Below, piece after piece: positions 1 to 64,000 of a DNA stretch of 64,000 bases (the first letter of the stretch is position 1; every line of letters starts with the position of its first letter). The notes under the pieces were generated by a model that was not told the origin of the DNA, ran no database searches, and worked only from the letters and a program-made list of their open reading frames with translations. Position numbers and translations under genes: made by a program. Source of the stretch: a virus; IMG/VR virus record IMGVR_UViG_3300033273_000658, positions 1 to 64,000 of that record; one strand, given 5' to 3'.

Positions 1-525
1 ATGTGGAAAATAGGCTATTGTACCGAAGGCAGATACGGTGGCCGGATTATTGTTCCATCATTCAATAATGCTGGTAATCTTAATTACTTCATCGCTCGTT
101 CATACGTTGGACATAGAATGAAGTATCTCAACCCACCTATCAGTAAAAACGTTGTATTTAACGAACTGTTTGTCGATTGGGATGAGCCTGTTATTCTTGT
201 CGAAGGTTTATTTGATGCAATCGTTGGAGGGCAAAATGCAATACCTATTCTCGGCTCAACATTACGAGAAGAAAGCAAGTTATTCCAAGCAATTGTTCTC
301 AACGACACGCCGGTATACCTTGCACTTGACGAAGACGCTCAAAAGAAACAAGAATACATGATTCGTACAATGCACAAGTATGACATTGACATGAGAGTTA
401 TTGATACCACCAATGTTGATGACGTAGGTTCAATGAGCAAAGAGCAATTCCAAAAGAGATACTCAAACGCTTATGAGCCTGATATTGATGAGATTAACTT
501 CTTTAATCAATTAGCTAAAATATGA
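1..525 (+). CDS. DNA primase, C-terminal part (Toprim domain); 5'-truncated by window edge
   Basis: RIIVP, YFIARS, KYLNP, ILVEGLFDA and LALDEDA (Toprim E and DxD), DVG motif. Confidence 0.85.
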   Translation: MWKIGYCTEGRYGGRIIVPSFNNAGNLNYFIARSYVGHRMKYLNPPISKNVVFNELFVDWDEPVILVEGLFDAIVGGQNAIPILGSTLREESKLFQAIVLNDTPVYLALDEDAQKKQEYMIRTMHKYDIDMRVIDTTNVDDVGSMSKEQFQKRYSNAYEPDIDEINFFNQLAKI

Positions 526-681
526 TAGACCGGCTATAAACATTAATAAAGAAAAAATAGCCATTGGAGAGAAGATCTCTTCATCGTCTCCATCAAAAGC
601 ACCACTAGCAAAAATGCCTTCAAATAATTCATAACCGGCCAGAGCTACGATAATTCCAGCCGCAATAATAATAAGTTCCAC
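511..681 (-). CDS. Small two-TM membrane protein; the only credible minus-strand gene
   Basis: GTG at 681 with GGGAGG just upstream on the minus strand; two hydrophobic segments around acidic DGDDEE; minus-strand CTATTTA at 710-716. Confidence 0.55.
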   Translation of the reverse strand: MELIIIAAGIIVALAGYELFEGIFASGAFDGDDEEIFSPMAIFSLLMFIAGLSYFS

Positions 682-726
682 ATTAAACCCTCCCAAGTCT
701 TGTATGAAATAAATAGAACAAAATAC

Positions 727-754
727 TTGACATGTCGGGAGAATATGTTATAAT
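727..754 (+). promoter_or_regulatory. sigma70-type early promoter
   Basis: TTGACA(727-732)-16 nt-TATAAT(749-754) with extended TG; GAGGAGG RBS before ATG 783. Confidence 0.8.
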
Positions 755-782
755 AAGTAAATGCTAATCATGAGGAGGAAAT

Positions 783-3700
783 ATGAAAATAGCACACATA
801 TCTGATACCCACATCAGGAATCTTAAGTATCACTACGAGTACAAGTTGGCTTTTGCTGATATGTACAAAAAACTTAAGCAAATGTCACCAGACATTATTG
901 TTCACACAGGAGACATTGCACACACTAAAACTCAACTATCACCAGAGTTTTTCCAGATGTGCACGTCTTTCTTGTATAATCTCGCAGAGATCGCACCTAC
1001 TTATATTATATTAGGTAATCACGATGGCAATCTCAAGAATGATAATCGCCAAGACGCTATCACTCCAATTGTTGAAGCTTTGGAGCATAGCAACATTCAT
1101 TTACTTAAAAACTCCGGAGAGACAAAGGTAAATGATAAGATCACTCTCAATGTTCTATCAGTATTTGATAGAGAAAACTGGATTAAACCGACTGATAGAG
1201 ACGCTATTAATATCGCTCTTTATCATGGCTCTATTCATGGATGTCAAACTTCCCAAGGTTTCACGATTGAAGAAGGTGAAGACTCTATTGACATATTCAA
1301 TGATTTTGACTTTGCTCTTCTTGGTGACATTCATAAGCAGCAGAAAATGGACCTCAAGGGACGAATCCGTTATGCCGGATCTACAATCCAACAAAACTTT
1401 GGAGAATCAATTAACAAAGGTTTTTTGATGTGGAACATCCGAGACAGATATGATTGGTATTGTCAATCTGTCTCTATTCATAATCCACGACCGTTTATCA
1501 CAATTGATCTAACACCCGAAGGTAAACTTCCAGCAACTATAGTGCCAAAAGGATGTCGCCTACGAATTCGCTCATCTGCTAATGTATCTCCAATGATGCT
1601 AAAGGCAGCATGCGACTATGCTCAATCCAAGTGGCAACCATACTCTGTTTCTTTTGTCAATAACGGAACGATGCAGTCATCATCTACATCTTTGATTGGT
1701 AAAGCTGTTCAGAATGAGAACCTCCGAGACCTCACAGTGCAGGAGAAGTACATCCGAGCATACTGTAAAGACCTCAATCTCAAACCAGAGGTTATGGATA
1801 AAATTCTTGAACTTAACAAAAAATACAATCAAATCGTTGAAGAATCAGAGGAGGTATCACGTAATGTTGTTTGGAAAATTAAAGAACTCCAGTGGGATAA
1901 CTTGTTTAACTACGGTGAGAAAAATAAGATTAATTTCGAAAAACTATCCGGACTTGTCGGAATCTTTGGTAAAAACTATTCAGGAAAGTCCTCTATTATC
2001 GACAGCGTGTTATATAATATTTTTAACACGACTTCTAAAGGGGAAAGAAAGAATGTCCACATTGTAAATCAAAATAAAGATTTTGCTAAATGTAAGATTA
2101 AGATTGAGGCTGGTAATGACTCTTATCAGATTACCCGAAATCTTAACAAATACACGAAGAAATCCAAGGGTCAAGAGACTTTCGAAGCGAAGGTGGACCT
2201 TGACTTCACTAAAACAACAGGCGGCGTTTTTGAGTCTAAAAACGGCACAACTCGCAATGAAACTGATGCGAACATTCGTAAGCACTTCGGAACCATTGAT
2301 GACTTCTTTTTGACCTCTATGGCTTCTCAACTTGACTCTATGTCGTTCCTCAAAGAAGGTTCTACCAAGAGAAAAGAGATTATAGCGAAATTTTTGGACT
2401 TGCAAATCTTCGACCAGAAGTATAAGTTAGCCAGAAAGGATGCTGCTGACCTACGTGGTGTTATCAAGCGAATGGAAAGCAAAAAGTTCGAAGAACAACT
2501 CATGAAGAAGAACGATCTTCTCCAAGATATTCAAAAAGACATCGATGAGCAAGTAGATAAGTGCAAGATTTATAATTGCTCAATTGAGCGACTTGAATCT
2601 GAACTTGCAGAGATTAACGATACAATCAATGCAATTCCTGCGGAGATTATTGACATTCTCACTGTTCAACAAGAGATTGCTTTCAAAAGAGTTAAAAAAA
2701 CCAAACTTCTTTCTCGCATTCTTGCTGATCAAGAGAACATCCAAAAGCTTGAAAAATACATGGCTCTTGCTTATGATGAACTTGATCATGATAACTACGG
2801 CCGCTTAAAGCAATTGTTGAAAGAAGCAAAGGATCAAAAAGAACTTGTAAAAGGCTTTGAACAACAAATTCGTCATCAAAAGACTATTGTTAAAAACCTC
2901 AGTAAGACAGCAGCAATGCTTCACACTCATGAATATGATCCTGATTGTGAATTCTGTTGCGACAATGAGTTTGTAAAGAATGCAGAGAAAGCAAAAGCAG
3001 AACTGCCTTACAATCAGAATCTTTTGAACGATCTTGGTGATTCATTAGCACTGGCTATTCAAAAGTATGAAGACTATGGCGTTGAAACTATAGAAAGAAA
3101 TATTGAAAAGTTCAAAGAGTTAAGTGAAGACTATGATTCTGCTTCTAGAAATTCTGAACGTGCAAGAATGTCTATCAAGACAAACGAAGCGACCGTTGCT
3201 CTATTAACAAACGAGATTGAAGTGCTTGAAGCGAAAGCAAAAGAGTACGAAGACAATCGTGAAGCAATCGAAAATAAAGAACAGCTTTATGGAGAACGCT
3301 CTGCGGTTGAGAAGAAAATCAAAGAAAACAAAGCGTTGCTTAAAAAATGCGATGCCCTTACACAAGAGTATCTTATCGAAGAAGCAACAACAAAAGAAAT
3401 GATTCGCGCTATTCATGCTGAGAGAAACGAATACACTGATGTTATGAACGAGTATCGTGCTTATGACATCTACATGACCTGTATGCATGCTAACGGCATC
3501 TCATACGAAATCATTCAGCAGAAGTTGCCGATCATCAATCAAGAGATCTCCAAGGTTCTTGCAAACATTGTTGACTTTGAAGTATTCTTTGAGAATCACT
3601 CTAATAAACTTGAGCTTTCTATCAAGCATCCCAACTATGCGGCTCGTCCGTTGTCTATGGGATCAGGAGCAGAAAAAACGATTGCTTCAATGGCTATTCG

Positions 3701-3932
3701 TCTTGCGATGATTGCGATAACCAATCTTCCAAAGTCCGAACTGTTTATCCTTGACGAACCGGCAACGGCGCTAGATCAAGAGCACATGGAAGGCTTTACA
3801 AGGCTTCTTCAAATGATCAAGAATCAATTTAAGACTGTCTTAATTGTCTCCCATCTTGACCATCTAAAAGATGTGGTTGACATGACGATAGACATTGATA
3901 AAATTGATGGTTATGCCAAAGTAAACATTTAG
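783..3932 (+). CDS. Fused Mre11/SbcD nuclease - Rad50/SbcC ATPase (T4 gp47-gp46-like)
   Basis: Metallophosphoesterase motifs DTH, GD, GNHD, GDIH, YAGS; Walker A GKNYSGKS; coiled coil with CEFC zinc hook; GSGAE signature; Walker B FILDEP; VSH. Confidence 0.92.
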   Translation: MKIAHISDTHIRNLKYHYEYKLAFADMYKKLKQMSPDIIVHTGDIAHTKTQLSPEFFQMCTSFLYNLAEIAPTYIILGNHDGNLKNDNRQDAITPIVEALEHSNIHLLKNSGETKVNDKITLNVLSVFDRENWIKPTDRDAINIALYHGSIHGCQTSQGFTIEEGEDSIDIFNDFDFALLGDIHKQQKMDLKGRIRYAGSTIQQNFGESINKGFLMWNIRDRYDWYCQSVSIHNPRPFITIDLTPEGKLPATIVPKGCRLRIRSSANVSPMMLKAACDYAQSKWQPYSVSFVNNGTMQSSSTSLIGKAVQNENLRDLTVQEKYIRAYCKDLNLKPEVMDKILELNKKYNQIVEESEEVSRNVVWKIKELQWDNLFNYGEKNKINFEKLSGLVGIFGKNYSGKSSIIDSVLYNIFNTTSKGERKNVHIVNQNKDFAKCKIKIEAGNDSYQITRNLNKYTKKSKGQETFEAKVDLDFTKTTGGVFESKNGTTRNETDANIRKHFGTIDDFFLTSMASQLDSMSFLKEGSTKRKEIIAKFLDLQIFDQKYKLARKDAADLRGVIKRMESKKFEEQLMKKNDLLQDIQKDIDEQVDKCKIYNCSIERLESELAEINDTINAIPAEIIDILTVQQEIAFKRVKKTKLLSRILADQENIQKLEKYMALAYDELDHDNYGRLKQLLKEAKDQKELVKGFEQQIRHQKTIVKNLSKTAAMLHTHEYDPDCEFCCDNEFVKNAEKAKAELPYNQNLLNDLGDSLALAIQKYEDYGVETIERNIEKFKELSEDYDSASRNSERARMSIKTNEATVALLTNEIEVLEAKAKEYEDNREAIENKEQLYGERSAVEKKIKENKALLKKCDALTQEYLIEEATTKEMIRAIHAERNEYTDVMNEYRAYDIYMTCMHANGISYEIIQQKLPIINQEISKVLANIVDFEVFFENHSNKLELSIKHPNYAARPLSMGSGAEKTIASMAIRLAMIAITNLPKSELFILDEPATALDQEHMEGFTRLLQMIKNQFKTVLIVSHLDHLKDVVDMTIDIDKIDGYAKVNI

Positions 3933-3940
3933 CCAATAAC

Positions 3941-3976
3941 ATCCTATTTAGTGTAAAAGCTAAATAGGATTTTTTT
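3941..3976 (+). terminator. Hairpin/terminator containing a late-type promoter motif and the downstream RBS
   Basis: 11-bp perfect stem ATCCTATTTAG/CTAAATAGGAT followed by a T-run. Confidence 0.7.
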
Positions 3977-3979
3977 ATT

Positions 3980-6022
3980 ATGAAAATTAAAATTAAGAAA
4001 AACAGCAAAGTATTGAAAGAAAGATACGACCAAAGTCCAACTTCTATTAAGCCACTAGAAGAATTGTTTAACGATTTGGGGCTTATGAAAGATGGAATAA
4101 GACAGTTGGAATCAATTTTTCAAAAAGATTTGTTGTTTTATGACTTAGAAACGACTGGTTTAAAGAGATCTCAAACTGAAGGTGGTGCAATTTCTGACAT
4201 GATCCATCAAATAGCAATTCTAAAATATTCTCCCAATGGAGACCCTAATAGCATAAACCCAGAAAATCCAGATGATTATTACGTTGCAAAGGCAGAAATT
4301 ACCAAAGAATACAGTGACCGGTCAAGCAACCTCAAAAAAGATAGAGCAAAAATTTTGAACCAGACAAGTCAAGGCTCATATGCAGATTATAAAAGCATGA
4401 TAGGAGAAGACCTGTCATTTAATAAAAACCCACGGGAGTTTGAAGAAAATTATCAAGCAACAGAAAAAGAAAAACAAGAGCAAAAAAATGACATGAAAGA
4501 AACACTAGGGTTATTTTTTCATGTTTTATTAAATCATCCAGTGAAAAGTCAAGCTGAAAAAACAATCTATCAACAACCTAAATTTCGTAACTTATTTAAT
4601 AAAGCACTAGAATATGCTAGCACTATTAATCTACAAGAAGAAGTGGGAAAAATACTTTTAAATAAAAATCCAAATAGACAACAATTAATTTATCTTTATG
4701 ACAATGTACTCAGTGAAGATAGTGTAGAGGGTGGGATTACTACATGGCTGAAGAGTAAGGGTTTATCTAAATTAGCCGATAAAGTAGATCAAATTATTAG
4801 AGTTACAAACATTACTATAGAAGAAAATAGAGTATTTACAAACTATGGTGATTTTCCTTTAAAAAAATACCAAAATGAAAGCTTTAAAGGTCCAATTTCC
4901 GAAAAAAAAGCATTAGAGGGCATGATGGACTTTATTGATAACCAAGGAAATAAAAACCACACAGATGATGAAATAAGAGGCGATTACATTCTAGTGGGAC
5001 AAAACATCATTTCTTTTGATAATCCTTTCGTTATAGCCAGGTGTAAATTTCATGGAATCACAAATACGAAAAATTTTAGGAATTCACATGTATACGACAC
5101 CAGATTTTTATTTCAAGCAATGATAAAATATTTCAGAACATTTGCATATTTTTATGGTCTAGCTGGAGTAGCCCATTTACGCCAAGCCAAGCTAGAGTCT
5201 TATATGCAAAATGAAGAAGATCCAAAAAAGATAAATGCCTATAAAAAGGCAATAATCGATTTTGAGAAAATAAAATCTTTTAAAGATCCAAAGCTTAGAA
5301 AAGTGGGTAAGGAAGTAAGAGAAATTCTGAAAAAACTTGCAAAAGGCGGAAAAGCGAAAGGCAAACTAGAGACATTGATGAAAGCTTTTATACCAAATGC
5401 TCCGAAACAAACACACACAGCTGATGATGATTGTGAAAAACTAGCAACTGTTATGATACCAGCAATAGAAAAGTTTTATGAAATTTATCAAGCTACATTG
5501 CCCTTTGTTATAGAAATGGACAGAGAAAATGTTGTGGCAATTCATAGAATTGTCAAAGACAGTCCTATTGATCCAAAAACAAAAACAAAAAAGAAAACAA
5601 TACCAAGTGAGATCGATAAGGATAAGGCAGCAATTGGGTTTGAAAAATTTAAAGGAGCAGGAGACATTGCAGATAAAGTAGCATCTAAATTTGCGGAAGA
5701 TTTATCATTTGAATTTTTAGATAATGAAGGAAAACCTTCAAAAGAATTAGCAAAACAAATTATTAAAATTTATTTGCAAAAAAGAGAAGGGCTTCAAGGC
5801 TCAATGAAAGACTCAGAAAAGCTTGAAATTTTTAACAATTATGAAAACTTTACAGAAGATGATACTATAGAATGGTTCACTAAACATCAAGATAATTTAT
5901 CGATAATATACGCACCAGTATCGAAAATTAAAAAAATGACAAAGCTGGAAGAGAACACAAAAACACTAAAAATTAAAATTTTAAAGGAGAACAGAAATGG
6001 AAAACGAACACACTCACGATGA
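3980..6022 (+). CDS. DEDDh (DnaQ-like) 3'-5' exonuclease with large insertions
   Basis: ExoI FYDLETTG, ExoII VGQNIISFD, YDT, ExoIII HTADDD. Confidence 0.75.
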   Translation: MKIKIKKNSKVLKERYDQSPTSIKPLEELFNDLGLMKDGIRQLESIFQKDLLFYDLETTGLKRSQTEGGAISDMIHQIAILKYSPNGDPNSINPENPDDYYVAKAEITKEYSDRSSNLKKDRAKILNQTSQGSYADYKSMIGEDLSFNKNPREFEENYQATEKEKQEQKNDMKETLGLFFHVLLNHPVKSQAEKTIYQQPKFRNLFNKALEYASTINLQEEVGKILLNKNPNRQQLIYLYDNVLSEDSVEGGITTWLKSKGLSKLADKVDQIIRVTNITIEENRVFTNYGDFPLKKYQNESFKGPISEKKALEGMMDFIDNQGNKNHTDDEIRGDYILVGQNIISFDNPFVIARCKFHGITNTKNFRNSHVYDTRFLFQAMIKYFRTFAYFYGLAGVAHLRQAKLESYMQNEEDPKKINAYKKAIIDFEKIKSFKDPKLRKVGKEVREILKKLAKGGKAKGKLETLMKAFIPNAPKQTHTADDDCEKLATVMIPAIEKFYEIYQATLPFVIEMDRENVVAIHRIVKDSPIDPKTKTKKKTIPSEIDKDKAAIGFEKFKGAGDIADKVASKFAEDLSFEFLDNEGKPSKELAKQIIKIYLQKREGLQGSMKDSEKLEIFNNYENFTEDDTIEWFTKHQDNLSIIYAPVSKIKKMTKLEENTKTLKIKILKENRNGKRTHSR

Positions 6023-6257
6023 AAATTGTGCCCACCTTGACGAACATGATTGCGATCAAGAATGCTCTCACGTCAAAGGAGGAATACTAGACTCAGTTTT
6101 AGGTAAGGCTGTATCACGTAAGCTTCTTGTGTTTATGTGCGCAACAGGACTTCTTATCTGGTCGAATCTAGACCCAGAAACTTGGGCTATGATTGCAACA
6201 ATGTACATTGGCGGACAATCAGTTATTGATGTTGCTAAAGTTTGGAAGGGAATGTAA
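5997..6257 (+). CDS. Putative holin-like membrane protein with His/Cys-rich N-terminus
   Basis: SRKLLVF followed by two short TM segments and YIGGQSVID; AAGGAG RBS. Confidence 0.5.
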   Translation: MENEHTHDENCAHLDEHDCDQECSHVKGGILDSVLGKAVSRKLLVFMCATGLLIWSNLDPETWAMIATMYIGGQSVIDVAKVWKGM

Positions 6258-6580
6258 TGTTTAGCAAAGTTAAAGACTTTGTTGTTAAATATTGGCAGTG
6301 GATCGTGATGATTATCACGGCCATTGCTTTTTATCTCCTTGGTCGCTCCAAGGATGCAAAACAACAACAAGTAAAATTTTACGAAAAATGGAAAGATTTA
6401 GAGGAAGAACAGCGCGAAGAGATGGTAGAGGACTTAGAAGACCTTGCCGATCAAACACACGCCTCCTTGGTCCAAAACGTTCTAGATTATGAAGAAAAAA
6501 AAGCAAAGATTTTAGAGGAAGCAAAAGAAGTTGACACCGAAGATTTTTTGCTATCAAAAGGTATTGAGAGGGAAGAATGA
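6257..6580 (+). CDS. N-terminally anchored coiled-coil protein (i-spanin/Rz-like candidate)
   Basis: TAATG overlap with previous gene; TM WQWIVMIITAIAFYLLG then charged helical region. Confidence 0.45.
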   Translation: MFSKVKDFVVKYWQWIVMIITAIAFYLLGRSKDAKQQQVKFYEKWKDLEEEQREEMVEDLEDLADQTHASLVQNVLDYEEKKAKILEEAKEVDTEDFLLSKGIEREE

Positions 6581-6969
6581 TATTTCTCATCTCTCTTCTT
6601 TTTGCAGAAGAGCCAAAGTATAAGGATTTAAAACAAGGCGAGATTGTTCCATGGGATGGTCGTTTGTTAAATGAACCGGCTATGAGAATTCTTGTTGAAG
6701 ATTCTGTTATCAAAGATTTAAACTGTGAAGCCAAGACAGCATACGAGTTGAACAAGTTAAGAATCGAAGAGAAGTATAGATACGATGTCCTTAAAGTAAA
6801 AACAGATGCGGAGATCAACAAACTTAACGAACTAATTAAATTACAAGACGAACATATTAAAGAATTGAGACCACAAAACAACATTTGGCCTGTTATTGGT
6901 GGATTTATAGCCGGAGCAGGAATTTCAATTGGTATTATGTACGCAGTTAAACCCGGAATTACACAGTGA
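6577..6969 (+). CDS. Exported coiled-coil protein with C-terminal TM (spanin-like candidate)
   Basis: Short signal MIFLISLLFA, helical core, C-terminal IWPVIGGFIAGAGISIGIMYAV. Confidence 0.45.
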   Translation: MIFLISLLFAEEPKYKDLKQGEIVPWDGRLLNEPAMRILVEDSVIKDLNCEAKTAYELNKLRIEEKYRYDVLKVKTDAEINKLNELIKLQDEHIKELRPQNNIWPVIGGFIAGAGISIGIMYAVKPGITQ

Positions 6970-7358
6970 AAAGTAAAGACCCAAATTATGCCGTAAAGGT
7001 TGAGAAAGCCATAACAGAAAAGTATGGCGAAGAAACAGTCCAACATCCGAAGAAAGGATGGAACGACGAGAAAGAGAAAGAGTATCTCAACGACCTCAAA
7101 GGATTCTACAAGTACGAAGAGTCTGGATTGAATGAAGAACAAGAAATAAACGGAGTTTTTATACCAAACAAACTAATTACGAAGAATTCTAAACGTTCTT
7201 GTCCTGTTTGTAATGTTTATTCATTTAAATCAAACGATGATGTATACATGTCAAAATTTGATTGCTGTGAAAAGTGTTATATTCAATTTATAGAAGGACG
7301 TGAAGAGCGTTGGAAAACAGGATGGAGACCAAATGAAACTAACAACACAAAGACTTAA
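6966..7358 (+). CDS. Hypothetical protein with C-terminal Zn-finger-like motif
   Basis: CPVC...CCEKC; translationally coupled. Confidence 0.6.
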   Translation: MKSKDPNYAVKVEKAITEKYGEETVQHPKKGWNDEKEKEYLNDLKGFYKYEESGLNEEQEINGVFIPNKLITKNSKRSCPVCNVYSFKSNDDVYMSKFDCCEKCYIQFIEGREERWKTGWRPNETNNTKT

Positions 7359-7665
7359 GAAACTTATTCGTGAAGAACTAGAAAAAATGAATGAAGGCGT
7401 TGATGATCTTATTCCCGAATTAGAAGAAATAAAATCCTATGCCATAGACGAGTTGCTCATGGATGTTGGCACAATACAATATGCAGAGATTTTACCTTTA
7501 CTCTCCAATCCTGAAGAGGACACAGAGGCTGATTTGTATGTAAAGTACATGGATGATGGCACATATACGTGTCAATATTATGACTACATGGGAGGAAAGA
7601 AAACTGCTTGCCCAACAAAAGATGATGTAAAGACATGGCTAGCTAGCCATAAAAAAGAGGATTAA
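7333..7665 (+). CDS. Leader-motif protein (putative internal head protein)
   Basis: GGAG then ATG 7333; MKLTTQRLKKLIREELEKMNE. Confidence 0.7.
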   Translation: MKLTTQRLKKLIREELEKMNEGVDDLIPELEEIKSYAIDELLMDVGTIQYAEILPLLSNPEEDTEADLYVKYMDDGTYTCQYYDYMGGKKTACPTKDDVKTWLASHKKED

Positions 7666-7668
7666 ATT

Positions 7669-8232
7669 ATGGCTGAATCAACAACATTAGAAATTATACA
7701 AGGACTATCACAAGCGGCAGCAAATGCTTACGATGGCGTTCATGACGAGAGATTTTCTCTTGACGGACAAGTTCGTAAGGTAGGTCTTAAGAGAGAAGAA
7801 GGGTGTCCTATTATGGATAAGAGAGTAAACGATGGATTTTCTGTTAAGTTTTACGGAAATAAAATCTGTATCAATTATCAATCGGACATTCAACTTCGTG
7901 ACATCCATGGATCAAAAGATTTTGAAGGCGACATCGTTCGTCAAATTGAAGAAGTGAAAAAATTTCTTCAAAAAGAATACAAAGCGATTACCGGTAAATC
8001 TGTCACGCTTACAGCAGACGGAGAACCAAAGGTTATTGCACAATCAACCTCTCGTGTTCGTTCATTTGTACAAGCTTATCAACATTATAAAATCAGTGGT
8101 GTGAAAGAAGAACCTATTCTTGATCCTGCTGTTGAGAACAGTCGTTCAATAACACGAAAGTTTTTGGAGCAAGTAAAAGCTGCGAAACGACCAACTAACG
8201 AATTCATTAAGAAAGGAGACAATGAAAAATGA
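7669..8232 (+). CDS. Hypothetical protein
   Basis: GAGG RBS, 187-aa ORF in an operon-like run. Confidence 0.7.
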   Translation: MAESTTLEIIQGLSQAAANAYDGVHDERFSLDGQVRKVGLKREEGCPIMDKRVNDGFSVKFYGNKICINYQSDIQLRDIHGSKDFEGDIVRQIEEVKKFLQKEYKAITGKSVTLTADGEPKVIAQSTSRVRSFVQAYQHYKISGVKEEPILDPAVENSRSITRKFLEQVKAAKRPTNEFIKKGDNEK

Positions 8233-8864
8233 AATTAACAACAGCAAACTTAAGACAACTGATTAAAGAAGAGCTTGAAGCAGTAATCGCCGAGGCTAAT
8301 TCCGCTGACATCGATATAAGCCGACAAAATTTATTAGATAGAAAACTCGCAGGAGAATTTGACTACCTTGGAGGAGAAGCAGATTTTATGAATCGGTACA
8401 ACAAACTAGCCCCCAAAGGAAGAACAGGAGAGCCTGGTGTTGATGGGCATGAAGTAATGAATAATAAAGCAAAAGCCAAACGAGCAGCGCAGGCCCAAGC
8501 TGCACAGGATGCACAAGATTACAAAGATGCCAAAGGAAGATACGAAAAATCGGTTGCTGATTATATAAAGAGAGGAGATAAGCTCTCAAATGACATAAAA
8601 GGTGCTTCCAGCGAACAGAAAACAAAACTTGCACAAGTTTATAATGAAATGTTCCCAGGAGCAGGCAAGGCTATAGGGTCGCCAAAAGCAGACCCAGCTA
8701 GGATTGCTCAACAGATGGCTGATACATTTAGTGATCCGAGTTTTTTTAGAGATAATGAAAACTTAAACATGTTTGTAGATTTTGAGATAGCAGCTAAAAA
8801 GGTCCTTAATCCCACAGCAAAAAAGAAGCCTGGATTTTTTAGTCGCTTTTTCAAAGAAGAATAA
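8229..8864 (+). CDS. Leader-motif protein (putative internal head protein)
   Basis: MKLTTANLRQLIKEELEAVIAE. Confidence 0.7.
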   Translation: MKLTTANLRQLIKEELEAVIAEANSADIDISRQNLLDRKLAGEFDYLGGEADFMNRYNKLAPKGRTGEPGVDGHEVMNNKAKAKRAAQAQAAQDAQDYKDAKGRYEKSVADYIKRGDKLSNDIKGASSEQKTKLAQVYNEMFPGAGKAIGSPKADPARIAQQMADTFSDPSFFRDNENLNMFVDFEIAAKKVLNPTAKKKPGFFSRFFKEE

Positions 8865-8873
8865 AGGTAATAA

Positions 8874-10457
8874 ATGGCTTTCTCATTATCAAAGAAAGAA
8901 ATTGTAAAGGAAATTGTTAAGTCCGGCAAAGATCCGCAATACTTCATAAATAACTATTGTCGTATTTCGCATCCAATGCACGGGCTTATTCCGTTTAAAA
9001 CTTATCCTTATCAAGATGATTTGATAAATGATTTTAATGATTTTCGTTTCACGGTAATTTTAAAAGCAAGACAGTTAGGTATCTCAACAATCTCGGCTGC
9101 TTATGCTGTTTGGTTTATGTTATTCCACAGAGATAAAAACATACTTGTGATAGCGACAAAATTTCAAACCGCAGCTAACCTCGTAAAGAAAGTCAAGAAC
9201 ATAATGCAATACCTTCCGGAGTGGATGAAAGTCGCTAAGATCAAAGTTGATAACAGAACATCGTTTGAACTTTCAAACGGCTCTCAAATTAAAGCCGCAT
9301 CAACTTCTGGAGATGCTGGTCGTTCGGAAGCATTGTCTCTTCTTATTATTGATGAGGCTGCGCACATTGATGGACTTGACGATCTGTGGACGGGTCTTTA
9401 TCCTACGCTATCAACCGGTGGGCGTTGCATTGCACTCTCAACTCCGAATGGTGTTGGTAACTGGTTTCATAAAACTTATGTTGCAGCAGACAATGGAGAA
9501 TCAGATTTTAAGCCGGTCAACCTCCCATGGGATGTTCACCCAGAAAGAAATCAGGCATGGTTTGAGAAAGAGACAAAAAACATGTCTCGCAGACAAATAG
9601 CACAAGAATTAGAATGTAATTTCAATACTTCCGGTGATACTGTTATTCATTCGGATGACATTGCTTGGTTACAAGAACAAATTAGAGAGCCAATTTATAG
9701 GACAGGATATGATAGAAATTTTTGGATATGGGAGAAGTACCGAGATGGAGGCCATTATCTTCTCGTTGCCGATGTTGCTAGAGGCGATGGGGCTGATAAT
9801 TCTGTATTTCATGTACTAGACGTAGGAAAGATGGAGATTGTAGCAGAGTATCAAGGCAAACCATCACTTGACATGTATGCTCAAATGTTATACTCAGCAG
9901 GAATGGAATATGGTAAATGCCTTCTTGTTGTTGAGAATAATGGTATTGGTATTTCTGTTTTTGAAAAGCTGAAAGATTTAGGCTATGAAAACCTTTACTA
10001 TTCTGTAAAGGGAACTCATGAGTTTGTCGATGCATCTCAAGGTGAATTTATGAATAATGCTATTGGTGGTTTCACGACTTCAACAAAGACACGACCACTT
10101 ATTGTAGCAAAACTTGAAGAATTTATCAGAAATAAAATTATAAAGATTCCTTCCGCAAGAGCATTTGATGAATTTAGAACTTTTATTTGGAACAACGGCA
10201 AACCAGAAGCTATGAGATCTTATCATGATGACATTGTAATGTGCCTTTCTATTATGTGTTGGGTAAGAGACACAGCCCTTGAAGTGTCACAAAAAGACAT
10301 GGAGTATCGTAAAGCTATGATCGATGGAATGTACATGAAAAAGAGTATTATGAATACAACCATAAAAGGGCAAGATGGGTATAATGCGGATTTTGAAACT
10401 AAATATAGAGAAGAGTTAAATAAAACAAGAAAATTTGCTTGGATTTTCAAAGGATAA
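8874..10457 (+). CDS. terL: Terminase large subunit (T4 gp17-like)
   Basis: YPYQ, KARQLGIST Walker A, LIIDEAA Walker B, STPNG, nuclease DVARG and HDD. Confidence 0.95.
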   Translation: MAFSLSKKEIVKEIVKSGKDPQYFINNYCRISHPMHGLIPFKTYPYQDDLINDFNDFRFTVILKARQLGISTISAAYAVWFMLFHRDKNILVIATKFQTAANLVKKVKNIMQYLPEWMKVAKIKVDNRTSFELSNGSQIKAASTSGDAGRSEALSLLIIDEAAHIDGLDDLWTGLYPTLSTGGRCIALSTPNGVGNWFHKTYVAADNGESDFKPVNLPWDVHPERNQAWFEKETKNMSRRQIAQELECNFNTSGDTVIHSDDIAWLQEQIREPIYRTGYDRNFWIWEKYRDGGHYLLVADVARGDGADNSVFHVLDVGKMEIVAEYQGKPSLDMYAQMLYSAGMEYGKCLLVVENNGIGISVFEKLKDLGYENLYYSVKGTHEFVDASQGEFMNNAIGGFTTSTKTRPLIVAKLEEFIRNKIIKIPSARAFDEFRTFIWNNGKPEAMRSYHDDIVMCLSIMCWVRDTALEVSQKDMEYRKAMIDGMYMKKSIMNTTIKGQDGYNADFETKYREELNKTRKFAWIFKG

Positions 10458-10460
10458 TAA

Positions 10461-12428
10461 ATGGCTAAGAAAAATAAAAATTTAGGGAAGAATCCCTATA
10501 ATCCGGAGAATGGTCTTTTTCGTTCATTAACAAGATTGTTTTCTGGTCCAATTACCCAAAGAAGAACACAACAAGGTCGTGCATTGAGAAGACGACACTT
10601 AGATACATACGCTTCTCGTTTCACATCAGCTTCTGGTAAACAGTTCAAGAAACAAGAATACAATCCCATGAACATCATGACAGTTAACATGATTTCAAAT
10701 AGAAACAGAGCGGAACGTTATGTTGATTTTGATCAAATGGAGTATACACCAGAATGTGCATCTTCGTTGGACATCTATGCAGATGAAATGACAACACATT
10801 CATCCTTACAATCAATGCTCAGAATTAAATGTCCTAATGATGAGATTAAAACTATTCTTGATAATCTTTACCATAATGTATTGAATATTGAACATAATTT
10901 ATTCGGCTGGTGTAGAACCATGTGTAAGTATGGAGATCTTTTTCTTTACTTAGACATTGAAGAAGCTATTGGAGTTCGTGCATGTATTGGGCTTCCTCCA
11001 CAAGAGATTGAAAGACTTGAAGGAGAAGATGAGACAAATCCCAATTATGTTCAATTTCAATGGAACTCAGCTGGTATGACACTAGAAAACTGGCAGATGG
11101 CACATTTTAGAATACTTGGCAATGATAAGCATGCCCCCTATGGGACATCTGTCCTAGAACCAGCAAGAAGAATTTGGAGACAACTTACTCTCCTTGAAGA
11201 CGCTATGATGGCATACCGAATCGTACGTGCTCCGGAGAGACGCGTATTTAAAATCGATGTCGGCAATATTCCTCCACAAGATGTCGAACAATACATGCAG
11301 AAGGTTATGACTCAAATGAAGCGTCATCAAGTCGTGGACCCCAAAACAGGTCGACTTGATTTAAGATACAATCCATTGTCAATTGAAGAAGATTATTATA
11401 TTCCTATTCGCGGTACCTCAAACACGGATATTGTTTCTCTCAAAGGTGGAGAAATGACAGCGCAAATTGAAGATGTGAAGTATCTCAGAGATAAGTTGTT
11501 CTCCGCACTTAAAATCCCTCAATCCTATCTCACAATGGGAGAAGGTGCATCTGAGGATAAAACAACACTTGCACAAAAAGACATTAGATTCGCAAGGACA
11601 ATCCAAAGACTACAAAGAGTTGTTATTGCTGAACTTGAGAAGATTGGGATCGTTCACCTATTCACAATGGGTTTCCGCAACGATGATCTTCTTTGTTTTA
11701 AATTACAGTTAAATAATCCATCAAAGATCGCTGAACTTCAAGAGCTTGAACATTGGGATAAAAAATTCTCTGTTGCTGGAAATGCAACTGAGGGATACTT
11801 CTCACGTCGCTGGGTTGCAGAGAACCTGTTTGGTCTTTCCGATGAGGAATTTGTTCGTATGCAACGTGAAATGTTCTATGATAGAAAATTCTCATCCAGC
11901 CTAGAATCCGTTGGTCAAGCCGCAGAAGGCGGTGGAGCCGGAGGCGGTGGAGGTTTAGACCTTGGAGGAGGTTCATCCGGAGGTGGACTTGACTTAGGCG
12001 GTGATACCGGTGGAGATACTGGCGGTGGATTAGATTTAGGTGGTGACGCAGGAGACAAGGCTGCTGGGGACAAGAGCCCTGGTGCCGAAGGGGGTGATCA
12101 AAAAGACGATGTTCTCCTAGCCGAACCACCAGCTAAACGTGATGATAAGAAGAAAAAGACCAGAGGTCCTTATAAACGTCATCAAACATCATATTCAAAA
12201 GGTGGTAGAAAAAAACAAATGAAAAACCAAGCTACCGGAGAGTATGGAAATACATACAGAACGACTTTCCAAGGTAAATCAGGCTTTGGTGGTTTAGATT
12301 CTATTGCTCGTGGAATTACAGAGAGTAAAGAAACTGAAGAAGAGAAACTATTTAAAACATCAAAGCAAGTTGATAACTTGATTGAAAGTCTATTGAAAAA
12401 GGTGAAAGAAGATGAAACTAACTCTTGA
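10461..12428 (+). CDS. Portal protein (T4 gp20-like) with Gly-rich C-terminal extension
   Basis: LEDAMMAYRIVRAPERRVFKIDVGN, EDYYIP, EDVKYLRDKLFSALKIP. Confidence 0.93.
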   Translation: MAKKNKNLGKNPYNPENGLFRSLTRLFSGPITQRRTQQGRALRRRHLDTYASRFTSASGKQFKKQEYNPMNIMTVNMISNRNRAERYVDFDQMEYTPECASSLDIYADEMTTHSSLQSMLRIKCPNDEIKTILDNLYHNVLNIEHNLFGWCRTMCKYGDLFLYLDIEEAIGVRACIGLPPQEIERLEGEDETNPNYVQFQWNSAGMTLENWQMAHFRILGNDKHAPYGTSVLEPARRIWRQLTLLEDAMMAYRIVRAPERRVFKIDVGNIPPQDVEQYMQKVMTQMKRHQVVDPKTGRLDLRYNPLSIEEDYYIPIRGTSNTDIVSLKGGEMTAQIEDVKYLRDKLFSALKIPQSYLTMGEGASEDKTTLAQKDIRFARTIQRLQRVVIAELEKIGIVHLFTMGFRNDDLLCFKLQLNNPSKIAELQELEHWDKKFSVAGNATEGYFSRRWVAENLFGLSDEEFVRMQREMFYDRKFSSSLESVGQAAEGGGAGGGGGLDLGGGSSGGGLDLGGDTGGDTGGGLDLGGDAGDKAAGDKSPGAEGGDQKDDVLLAEPPAKRDDKKKKTRGPYKRHQTSYSKGGRKKQMKNQATGEYGNTYRTTFQGKSGFGGLDSIARGITESKETEEEKLFKTSKQVDNLIESLLKKVKEDETNS

Positions 12429-12684
12429 AAGAATAAAAAAATTGATCAAAGAAGAACTTAATAATCTTAATGAAAACAAAGAAGATGAAGGAGTTGAAAA
12501 TTTGACTGATGAAGAGATCAAAGCAATAAGAAACGGTCTTTTTAATAAATACCTAGAAGGAATGAGACCAGAAGAAAGAGAAATAAATAAGGAAGAAGCA
12601 AAAGACATGTCAATACGTACACAAGAAGGAAGCAATGCTGTAGAATTCGAATATAAAGGAAAAAAATATTACGGACAAATTTAA
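12412..12684 (+). CDS. Leader-motif protein
   Basis: MKLTLERIKKLIKEELNNLNE. Confidence 0.7.
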   Translation: MKLTLERIKKLIKEELNNLNENKEDEGVENLTDEEIKAIRNGLFNKYLEGMRPEEREINKEEAKDMSIRTQEGSNAVEFEYKGKKYYGQI

Positions 12685-12699
12685 ACAGAGGATAAATAC

Positions 12700-13512
12700 A
12701 TGAAACATAATAAGAAAAGAAATACCGCTTTTCTTTACGAATCTCTTGTAAAAGAACTAACAAAAGCGATTGTAAGACAACAAGAAGAAAGAAAAGGAAA
12801 GATTATAACAATTATCAAAGAAAACTTTGCAAAAGGATCTTTGCTAGAACAAGACTTAAGTCTTTACAAATCTATCTTGGAAAATAAAGATAAAATGACA
12901 AAAGACTTCATAGATCGTTTTCTTGTTGAAACAAAAAAAGATTACAATTCTTTAAATCGTAAATCTGTTTTCAATGCTCAAACAAAAGTCATAACACAAA
13001 TTAATCAACAACTCGGATCAGATGTGTTTAAGAACTTTGTTCCAAACTACAAAGACATTGCAACAGTTGGTGCTTGGTTTCAAGATAACATTCCACATGC
13101 CAAATCTCGCCTTATTGTTGAAACAAAAGTCAAAGCCTTGCTTGTTCCTTCCGAGAAACAAGAGAAAGAGATGAAGCACATCGACAATCTAACTTACAAA
13201 ACTTTTGTTAACAAGTTCAATGAAACCTATAAAAATTCTCTAAAAGAAAACCAGAAAAAACTCTTAACAAATTACATTGTTTCTTTCTCAGACAATGGTT
13301 TGGGATTGAAAACTTTTGTTAACGAAGAAGTGGGAATTTTAAAGAAAAAAATCTCCCAAAAACTTTCGGAGAGTATTGACACCCTTGGCGAAGAAAAGCG
13401 CCAAAATCTTGAAAAAGTTTCCATAATACTTGAAGATTTTACCAAAAAACAACTAGATCACAAAATGGTTGAGAAGCTGTTTTATATACAAGATCTTATG
13501 GGAGAATTATAA
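12700..13512 (+). CDS. Hypothetical head-module protein (helical)
   Basis: GAGG RBS; between portal and prohead protease. Confidence 0.7.
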   Translation: MKHNKKRNTAFLYESLVKELTKAIVRQQEERKGKIITIIKENFAKGSLLEQDLSLYKSILENKDKMTKDFIDRFLVETKKDYNSLNRKSVFNAQTKVITQINQQLGSDVFKNFVPNYKDIATVGAWFQDNIPHAKSRLIVETKVKALLVPSEKQEKEMKHIDNLTYKTFVNKFNETYKNSLKENQKKLLTNYIVSFSDNGLGLKTFVNEEVGILKKKISQKLSESIDTLGEEKRQNLEKVSIILEDFTKKQLDHKMVEKLFYIQDLMGEL

Positions 13513-14111
13513 TGGTTCGTGTTAATGTTGTAAAGCCAGGAGGCTCAGAGGTTATACAAGATGATGTTGGGATTGATGTCAAACCAACAATTGACATCAA
13601 AGTTAATAAGACCAGTACTAATAGACATGTTTTTGAGTTGTATGTTCGCGAAGCTTTAAATGGAGATCTTATGATTTTTGATCATAAGGACATTGACATT
13701 ATCTTGATGCAAGAGCAAAAAAAGATTGTTGCGTTTGCAAAAGACATGTTAACCGATAATGTATATGGAGCTGAGTCTCGTTTGTTTGAATTTTTGAGAA
13801 AAAAAGGAATTGTTGCTTATGATTCTGTGCAGGGCGGCAACATCTATGGATCCATGGAAGCAAAAATTCTAGATTCAAAAAAATACAACTCTATCAAAGC
13901 TGCTTTGCTAAACATAGCTGAGTGGTTCAAAGAAGAAAAGCCAATGACTGATTCTTTGGAAGCACACGATGAATTGATGGACGATGCACTTTTAAACCCA
14001 GATGAAGAGCATGCAACAGAACTTGGAGAAGTGCCACATGAAGAAGAGAAAGGTTCAATACTTCAAAAGAATCTTTTTGCACCTTATCTATACGGTAGGT
14101 ACACTTACTAG
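13512..14111 (+). CDS. Hypothetical protein
   Basis: TAATG coupling, 199 aa. Confidence 0.7.
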   Translation: MVRVNVVKPGGSEVIQDDVGIDVKPTIDIKVNKTSTNRHVFELYVREALNGDLMIFDHKDIDIILMQEQKKIVAFAKDMLTDNVYGAESRLFEFLRKKGIVAYDSVQGGNIYGSMEAKILDSKKYNSIKAALLNIAEWFKEEKPMTDSLEAHDELMDDALLNPDEEHATELGEVPHEEEKGSILQKNLFAPYLYGRYTY

Positions 14112-14119
14112 AGGTTAAC

Positions 14120-14431
14120 GTGGAAACATTACATTTTATTCTCGCCTGTTATGGTATGACTTTCATTCTCGTCTATGGGAAAATCTTTGAAGACTTGAGA
14201 CCAGAGAAAGACTATACAAAGAAATGGAACACACTATTTCATTGCCCACTATGTATGGGGTTTTGGGTTGGCGTGTTTATGTGGGCGATAAATGGTTTTA
14301 CGGAACTATTTACATTTGAATATTCATTAATTAACGCATTTTTATGCGGATGTATCTCTGCTGGTACATCTTACATTCTATCGATGTTGGTTGATGATTT
14401 TGGTTTTAAACATGGAGTTAAAGATGATTAG
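14120..14431 (+). CDS. DUF1360-like membrane protein
   Basis: LFHCPLCMGFWVG motif and hydrophobic segments; GAGG before GTG. Confidence 0.6.
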   Translation: METLHFILACYGMTFILVYGKIFEDLRPEKDYTKKWNTLFHCPLCMGFWVGVFMWAINGFTELFTFEYSLINAFLCGCISAGTSYILSMLVDDFGFKHGVKDD

Positions 14432-14480
14432 TAAAAAATGGATGCTACAACCTGTGAGACGTTGCTGCTCAGGGTCCTGA
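14424..14480 (+). CDS. Candidate 18-aa microprotein MISKKWMLQPVRRCCSGS
   Basis: GGAG at 14414-14417, ATG 14424, TGA 14478-14480; not in the ORF track. Confidence 0.4.
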   Translation: MISKKWMLQPVRRCCSGS

Positions 14481-14483
14481 CTC

Positions 14484-14512
14484 AAGCGGAGAGAGACCGC
14501 TTATTTTTTTTT
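14484..14512 (+). terminator. Rho-independent terminator
   Basis: AAGCGG-7 nt-CCGCTT followed by a 9-T run. Confidence 0.65.
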
Positions 14513-14523
14513 GGAGAATATAA

Positions 14524-14730
14524 ATGAAATTAACAGCTGAAAAACTTAAAAAATTAATTAAAGAAGAAATGGAAAATCTTTCTGAGCAACCAAGCGATTC
14601 GGATGAACTTATGATGAATCTACAAAGAGCTCTTGAGGCTGCAACAGATCAAGCAAAAGATGGAGAAGTAAACTCAAAGATTAACGAGCTTTTAGAAATA
14701 GTTAGAAAATACAACACTGGTGAGAAATAA
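14524..14730 (+). CDS. Leader-motif protein
   Basis: MKLTAEKLKKLIKEEMENLSE; GGAG RBS. Confidence 0.7.
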   Translation: MKLTAEKLKKLIKEEMENLSEQPSDSDELMMNLQRALEAATDQAKDGEVNSKINELLEIVRKYNTGEK

Positions 14731-14732
14731 TT

Positions 14733-15350
14733 ATGCCTAAACAACTCTTAACAGAATTTTACGCTCTTTGCAAAGATGGTGTTTGTTTAGATCTCTTATC
14801 AGAATCTGAAAGACGAGAGGTTGTCAAAGAAGGTGCAACGTATCTAACCGGTCGCCTTCAGACTGCTGATAAAAAGAATGGAAATGGAAGAACCTATCCA
14901 TACAAAGTTCTCAAGAGAGAGATTGAGAATTATAAGAAACTTGTCGCAGATAAAAGATCTTGCGGAGAACTTGATCATCCGGATGACTCTGTCATCAACC
15001 TTAAGAATGTTTCTCACATTGTCACTGACATTTGGTGGGAAGGTAAAGATGTGATGGGGAAGATCAAGGTTCTCACAACTCCTTCTGGTCGTATTTTAAA
15101 AGACCTAATCAATGATGGTGTTAAGCTTGGTATTTCTTCTCGTGGCCTTGGCTCTGTCAAAGAGTCCATGGGTGGACTAACAGAAGTTCAAGATGATTTT
15201 GAACTTATCTGTTTTGACATCGTTTCAGAGCCATCAACGCCAAATGCATTTGTTTACCCAAAAGGTAAAGGAACAATGTATGAGAACAAAATCAACGAAG
15301 CAAAGCAAAACATCGTTGATAATCTGTTTAAAAAAATACTTGAGGATTAA
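14733..15350 (+). CDS. Prohead core protease (T4 gp21-like)
   Basis: NGNGRTY, GELDHP, VSH, TPSG, GISSRGLGS, DIVSEPS. Confidence 0.93.
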   Translation: MPKQLLTEFYALCKDGVCLDLLSESERREVVKEGATYLTGRLQTADKKNGNGRTYPYKVLKREIENYKKLVADKRSCGELDHPDDSVINLKNVSHIVTDIWWEGKDVMGKIKVLTTPSGRILKDLINDGVKLGISSRGLGSVKESMGGLTEVQDDFELICFDIVSEPSTPNAFVYPKGKGTMYENKINEAKQNIVDNLFKKILED

Positions 15351-15353
15351 ATT

Positions 15354-16046
15354 ATGAACTTGTCTTCTAGAGAATTAATTTCACTAATAAGAGAAGAGTT
15401 AAGTAATTTTCTAGATGAAATGAAATATGATTCTCGCAAAGATGTTGAAGGGTATGTTGATGCTGATGAACTAAAAGGTAAGCGCGTTTGGACACATACC
15501 AATAGGACACATAGAAACCAAGGTAAAAATGGAATGATTGGAATCTATGGCACAACTAGTTCTGGTGCGAGAACAGGCAACCCTTTATATTATACAAATT
15601 GTATCCGATTAGGACCTCCAGTTGTTTTCCAAACCAGCGAATCTGGTGTTGAAAGAATTCAAAAAACTGGAAAGAGGACTTTGGTCGCCGGTACTTCTGG
15701 TAAAGTCCTAGAAACCAACGAAGGAGAAAATCTATCAGGTTTTCTTCCGTTTACTTTTAGTCCTTTTGGAGATAAAAAGTTTTTTCACTTAGAAAGTGAT
15801 CCCAATAAAAAATTAGTTTCCGGAGATGAAGTTTACTTCCAAGCCTCTGAGGATGGTAAATATACATCGCTAGTTAAAAATCCTGTATTTCAAAATGACT
15901 CGGAAAACAAACAACTCTATTTACCTTATGAACCAGATGAAATGAAAAACATCACCAAGCTATCTCCTAAAGAAAAAAGAAGATACAATAGAAAACCAAA
16001 ACAAACGCCAAATAAAATACAATTACCATTAGAATTTGAGGATTAA
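15354..16046 (+). CDS. Leader-motif protein with unknown globular cargo
   Basis: MNLSSRELISLIREELSNFLDE followed by an unrelated domain. Confidence 0.7.
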   Translation: MNLSSRELISLIREELSNFLDEMKYDSRKDVEGYVDADELKGKRVWTHTNRTHRNQGKNGMIGIYGTTSSGARTGNPLYYTNCIRLGPPVVFQTSESGVERIQKTGKRTLVAGTSGKVLETNEGENLSGFLPFTFSPFGDKKFFHLESDPNKKLVSGDEVYFQASEDGKYTSLVKNPVFQNDSENKQLYLPYEPDEMKNITKLSPKEKRRYNRKPKQTPNKIQLPLEFED

Positions 16047-16463
16047 ATGAAAAAGAACGAACTAAAGAAAATTTTAAAGCCGCTAATTAAAGAGTGCATC
16101 AAAGAGGTAATCTTTGAAGAAGGCGCTCTTTCTACTATCATTACTGAGGTTGTAAAGGGCACTTCCGGATCTCAACAGATTGTTGAAACAAGAGCGCAAG
16201 AACCCAAGCAAGACTTTGCAAGACAAGAGAGAAAGATGCAAGAGGCAAAAGAACGAAAGCGTAAACTTCTAGATTCAATTGGAAAAGATGCATACAACGG
16301 GGTTAACCTATTTGAAGGAACAACACCTACGTCAGCTCCTTCTTCTACTCAAGGTCAGGGGCCACTTGATAGTGTTGCTCCTCATGATCCAGGTGTTGAC
16401 ATCTCTGGTATTTTCTCTGGTCATTCTGCAAAGATTTGGCAAAAACTATCAGGAAAGGATTAA
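16047..16463 (+). CDS. Leader-motif-variant head-module protein
   Basis: MKKNELKKILKPLIKECIKEVIFEE. Confidence 0.65.
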   Translation: MKKNELKKILKPLIKECIKEVIFEEGALSTIITEVVKGTSGSQQIVETRAQEPKQDFARQERKMQEAKERKRKLLDSIGKDAYNGVNLFEGTTPTSAPSSTQGQGPLDSVAPHDPGVDISGIFSGHSAKIWQKLSGKD

Positions 16464-16678
16464 TGGCTGCTAATCATACAGTTCGACCTCGCAGAAATGA
16501 AAGCGGGGAACGTTTAATAAGAAGGTTTACAAGAAAGATCAAGAAGCTTGGTCTTATCGAAGAGATAAAAGAAAGACGACATCACAAGAAGCGTTCTGAT
16601 GTCAAAAGACGTGCAAAGCAACGTGCAATTGCAAGGCGGAAGAAAAAAGAGCAAAAAGAGAAGAAAAATACTAATTAA
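16463..16678 (+). CDS. rpsU: Phage-encoded ribosomal protein bS21
   Basis: NESGERLIRRFTRKIKKLGLIEEIKERRHHKKRSDVKRRAK fits the bS21 pattern E..e.alrrFkr....g...e.r.r..y.KPs; TAATG start. Confidence 0.8.
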   Translation: MAANHTVRPRRNESGERLIRRFTRKIKKLGLIEEIKERRHHKKRSDVKRRAKQRAIARRKKKEQKEKKNTN

Positions 16679-16695
16679 GTTAGTTCGGAGAAAAG

Positions 16696-17049
16696 ATGTC
16701 AAATTTTCAATATACAGTAGGTTTAAATAATGTTGGTTCTTATCAAGTAGCAGGATCTCCCTTTCTAACAGCCTCATCGGTAACAAACGAAGTTAAAACA
16801 ATAAACTTCTCAAATGTTACAAAAAACATAACAATACATAACACAGGATCAGTTGATTTACATTTCTATTTTGTATCATCTCCTTCTGTGAAATTAATTT
16901 TACCAGCAGATAAAAAGATGTCCATGGATGTAAGATGCAAAGAGCTTTATGTATCAGCATCAACAGGAACAGGGTTTCAGGTTTTTGCTGAATTAACAAA
17001 CATACCTACTTCTAGAATGTTTTCACTTTCTGGCTTGGAGGGTGTATAA
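16696..17049 (+). CDS. Putative virion decoration protein, paralog 1
   Basis: YTVGLNNVGSYQVAGSPF...ELTNIPTSRM shared with the next two genes. Confidence 0.6.
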   Translation: MSNFQYTVGLNNVGSYQVAGSPFLTASSVTNEVKTINFSNVTKNITIHNTGSVDLHFYFVSSPSVKLILPADKKMSMDVRCKELYVSASTGTGFQVFAELTNIPTSRMFSLSGLEGV

Positions 17050-17420
17050 TGTCAAATAATATTTATAACCCTGGTCTTTATCATGTTGGTTCTTATCAAG
17101 CATCAGGTCGTCCATTTGGAGCTACCGGCTCTTTGTTGGCAAACTCAACTGCTAGTATTGATTTTCCGGAAGTAACAAAACAAATTGTAGTTTTAAACAG
17201 ATCGGCTGCCAACACATTTATTTATGTTCAATTTCATGAAGACGCGACCGATGGAAACAAATTTGCTATCAATGGTGGAGAACAACAAACATTTGATGTT
17301 AAATGCAATAACATTATTTTGAGCTCTTCCGCAATTGTAGATTATACCCTTTATGCTTCTCTTACAAACATTAAAGCCTCTTACATGTATGACCTTACTG
17401 GTTCTGGCGTAACGGAGTAA
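17049..17420 (+). CDS. Putative virion decoration protein, paralog 2
   Basis: GLYHVGSYQASGRPF...SLTNIKASYM. Confidence 0.6.
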   Translation: MSNNIYNPGLYHVGSYQASGRPFGATGSLLANSTASIDFPEVTKQIVVLNRSAANTFIYVQFHEDATDGNKFAINGGEQQTFDVKCNNIILSSSAIVDYTLYASLTNIKASYMYDLTGSGVTE

Positions 17421-17422
17421 TA

Positions 17423-18559
17423 ATGAGTGAGAAGTTTAAATATACAGTAGGTCTTCATAACGTTGGCTCCTATCAGGTTGCCGGTTCTCCGTATGTTACA
17501 GCATCAACCGTAAGTCAAGATACCGAGACTCAAATAGAGTTTCCGAATGTTACAAACAATGTAACAGTGAAACTTGACTCTGCTGGCGGGCAGGCTTCCA
17601 CCAGTCTGCATCTTTCCCCCACAGATGGAAACTTAAGCTATTTTATTAATGACACATCAAGCGCATGGAACCCATCAGATGGGGATTCTATGACTTTATC
17701 TGTTTGGATTAGTGGCTCAGGACAAACGACAGCAACAGATAACGGTATGATTTTTGGACATGCTGCTGTTCCGAATGATACTGCTAGATTTTCTCTGCGA
17801 GAAAAAGATAAAAAAATACAAATTGTTACGAAAGACACAGCTGGTGTTGGTCAAAGTAAATTATCTGCTGTTGTTTTTCCAACTAATGGTTGGATACATG
17901 TTGCTGGTGTTCTTGAAAATAATCGATTAGAATTGTATATTAATGGTAATTCAGTTGCTATAGATGTTGGACCTTTTACCACCAAGGGTGATCATATGAC
18001 CGCACCTTTTCAGATTGGCGGATCGCAGAATGTTGATGGAGAATACAAATTTAGAGATGCAATCATTTGGGATGCAGCACTTAGTAGTGCACAGATTTTT
18101 GATCTCTTCCAGGCTAGTGGATCGTATAGTGATTCTAGATTTAATCCAGCGGGTGTTACTAAATTAGGGTGGATGAAACCAACTGGAAGTGCTGGTGAAA
18201 AATCTCCTTTGATAAATACACTTACAAACCACGGAACAGGTTTTTCATCATGGGTTCTAGATGGCTCAGGATCAGGTGAAATCATAGAAATTTCATCCGA
18301 CTCTCCATTTGCTTCTGGTGGTGCTGGTGGAGAACTTCGTATTCACTATAGATCAACCGGTTCTCTTCCAAATGTCGAAGCAAATAAGCATTATTGGACT
18401 TTATCTTCTCAAGATGAGGAGATCAAAATGAACGTAAAAACAAAAGAAATTTATCTTTCTGCTGTTGATGGAGATTGCGACTTCTCTTTGCAAGCAGACT
18501 TAACAAACATTCCTTCTTCTAGGATGTATCAACACACAGGCTCAGGAGTGGATGAATAA
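17423..18559 (+). CDS. Paralog 3 with inserted LamG/concanavalin-like domain
   Basis: Same termini as paralogs 1-2; internal TLSVWI...WIHVAGV...LYING...IWDAALSSAQI. Confidence 0.7.
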   Translation: MSEKFKYTVGLHNVGSYQVAGSPYVTASTVSQDTETQIEFPNVTNNVTVKLDSAGGQASTSLHLSPTDGNLSYFINDTSSAWNPSDGDSMTLSVWISGSGQTTATDNGMIFGHAAVPNDTARFSLREKDKKIQIVTKDTAGVGQSKLSAVVFPTNGWIHVAGVLENNRLELYINGNSVAIDVGPFTTKGDHMTAPFQIGGSQNVDGEYKFRDAIIWDAALSSAQIFDLFQASGSYSDSRFNPAGVTKLGWMKPTGSAGEKSPLINTLTNHGTGFSSWVLDGSGSGEIIEISSDSPFASGGAGGELRIHYRSTGSLPNVEANKHYWTLSSQDEEIKMNVKTKEIYLSAVDGDCDFSLQADLTNIPSSRMYQHTGSGVDE

Positions 18560-21500
18560 TGGCAGAATTCGGATGGGCATATGTAAGCGGCTCTAATTTA
18601 CCACAAGGGCCCAATAAATCAGTTCAAGTAAAAAATAATGATGAATTTACTGGTTCTGCTAATTTTACTTATGATACCAATACAAATGATTTAATTTTAT
18701 CTGGTAACATGGAAATTTCCGGTAGTCTTTATGCCAACGAATTTGTTACAAATGTAACAACAAAAAATGTTATAAACCTCTCTGCAACAGGTTCAACTTC
18801 CTTCGGAGATACAACAGATGATACGCACACATTTACAGGAAGCATTTTACTTAGTTCTTCCACGCACCCACTTCACATTTCAGGCTTACAAGCAGGAGAC
18901 AGAAGAGATGCAAACAGTTATTTAGCACTAGACTCATCTGGTCGTATTATTCTAACCGCCTCTTTGACAACTACACAGACACAAGGCATAGCAAGTCTTG
19001 GTGAAGAAGAAGAATCTGGTAACATTGGTGATGCTGAAGATGGAGATTATACCGATGGACTGTTTACAGACTTTATTACCTCAACCCCAGTTGGAACCGC
19101 TGTTGATAGATTCAATGAAGTTCTTAAGATCCTTGCACCCAGCCCTGCACCAAGTTTAAAATCCATGAAAGCCGATGAGACTAATGGCGTAACTGCAAAA
19201 CTATCGTTTGATGCATCTAATGCAATCACCGATTACTCTAATGCTGTTGCTGGTACATACTACTTTAGAGGTCCTAGTCTACTTCAATTACCTGTTTTTT
19301 CTGCGGTTAGTCAAAATTCTATTTACCAACCAACATCTTCAACTATAACAGATGGTGTTGCTGGTAATTTTGGAAATGGAACGCATTTCCAAATGGGTAT
19401 TTATAATAATCAAGAAATAACTGGTACTTTAAATTATGATGTTGGGTCAAATTCTACAAATGGATACTTAGCATACGCTTCAGGGGCTTTTGGTCTCGCT
19501 GACTCTGGCTCTTTAGAGCTTATAATAAATGGTGTAACGAGACATACAGTCGACCTTTCTTCTTTTACAGGCTCCGGAAACCCTGCTACTGGCTCTGCAA
19601 CTAGTGTAAATTCATCTGGCTCCGGTTTTATTTTCTTATCCACAACAGCATCATCATTTGATGGTAACAACGCAGAGTGGTACATTTTTAAACATAGGAC
19701 AGCAGGGTTTAAGGTTGCAGTAGCAGATCAAAGAAAAGGTTTAAATAGCGTACACATAAAACATGAAGGAAACGGAGTTAGTAAATTTACTAATGAAATT
19801 AAATGGATCAACGATCCGGATGGAGCATCAGCTGCGCTTTCTGTCAATAATCCAAGAATAGAAGATGTTTTCCTGACCGGTTCTAAATACATTTCTGGTG
19901 TACAGTACAATACTGATTTAACTGCGAGTTATAAAGCAGACATTATAAACATGTATAGAAATGTTTTTCCGGCAGATAGCGATACAATAACTTTTAATCC
20001 AACAAATTCGACAACTCCATCTGCTCAGTCTGTTCCAGACATTGGAGGCTCAGAGGACTATACAAAGACACTTGGTATAACCGCTAGTGTAGACTACAAT
20101 GGAAGTTACTTGCTAAATGGTACAATAGGTATGAGTCTAGATGCTACTCATCCATTAAAAGCAAATTTATCAAATGCGGGTTCCGCGACAATTACTGGTA
20201 TGCTTATTGATGCCGATACCAGTACGCCTAACTCCAATCTAACAGAAACTTTTGAAGATGAAGATTTTAGAATTTCTTCTGGTTCATATGACACAGAATC
20301 TTCGGCTTCTTCGGCAACTTGGGACTCTACTGCTCACATGACCTCTTCTGGTCTTGCAGGGCATGAAGATGGTATGCTTATTTACAATAGAAGACTTTAT
20401 AACCCTAGAGATGCTGACATACCAAATAGCGGTGATTTTTCTGCTCTTGCAAATGTTGAGAGTGGTCAACCAGATTATTCTTCCATAACTGGTATAAGAA
20501 CCTATTTCAGAAAAATTCAAAACACTTCAGGTGGAGAGATAAGAGACCTTAAAATAACTTCTGAAAAAACCGGTTTTAAATTTAACGTAGATACTCAAAC
20601 ACTTGATACAAACGATTCTCACTTTTACGTAAAAATACCGGGCAAAACAGGCTGGATGAACATCACAGAAAACTTTACTTATGGATCTACTTCTGATGGT
20701 GATGGAGGACTTGTAAATGGTGCTGATAACAATTCTAATACAGCAGGCACTGGTAACTCTGTTCACTGTGTGACTTTTGGAACCCAATCAATTTCTAATA
20801 ATGAACATGTGTTGATGAAAATCGAAACAAATGGAATGCAAGGTTATGTATCGCAATTAGATTTTCAATTAGGGGCTTCTACTGAAATAGCGGCTACACC
20901 TCAGGTTTTATCGGATATTGATGCAAATGATGCTGGTTTTTCACAGGCAAAGTTATCATTTGGTTCTTCAAATACCATTTCTGGTTATAGCAATGCTACT
21001 GGTTCTTCTATATCATTATCTGATTTTGATACAAATGCATTATATTCTTCTTCCGGCAACAGAAGAGGTGTGTTTTCTTCTTATCCAACGATAGACGGAG
21101 AAATTAATGATGCTATCTCCGGAGATGGTGGTGGGGACTATCCAGCAAAAGCTTTTTATAATGCATACTCAGGATCTTTAATTCTAGAAGTTAACGGCTC
21201 CGAAGTTCACTCAATTGACTTATCCAGCACTTTGTCAGCAATAGATACAACAAATGGCGTTGGATCCAGACTTAGTGTAAGTGCAGTAGATTTTTCTACA
21301 ACTTCTGATTCAATACCAGATTATCGAAGACCTTATAGAACAGGAACTTACGAAGTAAATCCGAATGATCAAAATACAGGTTGGAACTATGCAAGACTTA
21401 TTCATAGAACATCCGGAGATGCTGTAACAAATTATGTGGAATGGGTTGTAGATCCATCTGGCTCTACAAATGATACAGCTGTTTCAACACCTGTTTTAGA

Positions 21501-22668
21501 TGATTTTGACCACAGTGATGTTTACTATCAGTCAGGTATTGGTTATTTTGCTTCTCGCCCATCAGCTAGTTTTGCTTATACTGCATCTAATTTCTATAGA
21601 AACGTATATCAAAATGGAACAGCTATAACATTTCCGACAACAACAAATTGTTCTGTTACCAACACAAGAATCACGGGCTCTGGTATAACAACTTTTAATT
21701 CAGGTGTTTCATCAACATCAATGCCGGCATTGAATAACACAGCAAATTGTGAAGAGACAAGCATAGAGATTACAGGAACAGTTTTGTTTGATAGTCTCAC
21801 ATCCATCTCTGGTGGATTAGGGCTATTTACAGATTACGATGTGTCGGTTACAGGACGAGTTCTTCATCCATTCAAAGATGATAAGACCACTACGACTGCT
21901 TCAAAGACAGCTTTCATGGTTTATTCTGGCTCTATTGGAAGCACAAATCTAAATACTAACGAATACTTCAATACAGAAGATTATCGTATTGTTTCCGGAA
22001 ACTATGTATCCCAATCAAATGTTACATCTGCGGGCAACTCATGGAATTCTGAATACTCTGTAAATGATGGCTCTACATACCCAGCTTACAATGATGGCAT
22101 GGTAACAGTTAATGGTTATGCAATTTCTCCTTTAAAAATTGGTAATGCAGGAGACACAAGAAACAATGCAGAAGGCACAACTGGATTGCAAGCACCATCT
22201 GGGAATCCAAACTACTCAACTCTTTCTGGGAGCACGAGAACCTTCTATAGATACTTCCAAAACAATTCTGGTTTAGCTAAGCCAACATTTACTTTGACTC
22301 TGTATGGTGATGCAAACTTAATTTCTAAGTCTGGTGCATTCTATACGGGTACACTTGGAGAAAACAAAAACATTCAAGTAGAACTTAAAGTACCGTTTGA
22401 CCCCTCTTTTACAGGAGATGATGACACTTCAACTGCATGGGGTGACTGCATAAAACCCTATAGTCTTGGTACGCAACCTGATACTGATGGAGTTGGTATT
22501 TTTAATGGTGGTGGTTCTGATCTAACTCAAACAGTTAGTAGTGGTGGACGTGCTATAGCTTTACAACTTCAAGGTAAACAAGTTCGAAGCAATCAGTATT
22601 TTGTTGTTAAGATTTCGGCACATGAAGACTGGACTGGATACCTGTCTAGAATTGAGATAACATATTAG
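18559..22668 (+). CDS. Large S/T/G-rich virion protein built from two ~580-aa diverged repeats
   Basis: AKLSF, GSL.L.(I/V)NG, W..DP.G, YRNV, ED(F/Y)RI.SG.Y and P.YS each occur twice in the same order. Confidence 0.65.
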   Translation: MAEFGWAYVSGSNLPQGPNKSVQVKNNDEFTGSANFTYDTNTNDLILSGNMEISGSLYANEFVTNVTTKNVINLSATGSTSFGDTTDDTHTFTGSILLSSSTHPLHISGLQAGDRRDANSYLALDSSGRIILTASLTTTQTQGIASLGEEEESGNIGDAEDGDYTDGLFTDFITSTPVGTAVDRFNEVLKILAPSPAPSLKSMKADETNGVTAKLSFDASNAITDYSNAVAGTYYFRGPSLLQLPVFSAVSQNSIYQPTSSTITDGVAGNFGNGTHFQMGIYNNQEITGTLNYDVGSNSTNGYLAYASGAFGLADSGSLELIINGVTRHTVDLSSFTGSGNPATGSATSVNSSGSGFIFLSTTASSFDGNNAEWYIFKHRTAGFKVAVADQRKGLNSVHIKHEGNGVSKFTNEIKWINDPDGASAALSVNNPRIEDVFLTGSKYISGVQYNTDLTASYKADIINMYRNVFPADSDTITFNPTNSTTPSAQSVPDIGGSEDYTKTLGITASVDYNGSYLLNGTIGMSLDATHPLKANLSNAGSATITGMLIDADTSTPNSNLTETFEDEDFRISSGSYDTESSASSATWDSTAHMTSSGLAGHEDGMLIYNRRLYNPRDADIPNSGDFSALANVESGQPDYSSITGIRTYFRKIQNTSGGEIRDLKITSEKTGFKFNVDTQTLDTNDSHFYVKIPGKTGWMNITENFTYGSTSDGDGGLVNGADNNSNTAGTGNSVHCVTFGTQSISNNEHVLMKIETNGMQGYVSQLDFQLGASTEIAATPQVLSDIDANDAGFSQAKLSFGSSNTISGYSNATGSSISLSDFDTNALYSSSGNRRGVFSSYPTIDGEINDAISGDGGGDYPAKAFYNAYSGSLILEVNGSEVHSIDLSSTLSAIDTTNGVGSRLSVSAVDFSTTSDSIPDYRRPYRTGTYEVNPNDQNTGWNYARLIHRTSGDAVTNYVEWVVDPSGSTNDTAVSTPVLDDFDHSDVYYQSGIGYFASRPSASFAYTASNFYRNVYQNGTAITFPTTTNCSVTNTRITGSGITTFNSGVSSTSMPALNNTANCEETSIEITGTVLFDSLTSISGGLGLFTDYDVSVTGRVLHPFKDDKTTTTASKTAFMVYSGSIGSTNLNTNEYFNTEDYRIVSGNYVSQSNVTSAGNSWNSEYSVNDGSTYPAYNDGMVTVNGYAISPLKIGNAGDTRNNAEGTTGLQAPSGNPNYSTLSGSTRTFYRYFQNNSGLAKPTFTLTLYGDANLISKSGAFYTGTLGENKNIQVELKVPFDPSFTGDDDTSTAWGDCIKPYSLGTQPDTDGVGIFNGGGSDLTQTVSSGGRAIALQLQGKQVRSNQYFVVKISAHEDWTGYLSRIEITY

Positions 22669-22676
22669 AGGAAATA

Positions 22677-23774
22677 ATGAGTACAGGTAAAACGAATTTA
22701 ACATCAACGCAATTTGCTGCAAAGAAACTTTTAGGTAAAGCACAAACCTCTAATTTAAAATCCGACGTTAACGAAACAATACCGTCAAATGTTTCTATGC
22801 CATCTGAGGGTATTTTCGCAGAAGCTATTCCAAATGACCCTGGGACAGATTTTTACACCTTATACTCTGCATCAGCAGGAGAACCAGCAACAGTTGAACA
22901 GGTTTACTTTGACATCGTTTCTATTTCAGATACTGTATACGATGCTAACGATTCAGGTGGTGGTGGGGATGAAGCATCTTCAAATGGTGCTCACGGCTAC
23001 TACCTCAAACTACCTGCTGCATATGAAACAACATCATCAAATCCACAGCGAGGATCAGGAAGCTTTACAAATGGGAAGCGAGTATATGATTCTCGTGGTG
23101 GGCTACAATTGATTCCCCCTCTCATTTCAAATGCATCTCCTAACAGATACGTAATGAAAATTTACAAAGGAGACCCTTCTAATCCTGCAAACGAAATCAC
23201 TTCTGGCGACTCTATTGATTGGCAAGTCGATTATTATGCCGGCACTATTTTTATACAGGATTATGATTCTTCTAAGATCCCACTCACGGCCTCTGCATAC
23301 TTGTATGTCGGAAATTATCTTAATCAAAAGATTGACAACCTATCAGCTTCTGTTTCTCCGATTACAGTAAAAGATGAAGGAAGTAATCTAACAACCGAAG
23401 TCAGCAGTCTAGATTTTGTTGGTTCTGGTGTAACTGCAACAACTTCCGGGAATGATGTAACGGTTACAATTGCTGGTGGTATTTCTTATTCTCGGAGAGC
23501 AGTTACATCAACAATTACAGCTTCTGTCAATGATAGAATACTTGGTGTTTCTGGTTCATCCGCTTTGGAGATTAGATTGCCATCAGCGGGTGATTATGAA
23601 TCCGGTCAATACTTTACCATAAAAGATGAGAGTGGTGGAGCAGATGTAAATAACATAACAGTCCTTACAACTGGTGGTGAAACTATTGATGGTTCAACCT
23701 CAGTTATTTTAGAAAGTCCCCATGCTGCCGTCAATATTTACTCAGACGGTACATCAAAATTCTTTATCTACTAA
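22677..23774 (+). CDS. Putative virion fibre/decoration protein
   Basis: VKDEGS...LDFVGSGVTAT; C-terminal LP...TIDG..S..LES..AAV domain. Confidence 0.6.
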   Translation: MSTGKTNLTSTQFAAKKLLGKAQTSNLKSDVNETIPSNVSMPSEGIFAEAIPNDPGTDFYTLYSASAGEPATVEQVYFDIVSISDTVYDANDSGGGGDEASSNGAHGYYLKLPAAYETTSSNPQRGSGSFTNGKRVYDSRGGLQLIPPLISNASPNRYVMKIYKGDPSNPANEITSGDSIDWQVDYYAGTIFIQDYDSSKIPLTASAYLYVGNYLNQKIDNLSASVSPITVKDEGSNLTTEVSSLDFVGSGVTATTSGNDVTVTIAGGISYSRRAVTSTITASVNDRILGVSGSSALEIRLPSAGDYESGQYFTIKDESGGADVNNITVLTTGGETIDGSTSVILESPHAAVNIYSDGTSKFFIY

Positions 23775-23855
23775 GTGCCTTTGTGTGCCTGAAAGACTAT
23801 TTAGTATCGAAGACCTACATGGTCTTTTTGCTATAATTTCTTGGAGGATTTTTTT

Positions 23856-25436
23856 ATGGCTTATAAATTTCAATTGGGAACTGCTAAGCTTAGCGGTTCT
23901 GTACAATTAACGGATGGTTCTATTGATAGCACTAATGTTGACGATACAACCGCTGCTAATATTGTAACTCAAATCGATGCTGGTGAGATTCCAACTGCGA
24001 AACTTGCTAACGATACTATTTCTGGTATTACTCTTGGTTCTAACTTGAACTCTCTTTCTAAAGCAACTAATGGTGGTGTTAATTTTTCATCTTATAATGG
24101 ATCTGCCGCTGTTTCTGATCTTGCTTTGGATCTTTCCGACCTTGCCGCTGCTGCTGTAAATGTTGGTGCAGATTCAATCGCTATTTACGATGCTGATGCT
24201 GATGTAACTGGTAAAGAAACAATTGCAGACCTTATGACTGCTGTCGCTGGTGACGGTCTTGCTGCATCTTCTGGTGTTCTTGCAGTTGGTGTTGATGATT
24301 CATCTCTTGAGATCAATTCTGATGCACTTCGTGTTAAGGCTTCTGGTGTAACAAATGCTATGCTTGCTGGCTCTATTGCTAATGATAAATTATCAAATAG
24401 CACTATTTCAGGCATTTCTTTGGGTTCTAACTTGAACTCTCTTTCTAAGGCAACCAATGGTGGTGTTAATTTCTCATCTTACAACGGTTCTGCTGCTGTT
24501 TCTGATCTTGCTTTGGACCTCAGTGATCTTGCTGCTGCAGCTGTAGATGCTTCTGCTGATTCGATTGCTATTTATGATTCTGATGCTGATGTAACAGGTC
24601 TTGAATCAATCGCGGATCTTGCTTCTGCTATGGCTTCCGGAACTGGTATTGTTGCTTCTTCTGGTCAATTTGCTGTTGATGGTGTTCTTGAGGATCTAGA
24701 CTCTCTAGGTGCTCCTTCTGCTGATGGTGAATTCATTGTTGCTACTGGTGCAGGTGCATTTGCTTATGAAAGCGGTGCTACTGTTCGTACTTCACTTGGT
24801 CTTGGTACTGGCGACAGCCCACAGTTTACTGACTTGACTCTTTCTGGTGATTTGACTGTGAATGGCTCTTTGACTACTATTAACACTACTGATTTAGAAG
24901 TTACTGATAAGAATATTCTTATTGCTTCTGGTTCAAATGCTGCTGGTGCTGTTGGTGCTGGTTTGTCTGTTGATGGTGCAAATGTTGATTGGATTTACGC
25001 TGACCAAGGTGAAAACGTTGGTGGTGTTGATGCTACTGGATCCGGAGACATTTGGATTGCTTCTGGTTCTGCTGGACTTATCGACATTCAAGCTGCTAAT
25101 TTTTATGGTGATTTCAATGGAGATGGTAGTGGTCTTACTGGTGTCAGCATTGTACTGAATGTTAATGAAATTGGAGATGCTAATGCAACTCTTGCTATTG
25201 GTGTAAATGTGGCTACTGCTAACACTACTGCAGCAAGAACTTGGACACTTCCTGCTTCGCCATCTGTCGGACAATCAGTAAAAGTTAAAGTAGCTGGTGT
25301 TTCTTCTGGTGCGATTACCGTTCAGCGCGCAGGATCTCAAACAATTGACGGTTCAGAAACTTCAATTTTGCTTGAATCAGATAATGCAGCTGTTGAATTG
25401 ATTTACGTTGCATCTGATGATTGGAGAGTATTCTAA
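23856..25436 (+). CDS. Putative fibre protein with internal tandem repeat
   Basis: GGAGG then ATG 23856; same C-terminal TIDG domain as the previous gene; strong T-ending codon bias. Confidence 0.65.
   Translation: MAYKFQLGTAKLSGSVQLTDGSIDSTNVDDTTAANIVTQIDAGEIPTAKLANDTISGITLGSNLNSLSKATNGGVNFSSYNGSAAVSDLALDLSDLAAAAVNVGADSIAIYDADADVTGKETIADLMTAVAGDGLAASSGVLAVGVDDSSLEINSDALRVKASGVTNAMLAGSIANDKLSNSTISGISLGSNLNSLSKATNGGVNFSSYNGSAAVSDLALDLSDLAAAAVDASADSIAIYDSDADVTGLESIADLASAMASGTGIVASSGQFAVDGVLEDLDSLGAPSADGEFIVATGAGAFAYESGATVRTSLGLGTGDSPQFTDLTLSGDLTVNGSLTTINTTDLEVTDKNILIASGSNAAGAVGAGLSVDGANVDWIYADQGENVGGVDATGSGDIWIASGSAGLIDIQAANFYGDFNGDGSGLTGVSIVLNVNEIGDANATLAIGVNVATANTTAARTWTLPASPSVGQSVKVKVAGVSSGAITVQRAGSQTIDGSETSILLESDNAAVELIYVASDDWRVF
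24015..24620 (+). repeat. Intragenic direct repeat, two ~220-nt copies, period 387 nt
   Basis: TISGI(T/S)LGSNLNSLSKATNGGVNFSSYNGSAAVSDLALDLSDLAAAAV starts at 24015 and 24402. Confidence 0.9.
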
Positions 25437-25460
25437 TTTAAAGTTAGATGTTTTGTCATC

Positions 25461-25489
25461 GGGGGGTCGGGCTTTGCTCGGCCCTTTTT
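25461..25489 (+). terminator. Rho-independent terminator
   Basis: GGGTCGGGC-TTT-GCTCGGCCC then T-run. Confidence 0.7.
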
Positions 25490-25514
25490 CTATTTATAAA
25501 AAAGGAGAATTTTT

Positions 25515-26714
25515 ATGGCTTATAAATATACAAAAGGTTCCCAAGTCGTTGGAGATCTCAAAGCAGCGGATGATGCAGAAAGAAACACACAAATTGATTT
25601 CGAAGAAGATGAAATAAAATTTGATACCGGAGGAGAAACGCGTTTAACCGTGGAGAACACTATAATAACAACAACGGTACCAATTCACATCTCAGGTTCG
25701 GTTACAGAAGGATTGAGAATTGGAAAAGCAGGTAACCATTACAGAGAAATTCAATTTGAAACAGATGGTACAGACACAGCATTTATTCAGGTAGATGCAT
25801 CAGAAGGTATGATTATAGGATGTCAATCTGTTAATGATGAGATCATATTCCAAACAACAGACACCGGTGGAATTAGCGAGGTTATGAGAGTAACAGCAAA
25901 TGGCAGACTCGGTATTCAAGAAACATCACCAAGTGAAACTCTACATATAAATGGCAATGCGCGAGTAGATGGAAATGTTAGTTCTTCGGCTGAAATTCAA
26001 GGATTGACCGGTTCTTTTCAGGTAATTGATATTGACAGACTTTCATTGACTTCAACACAAACAACTGTTCCTCCTCTTCAATTAACTGCTAACAGTTTAC
26101 AAGACAATGTTGGAGCTTTGAGAATTGACGGCTCAGAGCCGGACATTTATCTCAATCAAACCGGTGCTGCTGGTTTTACAACTGTGACGTTTGCCCATGG
26201 AGAACAGCCAATGGTTGGTTTTGGGAAAAACAGCGATCACAATCTGTATTTTTTCAGAGAGACTGGGCAAGATGGAGATCCGCACACCTATGTTAACACA
26301 GACTTTGTTTTTGATCGATCAACGGGAAACATTACAATTGGTCAAGATCTGACTGTTGCCGGTGAACTATTTTTTGAAGATTATATTGTAGCAGAGCTTT
26401 CTATTCCTGGACTTGATCTGCAGACAGATACAAACGCATTTCGTTTTAATTGTCCGTATAATCTTACAGTTGAAGGCCTTCAATTGTTTTTAGACCAACA
26501 TACAACATCTGGTAATGTAACTGTTACTGTTACCAATACAACTGATACTAATCAAATGATTTCTTTATCTGTAACCGGTACAAATACTTCGGCTAACACA
26601 ACTACAGTATCGAATCAAGATTGCGATGTCGGCGACATAATTACTTTTGCAATTACAGCAACACCAGCCAACGCTCAAGGGCTGAGAGCTAACCTACAAT
26701 TCAGGAGAAGATAA
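25515..26714 (+). CDS. Putative fibre/structural protein
   Basis: MAYK start as in the previous gene; MRVTANGRLGIQETSPSETLHING fibre-type motif. Confidence 0.6.
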   Translation: MAYKYTKGSQVVGDLKAADDAERNTQIDFEEDEIKFDTGGETRLTVENTIITTTVPIHISGSVTEGLRIGKAGNHYREIQFETDGTDTAFIQVDASEGMIIGCQSVNDEIIFQTTDTGGISEVMRVTANGRLGIQETSPSETLHINGNARVDGNVSSSAEIQGLTGSFQVIDIDRLSLTSTQTTVPPLQLTANSLQDNVGALRIDGSEPDIYLNQTGAAGFTTVTFAHGEQPMVGFGKNSDHNLYFFRETGQDGDPHTYVNTDFVFDRSTGNITIGQDLTVAGELFFEDYIVAELSIPGLDLQTDTNAFRFNCPYNLTVEGLQLFLDQHTTSGNVTVTVTNTTDTNQMISLSVTGTNTSANTTTVSNQDCDVGDIITFAITATPANAQGLRANLQFRRR

Positions 26715-26715
26715 A

Positions 26716-27288
26716 ATGGCCACTGTTTATCGTAAACAATTAGCTTCTGGTCTTTATATAAGAAAGTTTGATGTTTATCTTAACGCAGATAGTGGAGGAT
26801 CACATACAAGCACAAACGATGACCCAGGAAGACTAGAAGGAAATTTGGACACCAACTGGAGTGGTGAAGGACCTATTACAACTGTTGACAGAAGAGATCA
26901 GATTGCAACCGGAGACACTCATGTTATTTGTGGAGTTTTTTTGGCCAATGAAACAGGGGCATGGGATTTCAGAATTAGAGCAGATGATGCTGGATACATC
27001 TGGGTAGGAGCAAATGCAGAGCCACTTGAGTGGGATTTAAATAAAGACAATGCCGTTGGAGATGCCGGTGGTGCTCATGCTGAAACCAATGGTGATGGAA
27101 CCGTTAATCTTGTAGCGGGCCAATATTATGCTATCAAAGCAATGGTTGGCGACCGTGGTGGTGGAGATGCATTTAGAATAGATTTCAAAGCTCCATCGGA
27201 AGGAGCTCTTTCCAACACAGGTAGAGACGGAACAGGTTTTTATTTTCATAACCCTTACGCTCCAAACGGATACAATTTGAATAGTTAG
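26716..27288 (+). CDS. PA14/GLEYA-like carbohydrate-binding domain protein
   Basis: GVFLANETGAWDFRIRADDAGYIWVG...LVAGQYYAIK...GGGD. Confidence 0.65.
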   Translation: MATVYRKQLASGLYIRKFDVYLNADSGGSHTSTNDDPGRLEGNLDTNWSGEGPITTVDRRDQIATGDTHVICGVFLANETGAWDFRIRADDAGYIWVGANAEPLEWDLNKDNAVGDAGGAHAETNGDGTVNLVAGQYYAIKAMVGDRGGGDAFRIDFKAPSEGALSNTGRDGTGFYFHNPYAPNGYNLNS

Positions 27289-27290
27289 TC

Positions 27291-27533
27291 ATGGAAGAAG
27301 CACATACAATTTTACATCAGATTTCTACCTTTATTGGGTTAAAACAATGTACTTCTACACAAGTATTTGGGATTTGTCTAGAGTTTTGGGTTGGCGGTAT
27401 GGTGTCAATTGGGTTACTAAAAGTCAAAGATCTTCTCAATATTAAGAAAAGATTTGAAGAGTTAAACGCTCAACCAGAAGCAAAGAAGAGCAAAAAGAAA
27501 AAGAAGAAAAAGAAATCTAAGAAGAAGAAATGA
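27291..27533 (+). CDS. Small hypothetical protein with poly-Lys tail
   Basis: Fills the intergenic gap; no clear RBS; start uncertain. Confidence 0.4.
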   Translation: MEEAHTILHQISTFIGLKQCTSTQVFGICLEFWVGGMVSIGLLKVKDLLNIKKRFEELNAQPEAKKSKKKKKKKKSKKKK

Positions 27534-27572
27534 CCGTGACCAAATAACAACTGTCTTTTTCCTTACTTTCTC

Positions 27573-27580
27573 ACTATTTA
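27573..27580 (+). promoter_or_regulatory. Putative late promoter ACTATTTA (representative copy, before scaffold/capsid)
   Basis: Same motif precedes sheath (33572), tube (36446), 38673 (38647), fibre (23796) and others. Confidence 0.6.
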
Positions 27581-27611
27581 GAATGATACGTATTATTTAG
27601 GAGTTAACTTA

Positions 27612-28787
27612 ATGTCTTCAATGTTAGAACAAGCTATCGTTGACGCACAAGCGTTGCGTGAAGCTGCTCTCAAAAACGCAGAGCAAACACTTATTGAAAA
27701 ATTTGCACCACAGATTAAGGATGCAGTTGAAAGCCTTTTGGAGGCAGAAATGGCAGAAACCAAAAGAAGAGTTTCATATGAAGGACTAAATTATAATCTT
27801 TTGGAAATTAATGAAGATCAAGCTACTATCCAAAGAGAAAATCAGAAAGCCTTCATCGTGGAAGTTAGCGAGTTGGGCGAAGAGCTAGATGAAGAATTGC
27901 TTCAAGAAGAAGAGCTTGGACAAGAAGAGCCAGCCGAAAAACTTTCAAACGTTATTGATGCCCCATCAGCAGCTACCCCGGATGATGGAGAGCCAGTAGA
28001 AATGACAATTGACGTTGAAAAGAAAATTTTTGAAATTGACCTTGATAGTATAAAAAATGAACTAGGCGACGATTCTGAGCCTGTTACACAAGAAACACCA
28101 GCAGAAGTTACTGATGATCTTGGGCTTGATGATCTAGATCTTGGAGCATTGCAAGAATCTAAAGAAGTTGATGATGATGAACTTGTAAATGAAATCATGA
28201 ATCTCATGAATGAAATGTACGATGATGAACCAGAAATTCTAGAAGAAGAACTTATTGTTGACATGGGCGCTGGAAAAGATGGAACGTTCCGTACTGATAA
28301 AGCAACTCTAGAATATTACAAAGAAATGCAAAATGCCAAAGAATATGCTGAAGGTTTGGCACAAGAAAAAGAAAAGGAAAATGAGAACCTTAAAGAAACT
28401 CTCAAACGATTTAAATTGAAGAATAAACAATATAAAGACGCTGTTGAGAAGCTGTCCGATAAACTTAACGAGACACTTCTTTCCAACGCTAAGTTGATTT
28501 ATTCTAACAAAACATTAGGCGATGCCTCCTTGAATGAGCGACAAAAGAATAAAATTGTCGAAGCCATCGCCAAGGCAAGAACTCCCGAAGAAGCAAAGAA
28601 TCTTCATGAGGCTCTGAATGCTACGGTAACTTCTGGAAATGACAAAAAGTCTCCTAGAACCCTAAGCGAGTCTGTAACAAGAAAATCTACTTTGTCTGGA
28701 ATTCTTCCACGTAGAAAACAGCAAGTTAATGAATCTGAAGAGCATACATTTGCAGAGCAGATGAAAAAACTTGCGGGCATTAAATAA
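27612..28787 (+). CDS. Prohead scaffold/core protein (T4 gp22-like)
   Basis: Acidic coiled coil directly before the capsid gene; many LxE sites; ends MKKLAGIK. Confidence 0.8.
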   Translation: MSSMLEQAIVDAQALREAALKNAEQTLIEKFAPQIKDAVESLLEAEMAETKRRVSYEGLNYNLLEINEDQATIQRENQKAFIVEVSELGEELDEELLQEEELGQEEPAEKLSNVIDAPSAATPDDGEPVEMTIDVEKKIFEIDLDSIKNELGDDSEPVTQETPAEVTDDLGLDDLDLGALQESKEVDDDELVNEIMNLMNEMYDDEPEILEEELIVDMGAGKDGTFRTDKATLEYYKEMQNAKEYAEGLAQEKEKENENLKETLKRFKLKNKQYKDAVEKLSDKLNETLLSNAKLIYSNKTLGDASLNERQKNKIVEAIAKARTPEEAKNLHEALNATVTSGNDKKSPRTLSESVTRKSTLSGILPRRKQQVNESEEHTFAEQMKKLAGIK

Positions 28788-28809
28788 CAATATTTAAGGA
28801 GGTTAAAAA

Positions 28810-30621
28810 ATGTCTATTATCGAAACACTTACAGAAGGCATCGTAAACCGTGACATGAAGAAGGAAGGCTCTGCTCTTCTTTCCAAGTGGGGAAAAACCG
28901 GTCTACTTGAAGGTCTTCAATCAGAACACGAGAAAGCAGGAATGGCTCGTCTTCTTGAAAATCAAGCAAAAGAACTTCTTCGCGAAGCTAACACAATGAC
29001 TGGTACTGACGTTGAAGGTTTTGCTGCTGTTGCATTCCCAATCGTTCGTCGTGTATTCGCCGGACTTATCGCAAACCAATTGGTTAGCGTTCAACCGATG
29101 AGCCTTCCTTCCGGACTCATCTTCTTCCTTGACTTCACTTTTGGAGCAAACATTGGAGATGGAAACCCAGCTTCTGATCGTCTTGGTAACGCAGTAGATG
29201 CTTCTATCTATGGTACCGATCAGGTTGGTTCTGAGGTAACTGGTGGTGTTGAACTTGTTGGTTCTAACAAGCAAGGGTTCTCTGGCCCTGGTCGTGATGG
29301 TCAAGTTGGTTACGCTTACGCATCTGCTACTAAAGATGTTACTGTACTAAATGCTAACTATGATGTTCAAGCAATCGACCTAGATTCTGCTACTGAAGAA
29401 CAAAAGAAGCTTCTTAAATTTGATGCTGATCTTCTTGCACTTAGTGGTTCTAGCACATCCCAGGCGGTGGCGGTTATTGCTATTGCGGCTGCTGGACTTT
29501 CTTCAGAAAATCCTGACTTTGAAAACTGCTCTCCTATGCTTCTTAATGATGCATCACTTACAGGCCAAACCGGTATTGGTGCTTCTGTTACAGCCGCCGG
29601 ATCTTTGGTTCGTCGTTTGACTCGTCGCGCTTCTGCTGCTGATGAAGCCACTGGTCTTGTAACCGAGGGTGAACTATTGTTCTTTGTTTCTGCTCCTTCT
29701 GGATCTAATGCTACTGAGATTGATCCTGGATCTCTGGCTAAAGTTGGTAACATTACAGCTTCTATCGTACAACGTGATGATGTTGGTACATCTTCAAACG
29801 TCCGTGGTGCGATTGCTGGATATAATTATCCTCTTGAGGGTGAAACAGAAATCCCTGAGATCGACATCAAGGTAGATAGCATCGCTATTACAGCACAAAC
29901 CAAGAAGTTGAAAGCAAAGTGGACTCCAGAACTTGGACAAGACTTGAACGCTTACCACAACTTGGATGCTGAGGTTGAATTGACTTCTATCCTTTCTGAG
30001 CAAATTGCTCTTGAAATCGATCGCGAGATCCTTGCTGACCTCGTAAATGGTGCAACTGCTGGTACATTCTACTGGTCTCGTTCTCCAGGTCTTTTTGTTA
30101 ATCGTGAAACCGGTGCTGAAATTGGTGCAAACACAGCTGCTCCTGATTTCACTGGTACAGTTAGCGAATGGTACGAGACTCTCATTGAAACCATCAATGA
30201 TGTATCTGCTCAAATCCATCGTAAGACACTTCGTGGTGGAGCGAACTTCGTAATCGTTTCTCCTGAAGTTGCTAACATTCTTGAATTCACTAGCGGATTC
30301 CGTGCAAACGTAACTGCTGATGCTGACAAGGGTGACATCGGTGCTGTTAAAGTTGGATCTCTCAGCCGTAAGTTCGACGTTATTGTTGATCCTTACTTCC
30401 CACGTCAAGTAATTCTTGTAGGACGTAAAGGAAACAGCTTCCTTGAATCTGGATACGTATATGCTCCGTATGTACCTCTCCAAACTACTCCTACAATCTT
30501 TGGCCCAGAGGATTTCGTACCTCGTAAGGGTGTCATGACTCGCTATGCGAAGAAAATGGTACGCCCTGACATGTACGGTCTTGTAATCGTCCGTGGCCTT
30601 CTCGGAGAGTCCGGAGCTTAA
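28810..30621 (+). CDS. Major capsid protein (T4 gp23-like)
   Basis: LLENQ, VQPMSLPSGLIF, KLKAKWTPELGQDL.AYH.LDAE.EL, YAPYVPL, MTRY. Confidence 0.96.
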   Translation: MSIIETLTEGIVNRDMKKEGSALLSKWGKTGLLEGLQSEHEKAGMARLLENQAKELLREANTMTGTDVEGFAAVAFPIVRRVFAGLIANQLVSVQPMSLPSGLIFFLDFTFGANIGDGNPASDRLGNAVDASIYGTDQVGSEVTGGVELVGSNKQGFSGPGRDGQVGYAYASATKDVTVLNANYDVQAIDLDSATEEQKKLLKFDADLLALSGSSTSQAVAVIAIAAAGLSSENPDFENCSPMLLNDASLTGQTGIGASVTAAGSLVRRLTRRASAADEATGLVTEGELLFFVSAPSGSNATEIDPGSLAKVGNITASIVQRDDVGTSSNVRGAIAGYNYPLEGETEIPEIDIKVDSIAITAQTKKLKAKWTPELGQDLNAYHNLDAEVELTSILSEQIALEIDREILADLVNGATAGTFYWSRSPGLFVNRETGAEIGANTAAPDFTGTVSEWYETLIETINDVSAQIHRKTLRGGANFVIVSPEVANILEFTSGFRANVTADADKGDIGAVKVGSLSRKFDVIVDPYFPRQVILVGRKGNSFLESGYVYAPYVPLQTTPTIFGPEDFVPRKGVMTRYAKKMVRPDMYGLVIVRGLLGESGA

Positions 30622-30643
30622 TCTATAACTTAGATTAACTCAT

Positions 30644-30682
30644 AAGAGCCCCCTTCCTTTCGGTTGGGGGTTTTCTTTTTTT
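30644..30682 (+). terminator. Terminator after the capsid gene
   Basis: AGCCCCC...GGGGGTT followed by T-runs. Confidence 0.7.
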
Positions 30683-30717
30683 AAACTAATTACATTATTC
30701 ATTTAAGGAGAATTTTT

Positions 30718-30945
30718 ATGAAACCGAAGAAGAAAAGACTTCTAGCTAAAAAGCTTGCTGCTGAGAAGGCGGCTAAGGAATTGCAAACTAAGCGTCTTGC
30801 TGAAGAGGCAGCTAAAAAAGCCGCTGTTGAAAAGAAGGCAAAAGAAGAAGCAGAAAAGGCTGCTAAACTTGCTGCTGAAAAAGAAGCTAAGAAAAAAGCA
30901 GCTGCTAAACGTAAAGCTAAGAAGGAAGCAACCTCAGAAGACTAG
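30718..30945 (+). CDS. Small Ala/Lys/Glu-rich protein
   Basis: AAGGAG RBS; AEKAAK/AAKKAA repeats. Confidence 0.7.
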   Translation: MKPKKKRLLAKKLAAEKAAKELQTKRLAEEAAKKAAVEKKAKEEAEKAAKLAAEKEAKKKAAAKRKAKKEATSED

Positions 30946-30969
30946 TTATTATGACTCGGAGGATCATTA

Positions 30970-32229
30970 ATGTCATTACCTGAATTAACACCAGCTTCTC
31001 AAACATCAGCTATTATACTTCCAATAACAGGAACAATTTCAAATGTAACCGCTGCATTGCCACTGGGTGTATATAAAGATTCATCAGAATTTCTATCTGG
31101 TGCTGTTGCGCAAGTTGCATTTACCTATAAAAGATTGGGTGGTGATGTTTTAGATATTGAATTGACAGAAGAAAATGTATACGCAAATTTTGAAGATGCT
31201 GTGTTGGAATATTCTTATCTTGTCAACATTCATCAATCCAAAAACATTCTTGGTTCTGCTCTTGGTGGAACAACCGGTTCTTTTAACCATAAAGGACAAA
31301 TTGCATCTGGTGATGCATTGAGTGGTTCAAACGTTCAATTGAAGTATCCAAAGCTTAATTTTGAAATTGCATTTCAAATCGGAAACAAATTTGCAACAGA
31401 AGCCGGTATTGGTGGAGAACAGACAATCTATTCTGCTTCTTTCGATACTGTTTCAGATCAACAAGACTATGATCTTCAACAGATCGTATCAGCTTCTGCT
31501 ACTACATCTTCCATGCCTTTTTATAACAAGGTTGGAGATAAAAGAATCAAGATTAGAAACGTCTACTATGTCACACCTCGCCAGATGTGGAGATTCTATG
31601 GTTATTATGGTGGACTCAATGTCGTTGGTGATTATCATACTTATGGACAGTATGCAGATGATTCCACATTTCAGGTAATTCCGGCTTGGCAAAACAAGAT
31701 ACAGGCAATCTCCTATGAAGACCACCTTTACACTCGTACATCGCATTATAGCTACGAAGTTATCAATAATAAGCTAAGATTATACCCAATACCGGATACT
31801 GTGTCACCTGAGAAGTTCTGGTTTAGATTTACAGTTGATGATACGGATATTTGGGAAGATGAAAACAACTCCGGTCAAGATGGTATCAACAACATGAATA
31901 CGCTTCCATTTGAAAACATTCCATACGAGAACATCAATTCAATTGGACACCAATGGATCAGAAGATTTGCTCTTGCTCTATCCAAGGAAACACTTGGACA
32001 GGTCCGTGGAAAGTTTGGTGGAAACGTACCGATTCCTGGGGAGAATGTGAGCTTAAACGCGTCGGACTTGCTAAGTCAGGCTAAGGAAGAGCAACAAGCA
32101 TTAAGAGATGAATTGAAGACAATACTTGACGAATTAACGTATCCAAAGCTTCTTGAGTCGGATAAAGGGATGGTTGATAATGCAAAAGCTATTGTTGCCG
32201 AGTCTCCATTGAAGATTTTTGTAGGGTAA
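30970..32229 (+). CDS. Neck/head-tail adaptor (T4 gp13-like)
   Basis: RLGGDVLDIELT; WIRRFALALSKE.LG.VRGKF; position. Confidence 0.8.
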   Translation: MSLPELTPASQTSAIILPITGTISNVTAALPLGVYKDSSEFLSGAVAQVAFTYKRLGGDVLDIELTEENVYANFEDAVLEYSYLVNIHQSKNILGSALGGTTGSFNHKGQIASGDALSGSNVQLKYPKLNFEIAFQIGNKFATEAGIGGEQTIYSASFDTVSDQQDYDLQQIVSASATTSSMPFYNKVGDKRIKIRNVYYVTPRQMWRFYGYYGGLNVVGDYHTYGQYADDSTFQVIPAWQNKIQAISYEDHLYTRTSHYSYEVINNKLRLYPIPDTVSPEKFWFRFTVDDTDIWEDENNSGQDGINNMNTLPFENIPYENINSIGHQWIRRFALALSKETLGQVRGKFGGNVPIPGENVSLNASDLLSQAKEEQQALRDELKTILDELTYPKLLESDKGMVDNAKAIVAESPLKIFVG

Positions 32230-32233
32230 ATAA

Positions 32234-32728
32234 ATGTCAGAAGATAATAAATGGAAAAAACCCTCAGCCCCTCCTCCTCCAATGTTCTTTGGAGAGAAAG
32301 AGCGTGATCTTGTAAAACAAGTGAATGATGAGATTATCGAAAGAGTTATTGGCCAACAAGTTCTTTACTTTCCGATTGACATTGAGACAACAAATTATCA
32401 TCCTCTATATGGCGAAGCAATTGAGAAAACGTTCCTGCCTCCAATTAGAGTTCATGCTTTGGTTGAGTTTCAAGGCATTGAATCGTCTTTCATGGAAAAC
32501 GTTGCAATTGACAAAGCAACAAAAATAAAAATAAACTTCCACAAAAGACGTTTAACAGAAGATCAAGATTTGTTTGTTAAAGATGGAGACTTTGTTAAGT
32601 ATGGTGATGTGTTCTATGAAATTGTAAAACTAATGGAACCAAAATTATTATTTGGACAAGTTGAACATAGATTCGAAATACAAGCAGAATGCATAAGAGC
32701 AAGAGACGGAGTATTCAATGCCCAATAA
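32234..32728 (+). CDS. Head closure/neck protein (T4 gp14-like)
   Basis: LYGEA, GDFV, YEI; position. Confidence 0.7.
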   Translation: MSEDNKWKKPSAPPPPMFFGEKERDLVKQVNDEIIERVIGQQVLYFPIDIETTNYHPLYGEAIEKTFLPPIRVHALVEFQGIESSFMENVAIDKATKIKINFHKRRLTEDQDLFVKDGDFVKYGDVFYEIVKLMEPKLLFGQVEHRFEIQAECIRARDGVFNAQ

Positions 32729-33551
32729 AGTACAAACACTAGAGCCATCAACAATTGAAACAATAGATCTCGGTATCTACAAATACGTAGATGAAGTATT
32801 GGACTTGCATACCAACACAAATTCTGGCTATAAAAAGGTACCATCTATTTGGCTGGGATCTGAGAGAACATTTCAAGTAAAAAACGATAAAGACATCAGA
32901 GATTCCGTTGGCAAACTTAAATTACCACTTATAACTGTTAATCGTGATTCTATTGCAAAAGATCCGTCTTTTAAAGGCTCCTTCCAGGCTCATGTTTTTG
33001 AGCAGGGTGATTATAAAGGTGGAGCTATAACAAGAGTTAGACGTATTCAACAAAAGAAAACAAGAAATTTTAAAAACGCTGATGTGGCTAGAGATTCAAA
33101 AAATGCAAATGACACCGGTAAATTTGATAGTAGCAAAGTTGTATACGAGTTCTTAACAAGCCCTATACCAACCTATGTCACTGTAATGTATACAATAACC
33201 TTGAGAACTGAGTATCAACAACAAATGAACGATTTAATGACACCTTTCATAACAAGAACCGGTCAATTGAATTCTTTTATCTTTGAACAAGACGGACATA
33301 AGTATGAGGCTTTTATCGAATCAAACCTTGCAGAAAACAAAAATACAACATCTCTTAATGAAGATGAGAGAATGTTTGAGACAAAAATAGTCATAAAAGT
33401 TCTTGGTTATTTAATTGGAGATGGAGATAATAGAGATAAACCACAAATAACAGTTAGAGAGAATGTTGTTGAAGTGAAGATCTCTAGAGAGCGTGTAATC
33501 GTTGGCGACAAGACTCCATGGAAAAAGAAAGACAAAGACTATCGAGAATAG
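32718..33551 (+). CDS. Tail terminator/sheath stabiliser (T4 gp15-like)
   Basis: LPLITV, P..V...Y.I......Q.QMN; position before sheath. Confidence 0.65.
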   Translation: MPNKVQTLEPSTIETIDLGIYKYVDEVLDLHTNTNSGYKKVPSIWLGSERTFQVKNDKDIRDSVGKLKLPLITVNRDSIAKDPSFKGSFQAHVFEQGDYKGGAITRVRRIQQKKTRNFKNADVARDSKNANDTGKFDSSKVVYEFLTSPIPTYVTVMYTITLRTEYQQQMNDLMTPFITRTGQLNSFIFEQDGHKYEAFIESNLAENKNTTSLNEDERMFETKIVIKVLGYLIGDGDNRDKPQITVRENVVEVKISRERVIVGDKTPWKKKDKDYRE

Positions 33552-33610
33552 TTCGTTTGGTAATAAACTACACTATTTATAAAGAATAATAGTTTTAAGG
33601 AGAATTTTTA

Positions 33611-36445
33611 ATGCCTAGTAAATTTGATTTTGTATCACCTGACATCCTTCTGCGTGAAGTTGACATGAGTGAACTACCACCAGATCCACCCAATGAAGGT
33701 GCTCTGATTATAGGTCAAGCCGTAAAAGGTCCGGCTATGAAGCCAATTAAGATAAATAACATTTCTGATCTTGAATCAGTATTTGGTTCACCATACCAAG
33801 GATCTCCAAAGGGAGACATCTACAGAAATGGTAATACTGCAAATCCAACTTACGGTATGTTTGCTGCACAAGCTTGGCTTGCTTCGAATACATCACCTGT
33901 AACATTTGTAAGATTGGCTGGTGAAGAAACTGGTTCTGGCTATACCGTTGCTAAGGCCGGATGGAATCTTGGTGGCGTTTCAGCTTCACTTAATGACCAA
34001 GCGGATGTGAAATTGGCTTATGGTCTCTGGATGGTTCCAAGTTCTAGTGGAGATGCTAGTGGAACTCTAGCTGCTATTTTCTATACAAATGGTGCAGCAA
34101 TGACGCTCTCCGGAACAATTGCTGGAACATCTACTGCAACTTCCTCACTCGGAACAATGATTGAATCTGTGGGTGCAGATGGTGGGTTTATTGTTGATGT
34201 TGATGACGGTACCTCCGTAGAGCAACTTAAATTTAACATGATACCAGGTGCCTCTTCTTTCATTAGAAAAGCTTGCAACACAGATCCGCACAAAGTTATT
34301 TCAGGACAAAAAGCTGAAACCAAAAAATACTTCCTAGGTGAATCTTTTGAGACAGAAATCAGTGATTTAGTTCTTGATACTTCTTCTTCTGCTGGTGACG
34401 TATACGGTATGCTACTGCCTTTAGCTAAAGAAGATACCCCAGCAAGTAGCTGGCTTGATCACACTCGTGCTGTAACTGCTGCTAGGACAGGGTGGTTCAT
34501 TGCTAATGATCCAACACCAACTGTTAACACTAGCTCTTTTGATGCAGCTAACATGAAAAAGCTTTTTAGACTTCATTCTTTAATTGAAGGAGAAGATTTT
34601 CAAAAACAATATTGTACAAGAATCATAATTCAATCTCTTGGTACTACAACAAAACCTTACACTACTTTCACAGTTCAAGTTTTCGACATGCATGCTAAAA
34701 CATATGTTGAGCAGTTTTCTTGTGACTTGAATCCAAATAGCGAAGACTACATAGCTAAAAAGATTGGAGACCAGCAAGTAACTTGGAACTCTACAAAACA
34801 AAAGTTTATCACTAGTGGAGAATTCCCAAATAACTCTAGCTACATTAGAGTAGAAATGTCCGGTGAAGATTATGCGGATGATGCTATTCCATTTGGATTT
34901 TATGGACCTTCTCGTCCAAAATCATGGGCTGTGGCTGGTCATGCTACAACATCATCAATTCCTGCCGCTTTGCAAGAAGGTGCTGATGCAACTTATGTTG
35001 CGAAAGGTGATGATGGTTACGTTTACGGTGGACACGATGGGCCTGGTTGGGCTGATTATCGTGTAACTGCGACGGCTTCATTTACTTGGCCAACATTGCA
35101 GTTGACAGACAATAATTCTAGCTCAACTTTCAGAAAACATAGCTTCTTTGGATTTAGAAGCTTTGCAAATGATAGTTCTTTTAGTGGTGTTAGTTCTGTA
35201 TACGGTCATGACTCTGTTGATTATGTTGACCTTTTGCGAGCTCTTCCAGATAGTCAAGAAATAGATGCAACTGGTGATTACACTGAAACTGCATTTATCT
35301 TTACACTAGATGACTTGCGTAAAGATGCTAATGAAGATAATAAATACTATTATGAATCCGGCTCACACGCTGCAGGTAATTCATACACCGGTACAAATGG
35401 AGTATCCTCTTTAATTGAAACTGAGGGTGTTAATAAGATTATTGCTCCTTTCATGGGCGGATTTGATGGTGTTGACATCACTTATGTTGATCCTTTCTCA
35501 TCAGATCGCGTTTTAGGTGCCGGCGGAACTAAAAATGATCACTATGCTGTTGCGGCAGTAGATAAGGCTCTTGATTTTATCTCAGATTCTGAACTAGTTC
35601 AATACGATGTTGTGGCTATGCCGGGAATCACCAAGACTTCATTGGTGGATACTCTTGCTGGTAACACAGAAGAACGCGGAGATGCCCTAGCTATTCTTGA
35701 CATTGAGTCTGGCTTCCAAAGCGAACTTGAATACGACTCTTCAAATAATGGATCGGTTTCAACTGTAATTACGAATACTAAGAATCACAATTTCAATACA
35801 AGCTATTGTGCAACTTATTATCCAGAAATTAAAGTTAGAGTAGCGAATGGCTCAACTATCACAATGCCGTCTTCTGTAGCTGGTATTGGAGCTATCGCAC
35901 AATCTGAGGCTGCTTCTGGTGCACCATGGTTTGCTCCTGCGGGATTCAATCGTGGTGGAATTGGAACACTTGGCGGACCTCTTGGGCCAAAAGTCATGAG
36001 AGCCGCTGAAACTCTTTCAAAATCTGAGAGAGACAGCCTGTACTCTGCAAACATCAATCCAATTGCAAACTTCCCAGGTGAAGGACCAGTTGTATTCGGA
36101 CAAAAAACTCTTCAACAGACAGCATCTGCTTTGGATAGAATCAATGTTCGTCGCTTGATGATTTATCTTAAGAAAAATGTTGGTCAAGTTGCTCGCACAA
36201 TCTTGTTTGATAACAATGTTCAAGCCACATGGAATCGTTTCAAAGCAGGAGCAAATCCAATTTTGGCAGATGCAAAAGCTAGATTCGGTCTTGCAGATTA
36301 CAAATTGGTTCTTGATGAGACAACAACAACACCTGATTTGGTTGACAGAAACATCATGTATGCCAAGGTATTTATTAAGCCAGCATATGCAATTGAATTC
36401 ATTGCAATCGATTTCAACATCACACGCTCCGGAATTGAGTTCTAA
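33611..36445 (+). CDS. Tail sheath protein (T4 gp18-like)
   Basis: FVSP...REVD; PWFAPAGFNRG; INPI; FGQKTLQ; DRINVRRL; EFI. Confidence 0.95.
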   Translation: MPSKFDFVSPDILLREVDMSELPPDPPNEGALIIGQAVKGPAMKPIKINNISDLESVFGSPYQGSPKGDIYRNGNTANPTYGMFAAQAWLASNTSPVTFVRLAGEETGSGYTVAKAGWNLGGVSASLNDQADVKLAYGLWMVPSSSGDASGTLAAIFYTNGAAMTLSGTIAGTSTATSSLGTMIESVGADGGFIVDVDDGTSVEQLKFNMIPGASSFIRKACNTDPHKVISGQKAETKKYFLGESFETEISDLVLDTSSSAGDVYGMLLPLAKEDTPASSWLDHTRAVTAARTGWFIANDPTPTVNTSSFDAANMKKLFRLHSLIEGEDFQKQYCTRIIIQSLGTTTKPYTTFTVQVFDMHAKTYVEQFSCDLNPNSEDYIAKKIGDQQVTWNSTKQKFITSGEFPNNSSYIRVEMSGEDYADDAIPFGFYGPSRPKSWAVAGHATTSSIPAALQEGADATYVAKGDDGYVYGGHDGPGWADYRVTATASFTWPTLQLTDNNSSSTFRKHSFFGFRSFANDSSFSGVSSVYGHDSVDYVDLLRALPDSQEIDATGDYTETAFIFTLDDLRKDANEDNKYYYESGSHAAGNSYTGTNGVSSLIETEGVNKIIAPFMGGFDGVDITYVDPFSSDRVLGAGGTKNDHYAVAAVDKALDFISDSELVQYDVVAMPGITKTSLVDTLAGNTEERGDALAILDIESGFQSELEYDSSNNGSVSTVITNTKNHNFNTSYCATYYPEIKVRVANGSTITMPSSVAGIGAIAQSEAASGAPWFAPAGFNRGGIGTLGGPLGPKVMRAAETLSKSERDSLYSANINPIANFPGEGPVVFGQKTLQQTASALDRINVRRLMIYLKKNVGQVARTILFDNNVQATWNRFKAGANPILADAKARFGLADYKLVLDETTTTPDLVDRNIMYAKVFIKPAYAIEFIAIDFNITRSGIEF

Positions 36446-36479
36446 ACTATTTACTGTATACTAATAGGAGATTTATACA

Positions 36480-37025
36480 ATGGCATTTTGGTCAACAAAC
36501 GATGTAGAACCTAAAAGAAATTTTAGATTTCAAGTTCAAATAACAGGACTTTCTGATTTGGGAGCTCCCACCGATATTCTTTGGTGGGCCAAAACCGTGA
36601 CGACTCCTTCATTTGATGTTTCAGAAGTAGAACATAATTACTTGGATAACAAGTTTTATTTTCCTGGTCGTGTATCATGGAATGAAGTTAGCTTAACTTT
36701 AGTTGATCCAATTTCTGTAGATGCTGTCCAGTTGACTAATAAGCTTCTAGAAAAATCTGGCTATGTTGTTAAAGCAAATGAGTTCAGTCTAGAAACAATG
36801 TCCAAAGTGAAAGCTACTGCTACTGCTATAAAAGGGATGAAAATAACAATTATGGATGCAGAAGGATTTCCCATTGAAGAATGGACTCTAAACAATGTCT
36901 TTATAAAATCAGCAAAATATGGTGATTTGGATTATAGTAATGACGATTTAAGGACTGTGGAGATGACTGTCCGTTACGATTGGGCAACATGCGAAAATAA
37001 CGATACTCAATTTGAACCACAATAG
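36480..37025 (+). CDS. Tail tube protein 1 (T4 gp19-like)
   Basis: EPKRNFRF, PGRVSW, EEWTL, GDLDY, YDWA. Confidence 0.88.
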   Translation: MAFWSTNDVEPKRNFRFQVQITGLSDLGAPTDILWWAKTVTTPSFDVSEVEHNYLDNKFYFPGRVSWNEVSLTLVDPISVDAVQLTNKLLEKSGYVVKANEFSLETMSKVKATATAIKGMKITIMDAEGFPIEEWTLNNVFIKSAKYGDLDYSNDDLRTVEMTVRYDWATCENNDTQFEPQ

Positions 37026-37033
37026 GAGCATAA

Positions 37034-37579
37034 ATGGCTTTCTGGTCAACAAATACAATTGAACCTTTAAGAAAATTTAGGTTCCAAGTGACACTCGGAG
37101 AAGTGCTTTACCATGCAAAAACCGCAGGTAAGCCTTCTTTTGATGTATCACAATCAGAGTATCAATTAATAAACCATAAAATAAAGTATCCGGGAATAGC
37201 TACATGGAACGACATTGAAGTAACAATTGTTGATTCTGTTGACAAAAAGTTTGGTGTTTCTTATTATAATAAACTTTTAGAATCAGGCTACAGTTTCGAA
37301 GGAAACAAAGATGGCATAAAAAAACAACAGTATAATGATGGAGACATTATCATAACACAGATAGATGCGGCTGGAAATCCACACGAAGAGTGGACATTAA
37401 AAAACGCATTTATAAAATCAGTAAAATTTGGAGATCTAGATTATTCTTCAGATGATTTGATGGAAATAACAATTACAATTGCTTATGATAGCGCAGAACT
37501 AGTAGATAAAGCCGGTGAACGAGAAGCCGGATTAAAAAAAGCTAAAGACGTCAATAATGGAACAGGTGACATATTTTAA
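37034..37579 (+). CDS. Tail tube protein 2 (paralog)
   Basis: MAFWSTN..EP.R.FRFQV, EEWTL, GDLDYS.DDL. Confidence 0.85.
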   Translation: MAFWSTNTIEPLRKFRFQVTLGEVLYHAKTAGKPSFDVSQSEYQLINHKIKYPGIATWNDIEVTIVDSVDKKFGVSYYNKLLESGYSFEGNKDGIKKQQYNDGDIIITQIDAAGNPHEEWTLKNAFIKSVKFGDLDYSSDDLMEITITIAYDSAELVDKAGEREAGLKKAKDVNNGTGDIF

Positions 37580-37592
37580 CAAAGAGGTATAA

Positions 37593-38444
37593 ATGAGCAG
37601 AAATAAAGATAGACTTGGGGGACATACCCCAGAGCCAGCAGAGGCACCACAACAACCGGTAGAAAAAGCTTTTGACCCATTAAGCTTTGTTGCACCAACA
37701 GAATTCGTTGAACTACCATCAAAAGGAAATTATCCGGAGGATCATCCCCTTCACGGCAAAGATGTTCTAGAGATGAGATTCATGACAGCAAAGGAGGAAG
37801 ACATCCTTGCATCCCAGACTCTTCTCAAGAAAGGGTTGGCGATTGAAAGAATGTTGGATTCCCTTATTGTAGATAAGAGCATAAAAGCGATGGATCTTCT
37901 TGTGGGAGATAGAAATGCTTTGATTATTGCTGCTCGTATCTCAGGATACGGAGCAAACTATAAAACCCAAGTTGCTTGTCCATCATGCGGATCCAGATCA
38001 CATTTTGATTTTGATCTTACACAACAAAAAATTCATGAGTCACAAGAAAGCGAAGAACTTAATCTTAAGAAACTTCCAAACGGAAACTTTACAACAAAAA
38101 TGCCGTATTCAAAGTTTAACATTGAATTCAAATTGCTTGATGGAAAAGACGAAAGAATGTTGACAAAATTAACAACAGACAAAAAGAAAAGAAAAATGCC
38201 GGAGACAATGTTGACCGACCAATTTAAACAGATGATTGTATCAATTGAAGGACACAGCGATCGCTCAATTATAGGAAAATACGTTGATAACATGCCAACT
38301 TTAGACTCTACACAGCTCAAAGCGTGTTACAGGGTAGCCTCACCCGATGTAAAAGTTTCAAGCGATTTTGAGTGCAATTCTTGTGGATTTACGCAAGAAA
38401 TGGAGGTTCCGTTTAATACGGACTTTTTTTGGCCTAACCGATAA
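37593..38444 (+). CDS. Baseplate hub assembly/tail chaperone (T4 gp26-like)
   Basis: VELPSKG, MTAKEEDIL, CPSC, CNSC, C-terminal FFWP. Confidence 0.8.
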   Translation: MSRNKDRLGGHTPEPAEAPQQPVEKAFDPLSFVAPTEFVELPSKGNYPEDHPLHGKDVLEMRFMTAKEEDILASQTLLKKGLAIERMLDSLIVDKSIKAMDLLVGDRNALIIAARISGYGANYKTQVACPSCGSRSHFDFDLTQQKIHESQESEELNLKKLPNGNFTTKMPYSKFNIEFKLLDGKDERMLTKLTTDKKKRKMPETMLTDQFKQMIVSIEGHSDRSIIGKYVDNMPTLDSTQLKACYRVASPDVKVSSDFECNSCGFTQEMEVPFNTDFFWPNR

Positions 38445-38619
38445 ATACTCCGAGGCTTTATACGAACAAATCTTTCTTATGAAGCATTTTGGAGGTTGGT
38501 CTTTCACAGAGATTTATAATCTTCCAATCGGACTTAGAAATTGGTTTTGCGAGAGAATGAGAAAGCAATTCGAAGATGAAAAGAAAGAAATGGAAAAAGC
38601 CTCAAAGAAAAGAAGATGA
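38422..38619 (+). CDS. gp51-like tail assembly protein; possibly a +1 frameshift extension of the previous gene
   Basis: YEQIFLMKHFGGWSFTEIYNLPIGLRNWF; no ATG/RBS before the start of this region; T7 run at 38424-38430. Confidence 0.6.
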   Translation, partial: TFFGLTDKYSEALYEQIFLMKHFGGWSFTEIYNLPIGLRNWFCERMRKQFEDEKKEMEKASKKRR

Positions 38620-38640
38620 TGCCCTAACGGGCATTTTTTT
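38619..38640 (+). terminator. Terminator
   Basis: ATGCCC-TAAC-GGGCAT followed by a T-run. Confidence 0.7.
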
Positions 38641-38672
38641 ATGTAAACTATTTATGTTAAGGAGAACTTATA

Positions 38673-39032
38673 ATGCAAAAATTCGATCTAAACAAAGAGA
38701 AAGGTACTTTGAACGAGTCAATCAGCAGAAGCATAGCTAGCTGGACAAAGACACTTCTTAAATACATGTATGGGAAAGATGCACATCTTGTCGTTAATCT
38801 CAATGAAGAAGATGAAGAAGTTAATACTACGAGATTTGTTATCAAAGGCGAATTTAAAGACGTTAAATCATACGCAAAAGCTGTTGTTGCGATGAAAGAA
38901 TTTTTGGATGCTTATTTAGAGTTCGGAGATCCTCACCCACAAACAGCGAAGAAAAGAACAGAACTTAGAACACACGTTGCAAATTTCGAAAATACAACCG
39001 GTTTGACTTGGCCATTTAAAGACGAGGATTAA
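38673..39032 (+). CDS. Hypothetical tail-module protein
   Basis: AAGGAG RBS; ACTATTTA upstream. Confidence 0.7.
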   Translation: MQKFDLNKEKGTLNESISRSIASWTKTLLKYMYGKDAHLVVNLNEEDEEVNTTRFVIKGEFKDVKSYAKAVVAMKEFLDAYLEFGDPHPQTAKKRTELRTHVANFENTTGLTWPFKDED

Positions 39033-39036
39033 ATGA

Positions 39037-41151
39037 ATGACAGATCAAGAAAAAATTGAGCAGTTAGAGAAAAAAGTTAAAGAATTGGAAAAGAAAGTCA
39101 AGACAGAAAAAGAAATAAGTAAGGCCGATAGAGTCGCTTTGGACAAACAAGAACTTGAAATCTTAATTTCTCAAAATAAAGTTTTGGGAGAAAAGAATAA
39201 CAAAATACAAAACGAAATAAAACTAAGAACACTTCTGGAACAACAAGCAGACGCAGCTTATCAATCTGAACAGGATCTTAGAGATCTTAGAGACGAAAAA
39301 GCAGCTGCTGTGAATCAAATGCTGAGTGACGAAAAGGAGGCAGAATTAGCCAGACTAGAAAGACTTGCCGCTGAAAAGGCAGCAAATGCAACTTTATTAG
39401 CTCAATTAAGACAAAATACTGCCGGTGTAGAAGAATATACAGAAGCACAAAAAAAGGCAAGAAAAGTATTTGATGATGGCTTTACAAGCATAGGTGAGAA
39501 GCTATTTCTAATCGATTCAGGAGCAAATGCATTTGTTAAGAAATTAACCGAGTTTGGTAAACTTGGAAAAGATAACGTTGATGTACTTGGTCAAAGCTTT
39601 GCTGATACTTTCAATGCAAAAACTCTTGCAATTGGTTTGCTAGCAAATGTAATTGAGAAGACTTTAGAGTTTTCCAGTGCTGTTGACAAGGCTTCTGCTG
39701 CATTTGCAGCAAATACGGGGGCTGGTAGAATTATGACAGCAGAGATTTCCGCTGTTGGTGGTTCATTCAGAAACCTTGGTATTGGAGCAGAAGATGCAGG
39801 AAAGGCAGCAGAAAGTTTGTTTAATGGTTTCACAGGGTTTATGCAACTATCTGGTACAGCGAGAAAAGATTTAATGAAAACTGTTGCTTCTTTGGAGAAA
39901 TTTGGTATCTCCGGAGAAAACGCATCCCAGGCATTGCAACTAATGACACACAACTTTGGAGAGTCCACTAGTGAAGCATCTAGAATGACAAAACAATTAG
40001 CCATAGCTGGTACAAAGATTGGAATCTCTGCTTCAAAGATGATGGATGGATTTGTTCAGGCCTCAAAATCTCTTGCTGTGTATGGTAAAGATTCAATTAA
40101 AGTGTTTACGGATCTTGCCGCACAAGCAAAAGCCGCAGGTGTTGAGGCTGCAACTTTGTTGGGTATAGCAGAAAAATTTGACACATTCTCAAGTGCCGCA
40201 GATGCTGCTGGTAAACTCAACTCTATCTTAGGTACGCAAATGTCGGCGGTTGAACTTTTAACAATGAAAGAGAACGAAAGAGTTGAAACATTAATACGTT
40301 CAATACAAGCACAAGGAAGAAATTTCAAGGACATGGATAGATTCTCTCAAAAAGCAATTGCAAATGCCGCTGGTATCACAGACATGGCTGAGGCGCAAAG
40401 AATTTTTAGTATGTCTGTGAATGATTACAGAAAAGGATTGAGAGAAAATGCTTCTCAAGAGGAATTTAATCAAAGACTGAAAGATGCTATGGATATTTTT
40501 AAAAAACTTGAGATGGCTGCTCAAAATTTTGCGATTCAGTTTTCTCCTGTTATTGACATGGTTGCTAGCGCTGTTCAAACATTCTTAGATTTCAGTCAAA
40601 GTATGAATGGGGTTCCTGTTATGATTCTTGGCATTGCTGCTGCTATTGGAGTATTACTTGTTTTAGCCCCGGCTATAATCAGTTTCTTCACAGTTGCCTT
40701 GCCTGCAATGTTTGCCGGGCTTACTGCCGGTGCTCCAATTCTTGGTACAATTGGAGCAATTATAGGTGGAGTTTTAGTTTATGCTTTGGCTTCTTTGGTA
40801 GCTACTATAGCAATGTTGAATTTAGAAAAACTTCAATCTTTAGCTACAATTTTTGGTGGATTAAGTCAAATGGGACAAGTCTCTGTTGCTGTTGATGCAA
40901 TTGACGATTTTACAGATTCCTTAGATGATAAATCGGCGACACTAAAACCAATCTTGGGTGATCTTGCTTTGATTGCAACAGGAAAAACAACGCAGAGTGT
41001 TACAACAAATACTGTTGGCTATAGTTTGAATACCTTTGCAGCAAAATTTGAAAACACATTTAAGCCCAATGTAACTGTCAAGATTGGAAATAAAGAAATA
41101 GAATCATTTATTGTTGATACAACAAACAAAGCAAACGTAAACCCTAATTGA
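39037..41151 (+). CDS. Tape-measure-like protein
   Basis: Ala-rich helical protein with late hydrophobic segments; position after the chaperones. Confidence 0.75.
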   Translation: MTDQEKIEQLEKKVKELEKKVKTEKEISKADRVALDKQELEILISQNKVLGEKNNKIQNEIKLRTLLEQQADAAYQSEQDLRDLRDEKAAAVNQMLSDEKEAELARLERLAAEKAANATLLAQLRQNTAGVEEYTEAQKKARKVFDDGFTSIGEKLFLIDSGANAFVKKLTEFGKLGKDNVDVLGQSFADTFNAKTLAIGLLANVIEKTLEFSSAVDKASAAFAANTGAGRIMTAEISAVGGSFRNLGIGAEDAGKAAESLFNGFTGFMQLSGTARKDLMKTVASLEKFGISGENASQALQLMTHNFGESTSEASRMTKQLAIAGTKIGISASKMMDGFVQASKSLAVYGKDSIKVFTDLAAQAKAAGVEAATLLGIAEKFDTFSSAADAAGKLNSILGTQMSAVELLTMKENERVETLIRSIQAQGRNFKDMDRFSQKAIANAAGITDMAEAQRIFSMSVNDYRKGLRENASQEEFNQRLKDAMDIFKKLEMAAQNFAIQFSPVIDMVASAVQTFLDFSQSMNGVPVMILGIAAAIGVLLVLAPAIISFFTVALPAMFAGLTAGAPILGTIGAIIGGVLVYALASLVATIAMLNLEKLQSLATIFGGLSQMGQVSVAVDAIDDFTDSLDDKSATLKPILGDLALIATGKTTQSVTTNTVGYSLNTFAAKFENTFKPNVTVKIGNKEIESFIVDTTNKANVNPN

Positions 41152-41161
41152 GGAGAATAAA

Positions 41162-41758
41162 ATGGCAGCACCAAAAATCAATATTTCCGACGTAACTTCT
41201 GTTAATCAATATGTTAGTAACACAGGAGCTATACTCACAATAAAAAGTGTTGTGTCTAAAAAACGACCAGCAGTAAAATTTGCTGCTTTTTTAACAGATT
41301 TTTCTCAAACATTTGATGCAACATGGAACACAGAAGAGGTTTTTGGAAGAATGGATCCCATCGCAACTTATCAGGGCACAAAAAGAACAATGTCATTAGG
41401 GTTCGATGTTCCAGCTGGATCTTTAGAGCGCGCAAAAAATAACCTAGATCAGACAGAGGGTCTTGTCAAAATGGTTTACCCTGTCTATAGTAACATTGGG
41501 GGCAATAAAATTCTTTCCAAACCTCCTTTGGTTAGAATAAAATTTGCAAATCTAATAACAGGTATTAAAGACCCCGCAGCATTAGGGTGGATTAGTGGCT
41601 TAAATTGGAGTCCTGATTTAGAAATGGGGATGTTTACTGAAAAACAGAAATTTTACCCAAAAACAATAAAAATTTCATTTAATTTTAATGTTCTTCATGA
41701 AACAACATTAGACCAAAGCGCTATGAAAGAACTAACCTCATGGCCATTCGGAGTATAA
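41162..41758 (+). CDS. Baseplate/tube initiator-like protein
   Basis: W....VFGRMDP...Y.GT.R, PPLVRIKF. Confidence 0.6.
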   Translation: MAAPKINISDVTSVNQYVSNTGAILTIKSVVSKKRPAVKFAAFLTDFSQTFDATWNTEEVFGRMDPIATYQGTKRTMSLGFDVPAGSLERAKNNLDQTEGLVKMVYPVYSNIGGNKILSKPPLVRIKFANLITGIKDPAALGWISGLNWSPDLEMGMFTEKQKFYPKTIKISFNFNVLHETTLDQSAMKELTSWPFGV

Positions 41759-41759
41759 A

Positions 41760-42092
41760 ATGTCAAGATACATAGATAGATCAAAAGCAGTTAATGATAA
41801 AGAACAATATGATAAATTGTTTGAAAAAAGAGGTGTGAAAAAAGTCATACAATATAGATCACCTTTTGCTAACTTCACAACAGAAGAAGAAAAAGCAAAA
41901 ATTGATTGTCACCAAATTGTTTGGAAATACGGAATGTCTTATGAATCCTTGGCATCCGAGTATTATGGTGATTTTAGACAGTGGTGGGTAATTGCAAGTT
42001 TCAATAATAAACCAACAGAGAGCCATGTTCAATTGGGCGATACAATAAAAATTCCAAAAGACATTTCTGAGGCTCTTGAGGTGGTGTCGTAA
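41760..42092 (+). CDS. Baseplate wedge protein (gp53/LysM-like)
   Basis: LASEYYGD...WWVIASFN...GDTIKIP. Confidence 0.7.
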   Translation: MSRYIDRSKAVNDKEQYDKLFEKRGVKKVIQYRSPFANFTTEEEKAKIDCHQIVWKYGMSYESLASEYYGDFRQWWVIASFNNKPTESHVQLGDTIKIPKDISEALEVVS

Positions 42093-45000
42093 TGGCTAAA
42101 AAATCTGCAAGAAAAAACATTAGTTTTCTAGAAAATCTAACCATAGATGAGTACGATAGTTTAGGTCTATATGTCGTCAATAAAGGCATACCTAAAGAAG
42201 ATATAACGCCAGAAATTTATTTAGACCAACATACAAATGATGCAGGAAAATCGGAGATAGGGCTTTATCATCCGGATGACATTCGGTATATAAATGAAAA
42301 TTATCCAGATTTACCAAAAGAATTTCTCTGGACCATTAGACCTAATCTATCGGACAATAGCTACTTCCAACGAGGTCTATTTGTAGATTTGTTTGATGCT
42401 CTTCGTGAAGGAAGTGAACTGGATCTCAGTAGTGAGTTCATAAAACTATTTTTAAAGTACTATAGTAAAAAAGAAAATAGAGAATGGCTGTTTCAAAAAT
42501 ACATGCCGATGCAAACATTTTCAGGTGCTGATAGCAAACAAGTAGAAATAAATAATACTTTAGCTAAACTCATAGAAAAACATGAAGATGACATTTTTGA
42601 ACTAGTTGCTTTTGATAAATACAAATTTGAAGAGTTCGACAAACAAGTGGTTGTTTTATTGAATGAACATCTATCTAAATCCTTTCCTGTACATGGTCTA
42701 GAGTATGCTTACAAATCAAAAAGCGGTTATCGCTGGACAGGAGAAGGGATTATTGATCAAGTTGGCGCAACTGTTTTACCAGAAGAAAAGGTACACAAAG
42801 TTGAATCTTCTCTATTTTTTAATAAAGTTAATGATTATAGAAAACCTTTTGATTTTATTAAAGGCGAAGAGGGAACAAATGACGCAAAATTTATTGAAGG
42901 AAGTAGATTTTCAGATTTTAAAATTTCAAACCAAGTATCTGATACAACTGCTTGGTTTGACAAAGGGCCACAAGTACATGTAAAGTTTGCTTATAATAAT
43001 TTTTTAGTGAAATTTTTAAATGTTTTAGAATTACAGAAATCTGGGGAAATATCATACAATGATGAAGCAGTTGAAGTATTATTCCATAATAGTTTAGCTG
43101 ATTATTTAAATTCTCCAATAAAATTTTCAATCGGTAGTGATTTAGCTGGAACATCGCAAGAGTTTTCTTTAATGCTCGGTAATTATGTTGCAAAAAAGTT
43201 TTTAGATGATTTTAGATTTGCTGCTTGGAAAAAAGCAGTTAAAATTTTTAGTGAATTATCTGAAGATGAAATAAGTAAACTTACAGCTGATGATGAAAAA
43301 AAATTAGCTCAAGAATCTTTTGAGGCCGGGGAACGAGCTGCTCTAAAATCTGATGTTTTGGATAGAGACCCGAATACAGCTAGTGAAGATGAACTGTCAC
43401 AAGCAGAAATTGAAGAACGACAAAAGTTTTTTAAACAATGCGCATTAATGACAAGATTAGATGAATTCAGTAATGAATACGAACAAGCAGTTATTGAAAG
43501 AGCTGAAAAAATTAACCCAGGAAACTTTGCTTATAATGGAGATCGTTTTTATTTAGTAAAAGATGGTGACGGAGAGCAAAACGGTATTGTTTCTAAATTA
43601 CTTTTACCAAAGGCCTCTCAAATAGAAGAGTTTCTAGAAATTGAACCTTCTGCTCATGCCTATCTTGTACCAAAACTAAGGTTTTACAAAGTATCTCAAA
43701 AAGGAAGTACTGTTGTTGAAGAAGAATTTAAATTTCGCAATTTTACTTCGAACAATAGAGTCTCTAAACTTTTAAATGAACAATACGATAAAGGCGGTGA
43801 TTATGGTATAAGAGAGTTTTCTTTTTCTTTTGAAGGAACGACACCGGCAACAGCTAAAAACGACATACAAGCTAGTCTTTCTCTTTATTTTCAAACGTTT
43901 GATGATTTTGTCGACAAACAGCCGGAAAATAATTCTCCGTTTGTTGACATGCTTCTATTATCAGGTGGTACCAACAAAAAGGGGTCTGGTAAAGAAAGTA
44001 GGTTTCAATTTCAACCTGACTATTATAGGATGAGAGTTGATGTTGGATGGCTTATACCAGATAAAGACCACAAAGATTTAAAAAAGATAATAGGTAACAA
44101 TAGATTCTTACAACTAAAAACAGCGCTGCAAAAAACAAATAAAAGCTTTTACTTAAACATGATTGATCACACAATTGATTTTAGAGATGATGGGTCTGTG
44201 CAAATAGATGTTGAGTATAGAGCCTACATAGAATCATCTTTAAAAGGAACGGTTTTGGATGCATTAGCCAATAGAGAAACCAAGGCTTCTCGCAAAAAAA
44301 CACAAGATGATTATCTAACTATTTTAAATTCTAAAAGATGTACTGTGGGTGAATTAAATAAAATCAAAAGACAATTGTTACAAATCGAAGATCTCCTAAA
44401 AAAACAAGCGTATCAATCTATTATGAATCGCTTGATTAAAAATGGTTTTTTGTTTTTTAAAAAACTAAAAATAACCAGCGATGCAGAGAACTTTCAGAGA
44501 AATGGATTCTTTTCCGGAAAAGTTAAATTTGCATCAGATTCAGAAGAACCAAATGAGGAGAAAAAACTAAAAGAAGCAGCATCTGGAAAAACATTTGATC
44601 TAGATGACAATTTCTTCAATGAAAAGTTATCAAATGACGAAGATTATTTGTTTGTAAACTATTTTTACCTTGGGGATTTACTGTATGTTATCCTAGACTC
44701 TCTTTATGATGATAATGATAACTATCTTGAAGGCAACGAAAATTTTAAATTTATTTTGGGTTCTTTGCAATATGAAGATCTTTTTGATACAGCAACTACC
44801 TTCAAAACAATCAATATAGCATCTATACCAATCTCAGCTGAATTGTTTTTTGAATGGTTTACTGAAAATGTAATAAAACCAGAGAGAAATAGTTATCCGA
44901 TTATGTATTTTATAAGAGATTTATGTAAATATTTAATTGGGCAAATTTTATCTGAATCTTGCTTTAAAAGATCTTTAGATAAAAGATTGCAATTCAAAAC

Positions 45001-46015
45001 AACAAACTTTGTAGGAATTGGAGATCAATTAGAATCAATGGTGGATCTAGGAAAACCAATAATAGATTTAGAAACTGAATATAATAATGGAAATGTTCCA
45101 TTGTTTCAAGATTCTGATAAAAAAGTTCCGATTAGCAATTATACAAATTACATTCTTATTTATGTTGATGCACCAAAGCTTTTCGTGCCAGGTGATACAA
45201 TAAAAAGAGGCATAAAGTCTAATGATGGAGATGTAGGCATCTATCATTATCAAATAGGAAAAGACAGAGGACTTCTCAAAAAATTGAAATTCTCAAAAAC
45301 AGACATGCAATACGTACGAGAAGCAAGATTCTTTAGAAATGGTCGTGATGGTTTAATGCAACTTGCTAATGTATACAATGTAAATTTGGACATGATCGGA
45401 AATACATTGTATTATCCCGGCATGGAAATTTATATAAATCCGCTCGGATTCATGGGAGCAAAAAGCAAACAATTTAATCCTACAATAAAACAAAGTGTAG
45501 CTAATAGACTTGGATTTGGAGGCTATCACCTGGTAACAAATGTAAAATCTACAATAGCACCTGGTAAGTTTAATACTCAAGTAACAGCAATGTTCAATTA
45601 TTCGGGAGATGGAGATCCTTCTTCTGTCATAGTTGGCGGCAAGGACGACATAAAGCCAATCACAAAAGAAGATAAAATAGATGATGCTCATAGGCCCAAA
45701 GCAAATAAAAATTATTGTTCTTCTGCATACAATAAAATTATTAATGTTGCACTTGACATCTCAAACAATAAGCTGCAAAGCTATCCTGGTATAGACATTA
45801 AATCTCTGAATGACAAAGCAAGAGTTACAGGAAACGTAGAAGAAATGAGAGAGCAAAGAGCAATAGAAGCTTCAAGTGCCGAGCTACTAGGCAGCGGATT
45901 TGCAGACACCGGTGTTTCTGATGATGTTAGAGAAATAATCTCAGATGCTGGTGGGTTTAGAGAAGAATCCGCTCTTGAAACGCTTCTAAGACAGGCTGAA
46001 GAGGAAGAAGAATAA
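42092..46015 (+). CDS. Large baseplate hub-like protein
   Basis: C-terminal MIGNTLYYPGM.IYI...GGYHLVTNVKSTI is hub-like; position. Confidence 0.5.
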   Translation: MAKKSARKNISFLENLTIDEYDSLGLYVVNKGIPKEDITPEIYLDQHTNDAGKSEIGLYHPDDIRYINENYPDLPKEFLWTIRPNLSDNSYFQRGLFVDLFDALREGSELDLSSEFIKLFLKYYSKKENREWLFQKYMPMQTFSGADSKQVEINNTLAKLIEKHEDDIFELVAFDKYKFEEFDKQVVVLLNEHLSKSFPVHGLEYAYKSKSGYRWTGEGIIDQVGATVLPEEKVHKVESSLFFNKVNDYRKPFDFIKGEEGTNDAKFIEGSRFSDFKISNQVSDTTAWFDKGPQVHVKFAYNNFLVKFLNVLELQKSGEISYNDEAVEVLFHNSLADYLNSPIKFSIGSDLAGTSQEFSLMLGNYVAKKFLDDFRFAAWKKAVKIFSELSEDEISKLTADDEKKLAQESFEAGERAALKSDVLDRDPNTASEDELSQAEIEERQKFFKQCALMTRLDEFSNEYEQAVIERAEKINPGNFAYNGDRFYLVKDGDGEQNGIVSKLLLPKASQIEEFLEIEPSAHAYLVPKLRFYKVSQKGSTVVEEEFKFRNFTSNNRVSKLLNEQYDKGGDYGIREFSFSFEGTTPATAKNDIQASLSLYFQTFDDFVDKQPENNSPFVDMLLLSGGTNKKGSGKESRFQFQPDYYRMRVDVGWLIPDKDHKDLKKIIGNNRFLQLKTALQKTNKSFYLNMIDHTIDFRDDGSVQIDVEYRAYIESSLKGTVLDALANRETKASRKKTQDDYLTILNSKRCTVGELNKIKRQLLQIEDLLKKQAYQSIMNRLIKNGFLFFKKLKITSDAENFQRNGFFSGKVKFASDSEEPNEEKKLKEAASGKTFDLDDNFFNEKLSNDEDYLFVNYFYLGDLLYVILDSLYDDNDNYLEGNENFKFILGSLQYEDLFDTATTFKTINIASIPISAELFFEWFTENVIKPERNSYPIMYFIRDLCKYLIGQILSESCFKRSLDKRLQFKTTNFVGIGDQLESMVDLGKPIIDLETEYNNGNVPLFQDSDKKVPISNYTNYILIYVDAPKLFVPGDTIKRGIKSNDGDVGIYHYQIGKDRGLLKKLKFSKTDMQYVREARFFRNGRDGLMQLANVYNVNLDMIGNTLYYPGMEIYINPLGFMGAKSKQFNPTIKQSVANRLGFGGYHLVTNVKSTIAPGKFNTQVTAMFNYSGDGDPSSVIVGGKDDIKPITKEDKIDDAHRPKANKNYCSSAYNKIINVALDISNNKLQSYPGIDIKSLNDKARVTGNVEEMREQRAIEASSAELLGSGFADTGVSDDVREIISDAGGFREESALETLLRQAEEEEE

Positions 46016-46016
46016 G

Positions 46017-47216
46017 ATGGCAAAATTCAAAGCAAAAAACACAGGTCAATCAGCAGCTTTTCAAGGTTACTATCGTTCTCAATATAGACAACGTGCATTT
46101 CCAGAAAATAATTCGTTGGGTCCTGTTGGTGTTGTTGATTTTTTATTTGCCGAGAGAAATTTGTATGGAAGAGTTGATCAAGATTTGAATGTAGTGATCC
46201 CAAATACAGATACCATCAAAAGATTAACATCCAATAACAACCCAACGGGTGTAATTGCAATGAATTTTGTTGTAGATCAGTTTATTGACCTCAAAAAGGC
46301 ATTCCAAAGAGCATTAAATACAAGAAAAATTAGACAAAATGATCCATACCTCTCAAATCTAGAAGTATCTAGGTCGTATGTCAACCCGAAAGGTCTTTAT
46401 GAATCTTATTTTGCAAAAATTATGAGAAATTTTGAAGATAATTTCTTGGATAAGAGAAAAACAATAAAACCAGAAGATTATTTTTCACAATTTTTGCTTT
46501 ATATACAACAAATCACACCTACTTTCCCATTAACCTTCACAGCTTGGCAAAGAAGCAAGAATTCTTCTATTTTTACAAGTGGTTTAGCATTAGATTTATC
46601 TGGATTAGATGTAGGAAACGATGAACTAAAGGAAACTTTCATAGAAAGCGAAAATTTCCCATACTTTTTGAACGCATGTAATAATTTTGGTTTCTCCGTA
46701 GTTAAGAACTCGCCATGGATAATCGTGGCAGATCTAGGCAGTCCTGCTTCTACAATATACCATGATTTTTACAATTTGTCAAGTGTAAAACAAATATTTT
46801 CTCAACAATTTATAAAAACATCTGATTCTGATGTTGATTACATAAAACAAATGTTATTTAATTCTTATAATAATTTTGTTGATAGATTTAACTATGAAAA
46901 GAATTTTACTTTATGTAATAAAAAATTATTAAAAAATAATTTATATAGAAATAATATTAATATTAATAAATTTAATAATATATATAACAATAAATATTTT
47001 ATAGAATATTATAATAATATAAGATACTTTGAAGAAGAATCTGGCTTCTCTGTATCTGATAGAAACAAATTCACAGAAAATGCAAAAAAGTTAGAAAAAA
47101 CATTTGACATGGACAGAGCTATCGGTTATATTAATGAACAGTACAGAAGTGTTTATAAATCAAAACCTGGTGGATTAAACCATGTACTAAAGAGGGCAGA
47201 AAAAAAGAAGAGATAA
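46017..47216 (+). CDS. Hypothetical protein containing an extremely AT-rich segment
   Basis: 399-aa ORF coupled to the previous gene. Confidence 0.65.
   Translation: MAKFKAKNTGQSAAFQGYYRSQYRQRAFPENNSLGPVGVVDFLFAERNLYGRVDQDLNVVIPNTDTIKRLTSNNNPTGVIAMNFVVDQFIDLKKAFQRALNTRKIRQNDPYLSNLEVSRSYVNPKGLYESYFAKIMRNFEDNFLDKRKTIKPEDYFSQFLLYIQQITPTFPLTFTAWQRSKNSSIFTSGLALDLSGLDVGNDELKETFIESENFPYFLNACNNFGFSVVKNSPWIIVADLGSPASTIYHDFYNLSSVKQIFSQQFIKTSDSDVDYIKQMLFNSYNNFVDRFNYEKNFTLCNKKLLKNNLYRNNININKFNNIYNNKYFIEYYNNIRYFEEESGFSVSDRNKFTENAKKLEKTFDMDRAIGYINEQYRSVYKSKPGGLNHVLKRAEKKKR
47104..47132 (+). promoter_or_regulatory. Candidate sigma70-type promoter for the polymerase, inside the upstream CDS
   Basis: TTGACA(47104)-17 nt-TATATT(47127). 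Confidence 0.45.
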
Positions 47217-47252
47217 GTGTGGCAGTTTATCTCTCTTTTGTATGGAGGATAA

Positions 47253-48428
47253 ATGCTATTTCAAATTTTAGATGATAAACAAGAATGTCTTGGTTTATTT
47301 GCAAATGGAGATTTTTACTATGGTCAAATTAAAAGAGCTTTTGAGAAAACATGGGATTGGTCTCCTCACTTATCAGATGATGATTATGAATATGCTAGGA
47401 TTTGGTGTGGAGGTAAGTCACTTGAAGACGCTTGTCCCGAACATCTCTCAGATCGCTTGGAGATCCACAAAAAGAGAGTTAAGAATTTTGTAAAAGCAGC
47501 TTCGGTTGCTAAAATCAACCTTGACGATGTATGTTTGTTTGACATCATTCCAAAACAAGCATTGATACACTGGTGTCAAGTTAAAAATGAGATCTGTGAT
47601 TATGTGTTTGAAAATTACACAAAACCAGCAAATCATAAATTCATGATAGATCTCAGCAAGATGGTTTATGAAATTTCTAACAATCCCGTTGTTTTGGATC
47701 AAAATAAACTATTTAACTATCAGAAGACCGACTATAAGGCTAAGTCTCTTTGGAACAGTTTTGGAGGGAAAACTTCCAACATTTCATACGAAATTTATGG
47801 CTCTGTAACAGGTCGTCTAACAACAAAATCTGGTTCATTTCCAATCTTAAATCTTAAGAAAGAAATTGCTGACATTGTTGTTCCAAAGAATGATGCATTC
47901 ATTCAATTTGATTTCAATGGAGCAGAGATCAGAACTCTTCTATCTTTGTCCGGAGAAACACAACCCCAGGAAGATATACATGAATTTAACGCAAAAATAC
48001 TTAAATGTTCTCGTGACGAAGCTAAGAAAAAATTCTTCGCATGGTTCTATAATCCCAACAAAAAAAGCGTAGAACTTTCACAACATTACAGAAGAGATGT
48101 TGTATTAGATAGACACTATTCAAACGGTATTGTAAAGACACCGTTTGGTAGAGAGATTGAAGCAGATGACTTTCATTCGTTTAATTATCTGCTTCAATCC
48201 ACGTCTTCTGATAATTGTTTAGCTCAAGCAATAAAAATCAATAAATTTCTATCTGGGAAAAAATCATTTGTACATTCTGTAGTACACGATTCAATAACTA
48301 TTGATTTTCACAAAGATGATAGAGAACTAGTTACTCAGATAAAACAAATTTTTGAAGATACCAGATTAGGCCAATTTAAATCTTCAATGCACATAGGTAA
48401 AAATTATAGAGACATGGAGGAAGTATGA
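47253..48428 (+). CDS. Minimal family-A DNA polymerase (polymerase domain only)
   Basis: TGRLT, motif A DFNGAEIR, motif B RDEAKKKFFAWFY, TPFGR, NY.LQST, motif C VHDSI. Confidence 0.82.
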   Translation: MLFQILDDKQECLGLFANGDFYYGQIKRAFEKTWDWSPHLSDDDYEYARIWCGGKSLEDACPEHLSDRLEIHKKRVKNFVKAASVAKINLDDVCLFDIIPKQALIHWCQVKNEICDYVFENYTKPANHKFMIDLSKMVYEISNNPVVLDQNKLFNYQKTDYKAKSLWNSFGGKTSNISYEIYGSVTGRLTTKSGSFPILNLKKEIADIVVPKNDAFIQFDFNGAEIRTLLSLSGETQPQEDIHEFNAKILKCSRDEAKKKFFAWFYNPNKKSVELSQHYRRDVVLDRHYSNGIVKTPFGREIEADDFHSFNYLLQSTSSDNCLAQAIKINKFLSGKKSFVHSVVHDSITIDFHKDDRELVTQIKQIFEDTRLGQFKSSMHIGKNYRDMEEV

Positions 48429-49231
48429 CAGTTTTAATAGGTTTAGGAAAAGCCGGATGTGAAATTGTTAATAAATTTTCTGACTCCTATAAAAAGATTA
48501 CCATAGATGCTGGTTCGGAACTCCCAGAGTTCAACTCACCAGAGGATTACGACCAAAAACTGACGAACTATTCCCATCTCTTAGATTTTGACGAGGAAGA
48601 GTGTTATTTCTTTGTTTGCGGAGCTGGTAAAGTTTCGGCAGCCTCACTCAGATTGTTAGAGCTTGTACAATCTAAAAAAATAAATCTTGTATACATCTAT
48701 CCGGAAGAGATTATGTTGTCTCCAACACAGAAGAAACTCAACAGAGTTGCTTTTAATGTGTTTCAGCAGTATGCGAGATCAGGTCTTCTTAATTCTATGT
48801 ACATCATGTCGAACGAAGAAATTTGTTCGTTTCTTCCTTATTATTCTTTGGAAGACATGTATGATCACATAAACAATGCAATTGTAAATGTTTTTGAGAG
48901 TGTGATTTTTTACCTTAACCAGAGACCGGTCTTAGGTTCACATCATGAAGCGAAAGAAATTTCCCGCATTAGAACAGTTGAATACGGAGAATTTAAAAAA
49001 AATAAAAAAAACATGTACTTTCCACTTGACAATGTTACCGAGACATGCTACATTAATATAGTAAATGATGAGGACATGAAAAACAATAGAGAGTTGTTGG
49101 ATCTATTAAAGAATAAAATTAAAGAAGATACTGATAACAACATCAATTCTTCTTTTGTAGTATTCAGATCTGACTATGAACACTCTTTTTATTATGCGAT
49201 TCGGTTTACGCATTATTTACAAGAAAATTAA
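48425..49231 (+). CDS. Divergent tubulin/FtsZ-superfamily protein
   Basis: N-terminal LIGLGKAGCEI; degenerate signature loop CGAGKVS; SN...Y...N..I. Confidence 0.6.
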   Translation: MTVLIGLGKAGCEIVNKFSDSYKKITIDAGSELPEFNSPEDYDQKLTNYSHLLDFDEEECYFFVCGAGKVSAASLRLLELVQSKKINLVYIYPEEIMLSPTQKKLNRVAFNVFQQYARSGLLNSMYIMSNEEICSFLPYYSLEDMYDHINNAIVNVFESVIFYLNQRPVLGSHHEAKEISRIRTVEYGEFKKNKKNMYFPLDNVTETCYINIVNDEDMKNNRELLDLLKNKIKEDTDNNINSSFVVFRSDYEHSFYYAIRFTHYLQEN

Positions 49232-49239
49232 AAAAATAC

Positions 49240-49269
49240 TTGACAAGTTCTGAGAACATGTTATATTAT
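49240..49269 (+). promoter_or_regulatory. sigma70-type promoter
   Basis: AAAATAC-TTGACA(49240)...ATGTTATATTAT. Confidence 0.65.
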
Positions 49270-49293
49270 AAAGGTAAGCAAAAAGGAGAACAA

Positions 49294-49410
49294 ATGATTG
49301 CTTTAATGATGTTATTCTTTGCCTGTGGTGAAGAAAAAGCTGACGATTCTGCTCAACCGGCTGAGGAACAGCAAGAGCAGGTAGAAGATACAGCAGCAAT
49401 TGCTGAATAA
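49294..49410 (+). CDS. 38-aa acidic lipoprotein
   Basis: AAGGAG RBS; MIALMMLFFA-CGEEKADDSAQPAEEQQEQVEDTAAIAE; not in the ORF track. Confidence 0.65.
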   Translation: MIALMMLFFACGEEKADDSAQPAEEQQEQVEDTAAIAE

Positions 49411-49436
49411 AAAACTGAAAAAAAATAAAAAAATAC

Positions 49437-49465
49437 TTGACAACTTAAACAAAACATGCTATAAT
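49437..49465 (+). promoter_or_regulatory. sigma70-type promoter
   Basis: TTGACA(49437)-17 nt-TATAAT(49460) with TG and an A-tract upstream. Confidence 0.85.
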
Positions 49466-49571
49466 ATAAAAGTAATTGAGAAGTGAAACTCCAAAACATT
49501 CACAAAGAGGTTAAGACTTGATCCGGTTTAAAAAGTCAAAAAACTAGACATTTCAATTTATAGGAGGAAAC

Positions 49572-49820
49572 ATGTCAAATTCTAACGTAACAATCTTTAA
49601 CGGTACTTTCCAAAAGCAAAATGGTGATCGCCGTACAATGCGATTCATTCGTCGCCAAGATCTTCCAAGCTCTATGGTTAATGAAGGCACAATTCGTACT
49701 ATGGAACAAAAGACTGGCTCTGAAGTCGTTTATGATGTTGATGCTCGTGCATTCCGTCAATTCAACTGGAAAACTGTTGAAGGTGATGTAACACGAACCA
49801 ATACAACCTTTAACTTCTAA
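49572..49820 (+). CDS. Small SH3/WYL-like beta-barrel protein (DUF2693-like)
   Basis: F.K.NG..R.M...VYDVD...FRQF; AGGAGG RBS. Confidence 0.55.
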   Translation: MSNSNVTIFNGTFQKQNGDRRTMRFIRRQDLPSSMVNEGTIRTMEQKTGSEVVYDVDARAFRQFNWKTVEGDVTRTNTTFNF

Positions 49821-49973
49821 GATCTCCTGTCTTGGATAAAGCAACGGTTTTTGAGTTAGGGTTTTCCGTTTAAAAAAACCCTTTCGTTTGGACAACTATT
49901 TCCTGGGCTGAAGGATTAGTTGGCGGTTTTTCGGGTTGCTTTTCCGTTGTTGAAAAAAACTTCCCCTGTTTTC

Positions 49974-50002
49974 TTGACAGTATCAAGATAAAATGTTATT
50001 AT
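49974..50002 (+). promoter_or_regulatory. sigma70-type promoter for the SSB gene
   Basis: TTGACA(49974)-17 nt-TATTAT(49997) with TG. Confidence 0.75.
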
Positions 50003-50082
50003 AAAATGGGAGCAAGATTAAAACTCTGCTTACCTTAGTCTGAGAAGACAATAAACATCGCCTAACTAATGGAGAAACTAAC

Positions 50083-50835
50083 ATGGCACTTAATATTGAA
50101 CTAATGAAACAAAAACTTGCAAACTCACAAAACAAGAATGCAGGAAAAACAAATGATACTAAATGGCGACCATCAGAAGGAGACCAAACAATTCGAATCC
50201 TTCCAACCAAAGATGGAGACCCGTTCAAGGAATTCCACTTCCACTACAATGTAGGAAAGAATCCTGGTATCCTTTGTCCTAAAAAGAACTACGGCGAGCA
50301 CTGCCCTATTTGCGACTTTGCCTCCAATCTCTGGCGAGATGGTGTGGATAACAATGACGATCAAACTAAAAATGCTGCAAAGAAGTTATTCGCTCGTAAG
50401 CGTTACTACTCTCCAATCCTTGTCCGTGGTCAAGAGACCTCTGGTGTAAAGGTATGGGCTTACGGTAAGACTGCGTATGAGACACTTCTTGGTTATGTAT
50501 TGGATCCTGATTATGGAGACATTACCTCTGCCGAAACCGGAACTGACATCGTTCTTTCGTACACAGTTCCTGGCACACCCGGTTCTTTCCCAAAGACCCA
50601 ACTTAAACCTCGTCGCCGTCCCTCCGTACTATGTGATGAGGCAATCGCTGACTGTGATGCTCTTCTAGATAGTGTGCCCGACATCGAAGCACAATTTACA
50701 AGACTGTCATCTGAAGATATACAAGCTCTGTTGGACGACTATCTGTCTACGGATTCCTCCTCCGAAATGTCCTCCTCAGAAACTGCTAAGTACGGCAGTT
50801 CCGTAGATAAAAAGATTAGCGACTTTCTAAGTTAG
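50083..50835 (+). CDS. Single-stranded DNA-binding protein (T4 gp32-like)
   Basis: IRILP, PF, H, CP...CPIC, KVW.YGK, D...G.D, acidic tail. Confidence 0.85.
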   Translation: MALNIELMKQKLANSQNKNAGKTNDTKWRPSEGDQTIRILPTKDGDPFKEFHFHYNVGKNPGILCPKKNYGEHCPICDFASNLWRDGVDNNDDQTKNAAKKLFARKRYYSPILVRGQETSGVKVWAYGKTAYETLLGYVLDPDYGDITSAETGTDIVLSYTVPGTPGSFPKTQLKPRRRPSVLCDEAIADCDALLDSVPDIEAQFTRLSSEDIQALLDDYLSTDSSSEMSSSETAKYGSSVDKKISDFLS

Positions 50836-50848
50836 TGATTGTTCGCCT

Positions 50849-50883
50849 TGCCCCTTGGCGTTGTAAATAAAGGGGTATTTTTT
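50849..50883 (+). terminator. Possible terminator after SSB
   Basis: TGCCCCTT...AAGGGGTA followed by a T-run. Confidence 0.5.
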
Positions 50884-50910
50884 ATGACATTTAAACAACA
50901 GGAGGAAATA

Positions 50911-52065
50911 ATGTCCAATATTGATTTAACTGAATTCTCAAGACTTGAGAGTAGACTGAGCAACGCTCCATTTTCTGTCCACAAAGAGTTTATGAAAATT
51001 CTACGTGATGTATTGAAAGAAGGAAAAAATTCTTCTTTTCTTCAGAATGTAGATGGAACAACAGTTGATTGTAATTCTCACAACTCACAATGCAGAGCAA
51101 TCAACATTGACCCTAAGAACCTAGCAGAAATAAAAAATGATGCTGCAGCGAGAGGGATAGAAAACCCTATTTTCATTTATCAACTTCCATCAAACTCAAA
51201 GTACAAATTTGGATTGATCAATGGCAGACACAGAAACGAAGCTGGAACCAGTCTGCAAATAAATATACCGGCAGTCGTTATCTCTTATTCTGTTTTCACC
51301 AAGATAATTCCGATCATGTCAGAAATCCAAGCGATTTTAAATGACAACAAACCTTCAAAATCTAATAATGAAAATGATCTCAAAAAACACATTAGAACAA
51401 TTGTTGAAAGAGATGGCATAAATTTGGAGAACGATCTTCAATACGAAAGACTCTTAAGAAGGCTAGAATTTTGCCACAAAGGAATCAGTCGTAATGCCAT
51501 TAAGAATAATCTAACCCGGATTAAGAAGGCTATAAAGCAAGAACGATCTGATGTATTTTGTGCAAAAGGAGAAACTTTTAAGAAGTTGTACTCACAAAAC
51601 AACATTGTCACTCTGAATGAAGAGACAAAAGTTGTTTCAACAAGAGGCTCTTCTCTTGATCAAGAATGGCCAAGATCTGTAAGGCTAAAAGCAGAACATC
51701 CTAGAAGAAAACTTACATGGATTTATTCTGATAATAATAACAATGGAGATTCTCAATCCGTAATAGACTGTAGAAAATCCTTCTTCGAAAGACTGCACAA
51801 AACCGTTAAGTGCTTTAGCACGATCTACGGTAAAAACGTATTGCCTTTCGATACCTTGGTCATTGCTCCTCAGATAAAGAGTGAATTCACGTTCTTCTTT
51901 AATGATGAGGAAGTAACTTCGAAAGCTGAAGTTGTGAATGATCAAAAATGTTGGAAAAGAATAACTGCCCAACAAATTTTGCAAGCTTTCGAAGCAAAAA
52001 AATCTTATCGTGAAGAGTTTATCTTTACAAAAAAGATTTCTAAGAAAGATAAGAAAGTTAGCTAA
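50911..52065 (+). CDS. ParB/Srx-like N-terminal domain protein
   Basis: GIENPI...LINGRHR..A; AGGAGG before ATG 50911. Confidence 0.55.
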   Translation: MSNIDLTEFSRLESRLSNAPFSVHKEFMKILRDVLKEGKNSSFLQNVDGTTVDCNSHNSQCRAINIDPKNLAEIKNDAAARGIENPIFIYQLPSNSKYKFGLINGRHRNEAGTSLQINIPAVVISYSVFTKIIPIMSEIQAILNDNKPSKSNNENDLKKHIRTIVERDGINLENDLQYERLLRRLEFCHKGISRNAIKNNLTRIKKAIKQERSDVFCAKGETFKKLYSQNNIVTLNEETKVVSTRGSSLDQEWPRSVRLKAEHPRRKLTWIYSDNNNNGDSQSVIDCRKSFFERLHKTVKCFSTIYGKNVLPFDTLVIAPQIKSEFTFFFNDEEVTSKAEVVNDQKCWKRITAQQILQAFEAKKSYREEFIFTKKISKKDKKVS

Positions 52066-52118
52066 AATTAAAGCCATGGAGCAGGGCTTAAACTGCTCCA
52101 ACTTACAATGGAGAAACA

Positions 52119-53219
52119 ATGACTAAAGCAGGTAAAATTGACCTAAAAGCGATGCAAAAACTTGTTAACAAAAAGACCGGCTTAAACGTTGCTCACAACC
52201 TAAACGAAAATAATCCCACTATTGTGAAAGAGTGGATTCCGACAGGGTCTCGCTGGCTTGATTCTATTACATGTAGAGGAAGACTTGGTGGTATTCCAGT
52301 AGGAAAGATAACAGAGATTGCCGGACTATCTGGTGCCGGTAAATCATTCATGGCTGCTCAAATTGCTGCTAATGCTCAGAAGATGGGAAAGTTTCCTGTA
52401 TACTTTGATGCTGAATCTGCAATTGACCCAGAATTCTTGGAGAATGCCGGAATTGATACTCAAAACCTAATGTATGTTCAGGCAATCTCTGTTGAAAAAG
52501 TATTAGAAACAATTGAGACTCTTATCGATCAATACGAAGACACACAATTCTTGTTTATCTGGGACTCAATTGCTGCAACAAGTTCTGAAAAAGAACTTGA
52601 ATCAGATTTTAATCCTCAATCAACAATGTCCGTTAAGCCAAGAATCTTTGGCAAGGCATTTCCCAAACTAACTATTCCCTTGGCTAATGGACAACACACT
52701 TTGCTTCTGATAAACCAGTTGAAAACCAACATCAATACTCAGAACCCAATGGCTGCACTTATTGAGCCTTACATTGCTCCCGGTGGCAAAGCTATTGAAT
52801 ACTTCTGTTCTATGCGTATTTGGCTTACAAAGCGTAAATCAAAGGCAGCATACTTGCAAGATGATACTGGTCTTCGTATTGGTTCGGAAGTAAAGTGTAA
52901 ACTTCAGAAGTCTCGTTTCGGGACTGAAGGAAGAGAGTGCACATTCAAAATTCTATGGTCTGGTGGCGCTGCTATTCAAGATGAAGAGTCTTGGCTGTTA
53001 GCACTCAAATCCTCTGGAACCAAACGCTTGAAGTTATCAGGTGCATGGTATACTCTTGTTGATAAAGATGGAAAAGAAATGAAATTCCAAGGAAAACAAT
53101 GGAAGGCAAAGCTTCAAGATCCACATTTTAGACAAACAGTTCTAGATATTATGGATGAAGAGATTGTTAAGAAATTTGATTCCGAAGGTAAAAATTTTGG
53201 TGTGAGTGAAGACGACTAG
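52119..53219 (+). CDS. uvsX: RecA/UvsX recombinase
   Basis: PTGS..LD, GKITEIAGLSGAGKS, DAE, WDSIAA, INQL, PGGKA, GAWY. Confidence 0.92.
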   Translation: MTKAGKIDLKAMQKLVNKKTGLNVAHNLNENNPTIVKEWIPTGSRWLDSITCRGRLGGIPVGKITEIAGLSGAGKSFMAAQIAANAQKMGKFPVYFDAESAIDPEFLENAGIDTQNLMYVQAISVEKVLETIETLIDQYEDTQFLFIWDSIAATSSEKELESDFNPQSTMSVKPRIFGKAFPKLTIPLANGQHTLLLINQLKTNINTQNPMAALIEPYIAPGGKAIEYFCSMRIWLTKRKSKAAYLQDDTGLRIGSEVKCKLQKSRFGTEGRECTFKILWSGGAAIQDEESWLLALKSSGTKRLKLSGAWYTLVDKDGKEMKFQGKQWKAKLQDPHFRQTVLDIMDEEIVKKFDSEGKNFGVSEDD

Positions 53220-53242
53220 TTTTGTTTTCATGTTTTTCTCCT

Positions 53243-53278
53243 GGCGGTGGGTTGTGGTTGGCTCACCGCCTTTTTTTT
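53243..53278 (+). terminator. Terminator
   Basis: GGCGGTGGGT/GCTCACCGCC stem followed by T8. Confidence 0.8.
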
Positions 53279-53289
53279 ATTGTTTTTAC

Positions 53290-53318
53290 TTGACAAATTG
53301 AGATCAATATGATATAAT
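53290..53318 (+). promoter_or_regulatory. sigma70-type promoter
   Basis: TTGACA(53290)-17 nt-TATAAT(53313). Confidence 0.85.
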
Positions 53319-53337
53319 ATAAAAGGAGGAAGGAAAA

Positions 53338-53490
53338 ATGAATGATAAACTTTGGCTATTAGTTGATAGTGTTCACAAAAAACTATTGAGAGCGAGACTT
53401 TGGGCAACTTCGCTTGATGATTACAAACAAGACATTGAAGATGCGATAAAAGCATTGGAAGAGGCAAAAAGAAAGATGGAGGAAAAATGA
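53338..53490 (+). CDS. 50-aa hypothetical protein
   Basis: AGGAGG RBS; MNDKLWLLVDSVHKKLLRARLWATSLDDYKQDIEDAIKALEEAKRKMEEK; overlaps the next start; not in the ORF track. Confidence 0.6.
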   Translation: MNDKLWLLVDSVHKKLLRARLWATSLDDYKQDIEDAIKALEEAKRKMEEK

Positions 53491-53996
53491 GCGAGTGCCC
53501 TTATAAAAAAGATCTTAGTAGGTTTTTAGAGTTGGTTGTAAAACCAATGAAAGAGTTTAATGGATTTCCACCATGTCCATTTGCCGCTAAAGAATTGAAT
53601 CAAGATAAATTAATGATAGATGTTATAAACCCAGAAGAAACTGACATAATTAAAATGATAAAGAAATTAGAAGAATCAAATTATGACAGTGCTCTTCTTA
53701 TACAGAAAACAGAAAATCAGATTTCTGGAGCTGAGACAGGCAGTTATCAAAAGTTTTTGAATAAAATTCTAAAAGAATTCGGATACGAAAATTATAGGTG
53801 TATCTGTATGAATCCCAACGATCCCTTTGAATCAGATGGATACAACATAAGAAGTGAATCGCCGTACTTTTTGATAAACGTTGTAAAGAAAAATTTTTTA
53901 TTTGATGCTAATCGAAAAATGAAGAATACAAAGTACTATGACAAAATGAATGAAGAGTATTTAAATTATTTAAATGTAAAGAGGAGGAAAAAATGA
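53487..53996 (+). CDS. Hypothetical protein (DUF1415-like CPFA motif)
   Basis: PPCPFA; SPY.LI. Confidence 0.55.
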   Translation: MSECPYKKDLSRFLELVVKPMKEFNGFPPCPFAAKELNQDKLMIDVINPEETDIIKMIKKLEESNYDSALLIQKTENQISGAETGSYQKFLNKILKEFGYENYRCICMNPNDPFESDGYNIRSESPYFLINVVKKNFLFDANRKMKNTKYYDKMNEEYLNYLNVKRRKK

Positions 53997-54331
53997 GAGC
54001 ATTATTTGCAATTATATTATTTACAGCAGCCCAGATTTTAGCTTGGTTTCAATCAAACTCTGGTATTATCGGAGAACCATTTAAATCAAATTATGTTTTA
54101 ATAGCTTTGATTTTTGGACCTATTGTATCCCTATTGTTTGCTCACGCAACAATAATGCTTTATGAGTCTATGCCTTTGTGGTCCATCAGGTTTGTAACAT
54201 TTGCGATAGGTTATTTAATTTTCATACCATTGACTTGGTATTTCTTGGGAGAAGAGGTGTTTACCCTTAAGAACATTTTATCGTTCTTGTTGTGTTGTGC
54301 TTTGATCTCAATACAGTTTTTCATGAAATAG
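53993..54331 (+). CDS. Small four-TM membrane protein (SMR/DMT-like)
   Basis: Four hydrophobic helices; FLGE motif. Confidence 0.55.
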   Translation: MRALFAIILFTAAQILAWFQSNSGIIGEPFKSNYVLIALIFGPIVSLLFAHATIMLYESMPLWSIRFVTFAIGYLIFIPLTWYFLGEEVFTLKNILSFLLCCALISIQFFMK

Positions 54332-54339
54332 GAGGAGAA

Positions 54340-55290
54340 ATGAAAAGGGTTATGATTATTGATGGTCTCAACATGTTTTTGAGGTCATACATCAACGTTC
54401 CGTCAATGGATAAGCACGGAGCACCGAACGGAGGAACATACGGCTTCATGAAGTCGCTCCAAAAAATTTGCGGGATGTTCAGTCCAGATCAGGTTATTAT
54501 CTGTTGGGATGGACAAGGAGGCTCGCAAAAGCGCAAGCAAATGAACAGTGACTACAAAGCAGGTAGAGCACCTGTTCGTTTCAATCGGAGACTTATTGAC
54601 TTGTCACCAGAAGAAGCAGACAAGAATAAATACAATCAACAGTACCGTTTGATGGAGTATCTTAACGATCTTCCCATCATTCAAACAATGATTGATTATA
54701 TCGAAGCAGACGATTGTATTTCTTACATTTGTCAACATAAGAAATACGAAGATTGGGAGAAGCTGATAGTCTCCTCAGATAAGGATTTTTTCCAGCTAAT
54801 TTCAAAGAAAACCAAGCTGTATCGTCCGATACAAGACAAGGTGGTAGATTACCCTACCTTGCTTGAAGAACACAAAATTCACCCCAAAAATTTCGCATTA
54901 GCGAGAAGTTTGGTTGGAGATAAATCGGACAATCTTCCGGGTGTTCCGAGAGTCGGTTTGAAGACAGTCGCTGGTAAATTTACATTTCTAAAAGAAGACA
55001 AACAGTATGAAGTTGAAGACATTATGCAGCATTGTGAATCTTTAGATAAAATGCTTAAGGTTCACGAAAACATTTTAGAACATTCTCATCTAGTTGAGAA
55101 GAACTTTGAAATAATGCAACTATATAGTCCACTCATTTCTAATCTACATAAAAAGCAAATAAATTTTTCTTTGGAAGAGTTTGAGCCTGAGATGAATAAA
55201 CTAGAAATCATGAAAAAGCTCGTAGCAGACGGCATTAATGCAGGAAACTTTAATGTTTTGTTTAATGCAATGAAAAAAATAACTTTATAA
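54340..55290 (+). CDS. 5'-3' exonuclease / flap endonuclease (Pol I N-domain, T4 RNase H-like)
   Basis: IIDGLN, WDG, YKAGR, EADD, SSDKDF.Q, GDKSDNLPGV..VG.KT; GGAGG before ATG 54340. Confidence 0.9.
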   Translation: MKRVMIIDGLNMFLRSYINVPSMDKHGAPNGGTYGFMKSLQKICGMFSPDQVIICWDGQGGSQKRKQMNSDYKAGRAPVRFNRRLIDLSPEEADKNKYNQQYRLMEYLNDLPIIQTMIDYIEADDCISYICQHKKYEDWEKLIVSSDKDFFQLISKKTKLYRPIQDKVVDYPTLLEEHKIHPKNFALARSLVGDKSDNLPGVPRVGLKTVAGKFTFLKEDKQYEVEDIMQHCESLDKMLKVHENILEHSHLVEKNFEIMQLYSPLISNLHKKQINFSLEEFEPEMNKLEIMKKLVADGINAGNFNVLFNAMKKITL

Positions 55291-55300
55291 AAATAAAAAC

Positions 55301-55328
55301 TTGACAGACTTTTAAATTATGTTATAAT
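55301..55328 (+). promoter_or_regulatory. sigma70-type promoter
   Basis: TTGACA(55301)-16 nt-TATAAT(55323) with TG. Confidence 0.75.
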
Positions 55329-55349
55329 ACTTATAACATCGGAGGAAAC

Positions 55350-56708
55350 ATGAATAACAAAACGGAAACGTTTCAAAGGTTTGGCAAAGCCTTTCAAGAA
55401 AAATTCTGCCACATTATGCTTTCGGACAGACCATTTTGCGATCAAGTTGCAGAGGTTTTGAACGTGGAGTTTTTGGATTATGAATACCTTCGTGTATTTA
55501 CCCAGATTCTCTTTGAGCATAGAACAAAGTATAAGGTACACCCTTCTTATGAGATCATGGAATCAAGAATCAGGACAGAATGTAACAAGTATACAAAAGC
55601 ACTCAAAGAACAGCTTTTGCAATTCTACGCATCCATTCTTGCCACTGACCGTATTGACAACTCACAGTACATTAAGGATAGTTCAATCGACTTCTGTCGC
55701 AAACAAGTGCTTAAGGGCGCTATGATGAAGTCAGTTAAACTTATTAAGTCATCGTCATTCGATGAAATCCAGTCTGTTATTGAGGAAGCCTTGAAGCTAG
55801 GAACCGACAACAACTTTGGTCATGACTTCATCAAAGACTTTGAGGAACGATATACAATTACATCGCGAGATCCTGTTTCCACAGGTTTTGAACGCATTGA
55901 TGAGATTTGTAAGGGCGGTCTTGGTAAGTCTGAGTTAGGAGTTGTTATTGCACCAACAGGTGCTGGAAAGTCAATGGTATTGGTTCACTTAGGTTCCGAA
56001 GCGCTAAAGCAAGGCAAGACTGTTGTACACTACACATTGGAGTTACAAGATACGGTTGTTGGTAATCGTTATGATTCTTGCATTTCGGGTGTACCTTTGG
56101 GAGATCTCTTTCATAACAAACAGCAGGTTCTTTACAAAATTAAAGACATTCCTGGTCAACTTATTATAAAAGAGTATCCCACAAAGTCTGCATCAACAGA
56201 GACTATCAAGCAACACATCGAACGTCTTAAAAAACGTGGTATTGAGCCTGATATGATCATTGTTGATTATGCTGATCTTCTGCGACCTGTTCGTTCAACT
56301 GCTGAGAAGCGCTTTGATCTTGAGAACACTTATGAAGAGCTGCGAGCAATTGCTCAAATCTATAAGTGCCCTGTTTGGACTGCTTCCCAGACAAACCGTT
56401 CCGGTCTCAATGCAGAAGTTATCACCATGGAAGCTATTTCAGAAGCATTCAATAAGTGTTTCGTTGCAGACTTTATTTGTTCTTTGTCTCGTACTGTTCA
56501 AGACAAGCAAGCTAATAAAGGCCGCATGTTTATTGCAAAGAACAGAAATGGTCCCGATGGCCTTATATTCCCAGCGTTTGTTGACTGGTCGAATGTAAAC
56601 ATGAAGGTTTTAAACCAAGAAAGTGGAGAGTCTATCGCTGATGTTATCAAAGACTCAGATAGAAATACTCTAGACTTTCTTAAAGAAAAATATAAAAAAC
56701 ATAAATGA
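55350..56708 (+). CDS. Replicative DnaB-like helicase (T4 gp41-like)
   Basis: APTGAGKS, TLE, IKEYPT, IVDYADL, TASQTNR, KNRNG. Confidence 0.92.
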   Translation: MNNKTETFQRFGKAFQEKFCHIMLSDRPFCDQVAEVLNVEFLDYEYLRVFTQILFEHRTKYKVHPSYEIMESRIRTECNKYTKALKEQLLQFYASILATDRIDNSQYIKDSSIDFCRKQVLKGAMMKSVKLIKSSSFDEIQSVIEEALKLGTDNNFGHDFIKDFEERYTITSRDPVSTGFERIDEICKGGLGKSELGVVIAPTGAGKSMVLVHLGSEALKQGKTVVHYTLELQDTVVGNRYDSCISGVPLGDLFHNKQQVLYKIKDIPGQLIIKEYPTKSASTETIKQHIERLKKRGIEPDMIIVDYADLLRPVRSTAEKRFDLENTYEELRAIAQIYKCPVWTASQTNRSGLNAEVITMEAISEAFNKCFVADFICSLSRTVQDKQANKGRMFIAKNRNGPDGLIFPAFVDWSNVNMKVLNQESGESIADVIKDSDRNTLDFLKEKYKKHK

Positions 56709-56717
56709 GGATTTAAA

Positions 56718-58691
56718 ATGTTAAAATTAAAAGATGTAAATGTAAGAAAGTTTCGACTTTCTGAGCAGTTTATTGCTCAATATAAAGAAGCCGAGGTTCC
56801 TTGGGGACCTGTCGGCTATGTTACGTTTAAGCGTACATATGCTCGTCGTTTGAGCGAGTTTGAAGAAGGTGCTGAAGGAACTGAAGAATGGTGGCAAACA
56901 TGTCGCCGTGTTATCGAAGGAATGTTTGATATTCAGAAACGTCACGCTTTCATGATCGGAATTGAATGGAATGATGCTAAAGCTCAGAAAACAGCTAAAG
57001 AAGCGTATGATCGCCTGTTCAATCTTAAGTGGACACCACCCGGTCGTGGTCTTTGGATGATGGGCACCAAGTTTATCATGGAGAGAACAGGCGCAGGTCT
57101 TTTCAACTGTGCTTTCCGCTCTACACGAGACATTGCTAATAAAGGTGGATATCTCTTTGCTTGGATGATGGATGCTCTCATGGTTGGCATCGGTGTCGGC
57201 TTTGATACACTTGGAGCTAAAACTTTTTCTGTAAAAGAACCACAGTGGACAAATGATACACTACTTATTGAGGATTCTCGTGAAGGTTGGGTTAATAGTG
57301 TTCATATCCTATTGGATGGTTACATACTTGGTAAAAAAGTTCCCAACTTTGATTACTCCGCTATTCGTGGAAAAGGTGAACCAATCCGTGGTTTTGGTGG
57401 AACATCTTCCGGTCCTGATCCACTCATTGAATTGCACAATAATTTGAGAGAACTTCTCGGTCCAAAAGTAGGAGAGTTAATTGAGTCTGTTGATATTGTT
57501 GACATTGAGAACCTTATTGGTCGTTGTGTCGTTGCTGGTAATGTACGCCGTTCTGCTGCACTTGCAATCGGTGGGTATGATGATAAAGATTATCTTACGA
57601 TGAAGAATGATCAAGAGAAGCTTTATCACCATCGTTGGGGATCTAACAACTCCTTTGAAGCAAAGGTTGGTATGGACTACACTTGGCATGCTGCTCAATC
57701 TGCAATCAATGGAGAACCTGGTTATATTTGGTTGGATAATGCCCGTAATTACGGACGTATGAAGGACGGAAAGCGTTCTGATGACCTTAAGGTGATGGGG
57801 TTCAACCCTTGCGTGGAACAACAGCTTGAAGACGCAGAACTTTGTTGTTTGGTGGAAACATTCCCTGCCAAGCACGATACATACGAAGACTATGTCAAGA
57901 CTCTTGAAATTGCTTATATGTATGGAAAGACTGTAACTCTTATCAACACTCATTGGCCTGAGACAAATGCTATCATGCTAAAGAATCGCCGTATTGGTCT
58001 TTCTCAATCTGGTGTTATCCAAGCGTTCAACAAGTTTGGAAGACGCACAATGATTAACTGGTGTGATGATGCTTATAAGCATGTTGAAGAACTTGATACA
58101 AAATACTCAGACTGGCTCTGTGTTCCACGCTCTGTCCGTATGACTTCTATCAAGCCATCAGGCACAGTGTCTCTTCTTAACGGTTCAACACCGGGTATTC
58201 ACTATCCAGAGGATGAGTACTACATCCGCCGTATACGTTTTGCTGAGACCTCTGACATTCTTCCAACACTTGAAAAAGCTGGTTATAAGATTGAAAAAGA
58301 TTCTTACTCTCCAAACACTATGTGTGTTGAGTTTCCTGTTCATGAGCCGTTCTTTAAGAAAGGAAAGCGAGAGATTACAATGTGGGAGCAACTTGAGATT
58401 GCTGCGCAGTATCAATATTATTGGGCTGACAACTCTGTTTCTATCACCGTGACTTTCCAAGAGCACGAAGCAGAAGAGATCAAGGATGCACTTGAAATGT
58501 ATGAAGCGAGACTAAAAGCTGTTTCGTTCCTTAAATATCAAGAGACCGGATACAAACAAGCACCTTATGAGCCAATCACTAAAGAAGAATATGAGAAGAT
58601 GATTGTAGGCATCACTCCTGTTCAAAAGATTGAGACATCCGAAAGTGGTGTAGGATCCAAGTTCTGTTCAAACGACACATGCGAATTATAG
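56718..58691 (+). CDS. nrdJ: Class II (B12-dependent) ribonucleotide reductase, monomeric type
   Basis: RTY.R, PPGRGLW, NC, GNVRRSA, NPCVE, IKPSGTVS, C-terminal C....C. Confidence 0.92.
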   Translation: MLKLKDVNVRKFRLSEQFIAQYKEAEVPWGPVGYVTFKRTYARRLSEFEEGAEGTEEWWQTCRRVIEGMFDIQKRHAFMIGIEWNDAKAQKTAKEAYDRLFNLKWTPPGRGLWMMGTKFIMERTGAGLFNCAFRSTRDIANKGGYLFAWMMDALMVGIGVGFDTLGAKTFSVKEPQWTNDTLLIEDSREGWVNSVHILLDGYILGKKVPNFDYSAIRGKGEPIRGFGGTSSGPDPLIELHNNLRELLGPKVGELIESVDIVDIENLIGRCVVAGNVRRSAALAIGGYDDKDYLTMKNDQEKLYHHRWGSNNSFEAKVGMDYTWHAAQSAINGEPGYIWLDNARNYGRMKDGKRSDDLKVMGFNPCVEQQLEDAELCCLVETFPAKHDTYEDYVKTLEIAYMYGKTVTLINTHWPETNAIMLKNRRIGLSQSGVIQAFNKFGRRTMINWCDDAYKHVEELDTKYSDWLCVPRSVRMTSIKPSGTVSLLNGSTPGIHYPEDEYYIRRIRFAETSDILPTLEKAGYKIEKDSYSPNTMCVEFPVHEPFFKKGKREITMWEQLEIAAQYQYYWADNSVSITVTFQEHEAEEIKDALEMYEARLKAVSFLKYQETGYKQAPYEPITKEEYEKMIVGITPVQKIETSESGVGSKFCSNDTCEL

Positions 58692-58699
58692 GAGGCAAA

Positions 58700-58966
58700 A
58701 TGAAACCATTTAACAGACACATACTTATCAAACTAGTTGAGAAGAAACAAGAAAAGAAAGAATCCTTGATTGTTCTTCCAACTGATTATAAAAAACCAGA
58801 GTCGCCACATCAACTTGGTGTGGTGTTGGAGACGGCAGAGGATTGTTCCCTGCCGGTCTCTGCAGGAGATACCGTTGTTTTTGAGAAAAGAATGATAAAT
58901 AAGATACAAATAGATGAAGAAACCTACTATTTAGTGTTAGAAAATTACATTTATGGGAGAATTTAA
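58700..58966 (+). CDS. groES: GroES-like co-chaperonin
   Basis: MKPFNRHILI, IVLP, GDTVVF, Y.V.E..I.G; GGAGG before ATG 58700. Confidence 0.75.
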   Translation: MKPFNRHILIKLVEKKQEKKESLIVLPTDYKKPESPHQLGVVLETAEDCSLPVSAGDTVVFEKRMINKIQIDEETYYLVLENYIYGRI

Positions 58967-59767
58967 ATGAAACTTACAGCTGAAAAATTAAAATCTTTGA
59001 TTAAAGAAGTCAAGTCTGAAAAAAATAGTGATTCCATGCTTCTTAGTTCACCAAACGATAAAAAAATAATTGTGCAAGAGGGCAAGCACAGCTTTTCTCT
59101 TCAGAGGCTCAACGAAACCACAATGACTGCGATACAAGGTAAATACATGGAGAATGGGTTTGTTGTTTTAACTTCAGACCGCAGTTGTCATGCAGAGCTT
59201 GGTATACCTTATGGAGAACCCTGTCCGGAAAAAGAAGAATACTTTTTCCAACAAAATAACATTGAAAATCGTGAAGTTTTAAAAAAATGGGTTAGATCCA
59301 AAGGCTATGGTTATACACCAGTTTATGGAGGGTTCAAAGAAGATGTTAAAGATGAAGAAGGAAATGTTGTCGGTAAAGTAGATTCACCAGAACCAGAACA
59401 TGCACTTTTGATAATGGCAAGAAATGAAAAAGATTCTACAAACCATTTATCTCTTAAAGATTTTGCAAAAGAAATTTGCGAAGTTTTTAATCAAGATGCT
59501 TTTTTCTACAAGCCGCCAAATTCTGAGGATAAAAATGCATACTTCATTGATAAAGACGGTAAACCATCTCAAACATTTTCGAACTTTGTGTTCGGAGATT
59601 TGCAACAAGACTATTTCACACAGCTAGCTAAAGGAAGAGAAAAATTACAACCAGAAAAAAGATTTTCTGCTATTCCAGAGGCTTTGTATGTTCCCAAACC
59701 ACCACTGTCAGCTGTCGAAGCTAGAGAAAGACGAGGAGAGATTTTCATAACTGTGAGGGGTAAATGA
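58967..59767 (+). CDS. Leader-motif protein with SAM-lyase-like (T3 SAMase/DUF3293-like) domain
   Basis: MKLTAEKLKSLIKE leader; FVVLTSDRS...N......L...VR...GGFKE...EHALLI...AKEICEVFNQDAFFYK. Confidence 0.55.
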   Translation: MKLTAEKLKSLIKEVKSEKNSDSMLLSSPNDKKIIVQEGKHSFSLQRLNETTMTAIQGKYMENGFVVLTSDRSCHAELGIPYGEPCPEKEEYFFQQNNIENREVLKKWVRSKGYGYTPVYGGFKEDVKDEEGNVVGKVDSPEPEHALLIMARNEKDSTNHLSLKDFAKEICEVFNQDAFFYKPPNSEDKNAYFIDKDGKPSQTFSNFVFGDLQQDYFTQLAKGREKLQPEKRFSAIPEALYVPKPPLSAVEARERRGEIFITVRGK

Positions 59768-60510
59768 TCAACTATGAAAAATCAATTGATCTCTATGGAG
59801 ATAACATCGGTAGGGTGGACTATGTTTCTCATATGGGTAGCGACCTTACCGTTGTTAATAGTGCTCGTGTCTCTTTTGGTACTACAAAATCAGAACTGGA
59901 TAAACGAGATAGGAAGCTTATCCGCTACCTTATTTCCCACAAGCACACTTCTACTTTGGAGCATTGTGTTGTTACCTATAAATTTACTGTCCCTTTATTC
60001 ATTCGTTCTCAACATCACCGTCACAGAACGTGGAGTTATAACGAAATTAGTAGACGATACACAGACAAAGAACTTCGGTTTTATTGTCCACGAGAATTTA
60101 GAACACAACACAAATCAAACAGACAAGCCTCAAACGTAGAAGAACTTATTGACCCCTTCCTGTGGCATGATGGAGAGTCTCAAATTATTCCTGCTTTCCA
60201 TCCACAGGCTTCTGAGGTATACCGAGAGCACTGCCAAAGTTCTTTGAACCTATTTCATGAACTAGTTAATAAAGGAGTGTGTAGAGAACAAGCAAGAGGC
60301 GTTTTACCACAAACACTTTACACAGAATATTATGGAACTTGCAATCTCAATAACCTTCTTAAATTTGTTTCTCTTCGTTTACATGATGGTGCACAATATG
60401 AAATACAAAAAGTCGCAGAAGCATGCTTGGAAATCGCCACCGACCTTTTCCCTGTCACAGTCAAAGCGTACAGAAATGCAACTGGTCACAGCGAAGTACA
60501 GCAAGGGTGA
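59764..60510 (+). CDS. thyX: Flavin-dependent thymidylate synthase
   Basis: SARVS, H.STLEH, RSQHHRHRTWSYNEISRRY, EQAR.VLP, AQYEI. Confidence 0.95.
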   Translation: MINYEKSIDLYGDNIGRVDYVSHMGSDLTVVNSARVSFGTTKSELDKRDRKLIRYLISHKHTSTLEHCVVTYKFTVPLFIRSQHHRHRTWSYNEISRRYTDKELRFYCPREFRTQHKSNRQASNVEELIDPFLWHDGESQIIPAFHPQASEVYREHCQSSLNLFHELVNKGVCREQARGVLPQTLYTEYYGTCNLNNLLKFVSLRLHDGAQYEIQKVAEACLEIATDLFPVTVKAYRNATGHSEVQQG

Positions 60511-60736
60511 TTTAGTAAATTTAAATACATTCGGTCTCATACTGAGATCAACAGGAAATCAAGCGAGGATCGGCATTGTTATGTCGCATCCTCGTAACTA
60601 TTATAAGGCTAACGCAGATCAAGAACTAATCTATTGGGTATATGACGTAGTAGTTGGAAACGAACTAATTATAGACGTACCTCAAGAATTTTTGATAAGG
60701 ATTAATAAAGATGAAAATGAAGAAGATCTTGACTGA
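60476..60736 (+). CDS. Small hypothetical protein (start uncertain)
   Basis: YSKGDLV...GIV beta-barrel-like pattern; the longer ORF start overlaps thyX heavily. Confidence 0.5.
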   Translation: MQLVTAKYSKGDLVNLNTFGLILRSTGNQARIGIVMSHPRNYYKANADQELIYWVYDVVVGNELIIDVPQEFLIRINKDENEEDLD

Positions 60737-61808
60737 GTGGCGCAAGTTTATTAAAGAAGGCGTTTCAAACGAAGATATAAGAAACAAAGAAATACAAAGA
60801 ATTAATAATTCTAGAATACCAGATAAAGAAGCACAAAAACAAATTGCTTCTATCTACCTGCCAATGTCTTTGATGGGTCATATCCCAAGAGGAGCAAAAG
60901 AGTTTTATGAAAATAAAAGAACATCGGCTAGAGATTTATTAATGATGCTTGATGTCCTAGGAGATGATGTTCATGAACACGAACTACTAAACCGACAAAC
61001 AACAGACTCAGAGTATTTTACAATTGAAACTGTTGGAGGGTTAGCTAAAGGAAGTGCAATAGAGAAGATAAGACTTAGAAGCAAAGTGACAGAAGCATCA
61101 GAAGGTATTTTTGACAGTACACAAGATCTTAAAAAAAGAATATTCACAGCAGAAGATATGATAAGTCAAAAAGATTTTGATTTTTCGAAACTTTCTGGTG
61201 AGTTTGAGCTTGGCCCGTCTAAAGGAGGCTATCACAAAGGGCCTGATAGTGGCAATGCCGGCATTCAGATCCCAAAAGATAAAATGTCTCCTGCCGAGAT
61301 AGCCGAATGGGAAAAAATGATGGATGAGTTTTCGAAACATCATGCGGTTGAGTTATATTGGAACGGCCCAAAAGATAGAGAATTTTATTTAATGCTTCAA
61401 CGTACTCATCAAGAACGAAAAAAGTTTTATGAATACATGTACAAACTTTGGTATGAAAAAACAGGTCCCGAAAACTACTTCACTAATTTATTTTATGATG
61501 CAACATTCGATGAAGGTTACGAGGAAGCGCTTCAACACCTTATTGATAGTATGACTGTTGTAGATGAAAGGCCAGATCAGCAAAAAGCTCTTGATGCGAC
61601 AGCTGAAATAGTGTTGAGTCTTAAAGAAGAATTTGATAATTTAATTGCAGGGACTTCATTACTCACAGGCAAAGATCTGGAAATACACCTAGAAACTATA
61701 GAAATCGTTAAAGAAAAAATGAAAAAAGCCAGAAAGGATTTCCGTGTAGCTCAAAGAAAATTAAGAGATTACCAGAGGGAATTAAGAAGAACTCAGAGTT
61801 CTAAATGA
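60711..61808 (+). CDS. Leader-variant protein of unknown function
   Basis: MKMKKILTEWRKFIKE N-terminus; ACTAATTA at 60664. Confidence 0.65.
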   Translation: MKMKKILTEWRKFIKEGVSNEDIRNKEIQRINNSRIPDKEAQKQIASIYLPMSLMGHIPRGAKEFYENKRTSARDLLMMLDVLGDDVHEHELLNRQTTDSEYFTIETVGGLAKGSAIEKIRLRSKVTEASEGIFDSTQDLKKRIFTAEDMISQKDFDFSKLSGEFELGPSKGGYHKGPDSGNAGIQIPKDKMSPAEIAEWEKMMDEFSKHHAVELYWNGPKDREFYLMLQRTHQERKKFYEYMYKLWYEKTGPENYFTNLFYDATFDEGYEEALQHLIDSMTVVDERPDQQKALDATAEIVLSLKEEFDNLIAGTSLLTGKDLEIHLETIEIVKEKMKKARKDFRVAQRKLRDYQRELRRTQSSK

Positions 61809-62650
61809 ATCTAATATTGCCGAAGATAATAACAGGTGGCTCTCTTGAATCCTTGTTCTATGCTTACATCCATGAGACACCGATAGTTCTTACACAACCC
61901 TATGTTCCATTCGAACTTGATATGGTTGAAGATAATTCTTTCTTTGAGCTGCTCGGATATACAGCAGAAATGCCGTTAACCAAAGTTCAAGTGTGGGATC
62001 GACTTGTATTTGTACTCTCAATGGCCGGTCTCGTTATGATGCCCAACAACGTGAGAAATGTCCGAGAAGAAGGGAATAAAATTATCTTCTCATTAAATGA
62101 CAATTCTCGCTTCATTATAGCCTATGAGAGAAAGGTGTCTTTTGATAAACACCTAGATGGCGAAGTTGATGTTTACGATTGGTTCGACATCAGATCAGGA
62201 GCAAAAACAGAATTACAGGAGATAAATGATTCAGAAGATGACCTCGTTCATAAAGTTGTTTTTTATGATTCACGAAGAAAGGGAACAGGAGGTAAAGGCT
62301 TCAAAGACCTTGTCGCTGTATCTCGCATGCAAACGTCGGAGCTACACGAATATGAAAATAGTGAGGGTTACGTCCGCCTTAAAACAATCAAGATGATGAA
62401 AGATCAAGGCATGAGAGGAAGACCGAATGGCTATAACAAGAAAGGCAAACAACAATTTTATGCTCTCAAAATAGAGCACATGCATCGTGAGATTATAAAA
62501 AGATACGAACCAAAATTCACCATGCAAGAAGCAATAAATCAAATAAGAGAAGAGAAGGAGATATGGAAACTTACGAAAAAACTATTACATCAAAAGCAAA
62601 TTTCCATCTTGCGGGAATCGTCCCGGTTGCCGGTGGACATACTAGTTTAA
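61805..62650 (+). CDS. Hypothetical protein (degenerate Rossmann-like start)
   Basis: IITGGSLESLFYA; ATGA coupling. Confidence 0.6.
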   Translation: MNLILPKIITGGSLESLFYAYIHETPIVLTQPYVPFELDMVEDNSFFELLGYTAEMPLTKVQVWDRLVFVLSMAGLVMMPNNVRNVREEGNKIIFSLNDNSRFIIAYERKVSFDKHLDGEVDVYDWFDIRSGAKTELQEINDSEDDLVHKVVFYDSRRKGTGGKGFKDLVAVSRMQTSELHEYENSEGYVRLKTIKMMKDQGMRGRPNGYNKKGKQQFYALKIEHMHREIIKRYEPKFTMQEAINQIREEKEIWKLTKKLLHQKQISILRESSRLPVDILV

Positions 62651-63447
62651 AGTTTCCGTTTCCTGATGTGATGCTCCCAATAGCGAACGACTATACGTTA
62701 TTAGATGCTGCTATTGTTGAATGTGCCTATGCTGGTTGCGATACAATCTGGATTGTCTGTAATGATGACACAGCTCCACTGCTACGTCACAGGATTGGAG
62801 ATTACATAGAAGATCCTTCTTATTATTATTTTAATACATCGGTTAATAAATACGACAGAAAACGTATCCCTATCTTTTGGGTACCTCAGCATCCCAAGGA
62901 TAGAGATAAGCGAGACTGCCTTTCTTGGAGCGTAATCTATGGAGCACTCAGCAGTTTCATGATTTCATCAAAAATCTCTAAATGGATCATACCGGACAAA
63001 TACTATGTTAGTTTTCCGTACGGTCTTATCAATCCTAGAGATCTTATGGAAAGTAGAAAGTTTATAAGTTCCAAAGATAATTTCTATGTGATGCATAATA
63101 ATCAGACAGTTCAAGACAACCTATACAGTTCTTTTACATTTGGTAAGGATGAATTTGTCAAATACCGAAGAAATGTTCGCAAAGGAACTGGACGATGGAA
63201 AGGTTCTTATGGCAACATGGAAGAGTTGCCACTAGAAGAGCGTTGGTCTGCTAGATTTTTTGAACCAAAAGATGTCTTCACGGACTTAGACATTGAAGAT
63301 TCTAACGTTTTATCAACAGAGAACTATCATAACATAGCCAGTTGGGAAGAGTACCATAAGTACATGAACTCATCATACTCCAGAGAGATTATTAAGCCAC
63401 CTGGGGATTTATTCTCTTATAAAGAATTCAACGGTGTTGCAACCTAA
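62563..63447 (+). CDS. Nucleotidyltransferase-like protein (NTP_transferase/GT-A fold)
   Basis: GIVPVAG...P..MLPI...ECAYAGCDTIWIV; AAGGAG RBS. Confidence 0.65.
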   Translation: METYEKTITSKANFHLAGIVPVAGGHTSLKFPFPDVMLPIANDYTLLDAAIVECAYAGCDTIWIVCNDDTAPLLRHRIGDYIEDPSYYYFNTSVNKYDRKRIPIFWVPQHPKDRDKRDCLSWSVIYGALSSFMISSKISKWIIPDKYYVSFPYGLINPRDLMESRKFISSKDNFYVMHNNQTVQDNLYSSFTFGKDEFVKYRRNVRKGTGRWKGSYGNMEELPLEERWSARFFEPKDVFTDLDIEDSNVLSTENYHNIASWEEYHKYMNSSYSREIIKPPGDLFSYKEFNGVAT

Positions 63448-63454
63448 TTATCAC

Positions 63455-64000
63455 ATGTCAATACAACAAAAGAAATATAAAAGACTTAGGAAAGAATTGC
63501 AGTTTGTTCAAAGCGAACTTGAGTATGTAGAAGAGGTTTTGAGTGAGTGGCACTTGATTTTTGAAGAATACCACAGAGACTATTGCAAAAGGAAAGGAAT
63601 TGATCTAAATCAATTAAATAAAAAATCTAGTAAAAAAATTGACCAGCTAATACCTGAACCAGTAAAAAAAGATACCGGTTTAATTGTGTATGATAATAAA
63701 AAAGATAAAGATGTTTTTAAAAAACTGTTTAAACAAATTGCTAGGAAATTGCATCCTGATCTGGGTGGAGACGAAAAAAAGTTTCAAGAAGCTACATCTG
63801 CTATGGAAGAAAAAAACTTTGAAAAAATTCTTGACATCTGTGATGAGCATGGTATATTAATAGAGATCAACAAAGAAATGTTGGAACTTTTGGAACAACA
63901 AATTTCAGAAACAAAAGAAAAAATAAGTAAAGAAAAATCTACTTATTCTTGGAGTCTTTATTCATGCACAAATGACAAATGTAAAGATAAAGTAATTCAA
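63455..64000 (+). CDS. J-domain (DnaJ-like) protein, runs off the window
   Basis: My translation from ATG 63455: ...FKKLFKQIARKLHPDLGGDEKKFQEATSA (HPD motif). Confidence 0.75.
   Translation, partial: MSIQQKKYKRLRKELQFVQSELEYVEEVLSEWHLIFEEYHRDYCKRKGIDLNQLNKKSSKKIDQLIPEPVKKDTGLIVYDNKKDKDVFKKLFKQIARKLHPDLGGDEKKFQEATSAMEEKNFEKILDICDEHGILIEINKEMLELLEQQISETKEKISKEKSTYSWSLYSCTNDKCKDKVIQ

Follow-up and report, generated by a model that had tools for sequence, protein, structure and literature searches.

The gene lying between a GroES-like gene and a ThyX gene in an uncultured, T4-like marine phage that is not a cyanophage encodes a precursor whose membership in the SAM-lyase family is well supported: alignments and a structure model indicate that it has the fold of the T3 SAMase together with the substrate-binding Gly, Glu, and Gln of these enzymes. 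The precursor begins with a short leader that, judged from the sequences, is real and is the common N-terminal tag of at least eleven otherwise unrelated proteins. We propose that the product is a leader-tagged enzyme that is packaged into the phage head, processed by the prohead protease, and injected with the DNA, a pathway to which we would give a little less than an even chance. The phage is represented by a single contig of 141,005 bp (37.5% G+C), of which the window, the whole stretch of DNA that was analyzed, is the first 64 kb; all convincing genes in the record are carried on the + strand. By its capsid protein, the phage comes nearest to Flavobacterium phage immuto, Microcystis phage Mel-JY01, and Rhodothermus phage RM378.

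The precursor and its kinship with SAM lyases

The gene is the fourth in an operon of DnaB-like, RNR, GroES-like, SAM-lyase-like, and ThyX genes, and the order from RNR to ThyX is that of a conserved replication and nucleotide-metabolism block. The TAA stop codon of the Cpn10/GroES-like gene (58679–58966; PF00166, E = 1.5e-11) directly abuts the ATG of the SAM-lyase-like ORF, and the ThyX gene (PF02511) overlaps its stop codon. The features of the ORF and its leader region are as follows.

58926–58933, + strand: ACTATTTA, containing the core CTATTTA of a candidate late-type promoter, at –41 relative to the ATG and within the 3' end of the GroES-like gene
58955–58960, + strand: Shine–Dalgarno-like GGGAGA, read off the sequence; "tatgggaga" also precedes the orthologues
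58967–59767 including the stop codon, + strand: ORF of the SAM-lyase-like precursor (266 aa), from sequence and family search
58967–59008, + strand: leader, aa 1–14 (MKLTAEKLKSLIKE), a predicted amphipathic helix ending in I12-K13-E14 and common to 11 ORFs
59009–59107, + strand: variable linker, aa 15–47, of which aa 20–41 are modeled at pLDDT <50
59108–59116, + strand: L48-N49-E50, an (L/I)-x-E junction just before the catalytic domain and a candidate prohead-protease site; RLNE is aa 47–50
59117–59764, + strand: conserved domain, aa 51–266, comprising a T3-SAMase-like core (about aa 52–242) and a family-specific C-terminal motif
59327–59341, + strand: GGFKE (G121, F123, E125), counterpart of G56-V-Y58-T-E60 in Svi3-3 and of GCYRE in T3
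59396–59398, + strand: E144, counterpart of Glu69 of Svi3-3, the key catalytic or substrate-binding residue; at least 90% conserved (alignment A2)
59492–59494, + strand: Q176 in NQD, counterpart of Gln104 of Svi3-3 and of the Gln in the EQD of T3
59717–59746, + strand: EARERRGEIF, C-terminal and family specific; invariant in alignment A1, with R255 and E258 at least 90% conserved in A2

A first-pass annotation had likened the product to the SAM lyase of phage T3 on the strength of five sequence blocks. All five are present between aa 64 and 182 (GFVVLTSDRS, aa 64–73; NIENREVLKKWVR, aa 98–110; GGFKE, aa 121–125; PEHALLI, aa 143–149; and AKEICEVFNQDAFFYK, aa 167–182), as is the RLNE site that it had placed ahead of them (aa 47–50). 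The T3 blocks that it had quoted agree with the translation of gp0.3 in the T3 record (FYVLVSAFRS, NMSRHR, GCYRE, EEKTVRV, and ARLACNEWEQDCVLVYK), and comparison of the family with T3 gp0.3 by hhalign aligned the five blocks collinearly (E = 7e-4). The Pfam model S-AdoMet_lyase (PF23780) scored the 266-aa protein at 24.7 bits (E = 2.4e-5), below its gathering cut-off of 28 bits; the same model matched 37 of the 65 aligned relatives at E ≤ 0.01 (best 7.8e-11), and DUF3293 matched seven. The assignment to SAM-lyase-like proteins is thus supported by the hhalign comparison and by the PF23780 matches of the relatives.

The family is large. An exhaustive search (E ≤ 1e-3) yielded at least 184 clusters at 50% identity, mostly of proteins of 200–260 aa, and a typical match spanned query residues from about 45 to 262; the linker (aa 15–47) is missing or unalignable in most members. 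A search of PDB sequences with the single protein (phmmer) gave no match, and the family profile had Svi3-3 as its sole match there, at a weak E of 1.4. Nor did tblastn with the 266-aa protein find a match in 50,697 phage records, and cultured phages were reached only with two other family members as queries. In Iyer et al. (2017), on polyvalent proteins, we found no mention of SAM hydrolases under the names that were tried.

Profile alignment to Svi3-3 paired G121 with G56, F123 with Y58, E144 with E69, and Q176 with Q104. Gly56, Glu69, and Gln104 are the sole strictly conserved residues among proven SAM lyases (Guo et al. 2021, PMC7877911), and the substitution E69Q nearly abolished the activity of Svi3-3 (PMC7877911). 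The Glu and the Gln that the first-pass annotation had described as apparently conserved are among them. Across the family, in which mean column identity is 24%, conservation of G121, E144, and Q176 reaches 90% or more, and on this ground we argue that the active site has been preserved. The product is predicted to convert SAM to MTA and homoserine lactone. The position of Tyr58 is occupied by Phe123 in this protein and its closest relatives and by Tyr in most family members. In Svi3-3, Y58 stabilizes the sulfonium through a cation–pi contact, and the Y58F enzyme is fivefold less active and forms a less stable trimer (PMC7877911).

Structural comparison pointed the same way. A model of the protein (pLDDT 79) had SAM lyases as its best Foldseek matches, although the E-values against the PDB were weak (0.02), and VIA-align was used for a further look; the matches in BFVD include annotated SAM hydrolases. 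The modeled fold is ferredoxin-like and PII-like and can be superposed on the solved structures of SAM lyases; among its neighbors are the PII and CutA folds. Enzymes of the SAM-lyase family form homotrimers whose active sites lie where subunits meet. A prediction of the homotrimer with SAM (residues 45–266), made without controls, scored 0.00 and has no bearing either way.

A leader common to eleven proteins, and the prohead protease

The leader tag noted in the first-pass annotation recurs on 11 ORFs, which begin at 7333, 8229, 12412, 14524, 15354, 58967, 65934, 106275, 106945, 111121, and 122243 and share the consensus M(K/N)(L/I)(T/S/N)xxx(L/I)(K/R)x(L/I)IxE. Its conservation lies at the level of the peptide. 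M1, I12, and E14 are invariant in all 11 leaders, while the codons vary: position 11 is encoded by six different Leu codons and position 12 by three Ile codons, from which we conclude that selection has acted on the leader peptide and not on the DNA or RNA. In the structure model of the SAM-lyase-like precursor, a helix at residues 5–17 is followed by a low-confidence linker (residues 20–41). I-x-E is a motif of low information, which stands here in a Lys/Glu-rich helix. A second type of leader, ..W(R/K)KF(I/V)xE, is found on ORFs 60711, 117720, and 118549 of the same phage.

Five of the 11 leader genes adjoin the genes for the terminase, the portal, and the prohead protease. The head module is of the T4 type, with a PF07230 portal, a gp23-type capsid protein, and a Peptidase_S77 protease, and the genes in question are these.

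7333–7665, + strand: leader-bearing protein of 110 aa, upstream of the terminase gene
8229–8864, + strand: leader-bearing protein of 211 aa, directly 5' of the gene for the terminase large subunit
12412–12684, + strand: leader-bearing acidic protein of 90 aa, encoded across the end of the portal gene in the position that gp67, a prohead core protein, has in T4
14524–14730, + strand: leader-bearing protein of 68 aa, directly 5' of the protease gene
14733–15350, + strand: gp21-type serine protease of the prohead core, presumed to carry out the processing (PF03420 Peptidase_S77, E = 6.3e-31; phrog_207, E = 5e-59)
15354–16046, + strand: leader-bearing protein of 230 aa, directly 3' of the protease gene

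Pfam and PHROG scans of ten other proteins gave no informative family for the eight that bear the leader, and tblastn with the 230-aa protein gave no match.

The gp21 protease of T4 cuts after L/I-x-E (PMC9026906), a rule that fits both I12-K13-E14 at the end of the leader and L48-N49-E50 at the start of the conserved domain. The second of these sites is a property of the family. Among 153 family representatives the position of E50 is Glu in 149 and that of L48 is Leu or Ile in 140, whereas the residue between them is free; the residue that follows is T, A, S, or V. The motif is kept whether 5 or 300 aa precede it. In gp48 of Paraglaciecola virus GD1 the protein starts with MKTFSEFLGE, which resembles the T4 CTS and ends at the junction, and continues with SGLSRI. 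Other family members start with MTYDIQKIVIAE or with MDTKKWKRFLNE, the latter resembling the second leader type of the present phage. Peptidase_S77 was found above the Pfam cut-off in all three cultured phages that have a homologue; cultured carriers of the family include Paraglaciecola virus GD1, Alishewanella phage Slickus01, and Synechococcus phage S-CREM2.

Because CTS-like N-termini end at the junction and the cultured carriers encode a Peptidase_S77 protease, L48-x-E50 is a good candidate for a maturation site. The view that the junction is purely structural, prompted by its retention in leaderless homologues, was dropped on the ground that short CTS-like N-termini end exactly at the motif. 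Instead of marking a cleavage site, however, the motif could be kept across the family for structural or catalytic reasons.

The CTATTTA motif and the timing of expression

The first-pass annotation had described a late promoter inside the GroES-like gene just upstream, and ACTATTTA does lie there, at 58926–58933. It occurs 17 times on the + strand and not at all on the – strand; for the core, CTATTTA, the counts are 31 and 4. Sixteen of the 31 copies on the + strand lie 10–70 nt before a gene start, as compared with an expectation of 9% (p = 2e-9), and the genes so preceded include a scaffold-like gene (27612), the sheath gene (33611), the tube gene (36480), and two fiber-like genes. The core is also found within 130 nt upstream of six of the 11 leader genes, compared with 14 of the 203 remaining genes (Fisher p = 1e-4). 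The recurrence of the leader on 11 ORFs and the position bias of CTATTTA are therefore more than chance.

In three orthologues from marine contigs (L002, L005, and L008; 50–80% protein identity), the motif again lies inside the GroES-like gene, at position –41 or –45. In L005 it falls in a different codon phase and contributes to the coding of different residues, which suggests selection on the DNA motif itself. All three CTATTTA sites of L005 precede genes, two of which begin with leader-like peptides. The motif is thus a candidate late-type promoter, called late by its association with structural genes. The late promoter of T4 (TATAAATA) was considered and rejected: it occurs just three times on the + strand and six times on the – strand, with no + strand copy near the ORF. 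Also rejected was a gp55-like candidate for a late sigma factor (positions 137343–138029 of the genome), whose match to phrog_234 (E = 0.0095) was too weak.

A second promoter bears on the time at which the gene is expressed.

55301–55328, + strand: perfect σ70-type promoter preceding the DnaB-like gene (TTGACA and TATAAT, with 16 nt between them that include TG); the probable early promoter of the operon

Because this promoter lies upstream and the search of 55000–62000 turned up nothing resembling a terminator, early read-through into the ORF is likely, and the gene is probably not expressed late only. A candidate late promoter is supported insofar as the motif is shared with structural genes and kept in orthologues, but σ70 read-through, likely to be early, must be reckoned with as well. 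The contrast that had been drawn on this basis between a late enzyme and the early enzyme of T3 is too strong, given the operon promoter at 55301 and the lack of a terminator.

Proposed delivery from the head and competing interpretations

According to the pathway that we favor, the gene would be transcribed probably both from its own CTATTTA late-type promoter and by σ70 read-through of the replication operon, so that a cytoplasmic pool of the enzyme early in infection is likely as well. The gp21-type protease would remove the leader at I12-K13-E14, at L48-N49-E50, or at both; the processed enzyme, of about 25 kDa, would stay in the head and enter the next host cell with the DNA. There it would cleave S-adenosylmethionine to methylthioadenosine and homoserine lactone, and the loss of SAM would, ahead of all phage gene expression, starve host methylation and such SAM-dependent defenses as BREX and type I and type III restriction. 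Targeting, cleavage, injection, and activity on SAM are each offered as what the ORF and its surroundings would predict for the product. For targeting to the head in particular, it is reasonable to infer as much from four independent lines of evidence: the I-x-E leader, the gp21-type protease, the promoter motif, and a homologue that is a virion protein.

That homologue, a distant one, is gp6 of Synechococcus phage S-CREM2, which was reached with another family member as query. By hhalign, the family profile matched residues 12–142 of gp6 (probability 97.3%, E = 1.8e-11), which places them in the subfamily of the present protein; they share the L-x-E motif followed by a SxLSRL helix, and S-CREM2 is likewise T4-like and has a Peptidase_S77 protease. 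Nineteen peptides of gp6, annotated as "SAM hydrolase (virion protein)," were detected by mass spectrometry in CsCl-purified virions in 2023 (PMC10665884). The authors suggested that gp6 is encapsidated; no targeting signal was described (PMC10665884). Unlike the present protein, gp6 is 414 aa long, being extended at its C terminus by a long basic stretch; it starts with a short MKDFDSFLEE and has no MKLT leader, and it is encoded among restriction- and methylation-related genes rather than in a replication operon.

The closest parallel to the leader itself is found in the internal proteins IPI, IPII, and IPIII of T4, in which, as here, a short propeptide ending in I-x-E is carried by unrelated cargo in a phage whose portal and capsid are of the T4 type and whose protease is of the gp21 type. 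To load foreign proteins into T4 heads, residues 1–10 of IPIII (MKTYQEFIAE, which we confirmed against the sequence) suffice (PMC9026906), and proteins so loaded are delivered from the head into the host (PMC9026906; PMC3012670). The leader described here, MKLTxxxLKxLIKEE(L), has 14–22 aa, which makes it at least four residues longer than the T4 CTS; the two are not alignable and share the M-K start and the I-x-E end alone. The cargo differs as well. IPI* of T4 is an injected anti-restriction inhibitor of a nuclease, whereas the cargo here would be an enzyme that attacks a cofactor; and the internal proteins of T4 are basic, whereas the mature part of the present protein is acidic.

SAM lyases are known as early-expressed counter-defense enzymes. 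The T3 enzyme (gp0.3; PDB 7OCK, 8BB1), a leaderless protein of 152 aa encoded by the first early gene, acts in the cell once it has been expressed there. Compared with it and with Svi3-3 (PDB 6ZM9), the present protein is longer (266 aa), having the 14-aa leader, the linker, an extra N-terminal helix, and the C-terminal EARxRxGExF, and it differs from Svi3-3 in having Phe in place of Tyr58.

How well does the favored pathway fare against other explanations of the same observations? The main competitor is that the gene encodes an ordinary cytoplasmic SAM lyase, expressed with the genes for replication and nucleotide metabolism and never packaged, and that the leader is a shared helix with another role, such as oligomerization, recognition by a chaperonin or protease, or control of stability. 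This explanation accords with the slot between the GroES-like and ThyX genes, which is kept in all orthologous contigs, with the perfect σ70 promoter at 55301 and the lack of a terminator before the gene, and with the translationally coupled start, at which TAA is followed by ATG. It also accords with the phage's possession of both GroEL and GroES, with the ClpP gene that adjoins in relatives, and with the acidity of the mature part (pI 5.4). It is harder to reconcile with the head module, where five of the 11 leader genes are grouped about those for the portal and the protease, with the enrichment upstream of leader genes of CTATTTA, which is also found ahead of the sheath, tube, and scaffold-like genes, with the invariant I-x-E at which the leader ends and after which a gp21-type protease cuts, and with the publication of one family member as a virion protein. 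We consider an unpackaged enzyme somewhat unlikely.

The other two alternatives concern what the protein does rather than where it goes. Lyases of the SAM-lyase fold can be specific for SAM-AMP instead of SAM (PMC12255297), and the protein could be such a same-fold lyase whose substrate is a different sulfonium compound, such as SAM-AMP, a signal in type III CRISPR, or another SAM conjugate, with the N-terminal helix and the Arg-rich EARxRxGExF building an extended binding site; we judge this improbable. Still further from our expectation, and in our view very improbable indeed, is the reading that the protein is PII-like but without catalytic activity and either has a structural or scaffolding task in the prohead core or acts as a regulator that binds a ligand. 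The change of Tyr58 to Phe in this protein and its closest relatives, the nearness of the PII and CutA folds, and the character of most leader-bearing proteins, which are small, have no function by annotation, and are encoded near head genes, would all suit such a role. But the retention of Tyr in most family members speaks against it, as does the conservation of G121, E144, and Q176 at 90% or more in so divergent a family.

Returning to the packaged and injected enzyme, we can extend the proposal beyond the single protein, although here we offer it as a tentative possibility. The whole SAM-lyase-like subfamily of about 200 residues may consist of dedicated head-packaged, injected enzymes, with (L/I)-x-E as a maturation site of the gp21 type, and the leader of 14–22 residues together with the CTATTTA late promoter may define a regulon of about eleven injected cargos and a loading tag that is distinct from the T4 CTS.

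The idea of a virion-associated SAM hydrolase is not new, having been published in 2023 (PMC10665884). What is new here is a type of leader that is shared by eleven proteins and accompanied by its own CTATTTA motif, in a phage that is not a cyanophage. The leader, the protease motif, and the family-wide junction provide a testable loading mechanism and suggest that many marine T4-like phages ship a SAM-lyase-like enzyme. The set of leader-bearing proteins suggests ten further candidates for injection, and the leader may serve as a new tag with which to load phage heads with proteins. If the proposal is correct, the pre-made enzyme, arriving together with the DNA, would be at work before the genome could be sensed by restriction or BREX, which would change our view of the first seconds of infection.

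A second leader type and a likeness to T4 gp67

The leader with the LIKEE core is not the only one in the phage. A second type, M..(I/L)(L/M)xxW(R/K)KF(I/V)xE, forms the N-terminus of three further unrelated proteins, the ORFs for which are as follows (genome coordinates being those of the whole record):

Window 60711-61808, ORF with the second leader type
Genome 117720-118274, ORF with the second leader type
Genome 118549-119283, ORF with the second leader type

N-termini of this second type were also found in some SAM-lyase-family proteins from other phages (P0024, P0034 and P0043). As for the first type, its LIKEE core resembles the sequence DLIKEEK within the T4 prohead core protein gp67 (gene 67; positions 782-1024 of the T4 sequence L017), a likeness between short motifs that may be a coincidence or may reflect a common core-binding motif.

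Neighboring genes and a σ70 promoter

In relatives, a gene for ClpP protease separates the class II RNR gene from the GroES-like gene (5066-5668 in contigs L002 and L003), and in a further relative (L005) an Hc1-like histone gene takes its place. The phage's own genome has no ClpP gene between its RNR and GroES-like genes. The phage appears to carry genes for both a GroEL-like chaperonin and a GroES-like co-chaperonin:

Window 58679-58966, GroES-like co-chaperonin
Genome 77565-79139, GroEL-like chaperonin (N-terminal sequence)

Upstream of the DnaB-like helicase gene is a perfect σ70 consensus promoter, and no terminator-like site was found in the 6.7 kb downstream of it:

Window 55301-55328, TTGACA, 16 nucleotides with TG, TATAAT

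Small genes were seen elsewhere. About 25 microgenes (50-75 amino acids, N-terminus MK(I/V)GDLV) are arranged head-to-tail at about 83000-90000 of the genome, and one small basic ORF lies in the head module:

Window 16463-16678, ribosomal protein bS21-like

Reach of the SAM-lyase superfamily

Seven of the 65 family representatives in alignment A2 also matched Pfam DUF3293 (PF11697; best E = 2.7e-6). This raises the possibility that DUF3293 belongs to the SAM-lyase superfamily as one of its bacterial or phage branches. In addition, BFVD matches to the predicted structure of the SAM-lyase-like protein (mef8dfa770c28) revealed SAM-lyase-like domains as parts of virion or polyvalent proteins of very large size, for example:

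"Structural protein," 1231 amino acids, Flavobacterium phage elemoC
ART-PolyVal protein, 1477 amino acids
769-amino-acid protein, cyanophage P-TIM40

Such proteins are a possible second route by which a SAM-lyase-like domain could be delivered with the particle.
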